A stretch of 46,537 bases of DNA. Source: a virus. Its lineage: Duplodnaviria > Caudoviricetes. This document shows positions 1 to 46,537 of the stretch, in pieces. The notes under the pieces are model-generated. The model did not search any database. It was not told the origin of the DNA and worked only from the letters and a program-made list of their open reading frames with translations. The position numbers and the translations under genes were made by a program. The stretch spans positions 1 to 46,537 of the IMG/VR virus record IMGVR_UViG_3300048865_000027; one strand, written 5' to 3'. How positions within the stretch are numbered: the stretch's first letter is position 1; each line of letters starts with the position of its first letter.

Positions 1-1293
1 TCAGGCACCTAGGACGGTACGCCCAGCCTGGGGCACCTCGCCGTGCGAATCCCGTGCGAATGCACCCTCGCGCCGGTAATTGGCCGGTATGAACTTGCCG
101 TAGATTTTGAATACCATCTCGACGTCCACGTGGCCCAGCTGGTTGGCGAGCCAATACGGGTTGCCCCCGGCCGTCAGCCGTGTGCTGGCGAAGGTGTGCC
201 GCAGCTGGTAGGGGTTACGATACCGTACGCCGGCGCGCTTGCACAGCGGCATCCACAGGCTTTTCCGGAACTGGTATTCCGACTCCCATGGCGCGCCCTT
301 GCGCGGGTCGTGCCATATCCGGCCGCCGGCCAGGAAGGTGTAGGCCTTCTGGGCCTGGAGCGCGGCCAGCGCCGCCGGCGTCAGCTCCACGTCGCGTGTG
401 CCCGCCGCGGTCTTGGGCGTTTTCAGCACCTGGGTGACCTTACCGTCGACCATCCCAGTGACCAGGTTGTCGGCGATGCGCATGCGGCTGTGTATCCAGT
501 CGGTGCCCGCCCAGGACATGGCCAGCATCTCGCCTGGCCGGGGGCCCGTCTCGAGCCAGAACTGGATCATGGGGCGCTCGTCTGCCCTTGCCGCCCGCAG
601 CAAGGCGGCGACCTCGTCTATGTCGAAGGGGTCCACCTCGTACTCGGACTTCTTGGCCGTCTGCTTGATCAGCTTCTTCAGGGCGATCCTGTCCAGGGGG
701 TTGAACTCGATCAGCTCGTCATTGACCGCGTCGTCCAGGACGGACCGAAGCGGCGTCAGGCGGTTGCGCACGGTCTTGCCCGTTACGCCCATGCTTGCGA
801 TCCACTCGCGCAGCGCCGACGGCGCCAGCTCGTCTATCCGGGTGTTGGCCCATTTGGGCAGCAGGTACAGCCGGATGGCCTTCTCGTACCCCAGCAGGGT
901 CGACGCGGATATGGTGCCGTTCTCCGCCTGCTTCTCGTAGATGGCCTTCTGCCGCTGCAGGAGCGGACCGAGCAACAGGCGCGTGCCCGGCAGCTCCCCG
1001 CCGGCGGGCTCCAGCTTTGCCGCCTTGGCCGAGTCCGGGAAGTACGCCCGGTACGAAAACGTGCCGTCCTTTATCTTGCGCCGGATCTCCGCACGCAGGC
1101 CCGCGGCATACTCGATATAGCCCTTATTGATCTTGGCCGGCGGCAGCAGCTCGCGGCATTCCTCGCCCTTGTAGCTGAAGGCGATCTGCACCCGCGGGCC
1201 CTCGGTGGTTTCCCGGTAGGTTATGCCGCGCGGAGTTTCTGGTCTGGCTGACTCGTTTCGGCCCACTTGTCCACTTCCTCGGTATTGATCCAA
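1..1293 (-). CDS. int: Tyrosine recombinase/integrase with N-terminal arm-binding domain
   Basis: Motifs TGPRPGE, KT, YQLRHTF, LGH...Y; the true start may be the downstream GTG (VGRNES). Confidence 0.95.
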   Translation of the reverse strand: MDQYRGSGQVGRNESARPETPRGITYRETTEGPRVQIAFSYKGEECRELLPPAKINKGYIEYAAGLRAEIRRKIKDGTFSYRAYFPDSAKAAKLEPAGGELPGTRLLLGPLLQRQKAIYEKQAENGTISASTLLGYEKAIRLYLLPKWANTRIDELAPSALREWIASMGVTGKTVRNRLTPLRSVLDDAVNDELIEFNPLDRIALKKLIKQTAKKSEYEVDPFDIDEVAALLRAARADERPMIQFWLETGPRPGEMLAMSWAGTDWIHSRMRIADNLVTGMVDGKVTQVLKTPKTAAGTRDVELTPAALAALQAQKAYTFLAGGRIWHDPRKGAPWESEYQFRKSLWMPLCKRAGVRYRNPYQLRHTFASTRLTAGGNPYWLANQLGHVDVEMVFKIYGKFIPANYRREGAFARDSHGEVPQAGRTVLGA

Positions 1294-1421
1294 AGGCAGC
1301 CGTCGGCGGCCTTCCGGTAATGGACACCCTCGGTCCAGATGTGTCGCCGATTTTTAGCATAGACGGCGTCCGGGGTGTCGCCCGACATTTCGCAGTACTT
1401 CTGCAGTTTCACCCATTTCAT
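1221..1421 (-). CDS. xis: Excisionase
   Basis: 66-aa basic protein (KWVKLQKYCEMSG...WTEGVHYRKAADG) overlapping the int 5' end. Confidence 0.85.
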   Translation of the reverse strand: MKWVKLQKYCEMSGDTPDAVYAKNRRHIWTEGVHYRKAADGCLWINTEEVDKWAETSQPDQKLRAA

Positions 1422-1810
1422 GGGGCGTTCTCCTTGGGAACTTCCACGCGGCCGCCGGCCACATACCTCTTGTGGACCAGGCAGGATGATCCGGAGGTCG
1501 CCATGAGCGTCCCCTCGGGCTGGCCGGGTTCACCTCCCAGCGCAGCGGCAGCGCGGCGGTTCCACCATGCGATGGCATCGGCCTTTGCCTGCTCCGATAT
1601 GTTGGTTGTGCCCTTCCCAAACTCCCACTTCTCATCTTCGAAGCCTTTGCCGCTGACGCCACACGCAGCGCATTTCACCCACCATTTGCCAGGGTAGTAG
1701 CCCCACGATCCGGATGCATGCTCCAGGGCGCCGGGTTCTCCGCAGAACGGACACGGCAACAGTTCCGCCGCCTTCGCCGCTCTCCTGAGCAGTTCCTTGT
1801 CATGCTCCAT
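1418..1810 (-). CDS. Lar-family restriction alleviation-like protein
   Basis: LLPCPFCG...CxxC...AIAWWNRR; start reassigned to the ATG at 1810. Confidence 0.75.
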   Translation of the reverse strand: MEHDKELLRRAAKAAELLPCPFCGEPGALEHASGSWGYYPGKWWVKCAACGVSGKGFEDEKWEFGKGTTNISEQAKADAIAWWNRRAAAALGGEPGQPEGTLMATSGSSCLVHKRYVAGGRVEVPKENAP

Positions 1811-2042
1811 CGCCGGGCTCCTTCGCCAGTTTCGCTGCACGCCGAAGTTCCTTGATGAAGACCTCCAGCATGTAGACCGGCACGTTGATGCGGTTGTCGC
1901 CGTTGGCGATCCAGATCTCCGCCTGGTGGCCGTAGTGACCAATGCAGACTGCCGGGCCGTAGTGTTCGTCCATAGTTGGGTCAGGCGGCATCGTGAGGGC
2001 TGCGGTGCAGGTTTCGCCAACGCTGAATTTAACGAGTCCCAT
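1800..2042 (-). CDS. Hypothetical phage protein
   Basis: AGGGAG RBS before the ATG at 2042; overlaps its neighbours in the operon. Confidence 0.6.
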   Translation of the reverse strand: MGLVKFSVGETCTAALTMPPDPTMDEHYGPAVCIGHYGHQAEIWIANGDNRINVPVYMLEVFIKELRRAAKLAKEPGDGA

Positions 2043-3408
2043 GGTCATCTCCCTGTTCTTCGGCACGCTGGGCGCGGGCGGCGTCGGCCTCGTCGTACTT
2101 CCTGGCATAGTAGGTGCCCCAATATTGGTTGGCCGCGCCCATCTGCCTGCGCCATCCCAGTTCATAGGCGGCGTTCATCATCCCGCTCAGCGTGTCGTGG
2201 CGCGTCCGAAATTCTGCGCACTCAGCTTCCGATAGTTCAGCTCTTTCGAAGCCTTGAGGCATGTACACCATAAGGTGCTCCCAGGCGCGCGGATCGGCCT
2301 GGATGTCGGGATATAACGCCATCGTGTCCGCGCACTGCATCAGCATTTCTGAGATGCGCTCACGGGCGGTTTCACGTGTCGTTGGCTCCGCATCCCCCGC
2401 GCTGGGCTGGCGAGACAGGGCATCGCGGAACTTGTGCCACGCAGCCGCGCGGAACGTGAATGTGCCATCGCACGCGAGTCGGCCGCCGCAATCCATGGCG
2501 AAGTCATCGAAGTCACCGCGCGTTCCGGCCTCCCGCTCGTCGCCCCGCGCAGCCGGTGCGGCGGAGCAGTGGGGCAGGTGCGCGTATCCGTGCTGGTCGC
2601 TGCCGCAGCCGCACTTCGAGCACCATTCCTGATGCGCGGGCGCATCCGATGGGGCGGCGTCGGCGGAACGGTCATGCTCAATGGCCTTGTCCGGATCGGC
2701 GGTGCGCCAATCAGGCCACTGTCGGCCTTCGTTCTTCGTCTGCTTGGCAACGATGGCTTCAACGATCTGCGCCGGACTGGCCCCACTGCGCCACGCTCCA
2801 TCAAGGGCCAGAATCACCACATCGACCCATTCCTTAAGGTCCCCAGGATCGGCCTCGATTTCGCAAAGTTCCTTGCGGATATGGTCGACCACGCCTTTCG
2901 CACGAGCGCCGGGGCCGAACGTGCGTTCGGACCATTCCCGTTGTCTCGCAAGATGCGCGACCATGTCGAACCGCGGCGCCCCGGCCTCTACAGGTGCGGG
3001 TGCGTCCGAGGGGGCGGCGAGCAACCTGTAATGCTCCTTCAATTCCCAAAGCTTCCGCACCGTCCAGGCGGGAAATGTCGCCCTGTCGTCCTGTGCCATG
3101 CGGTATGTGTCATCCAGCACCGCCCCGGACTCGCTGGCTGCAGGCTTGCCCAACGGCGGCTTCCACAGCTCGCCACCGTGGTACGTGTAGCCAAGGCGAG
3201 CCAGCGTCGCGATTGCGGCTTGTGACTCGCTGGCGGCAGGCAGGCGGGCGCGGACCTGGGCGATGACAGCGCGCATCTGCCCCATGCTGGCCATGTCGAA
3301 AAGTCCGGGAAACTCGGATTCTTCATCCGGGGCGGTCCACCTGACGCCAGCGCGGTCGCACAATGCGATGATTTCCTCGTCCGTCAGCGTCTGTTCATTG
3401 GTCTTCAT
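2029..3408 (-). CDS. Mosaic early protein with DUF550 (MazG-like dATP/dGTP pyrophosphohydrolase) domain
   Basis: REWSERTFGP...DHIRKELCEIE...EWVDVVILALDGAWR...KNEGRQWPDWR; start MKTNEQ at 3408 with AAGGAAGG RBS. Confidence 0.8.
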   Translation of the reverse strand: MKTNEQTLTDEEIIALCDRAGVRWTAPDEESEFPGLFDMASMGQMRAVIAQVRARLPAASESQAAIATLARLGYTYHGGELWKPPLGKPAASESGAVLDDTYRMAQDDRATFPAWTVRKLWELKEHYRLLAAPSDAPAPVEAGAPRFDMVAHLARQREWSERTFGPGARAKGVVDHIRKELCEIEADPGDLKEWVDVVILALDGAWRSGASPAQIVEAIVAKQTKNEGRQWPDWRTADPDKAIEHDRSADAAPSDAPAHQEWCSKCGCGSDQHGYAHLPHCSAAPAARGDEREAGTRGDFDDFAMDCGGRLACDGTFTFRAAAWHKFRDALSRQPSAGDAEPTTRETARERISEMLMQCADTMALYPDIQADPRAWEHLMVYMPQGFERAELSEAECAEFRTRHDTLSGMMNAAYELGWRRQMGAANQYWGTYYARKYDEADAARAQRAEEQGDDHGTR

Positions 3409-3733
3409 GGCCTTCCTTGGTAGATGGGATGACAGCCAGTGGCTGCCACAGGCGCTTGAAGCGCGGCTCTTCGCCATCAAGGCTGTCTTCGTAGTAATAG
3501 CCGTTGTCCACGCCGGATTTGGGATACCGGTAAGCCACCGGCTTCAGCTCCGCGATCAACTCCGCGCGGGCCTGGGCGATGCCGTGCGCGAAGCCAGCGT
3601 CCCAGCCAACCGAATAGCCTCGGTCGTGGGCGGCCTGAGCATGCTGCTTCAGAAGTCCAAGCGAATAGCTGTCGTCAGCCTCGCTGCACGATATGCAATC
3701 GGGTGCGGGAGTGTCAGGGTAGGGTTGAATCAC
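3395..3733 (-). CDS. Hypothetical phage protein
   Basis: GTG start overlapping the upstream TGA, preceded by AAGGAG. Confidence 0.55.
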   Translation of the reverse strand: MIQPYPDTPAPDCISCSEADDSYSLGLLKQHAQAAHDRGYSVGWDAGFAHGIAQARAELIAELKPVAYRYPKSGVDNGYYYEDSLDGEEPRFKRLWQPLAVIPSTKEGHEDQ

Positions 3734-4002
3734 GTTGTCGGCTCCTTGCGGTCGATCAGGGTGCGGATGCGCGCGGCAGAATGGCAATTGGCCGTATGCG
3801 ATGCCATGCTCTGATCCTCGTTATCGAGTACCGCCGCTATCGCTTCCTCCAGCGCCTTGCGCCGCTCGTCGGCGCGCGCAGTGTCGATCTGACGCTGGAT
3901 GTGCCCGCGCAGGCTCTGGCGCTCGGCCGTGGTCATGATGTCGGCAGCCCATTTCGGCAACCGCGGCAACTCCGGCCGGGCGGGGGGGGGGTCATTGGGC
4001 AT
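3730..4002 (-). CDS. Hypothetical phage protein
   Basis: 90 aa, GGAGG RBS, coupled to its neighbours; G10 tract near the 5' end. Confidence 0.55.
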   Translation of the reverse strand: MPNDPPPARPELPRLPKWAADIMTTAERQSLRGHIQRQIDTARADERRKALEEAIAAVLDNEDQSMASHTANCHSAARIRTLIDRKEPTT

Positions 4003-4711
4003 TGCTGCCTCCGGTCATGGCGGCGCGTCGCACTTCGAACGCATCGGGGTCGATGCCCGCATCCCTGCACACCTTGATCGCCGAATTGCTGCCCAAGGCA
4101 AATAGCTCTCTTGCTATCACCCAATTGGGCTTGGTCGAGTAGTCGTCCGCGCAGATGCGGCGCGCGTTCGACAGGAGGTAGAACGGCGTGAAGTGGGCGT
4201 GGCCGACATTGCACGTCGGCGCATCCCCGCCTTCCTGCTGCTCGGCGGGGTGGGCACCAGACGGAGGGGGAAGGGGCTGCCAGTGGGTGGGCGTCGAACT
4301 CGCGCTTTTGTTCGGCAAATGCCAGTGATTCAGCATCATCGAGTGCCACGGGTTATCGAAGCGGAATCCCGACGGTGAGAACTGCTGGAAGTGCCCAACC
4401 CAGCTACCGCCGCTTTCGGCATTGGTCAGCAGAATGTATGTCCCATCCTTCGGCGCGCTCGCAATGTCTCGCCACCCGGAGGGCTGCTGGGGGTGGGCGC
4501 GTCGGTTCCAGGCTGCGATGGCGCTGGCGCCCGACTCGTCCCAGTTCTTCCCGTTGGCCTCGACACCGCAGTCGCCGCAATGCACGATAGGGAATCCTCT
4601 GTCGGCCGGGTCGTACTTGTCGGTGCGCTTGCACGTCGGCGGCGACATATGGATCGTCGTTCCGCCGCAGAACGGGCAGGGCAGCAGGGCTTCGGTGGGG
4701 GATTGGGTCAT
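3992..4711 (-). CDS. Lar-like zinc domain fused to a DUF551-like domain
   Basis: LLPCPFCG...AIAAWNRR followed by WRDIASAPKDGT...PTHWQPLPPP. Confidence 0.75.
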   Translation of the reverse strand: MTQSPTEALLPCPFCGGTTIHMSPPTCKRTDKYDPADRGFPIVHCGDCGVEANGKNWDESGASAIAAWNRRAHPQQPSGWRDIASAPKDGTYILLTNAESGGSWVGHFQQFSPSGFRFDNPWHSMMLNHWHLPNKSASSTPTHWQPLPPPSGAHPAEQQEGGDAPTCNVGHAHFTPFYLLSNARRICADDYSTKPNWVIARELFALGSNSAIKVCRDAGIDPDAFEVRRAAMTGGSNAQ

Positions 4712-4770
4712 GTCAGTCTTCCCATGGTCCAGGGTAATCGCGGCCGGGCTTCTGCCTGCGCTTCCTGCTG

Positions 4771-4829
4771 TTGCGGGACATGGCGGGGGAGCAGTACGAT
4801 CGGCGCCGTTCACACCTTGGGAGAGGGGA
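4771..4829 (+). promoter_or_regulatory. Putative sigma70 promoter and RBS of cassette A
   Basis: TTGCGG-18-TACGAT, then CCTTGGGAGAGGGGA-ATG; near-identical to 6033-6090. Confidence 0.55.
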
Positions 4830-5369
4830 ATGTCGTTCGATACGTTCGTCCAGATCAGCGGCGCCGCGGCAAATTGGGCCTCCGCTATCGCCACCGGAGC
4901 GGCCTCGATCATTGCGCTTTGGCTTGGAACGGCCGACGCGAGACGTCGCGCGAATGAGAGCCGACTGATGGGCGACACGGTGCGCGCTCTGCTCGAGCTC
5001 GAACTGCATGCAGTGGCGGTTGCGGCGGAGAAGTTGCCCGCAGCGCTCGCGAGTATCCGGCCCGATCCCCCGGGCAGCCAGAACGATGACGGTCACATCG
5101 CCTTTCTTCGCTTCACTGCTAGCCGCTTGGTCACTCCAGCCGCCCAGGCGAACTTTGCGCAATTGATCCATCTTGGAGAGCGTGAATCGCAGCTGGTCGC
5201 AGCCGTCGTCGGTGAAACGGTCAGACTCAAGCGGACGCTGGAAGATTGGACGGAGCACTATGCGATCATGGACCGGCGGGAGGCGGTGATTGATAGCATC
5301 GAAGAGAGAGCGGTCGATATAGCGCAGGCCATCCGGCTGCTGCCGTGGGCTGCGAAGGAAAGGGATTAG
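4830..5369 (+). CDS. Counter-oriented membrane-anchored moron protein A
   Basis: 179 aa, strong RBS, N-terminal hydrophobic helix (NWASAIATGAASIIALWLG). Confidence 0.75.
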   Translation: MSFDTFVQISGAAANWASAIATGAASIIALWLGTADARRRANESRLMGDTVRALLELELHAVAVAAEKLPAALASIRPDPPGSQNDDGHIAFLRFTASRLVTPAAQANFAQLIHLGERESQLVAAVVGETVRLKRTLEDWTEHYAIMDRREAVIDSIEERAVDIAQAIRLLPWAAKERD

Positions 5370-6031
5370 CACGCTTCGATCCTCCTGAACTCCACCACCC
5401 ACACCCAGGGATTCGCCTCCCAGGCGCCGGCGCCGTTGATCGATTCCCACAACTGGGCGAAGCCGTTGCGGTAGGGGTGATCTATCTCGATCAAGGGCAG
5501 ATCCAGTAGTTGGCTCTCGTCTTGGCCAATGGCCGGTATCTCGATGGGCGATGCGCCCTCGGCGATGCTGTCGGCCTCGCTGATATCCTGCAACCGCTCC
5601 ACGCGTACGCCGGTTATCTCCAGCGTGATGCGGCTGGCCCAGCGTGGCATGTGGATAGAGGGCTTCCATCCAGCGCCGTAGTCACCCAGGCACACGCCAT
5701 CAGGGGTTTTCACCTTGTGGCAGGGTAGATCGTCATGCTCTTCGAGCCACGCCTCATCGGCGCGATATTCGATGCCGTCGTAGCCGTCCCACGGGTCTGG
5801 GCGCGATCCGATCCCCCATGTTTCCCGCACCCACAGGCGGTCGCCGAGCTGGCCGTAGGGGCTCAACTCAGCGGCGACGCGTGGGCGTGGATCGCCGACT
5901 GGCGGTTGAAGGCAGGCGGCGAGGCCCGGCGTGCGAAGCGTGATCTTCACCAAGCGCCGCGTCTGCGTCTTCGTGTCGGTCAGCAGGGCGCGCACCATCG
6001 GCGCCGAGAAAAGGATGGGGCGCTCTTTCAT
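5366..6031 (-). CDS. ASCH/PUA-like phage protein
   Basis: MKERPILFSAPMVRA...KTQTRR...LWVRETW...WKPSIHMPRWASRITLEIT...NPWVWVVEF. Confidence 0.85.
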   Translation of the reverse strand: MKERPILFSAPMVRALLTDTKTQTRRLVKITLRTPGLAACLQPPVGDPRPRVAAELSPYGQLGDRLWVRETWGIGSRPDPWDGYDGIEYRADEAWLEEHDDLPCHKVKTPDGVCLGDYGAGWKPSIHMPRWASRITLEITGVRVERLQDISEADSIAEGASPIEIPAIGQDESQLLDLPLIEIDHPYRNGFAQLWESINGAGAWEANPWVWVVEFRRIEAC

Positions 6032-6032
6032 G

Positions 6033-6090
6033 CTGACACCTCCGCGCCGGCGCAGTACGATTGCCGCCGGTTCAACCTTGGGAGAGGGGA
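6033..6090 (+). promoter_or_regulatory. Putative sigma70 promoter and RBS of cassette B
   Basis: CTGACA-17-TACGAT, then CCTTGGGAGAGGGGA-ATG. Confidence 0.6.
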
Positions 6091-6726
6091 ATGGATCGGA
6101 AGCCCGTACTCGGCTGGCCCGAATACACCGCAGTCGCCATTGGCATCGTGGTATCTGTCGGCGTGGCCGCTATCATTTCGCCTGCGGTGCGCTGTTTTTT
6201 TTCCAGCGACGTGCCGGCGGCCTGGGTGCAAGCTGTCGGGTCGATCGCCGCGATTGTTGGATCGTTTGCCCTCGGACGGTGGCAGTCCGCTAAAGCAATG
6301 GAACAGGCGATAGCGCTGAAAGATGCGGAGAAGATTGAGCGCCTGAAAGGGTACGAGTCCATCGTCGAACTCGTGTACATGCGTAGTTGGGAGGTTGGCA
6401 AGTCTATGACTCACAACATCGCGAATCCCGATATGGCAGTGACCAACTGGCAATTGACGCTGAGGCAAGACTGTATAGGCGCTTTGGGCGCTTTCGCAAA
6501 ATTGCCCTTGCACGAGTTGCATAGCCCTGAGTGCATTACAAGCGCCGCAGGCCTTGGTAGCGCTCTTGCCACTATGGTCGCTAACATGGATGCTTGGGCA
6601 ACTAAGGAACGCACCGCGCTGTGGGAGGCCGAGTTTGGCTCTGCTAGAGAACAGGTCCGCATCCAGTCCCTTCTGGCAGAAGGTCTGTGGAATCACTTCT
6701 GTGAGAACAGCAAGAAGCAGCTTTGA
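6091..6726 (+). CDS. Counter-oriented membrane moron protein B
   Basis: 211 aa, two N-terminal hydrophobic segments (AWVQAVGSIAAIVGSFALG); visibly lower GC than the flanks. Confidence 0.8.
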   Translation: MDRKPVLGWPEYTAVAIGIVVSVGVAAIISPAVRCFFSSDVPAAWVQAVGSIAAIVGSFALGRWQSAKAMEQAIALKDAEKIERLKGYESIVELVYMRSWEVGKSMTHNIANPDMAVTNWQLTLRQDCIGALGAFAKLPLHELHSPECITSAAGLGSALATMVANMDAWATKERTALWEAEFGSAREQVRIQSLLAEGLWNHFCENSKKQL

Positions 6727-6734
6727 TCGCATGG

Positions 6735-7259
6735 CTACGCCGCCTCCGCCATTTCCGGCGCGCTGGGTGGCTCGATGGAGAACTCGATCTCGTTGCCCAT
6801 GAGCGTCGACAGCTTGCCCACCGCCTTCTCGTCCGGGTTGCACTTCACCCGAAACGACAGGGTGACGCTCCCACCGTCCATCGGCTCGATGTGGAAGCCA
6901 TCGACGGTCGCGTCGCACAGGACGATGTCGCTCTTGCCGCTGGTGCCGTAGTGCACCGTGAACGTGGCGCCGACGATCTCGTCGTCCCACTTGAACGCAT
7001 GCAGCTTGTTGCCGAAGGCCAGGCGGGTGAGCTGCGGTGGCCCGTCTTCCTGCTCGGCCTGGTCGACCATGTCCATTTCGCCGGGGTGCGGCGCGCGGTA
7101 CAGCGAGGCCTTCAGCGACGGATGGAACTCGGACAGGATGTCGTTGGATACCGTGATGGATATCTTCAGGTCCGCACCGGGCACGTTCTCTTCGCCGTGC
7201 TTCTCCGGACGCAGATTGAAGTTCAGGAACTGGCCGGTCTGGTGGTCAAGCTCGAGCAT
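6735..7259 (-). CDS. Conserved hypothetical phage protein
   Basis: 174 aa, AGGAG RBS, phage-typical codon usage. Confidence 0.8.
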   Translation of the reverse strand: MLELDHQTGQFLNFNLRPEKHGEENVPGADLKISITVSNDILSEFHPSLKASLYRAPHPGEMDMVDQAEQEDGPPQLTRLAFGNKLHAFKWDDEIVGATFTVHYGTSGKSDIVLCDATVDGFHIEPMDGGSVTLSFRVKCNPDEKAVGKLSTLMGNEIEFSIEPPSAPEMAEAA

Positions 7260-7343
7260 GTGGGCTCCTGGTGGTGGAATAAAAAGGGGCGCGTCGGCGG
7301 TGCACGTGTTGGGGAGAGGGAGTGCCAGCGCGCCTGGAAAGGG

Positions 7344-7973
7344 TTACGCGGCCTTGCGGCGCAGCGTTTCGACCATGGCGCGCAGCTCGGCTTCGAACTG
7401 CAGCAGGCCGGGCAGCAACTTGGTGTTGATGTAGGCGTCGTCGCGGGGGATGCGCTGGATGTACAGCCGCCACTTCTCGCCCTGGCGGGGGTCGTAGGAA
7501 ATGAAATCCCACCAATGCCGGCCGGTGACCAGCATGTTTCCCTGGACCTGCGGTATGTGGTCTTCGGGCATTCCCTCCAGCCACGTCAGGATATGGACGG
7601 CCTCGTCATGCGGGCACTTCATTTCGACGCCGCCCTCGCGTCCGACCAAGCCATCCGGCGACGCGCCGATGAAAGGGTGACTCGGATGGGTAATGAAGGG
7701 TGACGGCACGATGATGCCGCCGGTCGTGACCATGTAGGCCTCGTTCGCCGCTTCTTCCAGGTCCTTGCCCCAGTCCAGCGATTTGCCGCCCACCTCGTGC
7801 TGCGCGATGCCGGCCAAGCGTTCGAAGGCCTTGACCCGCATCAGCTTCGCGCGCGCTTCCGTCGGTTTGCCGTCGCGCTTTACAGCGACGATGTCCTTGA
7901 ACGTCGAGGCGGTCAGTTTTCCGGCGCGCTCAAGGCGCCACGCGTCGGTGCGTTGTTCGGCCGGCGCGTTCAT
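7344..7973 (-). CDS. YqaJ/lambda-exonuclease family protein
   Basis: WRLERAGKLTAS...GASPDG...EMKCP...QVQGNM. Confidence 0.92.
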   Translation of the reverse strand: MNAPAEQRTDAWRLERAGKLTASTFKDIVAVKRDGKPTEARAKLMRVKAFERLAGIAQHEVGGKSLDWGKDLEEAANEAYMVTTGGIIVPSPFITHPSHPFIGASPDGLVGREGGVEMKCPHDEAVHILTWLEGMPEDHIPQVQGNMLVTGRHWWDFISYDPRQGEKWRLYIQRIPRDDAYINTKLLPGLLQFEAELRAMVETLRRKAA

Positions 7974-8914
7974 TCGTCAGCTCCGGCGAACGGGTTGTCG
8001 TCCTGCTCCTGGGAGGCAGGGCCGGCATGTGCCGCGCCCTGCGCCGGTGTACCGGCCTCGCGATGCGGCTCCGGGCAAGTATTCGTTTCGGCATCCTCGG
8101 CGGCAGCCAAGGCCTGAAGCCGCCGTAGCTCATCAGCGCCGACGGCGGTGCGTCCGGCATAGCCGATTTCCTTCCATGCTTTGGCCAGGTCGGCTACACG
8201 CTTGTCAGCAGGGGCTTTGCTCCGCGCGATTTCATCCAGCCTCTTCACCAGCGCGGTACGGTCGATGTCTTCCGGCGGCTGCGGCTTGGCCTGCTGGGCG
8301 AACTCGGCCGCGGTGCGCGGCGTGATGTCGCGCTCGCGCGGCGGGCTGTCCTGCAGTTCGTCGACGGAATAGACGCCCAGCAGCGCGCCAGGCGTATAGG
8401 CCCGGGCCCAGTTCTTCACCTGCAGATAGCCGAGCTGCTGCTTGGGGTTGGTCTTCCAGAGAGGCGAGTTCTTCGTGGTGACGTCGGCCGCGCAAAGCCA
8501 CTCATTCCAGGTGATCTCCTTCTCGCCCTTGATGACCGCGCCGACGCGGCATTCCACGCGCGCGCCTTCGCCCCTGTACTCGTAGTGGAAGCGGCCCTCG
8601 ATGGCGCCGCTGGACTGGACGACGGCATTCACCAGCTGGGCCTCATAGCCCAGCGCGCCGTTCACGATGTGCGTCTTCTGCGCCACCACGAAGGGGTTCA
8701 TGTTCCACTGCATCGATTGCATGATCACGGCCATGCAGTCGGAGGCGTTGCCCTGCAGGTGCTTGGGCACGGTGGCCCGGCCGGCGGCCATCATTTCCGC
8801 AGCGCGCATCATGCTGTCCATGTTGCGGGTGTCCAGCACCAAACCGCTGGTGCTGGTGTCCGCCGGAGGCAGGTCCAGGGCGGTGGATTGGTCAATGGTG
8901 GTGACTTCAGACAT
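7970..8914 (-). CDS. recT: RecT-family single-strand annealing recombinase
   Basis: VPKHLQG..SDCMAV..QSMQWNMNPF.VAQKT...GYEAQLVNAV; adjacent to the exonuclease. Confidence 0.88.
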   Translation of the reverse strand: MSEVTTIDQSTALDLPPADTSTSGLVLDTRNMDSMMRAAEMMAAGRATVPKHLQGNASDCMAVIMQSMQWNMNPFVVAQKTHIVNGALGYEAQLVNAVVQSSGAIEGRFHYEYRGEGARVECRVGAVIKGEKEITWNEWLCAADVTTKNSPLWKTNPKQQLGYLQVKNWARAYTPGALLGVYSVDELQDSPPRERDITPRTAAEFAQQAKPQPPEDIDRTALVKRLDEIARSKAPADKRVADLAKAWKEIGYAGRTAVGADELRRLQALAAAEDAETNTCPEPHREAGTPAQGAAHAGPASQEQDDNPFAGADE

Positions 8915-8956
8915 GCGTATCTCCTGCCCGAGACTCGGCCGGGCGTATGGGGGTGG

Positions 8957-10162
8957 TCAGGCGGCCAGGTCGGCCATATCGGGATTGGTGAACTTGGCCA
9001 GCCAGGTCAGAACATGGTCCGGCTCGACGTCGTAGTGCTCGGCCAGGACGCGCACGATTTCGGCATTGCCGGGACCGTTCTGAATGAACTGCTCCTGGTC
9101 GCGGCGCGCTGCCTCGGCAAGGCGTTCCTGCTCGGCGCGTTCGGCCTCCAGGCGTGCGGCCTCTTCGCGCTCACGCTCGGCGCGCGCGGCAGCCGCGACG
9201 CGTTCCTGTTCCTCGCGCTCGATCGCGTCCAGGCGCTCCTGCTCGGCCCGGCGCGCGGCTTCCTGCTGCTCTTCGAACTCGCGGCGCTGGCGGGCCAGTT
9301 CTTCCTGTTCGGCGCGCAGCGCGGCCGCGGCTTCCTCTTCTCGCTGACGAGCCTTGGCAGCCTCTGCTTCCGTGGCGGCCCGCAGGGCGGCTTGCTTGGC
9401 GGCCAGCTCGGCACGCTCGGCAGCCATGCGTTCCTCTTCCGCCTTGCGCTCAGCGGCCAGCTTGGCGCGTTCCTCGGCCAGGCGGGCGGCTTCAGCCTCG
9501 CGCTGGGCCTTGGCCGCGGCTTCCTGCTCCTGACGCTGACGTTCCAACTCGGCCCGCTCGGCAGCCAGCCGGGCCTGCTCCTGTTCGTGCGCCAGCGCGG
9601 CGTTGTACAGTTCTTCCAGCTTGGCCGAGGTCTCCGCATACAGGGCCTGGGCTTCGCCGGTCCGGTGGCCGAACAGTTCCAGGGTGATGGGCTCGTCGGC
9701 GAAGGTTTCGCGCATGGCGGCAATCTTGGCCGAACTCAGGCCGGCGGCGGACACGGCATAGTGGCCGATCATCCATATGCGGTCTTGGATCGCCTTCTGC
9801 CGTTCCAGCTCGGCGGCTTCCTTGGCGCGCTTGATCTCTTCGCGCCGTGCCTCTTCGGCCTTGATGACCTCGTCCAGCGGCAGCTCGATCTTGAGCAGCT
9901 CGCCCTCGATGCGCTTGGCCTCGCTGTCGATGCGCTTCGAATACTCCAGCGCCGGCGCCTTCAGGGCCTTGCGGATCTTCTCCAGCTCGTACCGCGGCTC
10001 ACGCACCGCGGCGCGGGCCTTCTTAGCTTCATCGAGGCCGGCGTTGCTCGAGACGTCGTAGTGCACCTTGCCGTACTTCTCGCGCAGTTCGGCCAGGCCG
10101 GCTTCGATCTTGTCGTAGTGCTTGATCTTGGCCGGGGCGTCCAGGATTTCCAGGTCGGACAT
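8957..10162 (-). CDS. Long coiled-coil phage protein
   Basis: Ala/Glu/Arg-rich heptads; start MSDLEIL at 10162. Confidence 0.8.
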   Translation of the reverse strand: MSDLEILDAPAKIKHYDKIEAGLAELREKYGKVHYDVSSNAGLDEAKKARAAVREPRYELEKIRKALKAPALEYSKRIDSEAKRIEGELLKIELPLDEVIKAEEARREEIKRAKEAAELERQKAIQDRIWMIGHYAVSAAGLSSAKIAAMRETFADEPITLELFGHRTGEAQALYAETSAKLEELYNAALAHEQEQARLAAERAELERQRQEQEAAAKAQREAEAARLAEERAKLAAERKAEEERMAAERAELAAKQAALRAATEAEAAKARQREEEAAAALRAEQEELARQRREFEEQQEAARRAEQERLDAIEREEQERVAAAARAEREREEAARLEAERAEQERLAEAARRDQEQFIQNGPGNAEIVRVLAEHYDVEPDHVLTWLAKFTNPDMADLAA

Positions 10163-10191
10163 GGTTCTTTCTCTTCTTCGGATGGAATGCG

Positions 10192-10338
10192 TTATCGGGA
10201 TGCTTGCTGCGCGGCCCGCGCCTGCATGGCTTCGTCGTGCTGCTGGCGGGCGCCGTAGACCCACACGACGCACAGCAGGACGATCACGGTGACGAACGTG
10301 TCGCGGTGGCGGAGGTAGAAGCGGTAGGCGCGTTTCAC
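10192..10338 (-). CDS. Small membrane peptide (48 aa)
   Basis: Translated by hand: MKRAYRFYLRHRDTFVTVIVLLCVVWVYGARQQ...; GTG overlaps the upstream TGA. Confidence 0.55.
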   Translation of the reverse strand: MKRAYRFYLRHRDTFVTVIVLLCVVWVYGARQQHDEAMQARAAQQASR

Positions 10339-10709
10339 CAGTTGCCCCCGTGAGTGTCAGCTTCGCCGAAGCAGCAGGGCCCGCAAAGGCCAGTCGGATG
10401 GACGGTAGGCTTTTGGCCGCACACATCGCATTCGCTTTTCCAGTCGGCATCGCCGTCCTTTAAGCGGGGGCGGCGATGATTCGGCGCCGGCGCGGTGACC
10501 CTTTCGAGGACCCGTACGCAGTCCGTACGGATTGCATCGATTGGTGCCGATGCGGCCAATGCGGCCAACCGCCGACCATCGAGGTCGCCCTTGATGAAGT
10601 CACAGCACTTGCCTTGCTGTTTCCCGACACGCACGCCGCCACCCACCAGCTCGGCGATGAAGTAGCCGTCGTGGGTGAGGACGAGAACATTCTTGATATC
10701 GTTGCTCAT
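10335..10709 (-). CDS. Hypothetical protein with C-terminal zinc-finger (CDVC...CGPC)
   Basis: ATGA coupling to the upstream gene; GGAG RBS. Confidence 0.65.
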   Translation of the reverse strand: MSNDIKNVLVLTHDGYFIAELVGGGVRVGKQQGKCCDFIKGDLDGRRLAALAASAPIDAIRTDCVRVLERVTAPAPNHRRPRLKDGDADWKSECDVCGQKPTVHPTGLCGPCCFGEADTHGGNW

Positions 10710-10957
10710 GCGGCGCTCCATAGATGGGCGAAGGCGTCGGCCACGGCTTCGTCAGCGGACCGCTCGTAGTCGGCCCAGTAGGTGGCGATGCGTGGTGGTT
10801 CCAATTGCTTGACGGTGTGCCATTCGCCGTCTTCGTCCTGCGTCTGCATCGCACCGGAGGCCGGCACGCCGTCGTCGCCGAAGTCATCGAACACGACGCG
10901 CGCGGGGTAGTCGTCGCCGTAGGGTCCGGTTAGGTGGATCGAGTCGTCGACGGTCAT
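10706..10957 (-). CDS. Hypothetical acidic protein
   Basis: 83 aa, ATGA-coupled on both sides. Confidence 0.65.
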   Translation of the reverse strand: MTVDDSIHLTGPYGDDYPARVVFDDFGDDGVPASGAMQTQDEDGEWHTVKQLEPPRIATYWADYERSADEAVADAFAHLWSAA

Positions 10958-11082
10958 TGCTGCGGGCTCCAAGGATCACGGTCGCGGTGCAGGCGCGCGG
11001 CAACATCGCCGGCGCGGCCGATCAGGTACAGGGCGCCCAGGATGGCGGCGCAGATGAGGGTGAGGTAGGCGAGGCCGGCCAT
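10954..11082 (-). CDS. Small membrane peptide (42 aa)
   Basis: Translated by hand: MAGLAYLTLICAAILGALYLIGRAG...; exactly fills the gap between neighbours. Confidence 0.55.
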   Translation of the reverse strand: MAGLAYLTLICAAILGALYLIGRAGDVAARLHRDRDPWSPQQ

Positions 11083-11083
11083 G

Positions 11084-11470
11084 TCAGTTCCGCCCAATCC
11101 AGTCGTGCATGTACTGGGCGTTGTCGACGTCAGGCGCGGGCTGCTCGCGGATCACGACCAGGCGGGCATGCTGCTCGCGCTCGGCGCGGCGGCCCTCCAG
11201 GTAACAGTCGCGGCCGAAGTTGTATTCGCCCACGGTCACCTCCTTGCGTGTGCTCGCGGCCCAGCGCTCGAAGTCCTCGCGCTCCTGGTCGACCTTGCTG
11301 GTCATGGCCGACGGCTTGCCGCGGCGCAGCCCTGCAGCATTGGCGCGGGCCAGCGCCTCGGCCGCCGCTTCATCGGCAACAGGGATCGGCACGCCGCAGG
11401 ACAGCGCGTCGATGCGCAGGTGCACGTAGTGCTTGCCGTTCTCTTGGTAGTAGTGGGCGGTGCGGGTCAT
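11084..11470 (-). CDS. Hypothetical phage protein
   Basis: 128 aa, AAGGAG RBS. Confidence 0.7.
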   Translation of the reverse strand: MTRTAHYYQENGKHYVHLRIDALSCGVPIPVADEAAAEALARANAAGLRRGKPSAMTSKVDQEREDFERWAASTRKEVTVGEYNFGRDCYLEGRRAEREQHARLVVIREQPAPDVDNAQYMHDWIGRN

Positions 11471-11486
11471 CGTGGGCTCCTTTCCG

Positions 11487-11576
11487 CTACCAACCGATCA
11501 GCACCAGGCCGATCACGAAGATCACGGCCAGGCGCGGCAGCCAGTAGCGGAGGTTGGTGCGTATGGCGGGGGACAT
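11487..11576 (-). CDS. Small membrane peptide (29 aa)
   Basis: Translated by hand: MSPAIRTNLRYWLPRLAVIFVIGLVLIGW. Confidence 0.45.
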   Translation of the reverse strand: MSPAIRTNLRYWLPRLAVIFVIGLVLIGW

Positions 11577-11579
11577 GGC

Positions 11580-11912
11580 TCAGGCGGCGCTGCCGCCGTC
11601 CCAGGTTGCGGATTGGAAGTAGCGGCTCATGAGGTACGCGCAGCCGGCTTCTTTGTGCTCGTGCTTCGGCTCGAAGGAACCCATCAGCGCCTTGATATGG
11701 CGCAGGGCCTTGTCGGGATCGACGCCGTCACGTGGGATGACGGAAAGGCCGCTCAAGCCGCTGTAGAACCAGCGGTTGAACATCTCGTTCCATCGGGTGC
11801 CGTTGTGGCGCTTGAACTCGTCCGGGACATCGGCGTAAGCCGGTAGGCCATTCACCGTGCCGAAAGCCATGTCCAGGCCGGTGACGTCGGGAATCAATAC
11901 CTGATCCGCCAT
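11580..11912 (-). CDS. Hypothetical protein, first gene of the PL operon
   Basis: 110 aa, GGAG RBS, directly downstream of PL. Confidence 0.75.
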   Translation of the reverse strand: MADQVLIPDVTGLDMAFGTVNGLPAYADVPDEFKRHNGTRWNEMFNRWFYSGLSGLSVIPRDGVDPDKALRHIKALMGSFEPKHEHKEAGCAYLMSRYFQSATWDGGSAA

Positions 11913-11952
11913 CTCTGTTCTCCAATCGCTGGGTGGTGATGCGATGGAGCGA

Positions 11953-11995
11953 AGATTACCCGCAGGTAATGTTCTGGGCAATACCTTTGGGTAAT
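11953..11995 (-). promoter_or_regulatory. PL promoter with operators OL1/OL2
   Basis: Minus-strand TTGCCC-17-TAATCT; palindromes ATTACCCGCAGGTAAT (11955-11970) and AATACCTTTGGGTAAT (11980-11995). Confidence 0.8.
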
Positions 11996-12014
11996 GTTTT
12001 TTGTAACGGGCATG

Positions 12015-12036
12015 AAAAACCGCCCGGAGGCGGTTT
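12015..12036 (-). terminator. Intrinsic terminator of the cI transcript
   Basis: AAACCGCC-TCCG-GGCGGTTTTT on the minus strand. Confidence 0.75.
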
Positions 12037-12067
12037 GGGGAGCGACGGCTTAAATGCCTCTATCGCA

Positions 12068-12253
12068 TCAATGGCTCAGCGTCTTGTTCACTGTTTGGCC
12101 GCCTTCTACCAGAGCGCCAACACACACGATGGTCACAGCAATGGTGACGGCGGCCAGCACCTTGGATAGCTTGTTTCCGTGAGGCTCGCTGAAGCTGCCA
12201 ACCATACGGGTAAGGATATACGCGCCGATCATTATTCCTATCGCTGGAATCAT
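12068..12253 (-). CDS. Small two-helix membrane protein in the immunity operon
   Basis: 61 aa, two hydrophobic segments, GGAG RBS. Confidence 0.65.
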   Translation of the reverse strand: MIPAIGIMIGAYILTRMVGSFSEPHGNKLSKVLAAVTIAVTIVCVGALVEGGQTVNKTLSH

Positions 12254-12279
12254 CGATTGTCTCCGGTGGCGTGTGAAGC

Positions 12280-12531
12280 TCAGGTGTCGGACATCAGTCC
12301 GATCGTTTCGCCCAGCATTACGTAACAGCCCATCATGAGGGGCTGCGCGGTGTACACGTTCAGGTTGTGACGTTCGTAAGTGACATCGCCGTTGGCGGAA
12401 AGACGAATACTGATATCCGCGACCGGAGGCGGCGGGGGCGGGGGCTCTCGCTGTTGCTCTGGATCCTTGGGCGCCGGCTTTCTTTCAGCCAGATATACCA
12501 CCACGCCGCTTGGCGGGCGCACCGCTTCCAT
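12280..12531 (-). CDS. Hypothetical protein in the immunity operon
   Basis: 83 aa, GGAGGAG RBS, overlaps the cI 3' end. Confidence 0.6.
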   Translation of the reverse strand: MEAVRPPSGVVVYLAERKPAPKDPEQQREPPPPPPPVADISIRLSANGDVTYERHNLNVYTAQPLMMGCYVMLGETIGLMSDT

Positions 12532-13006
12532 GCGAACTCCTCCGTTGGGCAGCCTCGTCGGCAGCCTCCATCGATCTGCGTACGTCGTCCATGGTATTCC
12601 TGGAAGGCTTGATCGCAGTCGCTGGATTTACGGGGAAATCTGCCCGGTTTTTGTCTTTTGAATAACGCGCCAAGGTCCCTGCCACAAAGGCGCTAAGTGT
12701 TCGGTCCAGCGCAGCACGATCCTCCTCATCGAGGGAGTCGTAGTCTTGCTTGGATACGGAGAACGGCCATGCACTATCGGCCTGCTCCTCCAAACCATCC
12801 AACCAGTACGCGGGTTTTCCCAGGGCATCCTCGAACTCGCGCGCGAGGTCCTCGGCCAACATCTTGCGGCCGGTGAAGATCCGCGAGATGTAGTCGGCCT
12901 GGCGCCCAAGCCGGGCCGCTATGGCCGCCTGCTTGCCGCCGAACTGCTCGTGCATCGCCTGGCGAAGGCGATCACGCCGCGTCGCGTAGATCTGTTCCAT
13001 CTTCAT
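12485..13006 (-). CDS. cI: CI-like repressor (XRE HTH, no recognisable S24 peptidase domain)
   Basis: RRDRLRQ...QAAIAARLGRQADYISRIFTGRK...AREFEDALGKPAYWLD; divergent from cro. Confidence 0.85.
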   Translation of the reverse strand: MKMEQIYATRRDRLRQAMHEQFGGKQAAIAARLGRQADYISRIFTGRKMLAEDLAREFEDALGKPAYWLDGLEEQADSAWPFSVSKQDYDSLDEEDRAALDRTLSAFVAGTLARYSKDKNRADFPVNPATAIKPSRNTMDDVRRSMEAADEAAQRRSSHGSGAPAKRRGGISG

Positions 13007-13012
13007 GCCCGC

Positions 13013-13083
13013 ATTGTTCTGCGGTCTTATCTCCAGGTAAATGTCCTCTGGGTATTGATATTTCGATTACCTACAGGTAATCT
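13013..13083. promoter_or_regulatory. OR region: PR, putative PRM and three operators
   Basis: PR TTGATA-17-TAATCT (13055-13083); operators 13066-13081 ATTACCTACAGGTAAT, 13041-13056 and 13026-13041; minus-strand TTTACC-17-AACAAT. Confidence 0.8.
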
Positions 13084-13090
13084 TCGCCCT

Positions 13091-13339
13091 ATGCGAATCG
13101 AACCTCTGCTCCAGTGGCTCAAGGAAACGCCTGCTGAGGTGGCCGAACAGCGCTGCGCCGACTACGGCACATCCGTCGGATACCTGCGGCAGATCGCGTA
13201 TGGCAACAAGCGAGCTGCGCTGAACGGCGCCGACATCGAGAAGATCACCGATGGGCGCTGCACGCGTCAGCACTTGCGACCCGATGACTACTGGCGCATC
13301 TGGCCAGAGCTCGCCCAGAAGGAGCCCACCAATGCGTGA
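13091..13339 (+). CDS. cro: Cro/YdaS-like regulator
   Basis: GTSVGYLRQIAYG...IEKITDGRCTRQHLRPDDYWRIWPEL. Confidence 0.85.
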   Translation: MRIEPLLQWLKETPAEVAEQRCADYGTSVGYLRQIAYGNKRAALNGADIEKITDGRCTRQHLRPDDYWRIWPELAQKEPTNA

Positions 13340-13485
13340 TCCCGACCCGCGCGACGAGCGCATTCCCATCGGTCCCCTGGATGTCTGACGCCATGCCCAG
13401 TTTTTCATTTGCTCTTCCATGCCGCCACTGTGCGCGGCCTCGCGCGCATCCGCACGCACTGTTTTTTCCCCAAGGTTGACCAGTC

Positions 13486-13800
13486 ATGAGCACGCCTACA
13501 CCGATGGGCTTTCTCCCCCAGAAGCCCTCAATGGAGCGCAACTTCCGGCGCTTGCTGTCCGACCCGCACTTGCGCGCCCCGGTCAAGGAGGCGCTGGACT
13601 GGGATGATTCCCAGGTCAGCCGCTTCATGTCCGGCCAGCAGGGAATCCCGATTGACAAGATCGACGCTGCGATCGAGGCCATGGGCATGGTGGTGACGAG
13701 CCGCCAGTACCTGGACTTCCTCGCCTTCGGCAGCCAGATCGGCACTGCGTGCCATTGCGCGCGCGTGGGCATGGGCGAGTGCGGGCCGGACGCCAGGTAG
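13486..13800 (+). CDS. CII-like DNA-binding regulator
   Basis: HTH-like EALDWDDSQVSRFMSG; position immediately after cro. Confidence 0.6.
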   Translation: MSTPTPMGFLPQKPSMERNFRRLLSDPHLRAPVKEALDWDDSQVSRFMSGQQGIPIDKIDAAIEAMGMVVTSRQYLDFLAFGSQIGTACHCARVGMGECGPDAR

Positions 13801-13803
13801 GCC

Positions 13804-14277
13804 ATGGCAAAGATCGCGCTGCGCAAGGACGAGACCGGCCGCCTGGCTGGCCTGACCGAGGCCGACTGCCGCGCGTTCGCACGCTTCAAGCGCAAGCTCG
13901 AAAACCTGCCGTACGGCGCCACGATTTCGTTCGAACATCGCTTCCCCCGTAGCCCCAAGTTTCATCGGCTGCATTTCGCGATGCTGGGCGCCATCTTCGA
14001 CAACCAGGAGCAGTTTGCCAATCAGGAAGATCTGAGGAAGTGGATCGAGGTCGGGGCAGGGCACTGCCAACTGGTGCCGGGGCCTGACGGCAAGCCCGTG
14101 GCGCTGCCGAAGTCGATCGCCTACGACTCGCTGGACGACGCCGAGTTCTACGAGCACCACGTCAAGGTGCTTGCCTTCCTGCGGTCGAAGCGTGCGACGC
14201 GGTTCCTGTGGCCGACGGCGGATGATGTTGCGGCTGGCGCCGCCGTCGACGGCATCCTGGCTGGGTTTGGCGTATGA
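13804..14277 (+). CDS. DUF1367-family protein
   Basis: R..KFHR.HFAML...LRKWI.V.AGHC...PKSIAYDSLDDAEF. Confidence 0.75.
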   Translation: MAKIALRKDETGRLAGLTEADCRAFARFKRKLENLPYGATISFEHRFPRSPKFHRLHFAMLGAIFDNQEQFANQEDLRKWIEVGAGHCQLVPGPDGKPVALPKSIAYDSLDDAEFYEHHVKVLAFLRSKRATRFLWPTADDVAAGAAVDGILAGFGV

Positions 14278-14639
14278 AGGGCCGGAATCCGACCGCCATG
14301 CAGCGGTGCTTCCACAACATGCTTTGCAACCAGGTCGGCTGCATTGCTTGCCACAAAGACGGCTTGCCGAACGATTACGTGTCCGTGCATCACATCGATG
14401 GCCGCACGAAGCCCTCGGCGCATTGGCTGGTCCTGCCGCTGTGCGCCGGCCATCACCAGGACGGCACAGGCGCGCCCGGCATGATCGCTGTCCATCCCTG
14501 GAAGACCCGATTCGAGACCGAATACGGCGCGCAGGAGGACCTGCTGCGCGAGTGCATACACATCCTGCTGGACCGCGGCTTCAGCGTGCCCGAAGGTGCG
14601 CTACGCGCGGCTGGCATATCTCGCCTGGAGGCCGCTTGA
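14274..14639 (+). CDS. ref: Ref-family recombination enhancement nuclease
   Basis: GCIAC...HHIDGRTKP.AH..VLPLC..HH. Confidence 0.8.
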   Translation: MKGRNPTAMQRCFHNMLCNQVGCIACHKDGLPNDYVSVHHIDGRTKPSAHWLVLPLCAGHHQDGTGAPGMIAVHPWKTRFETEYGAQEDLLRECIHILLDRGFSVPEGALRAAGISRLEAA

Positions 14640-15448
14640 GCACCAGGATCATGTCGGCCTGCTGGCCGCTCCGTATGCCGCCATCCCCCAAGGCGGTCCT
14701 GATTTCGCTGGCTGACAACGCTAACGATCATGGCGAGTGCTGGCCGTCCATCCCCACGATATGCGAGCGCACGTGCCTATCCGAACGGACGGTTCACGCC
14801 GCCATCAAGTGGCTGGAGCAGGCCAAGATCGTGACCGCCGACCGGTCCAATGGGCGGCACACCAGGTACGTGTTGACCCCCGAAAAGTTTGCGGAACCCC
14901 CGCAGCAGTTGCACCCCCGCAGCAGTTGCACCCCCGCAAATACCGCAGTCACCCCCGCAGCAGCTGCGGTGGTACCCCCGCAAATACCGCAGTCACCCCC
15001 GCAGCAGCTGCGGTCTAACCATCAAGAACCGTCAAAGGAACCATCAGGAACCGTCAATAAACGCGCGCGCAAGCCGAAACCGGAAAAGGAGGTCCCGTTC
15101 GATGCATCGGCGATCCAGTTGCCGGACTGGCTACCGCGCTCGTCCTGGTCCGACTGGGTTGAACACCGAATCGCCGTCAAGGCGCCGATGACCAAGCGCG
15201 CGGCGGAGATGGCCGTCCGGCACCTGGAGCGCCTGCGGACCGCTGGCAACGATCCGGTGGCCGTGATCGAGCAAAGCGTGCGAAGCGGAAAGTGGACCGA
15301 CCTGTACCCGCTGCGCGACCAGCAGCAGCGCGGGCAGGGTGGTGGCGCGCGGCAACAGCGCGCCGAAGACAACCTGCAGCAGTTCCTGCGGCTGACCGGC
15401 GGCAATCCGCCAGACGACGGCCGCACGATCGACATGGAGGCCGCCTGA
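14636..15448 (+). CDS. Replication initiator (N-terminal winged HTH)
   Basis: KAVLISLADNANDHGECWPSIPTICERTCLSERTV; internal iterons; TTG start overlapping the ref stop. Confidence 0.85.
   Translation: MSTRIMSACWPLRMPPSPKAVLISLADNANDHGECWPSIPTICERTCLSERTVHAAIKWLEQAKIVTADRSNGRHTRYVLTPEKFAEPPQQLHPRSSCTPANTAVTPAAAAVVPPQIPQSPPQQLRSNHQEPSKEPSGTVNKRARKPKPEKEVPFDASAIQLPDWLPRSSWSDWVEHRIAVKAPMTKRAAEMAVRHLERLRTAGNDPVAVIEQSVRSGKWTDLYPLRDQQQRGQGGGARQQRAEDNLQQFLRLTGGNPPDDGRTIDMEAA
14896..15014 (+). repeat. Iterons of the putative replication origin
   Basis: Six ACCCCCGCA cores at 14896, 14913, 14930, 14951, 14974 and 14995. Confidence 0.8.
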
Positions 15449-16182
15449 TGGAATCGAACGACAACCGCACTTTCGCCAAGCTGCTGATCGGCGTGCACGA
15501 GGTCTACGGCCGGCAGGCGCCGTCGGCCGAGGCGCTGGAGGTCTGGTGGCGCATGCTGCGGCCGTATCCGCTGGAAGCCGTCAGCCGTGCGCTGGGCGCA
15601 CACACGCGGACCGAGCCGAAGTTCCCGCCGACGCCGGCGCAGATCCTCGCGTTCCTGGGCAACGGTACCGGCGATGGCCGGCCGGGCGCGGATGAGGCCT
15701 GGGCCACCGCCCTGACGTCGCGGGACGAGGCCGTCACGGTCGTGTGGACCGAAGAAACGGCGCGCGCCTTTGCCGCCTGCCGGCCGGTGCTGGATTCGGG
15801 CGACGAGATCGGCGCGCGGATGGCCTTCCGCCAGACCTATGACCGACTGGTCAGCCAGGCCCGCACGGCTGGCGAGCCGGTGCGGTGGACGGCTTCACTG
15901 GGCTGGGACGAGGCGCAGCGCGAGGCAGTGCTCTTGCGCGCGGAGACGGCCGGCCTGCTGCCCGCGCCATACGTTGCCGCGTTGCTGCCGCCGCCGGCGG
16001 CGGAGGATGCGCCGGACGTCAACGCCCGCGAGCAGATCGCCAAGATCCGGGGCCTGCTCGCCAGTGCCGTCAGCCCGGCCGAACGGCAGCGGCGCGCCGT
16101 GGAGGAAGAGCGTGCTCGCATGGACCAGTTGAAGGCCCAAACCGCAGAGAAAGTGCGCGCCTACGAGGAGGTCCGGGGATGA
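15448..16182 (+). CDS. Putative helicase loader/replication partner
   Basis: Follows the initiator; W..ML..Y....V..AL..H....KFPPTPAQI motif. Confidence 0.6.
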   Translation: MESNDNRTFAKLLIGVHEVYGRQAPSAEALEVWWRMLRPYPLEAVSRALGAHTRTEPKFPPTPAQILAFLGNGTGDGRPGADEAWATALTSRDEAVTVVWTEETARAFAACRPVLDSGDEIGARMAFRQTYDRLVSQARTAGEPVRWTASLGWDEAQREAVLLRAETAGLLPAPYVAALLPPPAAEDAPDVNAREQIAKIRGLLASAVSPAERQRRAVEEERARMDQLKAQTAEKVRAYEEVRG

Positions 16183-16649
16183 AAAACGCCTACGCCGAAG
16201 CCAGTGCCGCGGTCAGCGGCGATGCCGCCGACTCTGCGCCGGGTGGGTGGGGAATGTGCGCGGCCGCGGGCTGCTGCCTTCCAGGAACCATGTCGGCCAG
16301 CACCCAGGGCCCGAAGGACTGGTGGTGCCGCGTGCACTTCGGTGCACCACGTGGCGAGCACGACAGCATCACGGCGCATATTGCGAACCGGCGGTCGCTG
16401 TTCCAGCTGGCGTATCTGCTTGCCTCGGGTCAGAAGGGTGCGAATGCGTCGAGCGCAACGCGCGATCGGGTCCGCGCCATGGGACGCGCTGACCTGGTCG
16501 GCGGCCCAACGATGACCGAATACACCCTTGGCACGCAGATGCTGCAGGCCCTGACGAAGGAATGCCGCGCGCCGCAGAAGCACATGGGCGTGCCCAGCTC
16601 CGCGCGCGGCGCGTCCTGGATCGATACCGAAAAGGAAATTGCGGCATGA
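16179..16649 (+). CDS. Hypothetical Cys/His-containing protein
   Basis: ATGA-coupled; C...C...C..H. Confidence 0.65.
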   Translation: MKNAYAEASAAVSGDAADSAPGGWGMCAAAGCCLPGTMSASTQGPKDWWCRVHFGAPRGEHDSITAHIANRRSLFQLAYLLASGQKGANASSATRDRVRAMGRADLVGGPTMTEYTLGTQMLQALTKECRAPQKHMGVPSSARGASWIDTEKEIAA

Positions 16650-17251
16650 CGAGCACCCTGCACGCCCTCCCAGACGTGGACCCGTTCGACCCTATGGCCG
16701 GCACGCTGCAGCGCCTGGAAGGGCTGCCACTGGCCCAGGCTGCGGAGAACCTTGCCGAAATCGCCAACTTGCACCAGATCGCACGTCCAGCCGCCGTCGT
16801 GCTGACGCTGCCATACCCGATATCGGCGAACCGGTACTGGGCCTACCGCACCGTCAAGCCGCGCGGCAAGCCGGAATTCGTCAGCATGTACGTGACCAAG
16901 GAGGCGAAGGAATACAAGGACCAGGTCGCGAAGATGGCCAGGGTCGCCGGCGTGCGCGCGCCGATTGCCGGCCGCGTCGCGCTGGAGCTGACCCTGTACC
17001 CGCACCGACCGCTGGACTGGCAAAAGCGCATGCGGCAGCAGGGGCCGGCCTGGGACGACAGCGTCCAGTGCCTGGACCTAGACAACGCCCAGAAGGTGGT
17101 CCTGGACAGCTTGAAGGACGTGGTCTTCAACGACGACGCATGGGTACGGCAGATCATCGCGCGCCGCGCCGAGCCCGACGAGTTTGGCGCGCGGCTGATG
17201 GTCAAGGTCGTACCGATGCCGGTCGACACGCCGCAAGGGGCCCTGCTATGA
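16646..17251 (+). CDS. rusA: RusA-family Holliday junction resolvase
   Basis: LPYPISANRYW...DLDNAQKVVLDSL...NDD. Confidence 0.9.
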   Translation: MTSTLHALPDVDPFDPMAGTLQRLEGLPLAQAAENLAEIANLHQIARPAAVVLTLPYPISANRYWAYRTVKPRGKPEFVSMYVTKEAKEYKDQVAKMARVAGVRAPIAGRVALELTLYPHRPLDWQKRMRQQGPAWDDSVQCLDLDNAQKVVLDSLKDVVFNDDAWVRQIIARRAEPDEFGARLMVKVVPMPVDTPQGALL

Positions 17252-17709
17252 GCAACCAGCCGATGCCGGATCGCGATGAGGCGATCGTCGCGCGCATCTT
17301 CGCCGGCGGAAGCACCGCTAAGGTCGCGGCCGAACTGGGCATTTCTCCGGGCCGCGTGTCGCAGATCCTGGCCAGAAAGGGATTGTGCGGCCGGGTGAAG
17401 GAACCCGGCATGCCTTGCATCAGTTGGAGCGTGCGCCAGGAGCCGGGCGGGGCCTGGCTATGCACCGGCGGCGGCATTGCGCGCCGCGCCAAGACGCCGG
17501 AGGTCGCGGTGGAGCGCTGGAAGGCCGAGTTGGCCAGACAGCGCGGCACCATCGTCGTGCTGGAAACACCTACGCCGGCGCCCGTGCGCATCGTGACAGG
17601 CGCGCTGCGCCTCTCCGCGACGATGCGTCATCTGGCCGAGCGCGCGGCCGCCGCACAGCCTCCGCTGCTGAACATGGGCAGCCCGGTGCGGGAAGGCGGT
17701 GTCCAGTGA
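17248..17709 (+). CDS. HTH protein
   Basis: STAKVAAELGISPGRVSQIL. Confidence 0.65.
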   Translation: MSNQPMPDRDEAIVARIFAGGSTAKVAAELGISPGRVSQILARKGLCGRVKEPGMPCISWSVRQEPGGAWLCTGGGIARRAKTPEVAVERWKAELARQRGTIVVLETPTPAPVRIVTGALRLSATMRHLAERAAAAQPPLLNMGSPVREGGVQ

Positions 17710-18299
17710 CCTGGGAGGAACGCTGGGAGCGAGGGGACCCGGCCAAGGTGCTGGAGCGGAAGCAGGGCATGCAGGCGCGCCGGCCGTCCAAGGACGCCGC
17801 GCTTGCCAGGATTGAGCGTCTTTTTGCGGGGGAAGATATGACGCGCGAGATGGATTTCCGGACCAAGATCGGCCCGGAGCTGCACGAGCGGCTGGAGAAC
17901 TGGGGCTGGGTGATGCGGGACAAGATCACCCCCGGGACCAGCCCCACCGCCAAGATATGCCACCAACTGGCCGTCATGGCGGGGAAGTACAAGCCGGAGC
18001 ACAAATCCGAGCCGCCCACCCGCGCGCAGACGGCCGACGCCATGGAGGTGGAGCGCGCCTGGCGCAACGAGCTGATGCCCATGAAGGCCAAGATGATGCT
18101 CGCCGGCTACTACACCTACCGGCTGCACCCGCACCGGGTATGCCGCGCGGCCGCGATCCGCTTCGCCGACTTCGATTCCGAAATGGGCAAAGCATGTGGC
18201 TTTCTCGCGACGATCCTGGCAAGGCTTGCCGCAAGGGCAGTTAGGGCTCAGAATCCGGATCACAACTTGACAGCCGACACGCCTAGCGTGGCCGAGTAG
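17706..18299 (+). CDS. Q-like late antiterminator (start may be the ATG at 17838)
   Basis: RLENWG...DAMEVERAW...YY; last early gene, followed by a terminator. Confidence 0.6.
   Translation: MTWEERWERGDPAKVLERKQGMQARRPSKDAALARIERLFAGEDMTREMDFRTKIGPELHERLENWGWVMRDKITPGTSPTAKICHQLAVMAGKYKPEHKSEPPTRAQTADAMEVERAWRNELMPMKAKMMLAGYYTYRLHPHRVCRAAAIRFADFDSEMGKACGFLATILARLAARAVRAQNPDHNLTADTPSVAE
18226..18254 (+). promoter_or_regulatory. Possible late promoter (PR'-like)
   Basis: TTGCCG-17-CAGAAT in the Q-like 3' end, about 90 nt before a terminator. Confidence 0.3.
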
Positions 18300-18341
18300 A
18301 CGGGAGCCGAAAAGGCTCCCTTGGCTTGCCTGGAAGAAATG

Positions 18342-18369
18342 AAGCCCCGAGCTACTCGCCGGGGCTTTT
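18342..18369 (+). terminator. Intrinsic terminator (tR'-like)
   Basis: AAGCCCCG-N10-CGGGGCTTTT. Confidence 0.65.
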
Positions 18370-18463
18370 GTATTTTTACCGGCGAAAGCAGGCACCGCCG
18401 TGTAATGTGCAGTTCAGGTTCATGTGGTCGAATGTCCCCTCCATAACCCTAAAGGAGGAGACC

Positions 18464-18946
18464 ATGTCTACACTGGTGCAAGAGGAAAAGTGGCGTGCGT
18501 TTGATCAGGCCGTGGATCATTCCGCGCGTCTCCGAGATCGCACCAAAAAATTCGTGAGCGCAATCGGCAAACTCTTCGGGCAATCTGATGTCAACCAAAG
18601 GGTAGGACTGCAGGTGCAGGCCGTTGACGAGGACGGCGATATCGCGGCAAATATCGCTACGCCATTTGGCAAAGGCCGGCTAAGCCTGCAATGGGCAGTT
18701 CCAACCGAGGACGCAATTGCGATTGTCGTTGTGGAGCGTCAATCGAAGGATCAGTACGGACGTGATTTATGGCAGCCCGTGTGGCATATCAATATCCCTC
18801 CGTACGACGATCCGTATGTCGGAGAAGGGCAAGACAGGCTGCGCATTCCGCTTAGCCACGGCCATGGACAGGACCTGGCGATGGCACTTTACAAGACAGG
18901 GATGTCGATTTGCTACTTGATTGCCACCGGTCCTCAAACCGAATAG
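18464..18946 (+). CDS. Moron protein of unknown function
   Basis: 160 aa, AAGGAGGAG RBS, lower GC, flanked by terminators. Confidence 0.8.
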   Translation: MSTLVQEEKWRAFDQAVDHSARLRDRTKKFVSAIGKLFGQSDVNQRVGLQVQAVDEDGDIAANIATPFGKGRLSLQWAVPTEDAIAIVVVERQSKDQYGRDLWQPVWHINIPPYDDPYVGEGQDRLRIPLSHGHGQDLAMALYKTGMSICYLIATGPQTE

Positions 18947-18966
18947 TCCCCTAGTGGGACGATAAG

Positions 18967-18988
18967 GCCGCCCTTAGGCGGCTTTTTT
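18967..18988 (+). terminator. Intrinsic terminator
   Basis: GCCGCC-CTTA-GGCGGC-TTTTTT. Confidence 0.8.
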
Positions 18989-18996
18989 ATTTTCTT

Positions 18997-19203
18997 CCAC
19001 TGGGCTGCCGCCTCGCCATCCCCGCTGAAACGGGTCCTCCTCCCTGGGTGCACGGGGAAGATTTGAGGCGGCAGCCCAGTGGGAAAAGCCGCAGCAACCA
19101 ACCAGCGATATCCGGCAGGCGGTCCAGAATGCAGGGGCGTCCGGATGCGAGGAAGTTCCTCGCGCATGCTGGCTCTGGCCTGTGCCGCCAGAAGAGCGGC
19201 AGG
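18997..19203 (+). ncRNA. Candidate structured RNA in the late leader
   Basis: 18-bp perfect stem 18997-19014/19065-19082 plus further multi-stem junctions. Confidence 0.4.
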
Positions 19204-19269
19204 TATGCCCGCAATAGCCGCGGCCACCCTGATCCGTCTGGCCCCACACCCCACATCCCGAGACCATCC

Positions 19270-19590
19270 ATGGCCAAGCAATCCCAGCCGTTCCAGAACG
19301 GCACCGCGACGATCGACATCGGCGTCCGCTACCCGCCGTGCTGGAACGAGGTCTCCCTGTCCTTCCAGAAGGCCGACGGGACGCCTTACACCGCCGCCAT
19401 GACGGGCTCGGCCACCATCGAGGCCATGGGCGCGTTCGCGGACGTGTGGGAGCAGGGCGCCAACCCGCTGGACCTGACGACAGAGCGCCGCTGGGCCCCT
19501 TTCCTGTCTGGCATCCAGGCGGTGCGAATCACGGTGACGGGCGCCCCGGCGGACGCCTACTGCGTCGCCACCCTTGCCACGAACTGGTGA
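19270..19590 (+). CDS. Hypothetical beta-rich protein (possibly virion-associated)
   Basis: 106 aa, late-gene codon usage. Confidence 0.7.
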   Translation: MAKQSQPFQNGTATIDIGVRYPPCWNEVSLSFQKADGTPYTAAMTGSATIEAMGAFADVWEQGANPLDLTTERRWAPFLSGIQAVRITVTGAPADAYCVATLATNW

Positions 19591-19595
19591 TAGCC

Positions 19596-20381
19596 ATGTC
19601 GGTAGACGCAGGATTCAACAATCCGGCCACGGGTTTCGGTGCCAGCGAGACGACGGAAGGCGGCGCACCGGTGCAGGACGGCCAGGCTGTGACGGTCAAG
19701 CCGGCCAATGACGTGTCGCCGACCTACCAGGGCACGGCGGATGTCCAGGACGATGCCGTCACCGTGACTCTGCCGGCCACGGTCGCCATGGTGGCAGCCA
19801 ACAGCACGGTGGCGCTGGCCACGAGCAGCGGTTCTAGCGCAGGTAATGGAACGGCCTTCGTCAACCAGGGCGCGCTGACCAATGTCCGGTTTCCCGCGGG
19901 CAACACGCTGGTGACGGACGGCAACAGCCTGCCCCTGTCCAAGGAAGACAACACCGGGCTGCTGGCCATGGTCACAACCCATGTCGCCAGCGACACGTTC
20001 CAGAATGTCGCGCTGCCCCACAACTACGCCGTCACCGAGGACGGCAACGACGGCACCATCGTCAACCAGTACGACGGATCCGGCGGAGTGGCAATGGTCG
20101 CGGCAGTGAGCCAGAACCAGGCCACCTTCACCCTGGCGAACGCCACGACCAGGATCGTCATCAATGCGGCGCCCGTGTCCGTGAAGACCGCCGGGGGCAC
20201 CAGCGCGGGCGCCACCTTCGACATCGACCAAGGCGCGCTGAATGGCGTGACGCTGCTGCCCAACTTCGGACTGGTGCAGGATGGTACCGACCTGACGGTC
20301 CCCGTGACGGGCACCTACACGAGCAAGATCACCCCCCAGGTGGATGCCGACGGCGTCATTACTGGGTTCACCCTGAGTTGA
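19596..20381 (+). CDS. Thr/Val/Ala/Gly-rich repeat protein (possible head fibre/appendage)
   Basis: 261 aa, about six degenerate ~40-aa repeats. Confidence 0.7.
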   Translation: MSVDAGFNNPATGFGASETTEGGAPVQDGQAVTVKPANDVSPTYQGTADVQDDAVTVTLPATVAMVAANSTVALATSSGSSAGNGTAFVNQGALTNVRFPAGNTLVTDGNSLPLSKEDNTGLLAMVTTHVASDTFQNVALPHNYAVTEDGNDGTIVNQYDGSGGVAMVAAVSQNQATFTLANATTRIVINAAPVSVKTAGGTSAGATFDIDQGALNGVTLLPNFGLVQDGTDLTVPVTGTYTSKITPQVDADGVITGFTLS

Positions 20382-20383
20382 GC

Positions 20384-21046
20384 ATGACGGAAGCCAAGAA
20401 AGCCGCGCCCGACTGGGAACGGATCGAGGCGGATTATCGCGCCGGCATGCTATCGGTCCGAGAGATTGCCAGCCGTCAGGGCATATCCCACGTGGCGATC
20501 GCCAAGCGCGCCAAGCGCGACGGCTGGGAGCGCGACCTATCCGCTGCCATCCGCGCCAAGGCCGAAGCGCTGGTTACCAAGCAGTCGGTTACCACGGAGG
20601 TTTCCGGTAACCAGAAAGAGCAGGTTGCCGCAGTCGTTGATCAGAACAGCGAACAGCTCGCCGGCGTGATGCTGACCCAGCGCCGCAGCGTGACACGCGC
20701 GCACCGCCTCTGCATGCAACTGTTCGACGAGCTGGAGGCGCAGACCAATGACCCTGAGCTGTTCGCGCACCTGGGCGAGTTCCTGCGCGAAGAGGGCGAG
20801 GACGGCGCCAAGAAGCGGGCCGCCGCGTACGACAAGGTCCTGACTTTCGGTTCCCGCGTCGACGGCATGAAGAAGCTGGGCGAAACCCTGAAGGTGCTGA
20901 TCGGCCTGGAGCGCGACATCTACGGCCTGAACAATCCCGAGCCGCCCCCGCCCCCGCCCCCGGCGCCCGCCAATGCGCAGGGCACCACGGTGGTGTCCGA
21001 CGACCCGAATGCTGCTGCGGCTGCCTACCGTGCCCTGATGAACTGA
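20384..21046 (+). CDS. terS: Terminase small subunit
   Basis: [20 protein letters not shown]...[14 protein letters not shown]; precedes TerL. Confidence 0.8.
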
Positions 21047-22641
21047 TGCCCATACCGTTCCCGTTCGACTGGAAGAATCCTGACTATCGCCAGGTCTTCG
21101 AGTGGCGGATCGAGCGGCTCAAGCGCATCCGGGCGGTACCCGAGCAGCTGAAGCACCTGAAGGCCTTCTACGCCCAGAACCCCGCCCAGTTCATCATCGA
21201 CTGGGGCATGACGTTCGACCCGCGCAATGTCGAGCGCGGCTTGCCGTCCAGCGTCCCGCTGCTGTTGTTCCCCAAGCAGGAGGAATGGGTCCATTGGTTC
21301 ATGGAGCGCTGGGAGCGGCAGGAGCCGGGCATCACCGAGAAAAGCCGTGACATGGGCATGTCCTGGCTGACGGTGGCCCTGGCCGACACGGTATGCCTGT
21401 TCCGCGAGGGCGTGGCGGTTGGCTTCGGCTCCCGGAAGGAAGAGTACGTCGACAAGATCGGTTCCCCGAAGTCGCTGTTCTGGAAGGCACGCGCGTTCAT
21501 AAAGCTGCTGCCCGTGGAGTTCCGGGGCAGTTGGGACGAGCGCCTGCACAGCGCCCACATGCGGATCCACTTCCCGGAGACGGGCTCGGTAATTACCGGC
21601 GAGGCGGGCGACAACATCGGCCGCGGGGACCGGGCGAGCTTCTACATCGTCGACGAGTCGGCATTTCTGGAGCGGCCGCAGCTGGTGGAAGCGTCCCTGG
21701 CCGCGACGACCAACTGCCGGCAGGACATCAGCACGCCGAACGGATCGGCCAACCCCTTCGCCCAGCGCCGGCACAGTGGCCGGATCCCGGTCTTCACCTT
21801 CCACTGGCGCGACGATCCCCGCAAGGATGACGCCTGGTACGAGAAGCAGGTGCGCGACCTGGACCCGGTTACGGTGGCGCAGGAAATCGACATCAACTAC
21901 GCCGCGTCGGTGGAAGGCGTCCTGATTCCCTCCGCCTGGGTGCAGGCCGCCATCGGCGCGCACCAAAAGCTGGGCATCCAGCCTTCTGGCGCCCGCCGCG
22001 CTGGACTGGACGTGGCCGATGAGGGCCGGGACAAGAACGCCTTCGCTGGCCGCCACGGCATCGTGCTGCAGCACCTGCACCAGTGGTCCGGCAAGGGAAG
22101 CGACATCTTCGACACCGTGGTTCGTGCCATGGGCTACTGCGACGAGTACGGCTATGAGATGCTGGACTACGACGCGGACGGCCTGGGCTCGGGCGTCCGC
22201 GGCGATTCCCGGGTGATCAACGAGCAGCGCCAGGCCGAAGCCAAGCGCCAGATCATGGTGGAGCCATTCCGCGGCTCCGGTGAGGTCTACGACCCGGACG
22301 GCGAGATGGTCCCCAAGCGCCTGAACAAGGACTTCTTCGCCAACGCCAAGGCCCAGGCCTGGTGGTCGCTGCGGTTGCGCTTCCAGGCTACCTACCGGGC
22401 CGTGGTCGAGGGGATGGAGTTCAACCCGGACGACTTGATATCGATCGAACCTGACCTGCCCGACCGCGCGGCGCTGGTAATGGAGCTGTCCCAGCCGACG
22501 TACGGCAAGACGGTGACCGGGAAGATCCAGGTCAACAAGCAGCCCGACAACACGAAGTCCCCCAACCTGGCGGACGCGGTCATGATCGCGTACCAGCCGG
22601 CCTCCCGCGCGCTCGATGTCTGGGCGCGCCTCGCAGCGTAA
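21046..22641 (+). CDS. terL: Terminase large subunit
   Basis: [10 protein letters not shown] Walker A-like, YIVDE Walker [17 protein letters not shown] nuclease, SPNLADA. Confidence 0.95.
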
Positions 22642-22649
22642 GGAAAACC

Positions 22650-24095
22650 ATGGGTCGTCGCAGTTACGGAAAGGTGCGTGCGCCGCAGGCTGTCGCGCCC
22701 ACCGCCCGGGTTGCCGACTCGTTCGCCAACTTCGAAGCGCGGGTCGGCATCCAGGCGGCGAACCAGGCGTCCAAGGGGCACTACACCTTCGACCTGGTCA
22801 GCCGCAACCGCATCCAGATGGAGGCGGCCTACCGGTCGTCCTGGATCTGCGGCATGGCCGTGGACGCGGTGGCCGAGGACATGACGCGCGCCGGCCTGGA
22901 GCTGGCAAGCGATATCGACCCCGACGATGCAGACCGCATCCACGCGACGATGGAGGAATTCCAAGTCTGGGATGCGCTGTGCGATACGGTGAAGTGGTCC
23001 CGGCTCTACGGCGGCGCCGTCGCGGTGATGCTGATCGACGGCCAGGACGTGAGCACGCCGCTGAATCTGGACACGATCAAGAAAGACCAGTTCAAAGGCC
23101 TGCTGGTCCTGGACCGCTGGCTGGTGCAGCCGTCGCTTCAGGACCTGGTCACCGAATACGGTCCGAACCTCGGCAAACCGAAGTTCTACCAGGTCGTGGC
23201 CGACGGCATGGCCCTGCGCAACCAGCGCATCCACTACAGCCGCGTGATCCGCATGGAGGGTGTCGACCTCCCGTATTGGCAGCGAATCGCAGAGAACCTG
23301 TGGGGGCAGTCGGTGCTGGAGCGGCTGTGGGACCGTCTCCTGGCCTTCGACAGCACGACCGAGGGCGCGGCGCAGCTGGTCTACAAGGCGCATCTCCGGA
23401 CGTACAAGGTCAAGGGCTTGCGCCAAATCCTGGCCATGGGTGGCCCAGCCGAGGCCGGCCTGATGAAGCAGATGGACTTCATCCGCCGGTTCCAGTCCAA
23501 CGAGGGCATGACTCTCATGGACGCCGACGACGAGTTCGAGGCCCATTCGTACACCTTCAGCGGCCTGGACAACGTCCTGCTGCAGTTCGGCCAGCAGATC
23601 TCCGGTGCGCTCCAGATTCCCTTGGTGCGGCTCTTCGGTCAGTCGCCCGCAGGGCTGAACGCCACGGGCGAATCCGACCTGCGCACCTACTACGACAAGG
23701 TGGCCCAGCAGCAGGATAGAAAGCTGCGTTTCGGCCTGAAAGTCCTGCTGGACGTCATCCACCGGTCGGCGCTGGGCAAACCGCCTGACGACCAGTTCGG
23801 CTTCGAGTTCCGCCCGCTGTGGCAGATCACCGATACCGAGAAGGCGGACATCGCCGAGAAGCTGGCGCGCGCGGTCGGCAGCACCTTCGACATGGGCATC
23901 GTCGGCCGCAAGACCGCGCTGTCCGAGCTGCGCAAGTCCAGCCGGGTGACCGGCGTATTCAGCACGATCACCGAGGAAGACATCGATGCCGCAGACAACG
24001 ACCCGCCCGATCCCGGCGAAGTCGATGTACCTGGGCTCGGTCTCGGCGAGGACCAAGGACAAGCGCCAGGAGCGGAAGCGACAGCGCCGACCTGA
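22650..24095 (+). CDS. Portal protein (DUF1073 family)
   Basis: YRSSWICG.AVD.VAEDMTR...SRLYGG...IPLVRLFGQSPAGLNATGESD. Confidence 0.9.
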   Translation: MGRRSYGKVRAPQAVAPTARVADSFANFEARVGIQAANQASKGHYTFDLVSRNRIQMEAAYRSSWICGMAVDAVAEDMTRAGLELASDIDPDDADRIHATMEEFQVWDALCDTVKWSRLYGGAVAVMLIDGQDVSTPLNLDTIKKDQFKGLLVLDRWLVQPSLQDLVTEYGPNLGKPKFYQVVADGMALRNQRIHYSRVIRMEGVDLPYWQRIAENLWGQSVLERLWDRLLAFDSTTEGAAQLVYKAHLRTYKVKGLRQILAMGGPAEAGLMKQMDFIRRFQSNEGMTLMDADDEFEAHSYTFSGLDNVLLQFGQQISGALQIPLVRLFGQSPAGLNATGESDLRTYYDKVAQQQDRKLRFGLKVLLDVIHRSALGKPPDDQFGFEFRPLWQITDTEKADIAEKLARAVGSTFDMGIVGRKTALSELRKSSRVTGVFSTITEEDIDAADNDPPDPGEVDVPGLGLGEDQGQAPGAEATAPT

Positions 24096-24825
24096 TCCGG
24101 TCAGGGCGCGGCGCGCGGAGGTCCAGTTCTCGGCGCAGCTGAAGAAGGTGGCCAAGAACATCGGCGACATCATCGACGGCTTTCCCGCGGGCAACCCGGC
24201 CGCCGTGCCGCCTATCACCGCCATCCTGGAGTCATATTCCAAAGCCCTGGAGGAATGGGCACGCGGCGCCGCCTTGCGCATGCTGACCGAGGTAAACAGG
24301 CGCGACCGCGACGCCTTCCTGGAGCGCAGCAAGGAAATGTCCCAGGCGCTGCGCGACGAGATCCGCAACGCCGACACCGGGCGCGTCATGCAGCAGTTGC
24401 TCGGCGAGCAGGTCGAGCTGATCAAGTCGCTGCCGCTGGACGCGGCCAAGCGTGTGCACAAGCTGACCATCGAAGGCCTGCAAGACAGCACGCGCGCTGC
24501 CGAGATCGCGAAGGAAATCCAGCGGTCTGGCGAGGTCGCCGAGAGCCGCGCCATGCTGATCGCCCGCACGGAGGTCGCCAGAACGGCCGCCAAGCTCACC
24601 GAGGCGCGCGCGCAGTCGGTGGGCAGCACGCATTACATCTGGCGCACCGTGGGCGATTCTGACGTGCGGCCGGGGCATCGACACATGAACGGCAAGGTCT
24701 TCGCCTGGAACGACCCGCCGATGGTCAACGAGGGTGACGACAAGCGCCCGAACTGGATCCGGCACCACCCCGGCGAGATCTGGAACTGCCGCTGCTACGC
24801 GGAACCGATCCTGGCAAAGGAATGA
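24025..24825 (+). CDS. Minor head/morphogenesis protein (SPP1 gp7/Mu F-like)
   Basis: RAMLIARTE...YIWRT.GD..VR..H...HPGEIWNCRC; start uncertain. Confidence 0.9.
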   Translation: MYLGSVSARTKDKRQERKRQRRPDPVRARRAEVQFSAQLKKVAKNIGDIIDGFPAGNPAAVPPITAILESYSKALEEWARGAALRMLTEVNRRDRDAFLERSKEMSQALRDEIRNADTGRVMQQLLGEQVELIKSLPLDAAKRVHKLTIEGLQDSTRAAEIAKEIQRSGEVAESRAMLIARTEVARTAAKLTEARAQSVGSTHYIWRTVGDSDVRPGHRHMNGKVFAWNDPPMVNEGDDKRPNWIRHHPGEIWNCRCYAEPILAKE

Positions 24826-26090
24826 GCATGCACACCACTGACCGCATGGCCAGCGGCTTCTACACGGTCGAGCGCCTGGGCGCGCGGCAGTCCGTGACGA
24901 ATGAGGGCTTCCTGCTGTGCGAGGGCGTCCCGATCGCGCGAATTGGCGAGTTGCTGTACGCCGCCGGCGAGGTGCCGATCGAGACGGGCAGCGACGGCAT
25001 CATCCACGTCGACCGCACGCCAGAAGAGGTGTTCCGGCCGGAAACGCTGGCCAGCTTCGAAGGCAAGCCGGTGACGATGGACCACCCGGCCGACTTCGTG
25101 ACGCCAGAGACCTGGCGCCAGTTGGCCGTCGGCATCACGCAGAACGTGCGCCGCGGTGAGGGCCTGAACGATGGCTACATCCTGGCCGACATGCTGATCA
25201 CTGACCGCGCCGCTATCGACGCGGTCCGCACTGGCCTGCGGGAGGTCTCCTGCGGCTATGACGCCGACTACGTACAGATTGAGCCCGGGCGCGGGGTACA
25301 GCGCAACATCATTGGCAATCATGTGGCGCTGGTAGAGCGCGGCCGCTGCGGCCCGCGTTGCGCAATCGGAGATAAGGAACCGGAAATGGCAAAGAAAACC
25401 TGGATGGACAAGCTTCGCGCTGCCCTGAAGACCAAGGACGAAGCGGGCGTGGAGGAAGCCTTGAAGGAGGCTGAAACCGCCGACGGGGACGGTGACGACG
25501 ACAAGGACAAGGACAAGAACGACGACAAATCCGGCAAGACCGGCGATGCCCTGGCCAAGATCATGTCCACCCTGGACGCCATGAACAAGCGCATCGGCGA
25601 CATGGAAGCCAAGCTGGACGAGAAGGACGACGACGAAAAGGAAACCAAGGACGCCGTCCTGGAAGCCGAAACGGCCGAGTCCAATACGGAGGCCAAGGGC
25701 GAAACCTACACCGGCGACATGGCCACCGTCCGCTCCCACGCCGAAATCCTGGCGCCGGGCATCAAGCTGCCGACCTTCGACAGCAAGAAGGTCAAGACGG
25801 CCGATGCCATCTGCGCCTGCCAGCGCAAGGCCCTGGAGACCGCGTATGCGACCGACGCCGGCCGCGCAGCGATCGATCCTTTCCTGGGTGGCCGTCCCGC
25901 CGAGTTCATGACCATGGACGCCGGCGCAGTCAGCACGATCTTCAACGGTGCCGCGGCGCTGCGTCGCCACCAGAACAACACGTCCGGCGCGCGCAGCGGT
26001 ATCACGACGCGGGACTTCGGGCGCGCCGCTACGGTGGCGAGCATCAATCAGCAAAACCGCGATTTCTGGACCGCCCGGGCGGGCAAATAA
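24822..26090 (+). CDS. DUF2213 prohead protease/scaffold
   Basis: EGFLLCEGVPIARIG...SFEGKPVTMDHP...EVSCGY...NHVALVERGRCG. Confidence 0.88.
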   Translation: MSMHTTDRMASGFYTVERLGARQSVTNEGFLLCEGVPIARIGELLYAAGEVPIETGSDGIIHVDRTPEEVFRPETLASFEGKPVTMDHPADFVTPETWRQLAVGITQNVRRGEGLNDGYILADMLITDRAAIDAVRTGLREVSCGYDADYVQIEPGRGVQRNIIGNHVALVERGRCGPRCAIGDKEPEMAKKTWMDKLRAALKTKDEAGVEEALKEAETADGDGDDDKDKDKNDDKSGKTGDALAKIMSTLDAMNKRIGDMEAKLDEKDDDEKETKDAVLEAETAESNTEAKGETYTGDMATVRSHAEILAPGIKLPTFDSKKVKTADAICACQRKALETAYATDAGRAAIDPFLGGRPAEFMTMDAGAVSTIFNGAAALRRHQNNTSGARSGITTRDFGRAATVASINQQNRDFWTARAGK

Positions 26091-26106
26091 CCAAGGAACC
26101 ACCATC

Positions 26107-26592
26107 ATGGTAGCTTTTCTCTATCGCATGCCGTCCGGGATCGCGGGCGACGTCAGCCGCAAAGGGCAATCGGTCGTCGAGACCCAAATGTTCAACTCCG
26201 CGGCTCCTTTCTCGGCCTACGGCCTGGTCGGCAAGATGTCCGCCGGCAAGTTCGTGCCCTTCGCCGGCGGCGAGGCAGCAACCGACGCGTTCGGCGTGCT
26301 GGTGCGCCCCTACCCGACGAACTCCGGTACCGATGGTCTCGGCACCGCCACGCCGCCCACCGCCGGCCCGGCCGATGTGCTGCGCCGCGGTTGGGTGACG
26401 GTGAAGCTGAACGGCGGCGCGTCGGTCGTGGCCGGTGGCCAGGTCTACGTGCGCGTGGCGGCCGCCGCGGCCGGCAAGCCGATCGGCGGATTCGAAGGCG
26501 CAGCCGACGGCACCAACACGGTCGCCATCAATGCCGTCTTCGAGTGCGCCGCCGACGCCGACGGCAACGTCGAAATCTCCTTCCGCAACTGA
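26107..26592 (+). CDS. Head decoration/cement protein
   Basis: YRMPSGIAGDVSR...GVLVRPYP; lies between scaffold and capsid genes. Confidence 0.75.
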   Translation: MVAFLYRMPSGIAGDVSRKGQSVVETQMFNSAAPFSAYGLVGKMSAGKFVPFAGGEAATDAFGVLVRPYPTNSGTDGLGTATPPTAGPADVLRRGWVTVKLNGGASVVAGGQVYVRVAAAAAGKPIGGFEGAADGTNTVAINAVFECAADADGNVEISFRN

Positions 26593-26611
26593 TCCCCCAT
26601 CACGAAAGATG

Positions 26612-26635
26612 GCCGCCTCCGGGCGGCTTTTTTTT
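26612..26635 (+). terminator. Intrinsic terminator inside the late operon
   Basis: GCCGCC-TCCG-GGCGGC-T8. Confidence 0.7.
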
Positions 26636-26653
26636 CGCCCCTACGGAGCAATC

Positions 26654-27673
26654 ATGAACCTGAGCAAAACCGAACTGGCGGCCGTGATGGACGCTTCCCG
26701 GCGCATCGCACGCGCCCGCACGACGGATTCGATGATCACCTTCGATCGGCAGACCATCGACTCCGCCGGCGCCTTCCTGATCGGCGAACTGGAACGCCTG
26801 GACCAGACCTTGCACGCCCCGCTGGCGTCCGTGACCTGGTCGCGCGACATCGACCTGCGCGAGGACGTCTCGATCGCGGACGAAACGTCGTCCTTCACCA
26901 ATTCCACCTTCGCCGCGGCCGGCGGCCCGTCGCCCACCGGCAAGAGCTGGATCGGCAAGGACGCGAACGCGATCCAGGGCTTGGCGCTGGATATCGGCAA
27001 GACGGCCTCGCCGCTCACCCTGTGGGGCATGGAGCTGGGCTGGACGATTCCCGAATTGGAGTCCGCCCAGAAGCTCGGGCGCCCCGTGGACCAGCAAAAG
27101 TACACGGGCATGCAGCTCAAGCACAACATGGACATCGACGAGCAGGTGTACATCGGCGATGCCACGCTCGGCCTGTTCGGCTTGGCCAACAGTCCGAAGG
27201 TCCCCGTCGCGAACGCGCAGACCGGGAACTGGGCCACGGCCACGCCCCAGCAGATCCTGGACGATGTGAACGAGCTGCTGAACAGCGTCTGGGCGGCGTC
27301 CGGCTATGCCATCTGCCCGAGCAAGCTGTTGCTGCCTCCGGTGCAGTATTCCAAGCTGGTCGGGACCATCGTGTCGAGCGCGGGCAACATCTCGGTGCTG
27401 GAGTTCCTCAAGATGAACAGCCTGAGCAACAGCGTGAATGGCCGCCCCCTGGACATCCAGCCGCTGAAGTGGCTGTACCAGCGTGGCGCGTCCAACGCGA
27501 ACCGCATGGTGGCCTACACCCAGGACCAGCAGCGCGTGCGCTTCCCGCTGGTGCCCCTGCAGCGGACGCCGCTGGAATACCGCAGCATCTACCAGCTGAC
27601 GACCTACTTCGGCCGTCTGGGCGCCGTCGAGTTCGTGTACCCGGAAACGCTGGGTTACCGCGACGGCATCTAA
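26654..27673 (+). CDS. Major capsid protein (DUF2184 family)
   Basis: GAFLIGELERLDQ.L..PL...TWSRDI.LREDVSIADE...YRDGI. Confidence 0.9.
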   Translation: MNLSKTELAAVMDASRRIARARTTDSMITFDRQTIDSAGAFLIGELERLDQTLHAPLASVTWSRDIDLREDVSIADETSSFTNSTFAAAGGPSPTGKSWIGKDANAIQGLALDIGKTASPLTLWGMELGWTIPELESAQKLGRPVDQQKYTGMQLKHNMDIDEQVYIGDATLGLFGLANSPKVPVANAQTGNWATATPQQILDDVNELLNSVWAASGYAICPSKLLLPPVQYSKLVGTIVSSAGNISVLEFLKMNSLSNSVNGRPLDIQPLKWLYQRGASNANRMVAYTQDQQRVRFPLVPLQRTPLEYRSIYQLTTYFGRLGAVEFVYPETLGYRDGI

Positions 27674-27683
27674 GGGGATCGAC

Positions 27684-28085
27684 ATGCCGAAGATCTACGT
27701 TCACACGCCGTTCAATCTCCAGCACAAGGGGGAGAAGCACTTCTTCCCCATCGGCAACCACACGGTGCCCGCCGATATCGCTGACCACTGGTATACGAAG
27801 GCCCACACCGGCAACGAGCCGGAAGTGGACGTCGACACCAAGGCCGCGACGGATGCCATGGTCGCCGACCTGGAAGACCGGGAGAAAGCGCTGCTGGCAC
27901 GCTCCGCCAATCTGGACGCCCGCGAAGGCGTGCTGGCCGACCGCGAAAAGGCGGTGCAAGCTGCCGAAGTGGCGCTGGAAGCCCGGGAGAAGGCGCTTGC
28001 CGAAGGCAAGCAGGTCGCGCAGAATGCCCAGTCCACCGCCAAGGATGACGGCAAGCAATCCGGCAGGGCCAACGCCAGCAAGTAA
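27684..28085 (+). CDS. STY1053-like phage protein
   Basis: IYVHTPF.L...F..G.H.V...IA.HWY..AH plus coiled coil. Confidence 0.7.
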   Translation: MPKIYVHTPFNLQHKGEKHFFPIGNHTVPADIADHWYTKAHTGNEPEVDVDTKAATDAMVADLEDREKALLARSANLDAREGVLADREKAVQAAEVALEAREKALAEGKQVAQNAQSTAKDDGKQSGRANASK

Positions 28086-28094
28086 GGACCGACC

Positions 28095-28478
28095 ATGGAC
28101 GTAGCAACCTTCCGCCAGGACTTCCCGGAATTCGCCGACGCTACCGCATACCCGGACGCCGAGGTGGGATTCTTCCTGAGCCTGGCGGAACAGTTGCTCC
28201 CGGAGTGCCGCTGGGGGACGATCTGGCCGTATGCCGTGGCCTTGTTCACGGCGCACCAGCTGACTGTCGCCCGCCGCAACCAGCAGACCGCATCCGCTGG
28301 GGGCGCGCCTGGCGGTGTTTCCGGCCCGACGACTGCCAAGGCCGTGGATAAGGTGAGCGTCAGCTACGACGCTGCTGCCGTCACGCTGGAGGACGGCGGA
28401 TTCTGGAACATGAGTACCTACGGTATCCAGTTCCTTCAGTGGGCGCGCATGTTCGGCGCCGGGGGCATCCAGCTATGA
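28095..28478 (+). CDS. DUF4054 head-tail adaptor
   Basis: FRQDFPEFAD...LFTAH...KAVDKVSVSYD...WN.S.YG.QF. Confidence 0.85.
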   Translation: MDVATFRQDFPEFADATAYPDAEVGFFLSLAEQLLPECRWGTIWPYAVALFTAHQLTVARRNQQTASAGGAPGGVSGPTTAKAVDKVSVSYDAAAVTLEDGGFWNMSTYGIQFLQWARMFGAGGIQL

Positions 28479-28954
28479 GTGCCAAGGTCACTATCGACAG
28501 GTTGGCGCAGGTCCTGGCATCGATGTCCGAACTCGTGAAGAAGGATGTCCTCGTGGGCATACCGGACAGTGCGCCGGAGCGCCGCGACGAGACGCCGCTC
28601 TCCAATGCGCAGATCGGGTACATCCAGGAGTTCGGCAGCCCAGCGGCCAACATCCCGGCGCGGCCGTTCCTGATCCCGGGCGTGGAGAATGCCCAGCCCG
28701 AGGTTCTGGAAAGCCTGCGCGCCGGCACGAGAGCTGCACTGGACGGCAATGTGGGCCAGGTCGAGCGCAGTATGGTCTCGGCCGGCATCAAGGCACAGAA
28801 CGCTGTGCGCGCAAAGATTCAGGACGGCCCGTTTGCTCCGCTGGCACCGCGTACGCTGGCCGCACGCCGCAAGCGGGGCCGTACGGGGGACAAGCCGCTG
28901 CTCGATACCGGGCAGCTCCGCAATTCGGTCACTTACGTGCTCCGGAAGAAGTAG
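28475..28954 (+). CDS. Neck/tail-completion protein
   Basis: VLVGIP...NAQIGYIQEFGSPAANIPARPFL...KPLLDTGQLRNSV. Confidence 0.8.
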   Translation: MSAKVTIDRLAQVLASMSELVKKDVLVGIPDSAPERRDETPLSNAQIGYIQEFGSPAANIPARPFLIPGVENAQPEVLESLRAGTRAALDGNVGQVERSMVSAGIKAQNAVRAKIQDGPFAPLAPRTLAARRKRGRTGDKPLLDTGQLRNSVTYVLRKK

Positions 28955-28961
28955 AATCGAT

Positions 28962-29077
28962 TTGCTGGGAATGCGCAGGCTGATGCGCGAGTGGCCCTCA
29001 GCCGGCACCAAGCGCTTGGAAGGACTCTGAGACAGGAAGCAAGCCGGAAAGCCGGAGTTCAGCACCGGCCCCAGCAA
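28962..29077 (+). ncRNA. Candidate tRNA-shaped, kissing-loop small RNA
   Basis: Closing stem TTGCTGGG/CCCAGCAA; two 5-bp hairpins with complementary loops; upstream TAGAAT; downstream terminator. Confidence 0.6.
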
Positions 29078-29110
29078 GCCCCGACGCGAAATCGTCGGGG
29101 CTTTTTCTTT
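29076..29110 (+). terminator. Intrinsic terminator
   Basis: AAGCCCCGACG-CGAAAT-CGTCGGGGCTT-TTTCTTT. Confidence 0.8.
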
Positions 29111-29120
29111 GGAGCGTTCA

Positions 29121-29501
29121 ATGCCTTTGCTGGACGTCAGCGACGTGCTGCTGGATCCGGACTTCTTCGATACCTTGGTGTGCACGCGCAATGTCCAGAC
29201 CGTCGGCGACGATGGCATGGCCACGAACACGTCTACGGACACGCCATTCATCGGCGTCGTGACCAGCGATTCCGGAGACATCCTTACCCGCATGGAGACA
29301 GGCTCCCGCGTGAAGGGCTCCATCCTGGTATGCACGAAATTCCGCCTGGTCGAAAGCGCGCCCGGCATCGATGCGGACATCGTCACCTGGGATGGCTCCC
29401 GGTACACGGTGACCACGGTGAACAACTATTCGCGGTACGGCGCGGGCTTCGTGGAGGCCTACTGCGACCTGATACCGGTCCAAGGGGCGGGTGATGGCTA
29501 A
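29121..29501 (+). CDS. Head-closure/head-tail joining protein
   Basis: MPLLDVSDVLLDPDF...ADIVTWDG.RY.V...YG.GFV.A.C. Confidence 0.8.
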   Translation: MPLLDVSDVLLDPDFFDTLVCTRNVQTVGDDGMATNTSTDTPFIGVVTSDSGDILTRMETGSRVKGSILVCTKFRLVESAPGIDADIVTWDGSRYTVTTVNNYSRYGAGFVEAYCDLIPVQGAGDG

Positions 29502-30078
29502 GACCTCAGCGACTGGCGGATATCTGTTGCCGGCCGTGCCTTCGCCGCCGCTGGAAGACCTAGATCTCGACGCGGTGTTTCAGGCCTATGTCGTGGGCAT
29601 CACCGGACTACCGGGCGACATGGTCCGCCCGCGCTGGCAGCCGACCGTGCCACAGACGCCGGGCCCTACGGCCGACTGGTGCGCCATCGGCGTGACCCGC
29701 ACGCGATCGCAGGACTATCCCGCGATCCAGCACGATGGGACCGGCCACGGCCAGGACCTGTACACGCGGCATCAGGAAATCGACCTCCTGGCGACGTTCT
29801 ACGGGCCAAACGCCATGCGGTACGCGGAGACACTGCGCGATGGCGCGTATGTGCCCCAGAACAGCGAAGGGATCATTGCCCAGGGTATCGCCCTGGTGCA
29901 GGTCACCGACGCCTTCGCGGTGCCCGAGTTGGTCAACCAGCAGTGGCAGAAGCGGTACGACCTGCCGATGAAGTTCCGGCGCGTGATCCGGCGCACGTAC
30001 CCGGTGCTTAACCTGCTCGGCGCCGCAGCAGATATCCAGTCCGATACCGGCCCCGGCGCCGAAGTCGTCGTGCCGTAG
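29494..30078 (+). CDS. Neck/tail terminator protein
   Basis: TSATGGYL.P...[15 protein letters not shown]; precedes the sheath gene. Confidence 0.8.
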
Positions 30079-30100
30079 CAGTCCCGACCAGAACCATTCC

Positions 30101-30130
30101 AGGCCCGCCACCGAGCGGGCCTTTTCTTTT
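30101..30130 (+). terminator. Intrinsic terminator
   Basis: AGGCCCGC-N6-GCGGGCCT-TTTCTTT. Confidence 0.65.
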
Positions 30131-30142
30131 CCGGAGTCATCC

Positions 30143-31624
30143 ATGAGCCAAGGGCTTCCCATCAGCGATATCGTGAACGTCGATATCGTCATGTCGCCGG
30201 TCGCCGCCGGCACGCGCGATTTCGGCGCGCTGCTGGTCGTCGGGTCTTCGCCGGTCATCGACACCCAGGAGCGGATGCGCCAGTATTCGGATCTGGATGG
30301 CGTCGCAAGCGACTTCGGCACGTCGGCGCCCGAATACCTGGCCGCGGTCCTGTTCTTCTCCCAGTCGCCGCAGCCGGACGAGCTGTACATCGGCCGCTGG
30401 GCACAGACGGCCACGGCCGGGCTGTTGCGTGGCGCCATCCTCAATCCGACCCAGCAGGCCCTGTCCAACTTCACCAGCGTCACGGACGGTGGGTTCAAGA
30501 TTACCGTCGACGGTTCCGCGAAGACCGTCAGCGGCCTGGATTTCTCGACAGCCACGAACCTCAACGGTGTGGCCTCGGAAGTGAACAGCGTCCTGACGGG
30601 CGCGGTGGTGGCCTGGGACGCGGTGAACAGCCGCTTCGTGGTGACCAGTGATACGACGGGCGGCACCTCGGCGGTGAGCTGGGCAACGGCGCCGGATTCC
30701 GGAACTGACGTCAGCACGCTGCTGGGCCTGACGCAGGCGCAGTCCGCCGTCCCGGTGGCCGGCATCGCCGCGGAGACGTTGCTGCAGGCGGTGCAGGAAC
30801 TGGCCGACATGTCCAACGACTGGTATGGCCTCATGGTGGCCGCGACCGGCGTTACCGACGATACCCACCTTGAGGTCGCCGCTTTCATCGAGGCGGCCAG
30901 CCCGTCGCGCATCTACGGCGTGACCACGCAGGCCACGGCCGCGTTGGACAGCACCATCACGACCGACATTGCCAGCCGGGTGAAGGCGGCGCTCTACAAG
31001 CGCACCTTCGTGCAGTATTCGTCGTCCAGCCCGTACGCCGCCGCTTCGATCTTCGGCCGTGCCTTCACGGTGAATTTCCAGGGCAACAACACCACCATCA
31101 CGCTGAAGTTCAAGCAGGAGCCGGGCGTGACGGCGGAGACCCTCACGACCACCCAGGCGGCCGCGCTGACGGCGAAGAACTGCAACGTGTTCGTGAACTA
31201 CGACAACGACACGGCCATCATCCAGCAGGGCGTGATGGGCAACGGCTTCTTCTTCGACGAGGTCCACGGCACCGACTGGCTGCAGAACGACGTCCAGACC
31301 GCGGTCTACAACCTGCTCTTCACCAGCACGACGAAGATTCCCCAGACGGATGCGGGCGTCAACCAGATCGTCACCACGATCGCAAGCCGGCTAGAACAGG
31401 CGGTTGCAAACGGCCTGGTCGCGCCCGGGGTGTGGAATGCCGATGGCTTCGGCAACCTGAAGCGCGGCGACACGTTGAGCAGCGGCTACTACATCTACGC
31501 CCCGCCGGTGGCTACGCAGTCGCAGGCGGACCGCGAGGCCCGCCGGTCGCCCGTGATTCAGTGCGCGATCAAACTCGCCGGCGCCATCCATAGCGTCGAC
31601 GTCATCATCAACGTCAACCGGTAA
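30143..31624 (+). CDS. Tail sheath (DUF3383 family)
   Basis: 493 aa; LKFKQEPGV...[13 protein letters not shown]...KLAGAIH.V. Confidence 0.9.
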
Positions 31625-31639
31625 TCGGAGCACGCCAAC

Positions 31640-32083
31640 ATGGCTACCTATTCGTTTCTGGACGTACAGGCCACGCTGGTCGGCCCCACCGGTGTGGTGG
31701 AAATGGGCTACGGCGCGGCCACTGCCGAGGAAGGCATCACTATCGCGCCCGCGGCCGACAAGAACACCATGACTGTCGGATCCGATGGCGAGTTCATGCA
31801 CAGCCTGCATGCGGACAAGTCGGGGCAGATCACGGTCCGCCTGCTGAAGACCAGTCCGGTCAACCAGGCGCTGATGATCCAGTACGACGCGCAGACGCTC
31901 TCCAGCGCCTTGCACGGCAAGAACGTAATCACCGTGCGCAACTCGGTCTCTGGCGACATTGCCGTGGCGCGCGGCGTCGCATTCAAGCGCGCGCCGGACC
32001 TGACCTATGCCAAGGAGGGCGGCATCGTGGAATGGACCTTCGACGCTGGCAAGATCGACCGCAACCTGGGGACGTACAACTGA
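31640..32083 (+). CDS. Tail tube (DUF3277 family)
   Basis: TYSFLDV.A...EEGITI...KNTMTVG.DG..MHSLHA. Confidence 0.85.
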   Translation: MATYSFLDVQATLVGPTGVVEMGYGAATAEEGITIAPAADKNTMTVGSDGEFMHSLHADKSGQITVRLLKTSPVNQALMIQYDAQTLSSALHGKNVITVRNSVSGDIAVARGVAFKRAPDLTYAKEGGIVEWTFDAGKIDRNLGTYN

Positions 32084-32481
32084 TGGAAACGACGATCAAC
32101 GGCAAGCAATACCGCATCGGCAAGCTGAACGCGATGCAGCAGTTCCACGTCGCGCGCCGGGTCGCCCCGGCCCTGACGGGCCTGGTGTCCGCGTTCGGCG
32201 GCGCCTCGGCAGGCCAGGCGGACTTCGCGAAGGCGCTGGGGCCGCTGGCAGATGCTGTGGCCAGGATGCCCGACGCGGATGCGGAATACGTTCTGGGCAC
32301 CTGCCTGGCCGTCGTATCCCGCCAGACCGACCCCACGACCTGGGCGCCAGTGTGGCGCGAAGGACATCTGGTCTTCGACGACATCGATCTGAAGGCCATG
32401 GTGCAGCTGGCCGCCAAGGTGATCCAGGGCAACTTGGGAAATATTTTCGGCGCACTCCCCGCGAGCCTTCCCGCGAAGTAG
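32083..32481 (+). CDS. Tail assembly chaperone
   Basis: YRIGKLNAMQQFHVARR; lies between tube and tape-measure genes. Confidence 0.85.
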   Translation: METTINGKQYRIGKLNAMQQFHVARRVAPALTGLVSAFGGASAGQADFAKALGPLADAVARMPDADAEYVLGTCLAVVSRQTDPTTWAPVWREGHLVFDDIDLKAMVQLAAKVIQGNLGNIFGALPASLPAK

Positions 32482-32675
32482 GGAATTCGGGAGTGCGCTG
32501 GGCGTCACTGCCTGGTGGCGAGGACTGGCTCCTGCGGCCCGTGGTGCGGGGCATGTGCCAATACGAGAGCCTGGTCAATGGCGCGGTGGACCTGGCAGAC
32601 GTGGCGCTGATGAACGACGCGCTGGATGTCCTGGAAGAGAACCGCGCGATCGCGCAGCGAATGAACGAGACCTGA
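32436..32675 (+). CDS. -1 frameshift extension of the tail chaperone (G-T type)
   Basis: Slippery G GGA AAT at 32436-32442; the -1 frame is open to 32675 (LPGGEDWLLRPV...DLADVALMNDALD). Confidence 0.7.
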   Translation, partial: GKYFRRTPREPSREVGNSGVRWASLPGGEDWLLRPVVRGMCQYESLVNGAVDLADVALMNDALDVLEENRAIAQRMNET

Positions 32676-32676
32676 T

Positions 32677-34515
32677 ATGGCAGCCGATGCGGACGTGATC
32701 AAGGAATTCCTGGTCAGCCTGGGATTCCAGATCGACCAGCGCGGCCAGGACCGGTTCGTCGGGGGCATAGCCGAAGCTACCAAGACTGTCGTAGCGCTCG
32801 GCGCTGCCACCGCGGCCACGGCAACCGCCGTCGTGGCGGGTGTGGCGAAGATCGCCGACAGCCTGGAGCAGTTGTACTTCGCTGCCCAGCGAAATAAGGC
32901 ATCCGTCGAGACGATTCAGGCTCTGGACTTCGCTGCCCGCCAGTTCGGCGCCGGTGCTCGGGAAGCGGTCGAGTCCTTGGGGCGCTTCGTGCGATCTTCG
33001 CCAGGCGCGGAGTCATTCCTGCGCAATCTGGGGGTTCAGACGCGGGGTGCCAACGGTCAACTGCGCGACACCGGCGATATCCTCACCGGCTTGGGCGAGC
33101 GGCTGCGCGAGATGCCGTACTACCGCGCCAAGGCATACGCCGACTTCCTCGGGATCGACGAACGGACGCTGCAGGCGCTCCAGCAGGGGCTGGGCCAGTT
33201 CAGCAACGAATACCGGGACATGCTGCGCGCCGCGCGGCTGGATTCCGACCAGGCGGCCAAGGCCAGCCATGGATTCATGGTCGAGCTGCGGACCTTGGGC
33301 GCGGCCTTCGACATCCTGGCCAAGAAGACCGGCTCCGAGTTGGCTGGCGGTCTGGCCGACGACATCCGCAGGTTCCGCCAGTGGATCGTATCCAACTTCG
33401 ACCTGATCAGCGACGCCATCGTCAAGGTGGTGGACTTCCTGGTCAAGATCGGCGACATCGTGGTCACCGTCGCTCAGCGGGCTGGCCAAGCCGTGCGGGC
33501 AGTCATTCAGTGGTTTCACGGACTGAGCGAGGAAACGCAGGAAGTCCTGCGCGTCCTTCGTCTACTGGCCGCGGCTTGGCTGGTATTCAACTCGGCATTC
33601 CTTGCTACGCCCGTCGGCCGGATTGTGGCCCTAGCCTCGGCGCTGGCGCTGCTCGTCGACGACTACCTGGTCTGGAAGGAAGGCGGGAAGTCCCTGATCG
33701 ACTGGGGGAAGTGGTCCGGGGAGATCGATAAGGCCATCGACGGCATTACGCGACTTGCCGACGTCATCGAGAAGATCTGGAAGCGGGTCGAGCCCATCCT
33801 GGATAAGTTCGCCAAGGGGCTTGGCTTCGGCGATGTGAGCGGGTACATCGATCGGTCCGTGGAAGAGGCGCACGACCTGTATAACCTGGGCGACGCGCTG
33901 CTGTCGGGCGACGGGGAGCGCGCCAAGCAGGTGCTGGAGGACCGCAAGGCGCGCCGCGCCGGCGGGAAGGAGCCGCGCGGAATCCGCAACAACAACCCGG
34001 GCAACCTGAACTATGTGGGCCAAGCCGGGGCGACGCGGGAGGAAGGACCGAACGGGCGGTTCGCGGTATTCAAGACCGCCAAGGACGGGCTGGAGGCGCT
34101 TGCCAACCAGTTGCGCCTGTACGGGGATCGGGGGCTGGACACCGTCCGAGAGGTGGTCACGACCTATGCGCCTTCGTCGGAGAACGACACCAGGGCCTAC
34201 ATCGATCAGCTGGCCCAGTTCATGGGCATCGACCCGGACGAGAAGTTCGACGTCCGGGCCGATCCGGCCGCGCTGGCCATACTCATGAAAGGCATCATCA
34301 AGCACGAGAACGGCTACAACCCCTACGGCAGCGAGCAGATCAACGCCGCCGCCGGCATGCAGCCGGTTGCCGCAGCCGCGCCGCAGATCAGCCAGAAGAC
34401 GGACATTCACATCCACGGCGTGACCGACCCACAACAGGCTGGCCAAGCCGTTGCGCGTGAGCAGGGGTCGGTAAACCAGCAACTGGTCCGGAATCTTCGT
34501 GGGGCGGTTCAATGA
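32677..34515 (+). CDS. Tape measure protein with C-terminal lysozyme-like domain
   Basis: VIKEFLVSLGF; helical body; RGIRNNNPGNL...TYAPSSENDT..Y...HENG. Confidence 0.85.
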   Translation: MAADADVIKEFLVSLGFQIDQRGQDRFVGGIAEATKTVVALGAATAATATAVVAGVAKIADSLEQLYFAAQRNKASVETIQALDFAARQFGAGAREAVESLGRFVRSSPGAESFLRNLGVQTRGANGQLRDTGDILTGLGERLREMPYYRAKAYADFLGIDERTLQALQQGLGQFSNEYRDMLRAARLDSDQAAKASHGFMVELRTLGAAFDILAKKTGSELAGGLADDIRRFRQWIVSNFDLISDAIVKVVDFLVKIGDIVVTVAQRAGQAVRAVIQWFHGLSEETQEVLRVLRLLAAAWLVFNSAFLATPVGRIVALASALALLVDDYLVWKEGGKSLIDWGKWSGEIDKAIDGITRLADVIEKIWKRVEPILDKFAKGLGFGDVSGYIDRSVEEAHDLYNLGDALLSGDGERAKQVLEDRKARRAGGKEPRGIRNNNPGNLNYVGQAGATREEGPNGRFAVFKTAKDGLEALANQLRLYGDRGLDTVREVVTTYAPSSENDTRAYIDQLAQFMGIDPDEKFDVRADPAALAILMKGIIKHENGYNPYGSEQINAAAGMQPVAAAAPQISQKTDIHIHGVTDPQQAGQAVAREQGSVNQQLVRNLRGAVQ

Positions 34516-35081
34516 TTGGTGACCTGACTTCCATATTCCTGCGAACGCCGAGGGCCCTGGGACAGGTGATTCCCCAGGTGGCGATCGAGGAGGTGCACCG
34601 CGACGAGGTGGCCATCACCGACCATCCTGTCGAGCAGGGGGCAGCCATCTCGGACCATGCGTTCAAGATGCCGGCCGAGCTGGTCATCCGCTATGGATGG
34701 TCCGAATCGCGAGACATCTTGGACAGCATCCTGGATGGCGGCCTGATCAGCGTCGACGAGGTCTACCGCCGACTTCTGGAAATGCAGGAGCAGCGACAGC
34801 CCTTCGACGTGATTACCAAGCGGCGCGCGTACAGGAACATGCTGATCCGCTCATTGCAGGTGACCACGGACCAGCAGTCCAACAACATCCTGATGGTCCA
34901 GGCGGCGCTGCGCCAGGTCATCATCGTGCAGGTCACGACGGTTCAGGTTCCGCCCAAGACGGCGCAGGCTTACCCGGTGGACACCGCGCCGCCGGTGGAT
35001 GCTGGCGTGAAGCAAGCGAAGCCTGTGAACGAAAGCATCCTGTACAAGGCCGGGTCAATCAGCGGAGCAATCGGGCAATGA
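34512..35081 (+). CDS. Baseplate/Dit-like tail protein
   Basis: IEEVHRD...ITDHPVEQGA.ISDHAF..P. Confidence 0.8.
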   Translation: MIGDLTSIFLRTPRALGQVIPQVAIEEVHRDEVAITDHPVEQGAAISDHAFKMPAELVIRYGWSESRDILDSILDGGLISVDEVYRRLLEMQEQRQPFDVITKRRAYRNMLIRSLQVTTDQQSNNILMVQAALRQVIIVQVTTVQVPPKTAQAYPVDTAPPVDAGVKQAKPVNESILYKAGSISGAIGQ

Positions 35082-35386
35082 CGACGGCGTATGAAATCCC
35101 GCTCACGTCGGATTCCCAGCGGTTCACCATCACGCTTGCGGATGTGGTCTACAGCCTCGCGCTGACTTGGCGCACCGGCACCGGCTGGGTGCTGGATATC
35201 GCGGATGCCAACAATGTGCCGCTGGTCTCCGGAATTCCGCTGGTCACCGGTGTGGATCTGCTGGGGCAGTTCGGATACCTGGGGATCGGCGGCGAGCTGA
35301 TCGTTCTGGTAGACGGCGACATCGCCACGGTGCCCACCTACGACAACCTGGGCACCGAAGGAAAGCTGTACTTCGTCACGCAGTAG
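35078..35386 (+). CDS. Baseplate plug-like protein
   Basis: EIPL....Q.F.ITL...WVLDI.D...PLV.GIPLVTG.DLL.Q. Confidence 0.75.
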   Translation: MTTAYEIPLTSDSQRFTITLADVVYSLALTWRTGTGWVLDIADANNVPLVSGIPLVTGVDLLGQFGYLGIGGELIVLVDGDIATVPTYDNLGTEGKLYFVTQ

Positions 35387-35396
35387 GGAGAGGTCC

Positions 35397-36320
35397 ATGA
35401 CAGACCAATGGCTTCGCCAGGCGTCGCTGATCGTCGCCGACGATGCCGGTAACGGCCTGGACATATCCGAGCTACGCCTTCGATTCGTTGTCGCGCGCGG
35501 TGACGTTCGGACGCCGCACCGGGCCACCATTCGGGTCAACAATCTGTCCTCGACCACGGCGCAGCGGATCCGGGACGAGTTCTCGCGCGTACAGTTGCAG
35601 GCAGGCTACGCCGGCACGATGAGCCCGATCTTTCAGGGGGACATCGTCCAGAAGCGCATGGGGCGCGAAAGTGCGCTGGATACATACCTGGACCTGACCG
35701 CGGTGGACGGCGACAAGGCCTATAACTTCGGCGTGGTGAACACGACCTTGGCCGCCGGTTGGACCTTCCAGGACATGTACGAAGCCATCCTCAAGGTGCT
35801 GCGGCCCTACGGCATTGTTGCCGGCTATGCGCCGCCGTTTCCAGGTATCAAGAATCCGCGGGGCAAGCCCATGTTCGGCATGGTGCGCGACCAGCTGCAG
35901 GCGCTGGCGCAGGCCCTGAACAGTAGCTGGTACGTGCAGGACGGAAAGCTCAACATCGTGCCGCTCTTCGGCTACATCGAGGGCGAGGCGATCGTGCTGA
36001 CTGCAAAGACCGGCATGGTAGGCATGCCGCAAAAGAACCTGAACGGCGGCATTACGGTCCGGTGCCTGCTGAATCCTGGCATCACGCCCGGCCGCTTGAT
36101 CCAACTGGACAACGCATCCATCCAGGACGCCACGATCTCGGTCGACTACACCGCGGTGAACTTTGTGCCGCAGACGGACGCCGACGGCTTCTACCGCGTC
36201 CTGGCGGTCAACCACATCGGCGACACCAGAGGCCAGGAATGGTACTCGGAGATCGTCTGCCTGGCTCGGGACGATCCCGGGCCGCCCAACGCATCACTTC
36301 TGGGATTCGTGAATGGATAG
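35397..36320 (+). CDS. Baseplate hub protein
   Basis: LQAGY...IFQG...DGD.AY...TGMVG.P...CLLNP. Confidence 0.8.
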   Translation: MTDQWLRQASLIVADDAGNGLDISELRLRFVVARGDVRTPHRATIRVNNLSSTTAQRIRDEFSRVQLQAGYAGTMSPIFQGDIVQKRMGRESALDTYLDLTAVDGDKAYNFGVVNTTLAAGWTFQDMYEAILKVLRPYGIVAGYAPPFPGIKNPRGKPMFGMVRDQLQALAQALNSSWYVQDGKLNIVPLFGYIEGEAIVLTAKTGMVGMPQKNLNGGITVRCLLNPGITPGRLIQLDNASIQDATISVDYTAVNFVPQTDADGFYRVLAVNHIGDTRGQEWYSEIVCLARDDPGPPNASLLGFVNG

Positions 36321-37059
36321 TCGAGAGCGGTACGGAGACCCGGAAGAAGCGCTGCGCGCCGCCTTCCGTGGGCAGCGGGCCGGCATCTGGACCGCCATTC
36401 CGGGCATCGTGCAAGGGTTCGATGCGGCGGCCGGTACCGTAACCGTGCAGCCCGCGGTGCAGGGCGTCCAGCAGGCCCCTGACGGCAGCGTCGCGGCAGT
36501 GGAATACCCGCTCCTGGTCGACGTGCCGGTGTACTTCCCGCGCGGGGGCGGCTGCACGCTGACCTTTCCGATTGCGGCCGGCGACGAATGCGTGGTGGTC
36601 TTCTCGGCGCGGGCGATCGATTCCTGGTGGCAGTCCGGCCAGGTCCAGGCCCCAACGGAGCCGCGCATGCATGACATGGCCGACGGGTTTGCCTTCGTGG
36701 GCCCGTTTTCTCAGGCCACCATGATAGGGAGTGTCAGCACCGCGGCTACGCAGTTGCGCAGCGACGACGGATCAACGTTCTTCGAGCTGAACCCTTCGAC
36801 TCAGAAGATCCGCATCGTGGCGCCGGGTGGGCTGGACGTGGTATCTCCGCTTTCGACGTTCTCGGAGCGGGTGACGATCAATGGTTTGCTGACATGGACC
36901 GCAGGCATGGTCGGCTCCATCGCCAGCGGCGTGGCCACGACCATCACAGGCGCGATCAATTTCATTGGCACGTTGACTTCCAACGGCAAGCGAATCGACG
37001 ACACGCATACGCACAACGGCGTGCAGCCAGGCGGAGGAAACTCCGGCGGCGTCAACTAG
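36313..37059 (+). CDS. Baseplate spike (gp138-like)
   Basis: DVPV.FPRGGG..LTFP...GDEC; C-terminal HTH-NGV metal-binding motif. Confidence 0.88.
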   Translation: MDSRERYGDPEEALRAAFRGQRAGIWTAIPGIVQGFDAAAGTVTVQPAVQGVQQAPDGSVAAVEYPLLVDVPVYFPRGGGCTLTFPIAAGDECVVVFSARAIDSWWQSGQVQAPTEPRMHDMADGFAFVGPFSQATMIGSVSTAATQLRSDDGSTFFELNPSTQKIRIVAPGGLDVVSPLSTFSERVTINGLLTWTAGMVGSIASGVATTITGAINFIGTLTSNGKRIDDTHTHNGVQPGGGNSGGVN

Positions 37060-37067
37060 GGGCAGCA

Positions 37068-37421
37068 ATGCGCTATCGAAAACTGACGGCCGACGGGGAT
37101 TACTCGTTCGGCCAGCAGCAGGCCGACTTTTATCGGAATGTTCCGGAGGCGGTAGGCCAGGCCGTATTGACGCGGCTGGAGCTGTTCACGGGCCAGTGGT
37201 TCCTGGACAGCGACGAGGGCACCCCCTGGCGTACCGACGTGCTGGGCAAATACACGCGCGACAGCTACGACGCAGTCATCCAGGCCCGAATCCTGGACAC
37301 CGAAGGCGTCACGCGAATCGATGACTTCTCCAGTGCATTCAACGAGAACACCCGGAAGCTGACCGTGAGCGCCACGATCACCACCGCCTACGGGCAAACC
37401 ACCGTCACGACGACCCTATGA
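37068..37421 (+). CDS. Baseplate wedge subunit
   Basis: MRYRKL..DGDYSFG...V.TRL.LF.GQWFLD..EG.PW. Confidence 0.8.
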   Translation: MRYRKLTADGDYSFGQQQADFYRNVPEAVGQAVLTRLELFTGQWFLDSDEGTPWRTDVLGKYTRDSYDAVIQARILDTEGVTRIDDFSSAFNENTRKLTVSATITTAYGQTTVTTTL

Positions 37422-38599
37422 TCACCAGCACCGCCGCGGTCATATCCGCCACCGGCATCACGGCGCCGTCGTTCCAGGACATTCTGGATTTCCTCAAGGC
37501 CCAGTATCGCGCCATCTACGGCGAGGACGTCTATCTGGAGCCGGACAGCCAGGATGGTCAGTTCCTGTCCATCATTGCCATGGCGATCAACGACACGAAC
37601 AATGCCGCGATCCAGGTGTTCACGTCGTTCAGCCCGTCCAGCGCGCAGGGCGCGGCCCTCTCCAGCAATGTGAAGATCAACGGCATCGCCCGCGCGGCGT
37701 CGTCGTTCTCGACCTGTGACGTGGTAATCGTCGGGCAGGCCGGCACAGTCATCACCGACGGGGTGATTCAGGACGCCCAGCTGCAGAACCGCTGGAGCCT
37801 GCCGTCAACGGTGGTTATCCCGCTGTCCGGGCAGATCACCGTCACCGCCACGTGCGAAACCATAGGCGCCGTCACCGCACCGGCCGGCACGCTCACCAAG
37901 ATCGCGACGCCAACGCGCGGCTGGCAGACGGTCAACAATCCAACGGCCGCCACGGCCGGGCAGCCGGTGGAATCCGACGCGCAGCTGCGTCAGCGCCAAA
38001 CCGTCTCTGTCGCGCTTCCATCGCGCACTGTCCTGGAGGGCACGATCGGAGCTGTGGCAGCGGTCGAGGGCGTCACACGGTACCGCGCCTACGAGAACGA
38101 CACGAGCGTCACGAACAGCAACGGCATCCCTTCGCACAGCATTTCCCTTGTGGTGGACGGTGGCGACGCCCAGTTGATCGCGCAGGCGATCGCGGCGAAG
38201 AAGACGCCAGGGACGGGCACGTACGGCACGACGACCGAGATCGTGACAGATATCTATGGAATCTCTCATCCGATCAGCTTCTTCCGGCCGACGAACGCAC
38301 CGATCACTGCAACGGTCACCATCAAGGCCTTGACTGGATATACCACGTCTGTAGGTGACGCAATCAAGCGGGCGATCGCCGACTACGTCAATGGTGTGAC
38401 CATAGGAGGCGGCGAAAGCGGGTCGGTGGAGTGGGGGGACGCGATCACGGCGGCGAATTCGGTAGGAGGCGGTGTCACGTTCAAGCTGGCATCGTTGGCG
38501 TTGAGTGGTCCCGGAGGCGCCGGCACGCCCGATGTGGCGCTGGCCTTCAATGCCGTGGCCAGCATGACAGCGGCGAACGTGACGCTCACGGTGACATGA
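37418..38599 (+). CDS. Baseplate J/gp47-family protein
   Basis: IYG.D.YLEPDSQDGQ...ESDA.LR.RQ. Confidence 0.9.
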   Translation: MITSTAAVISATGITAPSFQDILDFLKAQYRAIYGEDVYLEPDSQDGQFLSIIAMAINDTNNAAIQVFTSFSPSSAQGAALSSNVKINGIARAASSFSTCDVVIVGQAGTVITDGVIQDAQLQNRWSLPSTVVIPLSGQITVTATCETIGAVTAPAGTLTKIATPTRGWQTVNNPTAATAGQPVESDAQLRQRQTVSVALPSRTVLEGTIGAVAAVEGVTRYRAYENDTSVTNSNGIPSHSISLVVDGGDAQLIAQAIAAKKTPGTGTYGTTTEIVTDIYGISHPISFFRPTNAPITATVTIKALTGYTTSVGDAIKRAIADYVNGVTIGGGESGSVEWGDAITAANSVGGGVTFKLASLALSGPGGAGTPDVALAFNAVASMTAANVTLTVT

Positions 38600-38600
38600 A

Positions 38601-39263
38601 ATGGCAGATGTCGAAAAGTACCTTGATCTGATCACCTCGTTTCACCGCGGGAAGCCAAATTTCTCCGCCATGGTGGGAGCGGTTGCGCACTGCTTCGTAG
38701 ACGCACAAAACGTCTATGGGCAGATGGTGGCTGCCTATGACCTCGATCTGGCAGTTGGCGTGCAACTGGACGCCGTGGGCGAATGGGTAGGCATCTCGCG
38801 CAACGTGCGCACGCCGCTGGTCGGCGTTTATTTCTCGTTCGACACCGCAGGCCTGGGCTTCGACGAGGGCGTCTGGCAAGGTCCATTCGATCCGGATACC
38901 GGTGTCACCTCGCTCGATGACGATACCTACCGGCTTCTCATCCGAGCCAAGATCGGTGCGAACCATTGGGACGGCACGCTGGATGGATCTGCCGCCATCC
39001 TGAACCTGATCTTCGCCGGTACTGGGACATACGTCTATATCCAAGACAACGGCGACATGTCGATCGATATCGGCGTGGCAGGAACAAGGCCGACGGCCAT
39101 ATTCCTGGCGCTGCTGACCGGCGGCTATATCCCCATCAAACCGGAAGGGGTCCGCGTCAATTACTACATCGTGCCCGACACGCCGGGTCCGCTATTCGGT
39201 TTCGATGTCAATAACGAATACATCGCAGGCTTCGATACCGGGGTCTGGGGCACGCTTTATTGA
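38601..39263 (+). CDS. DUF2612 baseplate protein
   Basis: DLD.AVG.QLD.VGEWVG.SR...LDDDTYRLLIRAKI..NHWDGT. Confidence 0.88.
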   Translation: MADVEKYLDLITSFHRGKPNFSAMVGAVAHCFVDAQNVYGQMVAAYDLDLAVGVQLDAVGEWVGISRNVRTPLVGVYFSFDTAGLGFDEGVWQGPFDPDTGVTSLDDDTYRLLIRAKIGANHWDGTLDGSAAILNLIFAGTGTYVYIQDNGDMSIDIGVAGTRPTAIFLALLTGGYIPIKPEGVRVNYYIVPDTPGPLFGFDVNNEYIAGFDTGVWGTLY

Positions 39264-39274
39264 AAGGAGCATTC

Positions 39275-39922
39275 GTGGCAAACGACTTTCTACCCTTCGG
39301 CACCAGCGTCGGTGCCAACGTGCTCGACCAGGCGAGCTATGCCGCACTCCCGGCCCGCACCGCAGGATTCTCGGCGGGTACGGCAAAATCGGTCGAGCTG
39401 AACAAGGTCTGGCGGCAGTCGGCTTTCATCGCGTCCGTGTTGGCACAGTTCATCGCGGACACGACGGGCCAGAATGTGCTGGACGATGGTAATGCGGCCG
39501 CGTTGCAGGCGAAGCTCGTCACGGCGCTGCGCGGGGTAGTAGCCTCTGAATCGCTTGCGGGGGCGATCCAGATCGCGACGACAGCCGAAGCGCAGGAGCG
39601 GGCCAACGACTCTCACGCGCTGACTCCAAAAAAGCTTGCAGACGCGTTCAAGGGAGCGAACCAACTTCTTGCTTCGCCTGGCTTCCAGATTGCACCTGGT
39701 GGATTGATTCTTCAATTTGGGCCTGCCAACTTCAGCACAGCCGGAGTGGGCAACACTTTTCCTATGGTGTTCCCCAACGCACTCCGCGGAATCGCCTTTG
39801 GAAACTCTGGTCCTAGCGGAACCGCAGTCCTGATTACCGCATACGATTCCTCGACGACAGGTTTTACCTGCCGGTCCAACAACAGCAGTGGTTCTTATTG
39901 GTATCTCGCCTTCGGAAATTAA
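39275..39922 (+). CDS. Short tail fibre (gp53-like C-terminus)
   Basis: NDFLPF....GANVL.Q...NKVWRQS; PGGLILQFG...FP.A...WYLAFG. Confidence 0.8.
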   Translation: MANDFLPFGTSVGANVLDQASYAALPARTAGFSAGTAKSVELNKVWRQSAFIASVLAQFIADTTGQNVLDDGNAAALQAKLVTALRGVVASESLAGAIQIATTAEAQERANDSHALTPKKLADAFKGANQLLASPGFQIAPGGLILQFGPANFSTAGVGNTFPMVFPNALRGIAFGNSGPSGTAVLITAYDSSTTGFTCRSNNSSGSYWYLAFGN

Positions 39923-39931
39923 GGGGAAGTT

Positions 39932-40414
39932 ATGGACTGGTTTGTAAGCGAATCGACTAAAGGGTTCTATCTGGCTGATCTCCGAGAGGTATATGAAAAT
40001 GCGGGAAGCTGGCCAAGCGATGCTCTACCAATAACAGAGACACAATACCTATCGCTTCGCGCCGGCCTCGATAACGGAAAGGTGCTGCATTTCGACGGTG
40101 ACACCGTGACGTTGGCAGATCCGCCACCGCTGACCGAAGATCAAATTGTGGCGGCGAAGGTGGCGATTGTTCAAGCGTTCATGGACGCGAAGGCGCGCGC
40201 GCTCAACTACGATGACATGGCTTCAGCAGTCAGCTATGCCGAAGAGCCTGCCGTTCCCAAGTTCCAGGCGGAGGGCCAAGCGCTCCGTGCGTGGCGTAGC
40301 CTAGTCTGGCAGACCTGCTATTCAATTTTCGATGAGGTCAAGGCTGGAGCGCGAAGCGTGCCGAGCGACGAAGAACTTCTGGCGGCATTACCGGCCCTGT
40401 CGCTTCCGACATAG
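39932..40414 (+). CDS. Tail fibre assembly chaperone
   Basis: Follows the fibre; GFY...WPSDA..IT...; YDDM.SA.SYA...KF.AEG...WRS.VW. Confidence 0.75.
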   Translation: MDWFVSESTKGFYLADLREVYENAGSWPSDALPITETQYLSLRAGLDNGKVLHFDGDTVTLADPPPLTEDQIVAAKVAIVQAFMDAKARALNYDDMASAVSYAEEPAVPKFQAEGQALRAWRSLVWQTCYSIFDEVKAGARSVPSDEELLAALPALSLPT

Positions 40415-40422
40415 GGCCGCCC

Positions 40423-42327
40423 TCATTCGAATGGGATGCTTCGAGCTAGGATAGCTGAAGCGGGGGTTGTCAGATGGCCGTAGTCCCACGTTGAAAGTGC
40501 GAGCGGGTCATCGCGCACTTTGACCAAGCAGCCACTTATTGAGTCGCAGAGTGAGTGATATGCCGATATAAACCTTGCTTGGGACCCGGTAAGAAGGGAC
40601 ATCATTTGTTGGTCTACCGCAATCGGCCGCAAATCAAGGCCGAACTTCATTTGCTTCGGGATCGCAAAATTCCGAAAGTTCTCCATGCCGAGTTCGTAAA
40701 CCAACTTGGGTAGCTTGTCACGCCATTCTGGCGCTGGCCCCATCACGAAAATGCGCTGCACACCTGCCTCATGTATCGCTGTGATCGTAGATAACAGTCG
40801 TCTTCCGAGCTCGGAGTCATGGTGCCAGGAACTGCCGTATACGATCCAACGTGCGAAGAGGACGACGGCTTTTGGCGGGTGTGCCTTGATCACGGAGAGC
40901 ACGTATTCATTGTTTTCAGGGCAGCCAGGAAAGACACCATTGACGCCCAGTATGGGCGGACAGCCATCACGCGCAAGCTCTGCAATAGGCGTTCTTTGCG
41001 GGAGCACCTCAAGCAGTCCCGGATATAGACGTCCGGCGTATGAGTCGCCCCATACCGCGACTACATTGTTGGAGTCCGCGAGCAGAGGGGCGGTGCATTC
41101 TTCTGCAAAACCGTCGGGCGGACGGGTGAATCCTATCCAGCAAGTTCCCACGCGGGCATCATCCTGAAAGTCGACGGTATATGTCGCGATGGACCGCAGA
41201 TTTTGGGGCACCCGCTCTGGCATCCCGTGGGCAACTGCAACTCCTACCGCTGCAGTTCCAGCGAAGGCCACAGCTACGATCGAGCCAATGGGCCTCCACG
41301 AATGAACTGCGGCCCGTCGGATGGGGCGTTCGATATAAGCGTAGGTGGCCCACGCTAGGACGATGCTCGCGGCGATTATCGCGACCTTCGCCGCTGCTGG
41401 GTCTGATGCGTGCGTGATCGCGCCCATAGAGAGCAGGGGCCAATGCCAAAGGTAGAGCGGGTAGCTGAGAAGGCCAACGCACACGGCCAGCCGGTTTGAC
41501 AGCAGCGTTCGGTTGAGCCACGCATCCTTCCCGGCGTAGATGACCAGCGCGGCGCCGGCAGTGGGCAGCAACGCGAGCCACCCTGGGAAGTTTCGTGCAT
41601 GCCCGGATACCGCAATGGCAAGCACAAGCAGGCTCACTCCGGCCACCGACGCTGCTGTAGCGATGGACCGGCGTGCGGGTGTGCGCATTATGGCCAAGAT
41701 CGCTCCGATCATCAGTTCCCATGCGCGGGTGTGGGGAAGGTAAAAGGCGCTTGATGGGTCCTTCGCTGTTATCCAAATGTTCGCGGTGAAGGAGGCGCAC
41801 GCGAGCAGCACTACTCCGATGAGGACGGCCCTCGATTTCCCCCAGCGCCAAAGAAGCGTGACTAGCAGGGGGAACGCCAAGTAATACTGTTCTTCGATCG
41901 CCAGGGACCAGAGGTGCAGAAGCGGCTTGTAGGTTGCCTCCGTATCGAAATACCCCGATTCCCGCCATAGCATGAAATTTTGAATAAAGGCCGCACTTGC
42001 CGCAGCGTGTTCGCCTAATGCCTTGTAGTCATGAGGGCTCAATAGGAACCATCCGGCAACGAGCACGGACATGAGCACCAGCGCCAACGCGGGGAAAATT
42101 CGACGACAACGAGCGAGATAGAAGCCGCTGAAACTCCACGTGCCCGAGTTCAGCCTGTCGATGATTATTCCGGTTATCAAAAATCCAGAAATAACGAAGA
42201 ACACGTCCACGCCGACGTAGCCGCCTGGGAGCACGCCTGGGAACGCATGAAAAAGAACGACGGCTATGACAGCGACAGCACGTAGTCCGTCGATGTCTGG
42301 TCGGTAACTCTCGGGGCTGGTCCGCAT
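40423..42327 (-). CDS. Acyltransferase-3 plus SGNH domain O-acetyltransferase (OafA/OatA-like)
   Basis: YRPDIDGLRAVAV, GYVGVDVFFVISGFLIT, HLWSLAIEEQYY, SYPLYLWHWP, GDS, DYGH; lower GC; alternative start 42369. Confidence 0.92.
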   Translation of the reverse strand: MRTSPESYRPDIDGLRAVAVIAVVLFHAFPGVLPGGYVGVDVFFVISGFLITGIIIDRLNSGTWSFSGFYLARCRRIFPALALVLMSVLVAGWFLLSPHDYKALGEHAAASAAFIQNFMLWRESGYFDTEATYKPLLHLWSLAIEEQYYLAFPLLVTLLWRWGKSRAVLIGVVLLACASFTANIWITAKDPSSAFYLPHTRAWELMIGAILAIMRTPARRSIATAASVAGVSLLVLAIAVSGHARNFPGWLALLPTAGAALVIYAGKDAWLNRTLLSNRLAVCVGLLSYPLYLWHWPLLSMGAITHASDPAAAKVAIIAASIVLAWATYAYIERPIRRAAVHSWRPIGSIVAVAFAGTAAVGVAVAHGMPERVPQNLRSIATYTVDFQDDARVGTCWIGFTRPPDGFAEECTAPLLADSNNVVAVWGDSYAGRLYPGLLEVLPQRTPIAELARDGCPPILGVNGVFPGCPENNEYVLSVIKAHPPKAVVLFARWIVYGSSWHHDSELGRRLLSTITAIHEAGVQRIFVMGPAPEWRDKLPKLVYELGMENFRNFAIPKQMKFGLDLRPIAVDQQMMSLLTGSQARFISAYHSLCDSISGCLVKVRDDPLALSTWDYGHLTTPASAILARSIPFE

Positions 42328-42395
42328 CTGAATATGGATTGGTCTAGGCGGTGGTGATTTTATCGGCATTACTTGCAAACAGCAGAAATTGAACG

Positions 42396-42419
42396 AACCC
42401 GCCCAGCCGGGTTTTTTTT
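42396..42419 (+). terminator. Intrinsic terminator-like hairpin upstream of the lysis genes
   Basis: AACCCG-N6-CGGGTT followed by a T run. Confidence 0.55.
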
Positions 42420-42441
42420 CGTCCATAAACAGGAGCCAGCC

Positions 42442-42732
42442 TTGGCCGACGAATACCTGTCCGAAGCCTTCATCAAATCGCTGCACGCCCAAGTCGTGTC
42501 GATGAAGGACGACATCGCCAGTACGGCAGCGGGCACGCGCGAGAACACCGAGGCGATCAAGCGAATCGCCGAGGACACGCGCGGCATTGTGGAGATGTTC
42601 AGCGCGCTGGAGGGCGGATTCAAGGTACTGAGCGGAATCGGGCGCTTGGCGAAGCCGATCTTCTACATCGCGAGCGCCACAGGCGCGATCCTGGGCGTGT
42701 GGGCCGCCATCAAAGCGGGGTTCATGAAATGA
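42442..42732 (+). CDS. Putative holin
   Basis: TTG start with AGGAG RBS; coiled coil plus C-terminal hydrophobic helix; overlaps the endolysin start. Confidence 0.6.
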   Translation: MADEYLSEAFIKSLHAQVVSMKDDIASTAAGTRENTEAIKRIAEDTRGIVEMFSALEGGFKVLSGIGRLAKPIFYIASATGAILGVWAAIKAGFMK

Positions 42733-43235
42733 TCCCGACCACGCTGAAGAATCGCTTGCTGACTGCGGCAGCCGCCGGCGCGCTGGCCATCGCCGGTGTC
42801 CTGGTCAGCCACTTCGAAGGCCGCGAGCATGTCCCGTATCGCGACCCGGTCGGCGTCTGGACCGTCTGCGAGGGCCACACCGGGCCCGACGTCATCCCGG
42901 GCCGCCGGTACTCGGACGCGGAATGCGACGCCCTGAAGGCCGCCGACCTGGCCGAAGCGGATGCCGCGGTCCGCCGCCTAGTCAAAGTGCCGCTGACGGA
43001 ATGGCAGCGCGCGGCGCTCATTGATTTCACGTTCAACCTGGGCGCCGGCCGTCTGGCTACCTCGACCCTTCTCAAAAAGATCAATGCGGGCGACTACGCG
43101 GGCGCGTGCGCCGAGTACGACGCCTGGGTGAAGGGAAGGGTGGCCGGCCGCCTTCAAACGCTCCCAGGGCTCCAGGATCGCCGCGACGCGGACCAGTGGG
43201 TCTGCGAGCAGTCATCCCCCAATCCGCCCCGATAG
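42729..43235 (+). CDS. GH24 lysozyme with SAR-like N-terminus
   Basis: AAAAGALAIAGVLV then FEG...PYRDPVGVWTVCEGHTG (E-8-D-5-T). Confidence 0.92.
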   Translation: MIPTTLKNRLLTAAAAGALAIAGVLVSHFEGREHVPYRDPVGVWTVCEGHTGPDVIPGRRYSDAECDALKAADLAEADAAVRRLVKVPLTEWQRAALIDFTFNLGAGRLATSTLLKKINAGDYAGACAEYDAWVKGRVAGRLQTLPGLQDRRDADQWVCEQSSPNPPR

Positions 43236-43243
43236 GTGACCAC

Positions 43244-43753
43244 ATGGTCAAGTATGCGATCGCCGCGGCCGCAGGCCTGGCTTTGGCGCTGGCCGCCGTG
43301 CTCGGCATCAGATGGTACGGCAGCCACCAGTACGATGCCGGCCACGCCCAGGCCCAGCTCGAAGCCCAGGCGGCCGCCGCCAAGCTGTCCGAGCAGTACC
43401 GCGCCCAGGAACAGGCCGCACAGGAACAAGCCGATGAAAACTATGCGAAGTACCGCGGCCAGGTCTTGGCCACTCAAGCCCGCATTGCTGGCTCTTACGC
43501 TGACGATGTTGGGCGGTTGCGCAAGCAAATCGCTGGACTGCAATCCGCCGGCGCCGCCGCGCATCCCGCAGACGGCGCCGGAGCTGATGGAGGCCCCGGC
43601 CCTGACGTCATCGGCGCTTTTGCGGCGTGCGCAGGACGATATGACGAAGTGGTCCAGTATGCTGCAGGGCTCGCCGACCAGGTGACAGGGCTGCAGGGTT
43701 ACGTCCGGGGCGCCCTCAACGCCCAGGCGCCCCCACCTTCTTCTCACCAGTGA
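43244..43753 (+). CDS. i-spanin (Rz-like)
   Basis: N-terminal transmembrane helix plus coiled coil, after the endolysin. Confidence 0.8.
   Translation: MVKYAIAAAAGLALALAAVLGIRWYGSHQYDAGHAQAQLEAQAAAAKLSEQYRAQEQAAQEQADENYAKYRGQVLATQARIAGSYADDVGRLRKQIAGLQSAGAAAHPADGAGADGGPGPDVIGAFAACAGRYDEVVQYAAGLADQVTGLQGYVRGALNAQAPPPSSHQ
43434..43685 (+). CDS. o-spanin lipoprotein (Rz1-like), embedded in Rz
   Basis: ALLALTLTMLGGC lipobox followed by a Pro-rich segment, +1 frame inside Rz. Confidence 0.75.
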   Translation: MKTMRSTAARSWPLKPALLALTLTMLGGCASKSLDCNPPAPPRIPQTAPELMEAPALTSSALLRRAQDDMTKWSSMLQGSPTR

Positions 43754-44714
43754 CCTTCCGCGCCGGCTTGTCCTCCCGCACGCCTTGGAATGATGCCTGC
43801 CGCAGGATCCCGCCGTCTGTAATCGTCGTGTATGCCACCTCCACGACAAGCTCAGGCCTGACCCAGTGCATGGTCGGCTTGGAATTGCCGCCCCAGCGGT
43901 CCGACAGCACGGGCTTTTCGATGAACGGCATTTCCTCGGTAGCCAGGGGCGTCAGGCGCTTCATCAGCATGTCGAGCGTACTCCCGCTGAACCCAGTGCC
44001 TACGCGGCCTGAATAGCGCAGCCTGTCGCCTTCTCGCAAGCCGACCAGCAGGGCGCCGAAGGCGTTGCGTGATCCGCCTGGATTGGTCCATCCGCCCACG
44101 ACGAATTCCTGCCTGGGCCGGCATTTAAGCTTGATCCAGGTGTCGGTGCGTCCCGCGCGGTATGGCGCGTCCAGACGCTTGCCGATCAGGCCTTCCAGCT
44201 TCCGCTCGCAGGCCTGCGCGAGCAGCGACACGGCATGATCCCTGGATTCCACCTCGGCGACCGTGCTGCGCATGATGGCGGCGTTCTCGGGCACCCCCGC
44301 CAGGACCGCCTGGAGTGCCTTTGCTCGCTCCACGAAGGGAAAGTCCCGCAGGTCCTTCCCGTTCCAGTACGGGATATCGAATGCCACGTACTGCACCTGC
44401 TTGGCGACGCTCTTGTCCATGGCGTTCTGCAGGCGCTGGAAGCTGCTCACGCCGTGCTCGTCCATCACCACGATCTCACCGTCGAGCCAGCCGGTGCCGG
44501 TTGCCAGCTTCAGCGCCTCAATGCGCTGCACCAGGTCGACAAGCTTCGGCGTCCAGTCCTTCGCCTCGCGGCTGAAGAACCGTACGCCGGACTCATCGAT
44601 GCGACATAGCATGCGGTAGCCGTCGAACTTCAGTTCGTAGGCGTAGCCGCTCGGCGGCGGCCCGTCCACGAGCACGGCCAGCGGCGGCTTGATGAAGTCC
44701 GGCGGCTCTGGCAT
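43716..44714 (-). CDS. ligD: ATP-dependent DNA ligase (LigD ligase domain only)
   Basis: YELKFDGYR, LDGEIV, LEGLIGKR...Y..GR...WIKLK, QEFVVGGWT, GRVGTGF. Confidence 0.9.
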   Translation of the reverse strand: MPEPPDFIKPPLAVLVDGPPPSGYAYELKFDGYRMLCRIDESGVRFFSREAKDWTPKLVDLVQRIEALKLATGTGWLDGEIVVMDEHGVSSFQRLQNAMDKSVAKQVQYVAFDIPYWNGKDLRDFPFVERAKALQAVLAGVPENAAIMRSTVAEVESRDHAVSLLAQACERKLEGLIGKRLDAPYRAGRTDTWIKLKCRPRQEFVVGGWTNPGGSRNAFGALLVGLREGDRLRYSGRVGTGFSGSTLDMLMKRLTPLATEEMPFIEKPVLSDRWGGNSKPTMHWVRPELVVEVAYTTITDGGILRQASFQGVREDKPARKVTGEKKVGAPGR

Positions 44715-44717
44715 GGC

Positions 44718-44897
44718 CTACTTCTTCAGGATCGCGCGGACCTTGTCCACGGAATTGCTGCCGGCGTCCTTCACGGCCTGGCGCAGCTCTTCCGGCGTGC
44801 ACCCGAACTCGTTGCTCCAGTAGCGGACCTCCCAGTCTGCATCCAGGGCGATACGGGCACGGTCGCGCGGGCCGCGGTCTTTCAGGTCATCAGCCAT
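44718..44897 (-). CDS. DUF3606-family protein
   Basis: MADDLKDRGPRDRARI...WEVRYW..EFG.T.EEL..AV. Confidence 0.85.
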   Translation of the reverse strand: MADDLKDRGPRDRARIALDADWEVRYWSNEFGCTPEELRQAVKDAGSNSVDKVRAILKK

Positions 44898-45008
44898 TGT
44901 GTGCTCCTTGGGGTGAGAGTCACCGTAGAGCAAGGGGCATGCCGCCCCGCGATCGGGCTCGGCTATTGCTAATTGTCGGCCGCAACGGGAGCAGGAGCGG
45001 GCGGGACG

Positions 45009-45254
45009 ATGGATCTCATCACCGAAGTTCTTACAGGCTACAGATTCGTTTTATGCGTGAATGTGGTATCGACCTCAGGGCAGTACGGATGGACCATTGA
45101 GGTCCGACCTGACAGCCAGCGTCCATACGTGGCCAGAGCATCTGACCAGCTATTCCCCTCTGCCGCGGCCGCAGCGCGGGCCGGCGTGTTCGAGCTGAAG
45201 GAAGTGATCGCCGCGCATATCGCCGCGCCGCCTATTTCGAAATCTGATCAGTAG
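45009..45254 (+). CDS. Hypothetical protein
   Basis: 81 aa, purine-rich upstream sequence, fills an intergenic gap. Confidence 0.5.
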   Translation: MDLITEVLTGYRFVLCVNVVSTSGQYGWTIEVRPDSQRPYVARASDQLFPSAAAAARAGVFELKEVIAAHIAAPPISKSDQ

Positions 45255-45279
45255 GGACGCGCACGCTTGCGTCGTTCCG

Positions 45280-45585
45280 CTACGCCCAGGTGATCCACCA
45301 TCCCTGGTAGAACCGCCGTCCGTCGATTTCTTCGTACCCCCGCACCATCATGCCTCGGTCGGAGACAAACGTAAGAAGCTGGGGTTCTAGCAGGTCTGGG
45401 ATGCGGGGCGGGCGCGACGCCCCGAACTGCTCGAAGGACGCCACGGTAAAGATTGGTACTGCCCGCTTCAAGCCTTCGTGGTGGACGGTCTGCATGCGCA
45501 CCGTTCCTTTTATGGGTATGTCGTAGTCCTTGGCCTGCAAGGGCTCGCCCATCCGGTGCGTTCGAACAATGTTGCACGTGAGCAT
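45280..45585 (-). CDS. Putative SOS-inducible hypothetical protein
   Basis: 101 aa; LexA box about 20 nt upstream. Confidence 0.7.
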   Translation of the reverse strand: MLTCNIVRTHRMGEPLQAKDYDIPIKGTVRMQTVHHEGLKRAVPIFTVASFEQFGASRPPRIPDLLEPQLLTFVSDRGMMVRGYEEIDGRRFYQGWWITWA

Positions 45586-45604
45586 GGTAGAGCATGTTGA
45601 TATG

Positions 45605-45620
45605 CTGTATGGATAAACAG
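45605..45620. promoter_or_regulatory. LexA (SOS) box
   Basis: CTGTATGGATAAACAG matches CTGT-N8-ACAG with an AT-rich core. Confidence 0.85.
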
Positions 45621-45629
45621 TATATCGCT

Positions 45630-45848
45630 CTATCGAAGTCCGAATGCCGCGCGGATCTCATCGCCGGCCGACCGCTCCTCATGCGTATAGCCATCGCCGA
45701 GTGAGGCGCAGTGCCCAACGATGGTACGGGTGTATTCCAGCAGTTCGGGCGTCATCTCCGCATCGGCGGGGAGGACCCCGCAACTTATCGCGAGTGTCCG
45801 TAAGTCTTCCGGACCTAGCGGGTGGGACGCGAATCCGTCTGGGATCAT
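45630..45848 (-). CDS. Hypothetical protein
   Basis: 72 aa, GAGG RBS, starts just after the SRAP stop. Confidence 0.6.
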   Translation of the reverse strand: MIPDGFASHPLGPEDLRTLAISCGVLPADAEMTPELLEYTRTIVGHCASLGDGYTHEERSAGDEIRAAFGLR

Positions 45849-45850
45849 GT

Positions 45851-46537
45851 CTATTCCTCGGGGGTGGCTACGGCGGTCTTGATGACCGGCTCGGCCACCA
45901 ACTGGTCCGCGGGGTAGGGATTCAAAAAGTCCCATGTTTCCTCCGCGCCTGCAATTAACCAATCCTCGTAGGAACCTTCCGGAAGGATCACGACCATGCG
46001 CTTTTCGTCGCCGGGCCGGTGGTAGTCCTTAAAGAGCGGGTGCTGGTCGGCGTTGATGGTCAGCATCGTGTAGCTCTCGATCCATTCGCCAGTGGGGGAG
46101 CGCCACTTGTCCCATAGGCCGGCGATGCCCAGCGGCGCGCCGTCGGCCCGCCGGAACTGGGTGGCGACGGCTTTTCCGCTGCGCCAGTCCGGCTCGAATA
46201 CCGCGTCCGCCGGGATGATGCAGTGCTGGGCGCGGCGCCAGGCGTTGCCGAAGGTGAACGACTTGGCGGCGCTCTCAGAGCGGGCATTGAACGTGGACAG
46301 CTTCTGCGCCTTTTCCGCACCCTCGGCCTTGGTCATGGCCGATATCAGCCCCCAGCGCCCAACGACCGCCTCCCGCTCCGGTACCGCCTCGTCTCCCGAC
46401 TCCCACTCAGCCGGCCGGCGCACGAACACACCGGGGTACCGCGGCCACATGTCAGACTTCGGGATGGGAATGCCGCGGGCGCGGAAGTAGCGCTCCATCT
46501 GCTCGGCTTTCTTCAGGGCGGTGTAGTGGGAGCACAT
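45851..46537 (-). CDS. SOS response-associated peptidase (SRAP/HMCES family)
   Basis: N-terminal MC, RWGL, TFNARSE, C.IPA...FEP, AGLW, KRM.VIL. Confidence 0.92.
   Translation of the reverse strand: MCSHYTALKKAEQMERYFRARGIPIPKSDMWPRYPGVFVRRPAEWESGDEAVPEREAVVGRWGLISAMTKAEGAEKAQKLSTFNARSESAAKSFTFGNAWRRAQHCIIPADAVFEPDWRSGKAVATQFRRADGAPLGIAGLWDKWRSPTGEWIESYTMLTINADQHPLFKDYHRPGDEKRMVVILPEGSYEDWLIAGAEETWDFLNPYPADQLVAEPVIKTAVATPEE

Follow-up and report, generated by a model that had tools for sequence, protein, structure and literature searches.

In a temperate phage whose early-left operon is interrupted by inverted accessory genes, each inverted gene is overlain on the operon strand by one long reading frame, and comparison of homologous cassettes strongly supports the openness of that frame as a selected feature, not a shadow of GC content. 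The explanation that we consider best, with a probability of about 0.6, is that a stop-free operon-strand frame across inverted inserts would let ribosomes cover the transcript and prevent Rho from cutting off the genes downstream.

Two inverted cassettes in the early-left operon

The window analysed here is the whole stretch of 46,537 nucleotides, a complete 46.5-kb virus record of a temperate phage. Its left end holds int and xis, its minus strand RecT/YqaJ, lar-like and phrog_874 genes, and its plus strand replication genes, a Q-like gene and virion-type genes (Table 1; gene calls were made by our own composition-based caller and are approximate). From this layout, the minus-strand genes appear to form an early-left operon of ~11.9 kb running down to position 1, and it is broken by two plus-strand genes, cargos 1 and 2. 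A 27-nt inverted-repeat pair with palindromic cores (window 11944–11970 and 13066–13092) flanks the repressor region and probably represents the operators of the left and right early promoters. Short iteron-like repeats lie inside the O-like replication gene (window 14895–15000), and an ATP-dependent DNA ligase and several small genes (window 43716–46537, minus strand) occupy the right end past the lysis genes.

Table 1 Features of the early-left operon and its two cassettes in the window
Feature	Position	Strand	Remarks
Excisionase and integrase	1..1421	-	Distal operon end, downstream of both cassettes
lar-like operon gene	3992..4711	-	Downstream of cassette 1; own SD not clear
Bridge ORF 1, 219 aa	4713..5372	-	In register with cargo 1, covers cargo 1 wholly
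Type-1 promoter-like module	4771..4829	+	TTGCGG, 18 nt, TACGAT (4795-4800), purine-rich RBS; predicted from motif conservation
Cargo 1, 179-aa accessory protein	4830..5369	+	Hydrophobic N-terminal stretch; 0 TTA/CTA/TCA codons
Operon gene, phrog_874	5366..6031	-	Between cassettes 1 and 2
Bridge ORF 2, 234 aa	6028..6732	-	In register with cargo 2, covers cargo 2 wholly
Type-2 promoter-like module	6033..6090	+	CTGACA, 17 nt, TACGAT (6056-6061), RBS; predicted
Cargo 2, 211-aa accessory protein	6091..6726	+	Loose group with common hydrophobic N-terminal motif; 0 TTA/CTA/TCA codons
174-aa operon gene	6735..7259	-	Upstream of cassette 2
YqaJ exonuclease and RecT annealing genes	7344..8914	-	Upstream, same operon

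The original prediction drew attention to the antisense ORFs over both cargos, and the layout that it described was borne out when read from the sequence. Bridge ORF 1 starts at a GTG that precedes the end of the upstream TAA (5366) by 7 nt, with AGGAGG 8 nt upstream, and its TGA finishes 1 nt before the ATG of the lar-like gene at 4711. Bridge ORF 2 starts at an ATG 2 nt past the upstream TAG, with GGAGG 10 nt upstream, and its end overlaps, in ATGA, the gene that begins at 6031. The two ORFs cover their sense genes completely and carry a common peptide motif. Beyond its GTG, the ORF 1 frame continues upstream without a stop as far as 5681, so this GTG is a chosen start and not the sole one. 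Neither bridge ORF matched Pfam, PHROG or PADLOC, and both are shadow-like in composition (−0.03 and −0.02 per residue for ORFs 1 and 2), against +0.12 per residue for cargo 1.

Among the cargos, Atlas neighbours of cargo 1 are hypothetical or putative transmembrane proteins, and no cargo neighbour is named. In the homologue search cargo 1 matched itself only and cargo 2 gave two distant matches; neither window cargo matched Pfam, and PADLOC returned no match for 18 proteins, 16 of them cargos. Three cargo relatives match a PHROG, of unknown function only. Soil metatranscriptome contigs (X1–X3, which carry no strand or level information) cover parts of the region; one RNA contig has A>G at window position 6538, a substitution in cargo 2 that leaves the bridge open.

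Taken alone, the window is modest and only suggestive evidence, and the homologues make the pattern decisive. Relative to phage genes matched for GC3 and length, the probability that some antisense frame is open is 0.20 and 0.13 for the two cargos (joint 0.027), and synonymous resampling gives P values of 0.084 and 0.050 (joint 0.004).

Homologous cassettes are bridged far above chance

Cassettes in related prophages were chosen by promoter motif or early-operon position, and the antisense frame was not a criterion. One operon-strand ORF of 134–830 codons bridges 14 of the 16 inverted inserts in this first set, the longest being open across three cargos and their spacers; a bridge is absent over the inserts at L279 and L274x. 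Of the bridged inserts, 12 of 14 have an SD-like start positioned −11 to +2 nt relative to the upstream stop. The L275 bridge starts at −17/−20 with no SD, and that of L361 is reached via a 33-codon ORF whose stop overlaps its SD-led start. Bridge ends fall between −4 and +8 nt of the downstream start, except where the frame is fused to the downstream gene (L276). At L097, L091, L274, L278, L360 and L361, a single frame runs over an array of two or three different cargos, every one of which has a start of its own. At L278 (8695–9066), an in-frame stop divides a cargo homologous to the L086 membrane protein, and the bridge frame there stays open.

Counting one cargo per family, an antisense frame is open in 15 of 16 motif-led families, where 1,248 control genes of matched GC3 and length would predict 4.3 (P ~1e-10; because the loci are related and have cargo families in common, this and the other survey P values overstate independence). 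Across all inverted families the count is 18 of 20, and with the window's two families removed it is 13 of 14 versus 4.0 expected (P 5e-9). A later, separate scan with the type-2 promoter pattern, run once the model was fixed, gave eight new inserts, five of them bridged with coupled starts (L373, L374, L375, L377 and L379) versus 0.81 expected (P 2e-5). The other three (L372, L378 and L383, the last without clear operon context) are unbridged and, with L279 and L274x, show that bridging is not obligatory. The original prediction had named frequent antisense stops in homologous cassettes as evidence against itself; unbridged inserts do exist, but as a minority in both sets (2/16 in the first and 3/8 in the second).

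In more distant phages, 80 loci with phrog_874 showed no enrichment (10 of 21 genes open versus 7.5 expected), and a coupled ORF spans 5 of 17 inverted blocks, tightly at both ends in 4. Inverted genes with operon-strand ORFs tightly coupled at both ends are seen in the distant phages at L313, L314, L330 and L358.

Several candidates were left out of these counts. Most matches of the loose motif scans were due to chance. The gut-metagenome loci L153/L179/L181 and their copies have no demonstrated phage operon context, and one has an in-register stop; L125/L187/L200/L202 carry a conserved chromosomal dehydrogenase-like gene. A 248-aa gene at L279, with three in-register stops, was a relaxed-motif match upstream of the early operon. 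We also omitted doubtful small ORFs (69 aa in L091, 65 aa in L360 and 57 aa in L279), the second piece of the split L278 cargo and same-insert duplicates (L087, L012/L111, L060/L201, L199/L261, L256, L258, L369, L381 and L380).

The open frame follows the module, in or out of register

In the first set, 18 of 21 cargos have a spacer of 2 mod 3 between the −10 element and their start, a length that places the cargo in register with the frame running through the module. With a spacer of 0 mod 3, the open frame is out of register and the cargo uses TTA, CTA and TCA codons. The 247-aa cargo L361b, for example, has eight in-register stops and none in the bridge frame, and in-register stops also occur in the out-of-register bridged cargos L362 (207 aa; three stops), L373 (203 aa; two) and L375 (116 aa; four). 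Out-of-register bridges run for 116–247 codons. The L278x bridge is likewise out of register; at L378, where the spacer is also 0 mod 3, every frame is closed.

In the 15 in-register families, none of 231 CTN/TCN codons is CTA or TCA, against 38.8 expected from the other A-ending codons (17% A-ending in the other boxes), and TTA occurs 0 times versus 63 for TTG, both counts being conditional on register. The depletion of these codons that the original prediction proposed to look for in homologous cassettes is therefore strongly present. Its caveat was that both ORFs are in-register shadow frames, which stay open easily in GC-rich DNA; the in-register status holds in the window, but the out-of-register bridges do not allow it to serve as the explanation. 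A neutral shadow ORF would be open at the rate set by GC3 and in the in-register frame only, and the bridges show neither property.

Promoter-like modules and inherited ends

A 50-nt repeat, D8, precedes both cargos (two matches versus 0.02 expected by chance) and reads as a promoter-like −35/−10 TACGAT with an RBS; a conserved −35/−10-like motif stands ahead of at least 20 cargos. The type-1 −35 is located within what was once a 23-aa operon-strand micro-ORF, and the type-2 −35 is the SD-to-ATG spacer of the next operon gene, read backwards. We rejected the shared peptide motif as a protein motif, as it coincides with D8 and is promoter/RBS DNA read backwards: bridges 1 and 2 resemble each other solely over the shared module, and the peptide varies around an invariant TACGAT. 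In an annotated phage collection, matches to the promoter module were not above chance, and the best 20 matches to the region were mostly short pieces within phrog_874. A simple scan found no terminator-like sites in the inserts or behind either cargo. At L275 (9349) and L256 (4028), the module occurs without a cargo and is aimed straight into the upstream operon gene, which could mark an empty slot or a source of antisense RNA.

The modules are also present in Bordetella sputigena, Achromobacter sp. HZ34 and further genomes of that genus, and a Bordetella-like host is for this reason likely. Relatives carry other cargos (L086, L097) or no cargo (L088) at the junction of the 174-aa gene. The neighbouring YqaJ and RecT genes are, at a guess from their adjacency and from the differing cargos at the same junctions, candidate machinery for cassette swapping via the short shared modules.

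The coupled ends largely predate the cassettes. In cassette-free L088 an identical junction follows the 174-aa gene and runs into an ordinary gene, and in 29 of 61 phrog_874 homologues the next gene starts within −14 to +5 nt. The type-1 tail exists as a free-standing, Arg/Lys-rich 23-aa micro-ORF with its own SD in L365, L368 and the unbridged L279 allele; in cassette alleles the same micro-ORF (window about 4713–4781, minus strand) forms the tail of the bridge and carries the TTGCGG −35 on its opposite strand. It has no PHROG match. Many synonymous changes are seen in cassette-free alleles of this micro-ORF (L368:3971–4042, plus strand; L365; L364). The unbridged L372 and L378 retain the type-2 stop/start overlap at the 3′ end. 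Precise coupling, which the original prediction took to be the real signal, is thus present but largely inherited from native junctions, and is weaker evidence than was first thought. The real signal is that a single frame between inherited ends is kept stop-free; coupling marks the putative points of ribosome entry and exit, and selection is visible in the span between them.

What the bridge may do

Rho terminates untranslated, C-rich nascent RNA. Under the reading that we favour, compact promoter–RBS–cargo units, single or in tandem, would occupy native operon gene junctions, as they are seen to do, where the junction provides the SD and start beside the upstream stop, and the module provides a stop where the next gene begins. 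The joining frame, which statistically lacks stops far more often than chance predicts, whether or not it is in register with the cargo, and whose peptide drifts, would then be what selection acts on. Cargos would be transcribed in the lysogen, and the bridge would be translated after induction by ribosomes entering at the inherited start. Without a bridge, 0.4–2.5 kb of untranslated RNA with C over G would encourage Rho to terminate transcription ahead of lar, xis and int; for this reason inserts with an open frame would be favoured and new stops purged.

Gene order and the lack of terminator-like sites in the inserts suggest that the transcript is continuous across them. The operon strand has C over G across 24 of 25 cargos, a generic trait of antisense strands, and rho is present in all four related host genomes. 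On this sequence evidence the Rho step is likely, and the ribosome bridge that the original prediction put forward finds support in the TTA/CTA/TCA depletion of homologous cassettes and in the out-of-register bridges. An antiterminator, if present, would remove the need for a bridge. No N-like gene was recognised among the early ORFs scanned, which included short ORFs in part, and an Rfam search gave no matches. An O-antigen acetylase gene (window 40423–42486, minus strand), inverted in the late region, has 19 in-register antisense stops; the Q-like gene of the late operon (17706–18299) may make a bridge over it needless, although this is a single case read in the in-register frame.

The data are compatible with Rho polarity, mRNA protection or re-initiation alike. 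Ribosome passage could keep the frame open for a gain other than escape from Rho: ribosomes might re-initiate on the gene that follows, or the mRNA might be shielded from decay. We regard this as rather unlikely. The closeness of bridge ends to downstream starts (−4 to +8 nt) would suit it, as would the window's lar-like gene and one other downstream gene without a clear SD, and the micro-ORF of type-1 cassette alleles, which is fused in frame and has no SD of its own. However, 12 of 14 downstream genes carry their own SD, which points to cover of the transcript and not delivery of ribosomes, and the 3′ overlap is an inherited part of the module that persists in unbridged alleles.

True dual coding, the other possibility raised in the original prediction, is disfavoured, since sense synonymous sites change freely and the changes in the antisense peptide are not conservative beyond what random placement gives. 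Between cargo 1 and its L274 homologue there are 16, 7 and 65 differences at first, second and third codon positions; the sense proteins are 92% identical (dS 0.88, dN 0.05, dN/dS 0.05), and the antisense proteins are only 61% identical with a dN/dS of 1.5. Across six pair comparisons, this one included, antisense dN/dS is 0.9–2.2, and amino-acid conservation of the antisense protein is not found. When synonymous changes were compared with random placement in three homologue pairs, antisense conservativeness was not raised (P 0.39 and 0.56 in the two larger pairs; 0.075, a weak lean towards conservative changes, in the other). The bridges also score as non-coding by composition, their register varies, and a single ORF can span two or three different cargos plus promoters. 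We therefore consider a self-immunity role improbable, in which the antisense protein would counter the cargo much as anti-TerI2 counters TerI in prophages of Listeria, even though the SD-led starts would time such a product correctly and the layout reported for Listeria, as far as the available account goes, matches (bioRxiv 10.1101/2025.02.27.640495).

That the bridges are shadow-frame artefacts, open by chance in register with GC-rich genes and with coupled ends left over from insertion sites, is very improbable and largely refuted: inherited ends, the 0–2 TTA/CTA/TCA codons in many window genes, the window-only joint P of 0.004–0.027 and the distant phages without enrichment would agree with it, but the GC3-matched nulls (P 1e-10 and 2e-5), the 116–247-codon out-of-register bridges, the 830 codons open over three cargos and spacers, and the prevailing 2 mod 3 spacer (18/21 first-set cargos) do not.

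Relation to known systems

Phage morons are self-contained promoter–gene units with their own promoter and terminator, located between phage genes and slightly lower in GC. The cassettes resemble them as self-contained units of a predicted promoter and a gene between phage genes, and in their slightly lower GC, and differ in that a simple scan found no terminator-like site and in their common compact modules, tandem arrays and maintained antisense frame.

Closer in layout are noncontiguous operons, in which an operon is interrupted by an opposite-strand gene; four are described in Staphylococcus aureus phage 80alpha in the consulted part of the source, which also reports, citing Rostol 2024, that such an arrangement shuts down a phage immunity gene upon replication (PMC11034616). 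In that account transcription has to continue through an intervening stretch that is untranslated, and this read-through is explained by uncoupled transcription in Gram-positives. The cassettes have the same arrangement of opposite-strand genes between two same-strand gene sets, and the inverted gene has its own expression in both systems, predicted here from a promoter-like motif. Here, by contrast, co-transcription is a reading of the layout, the related hosts possess Rho, and across the stretch runs an open frame that is led by a start and is under selection.

In Listeria TERi, as far as described in the available part of the preprint, terI is a minus-strand gene within the early lytic module, and the product of the overlapping frame, anti-TerI2, is conserved and neutralises TerI by binding to it (bioRxiv 10.1101/2025.02.27.640495). 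Both systems have an accessory gene with its own promoter (here predicted), inverted in an early operon and overlapped by an operon-strand ORF; the bridges here, by contrast, lack peptide conservation and span unrelated tandem cargos. In Pseudomonas phage Fc02, olg1/olg2 and gene 10 are reported, in the passages available, to give exclusion activity from both strands (PMC9936078). Those ORFs are, like the cargos here by inference, expressed in lysogeny and antisense to an early lytic operon ORF; the Fc02 case differs in being dual-coding and, as described there, in being one conserved locus of a B3-like phage with no swappable cassette array. Long antisense overlapping genes of P. aeruginosa, according to the part of the preprint seen, are under protein-level purifying selection (bioRxiv 10.1101/2021.02.09.430400); they are likewise long antisense ORFs over real genes, whereas here openness alone is conserved. 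In the literature covered, mostly openly accessible papers without supplements, we found no account of an antisense stop-free bridge selected for openness alone.

The bridged cassettes are a variant of the noncontiguous-operon layout and a real, selected feature. The part of the noncontiguous-operon paper available to us (PMC11034616) leaves open how transcription gets past an antisense stretch without translation when Rho and translation are coupled, and bridged cassettes offer an answer to this problem. We lean towards a broader view, slightly less confidently than towards the Rho reading itself, in which the bridges form a class of ORF selected solely for translatability: on a cassette platform of the Bordetella group, units would be swapped and stacked backwards at fixed junctions, each passing a frame filter (length, register, no stop) and together keeping one ribosome track of up to 830 codons, and this would be how noncontiguous operons work where transcription and translation are coupled. 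If true, the opposite strand would constrain the codon choice of phage accessory genes, and long ‘junk’ antisense ORFs would be selectable without a functional protein. The TTA/CTA/TCA depletion, combined with the promoter motif, would then serve as a finder for lysogeny-expressed accessory genes, many of them without a known family.
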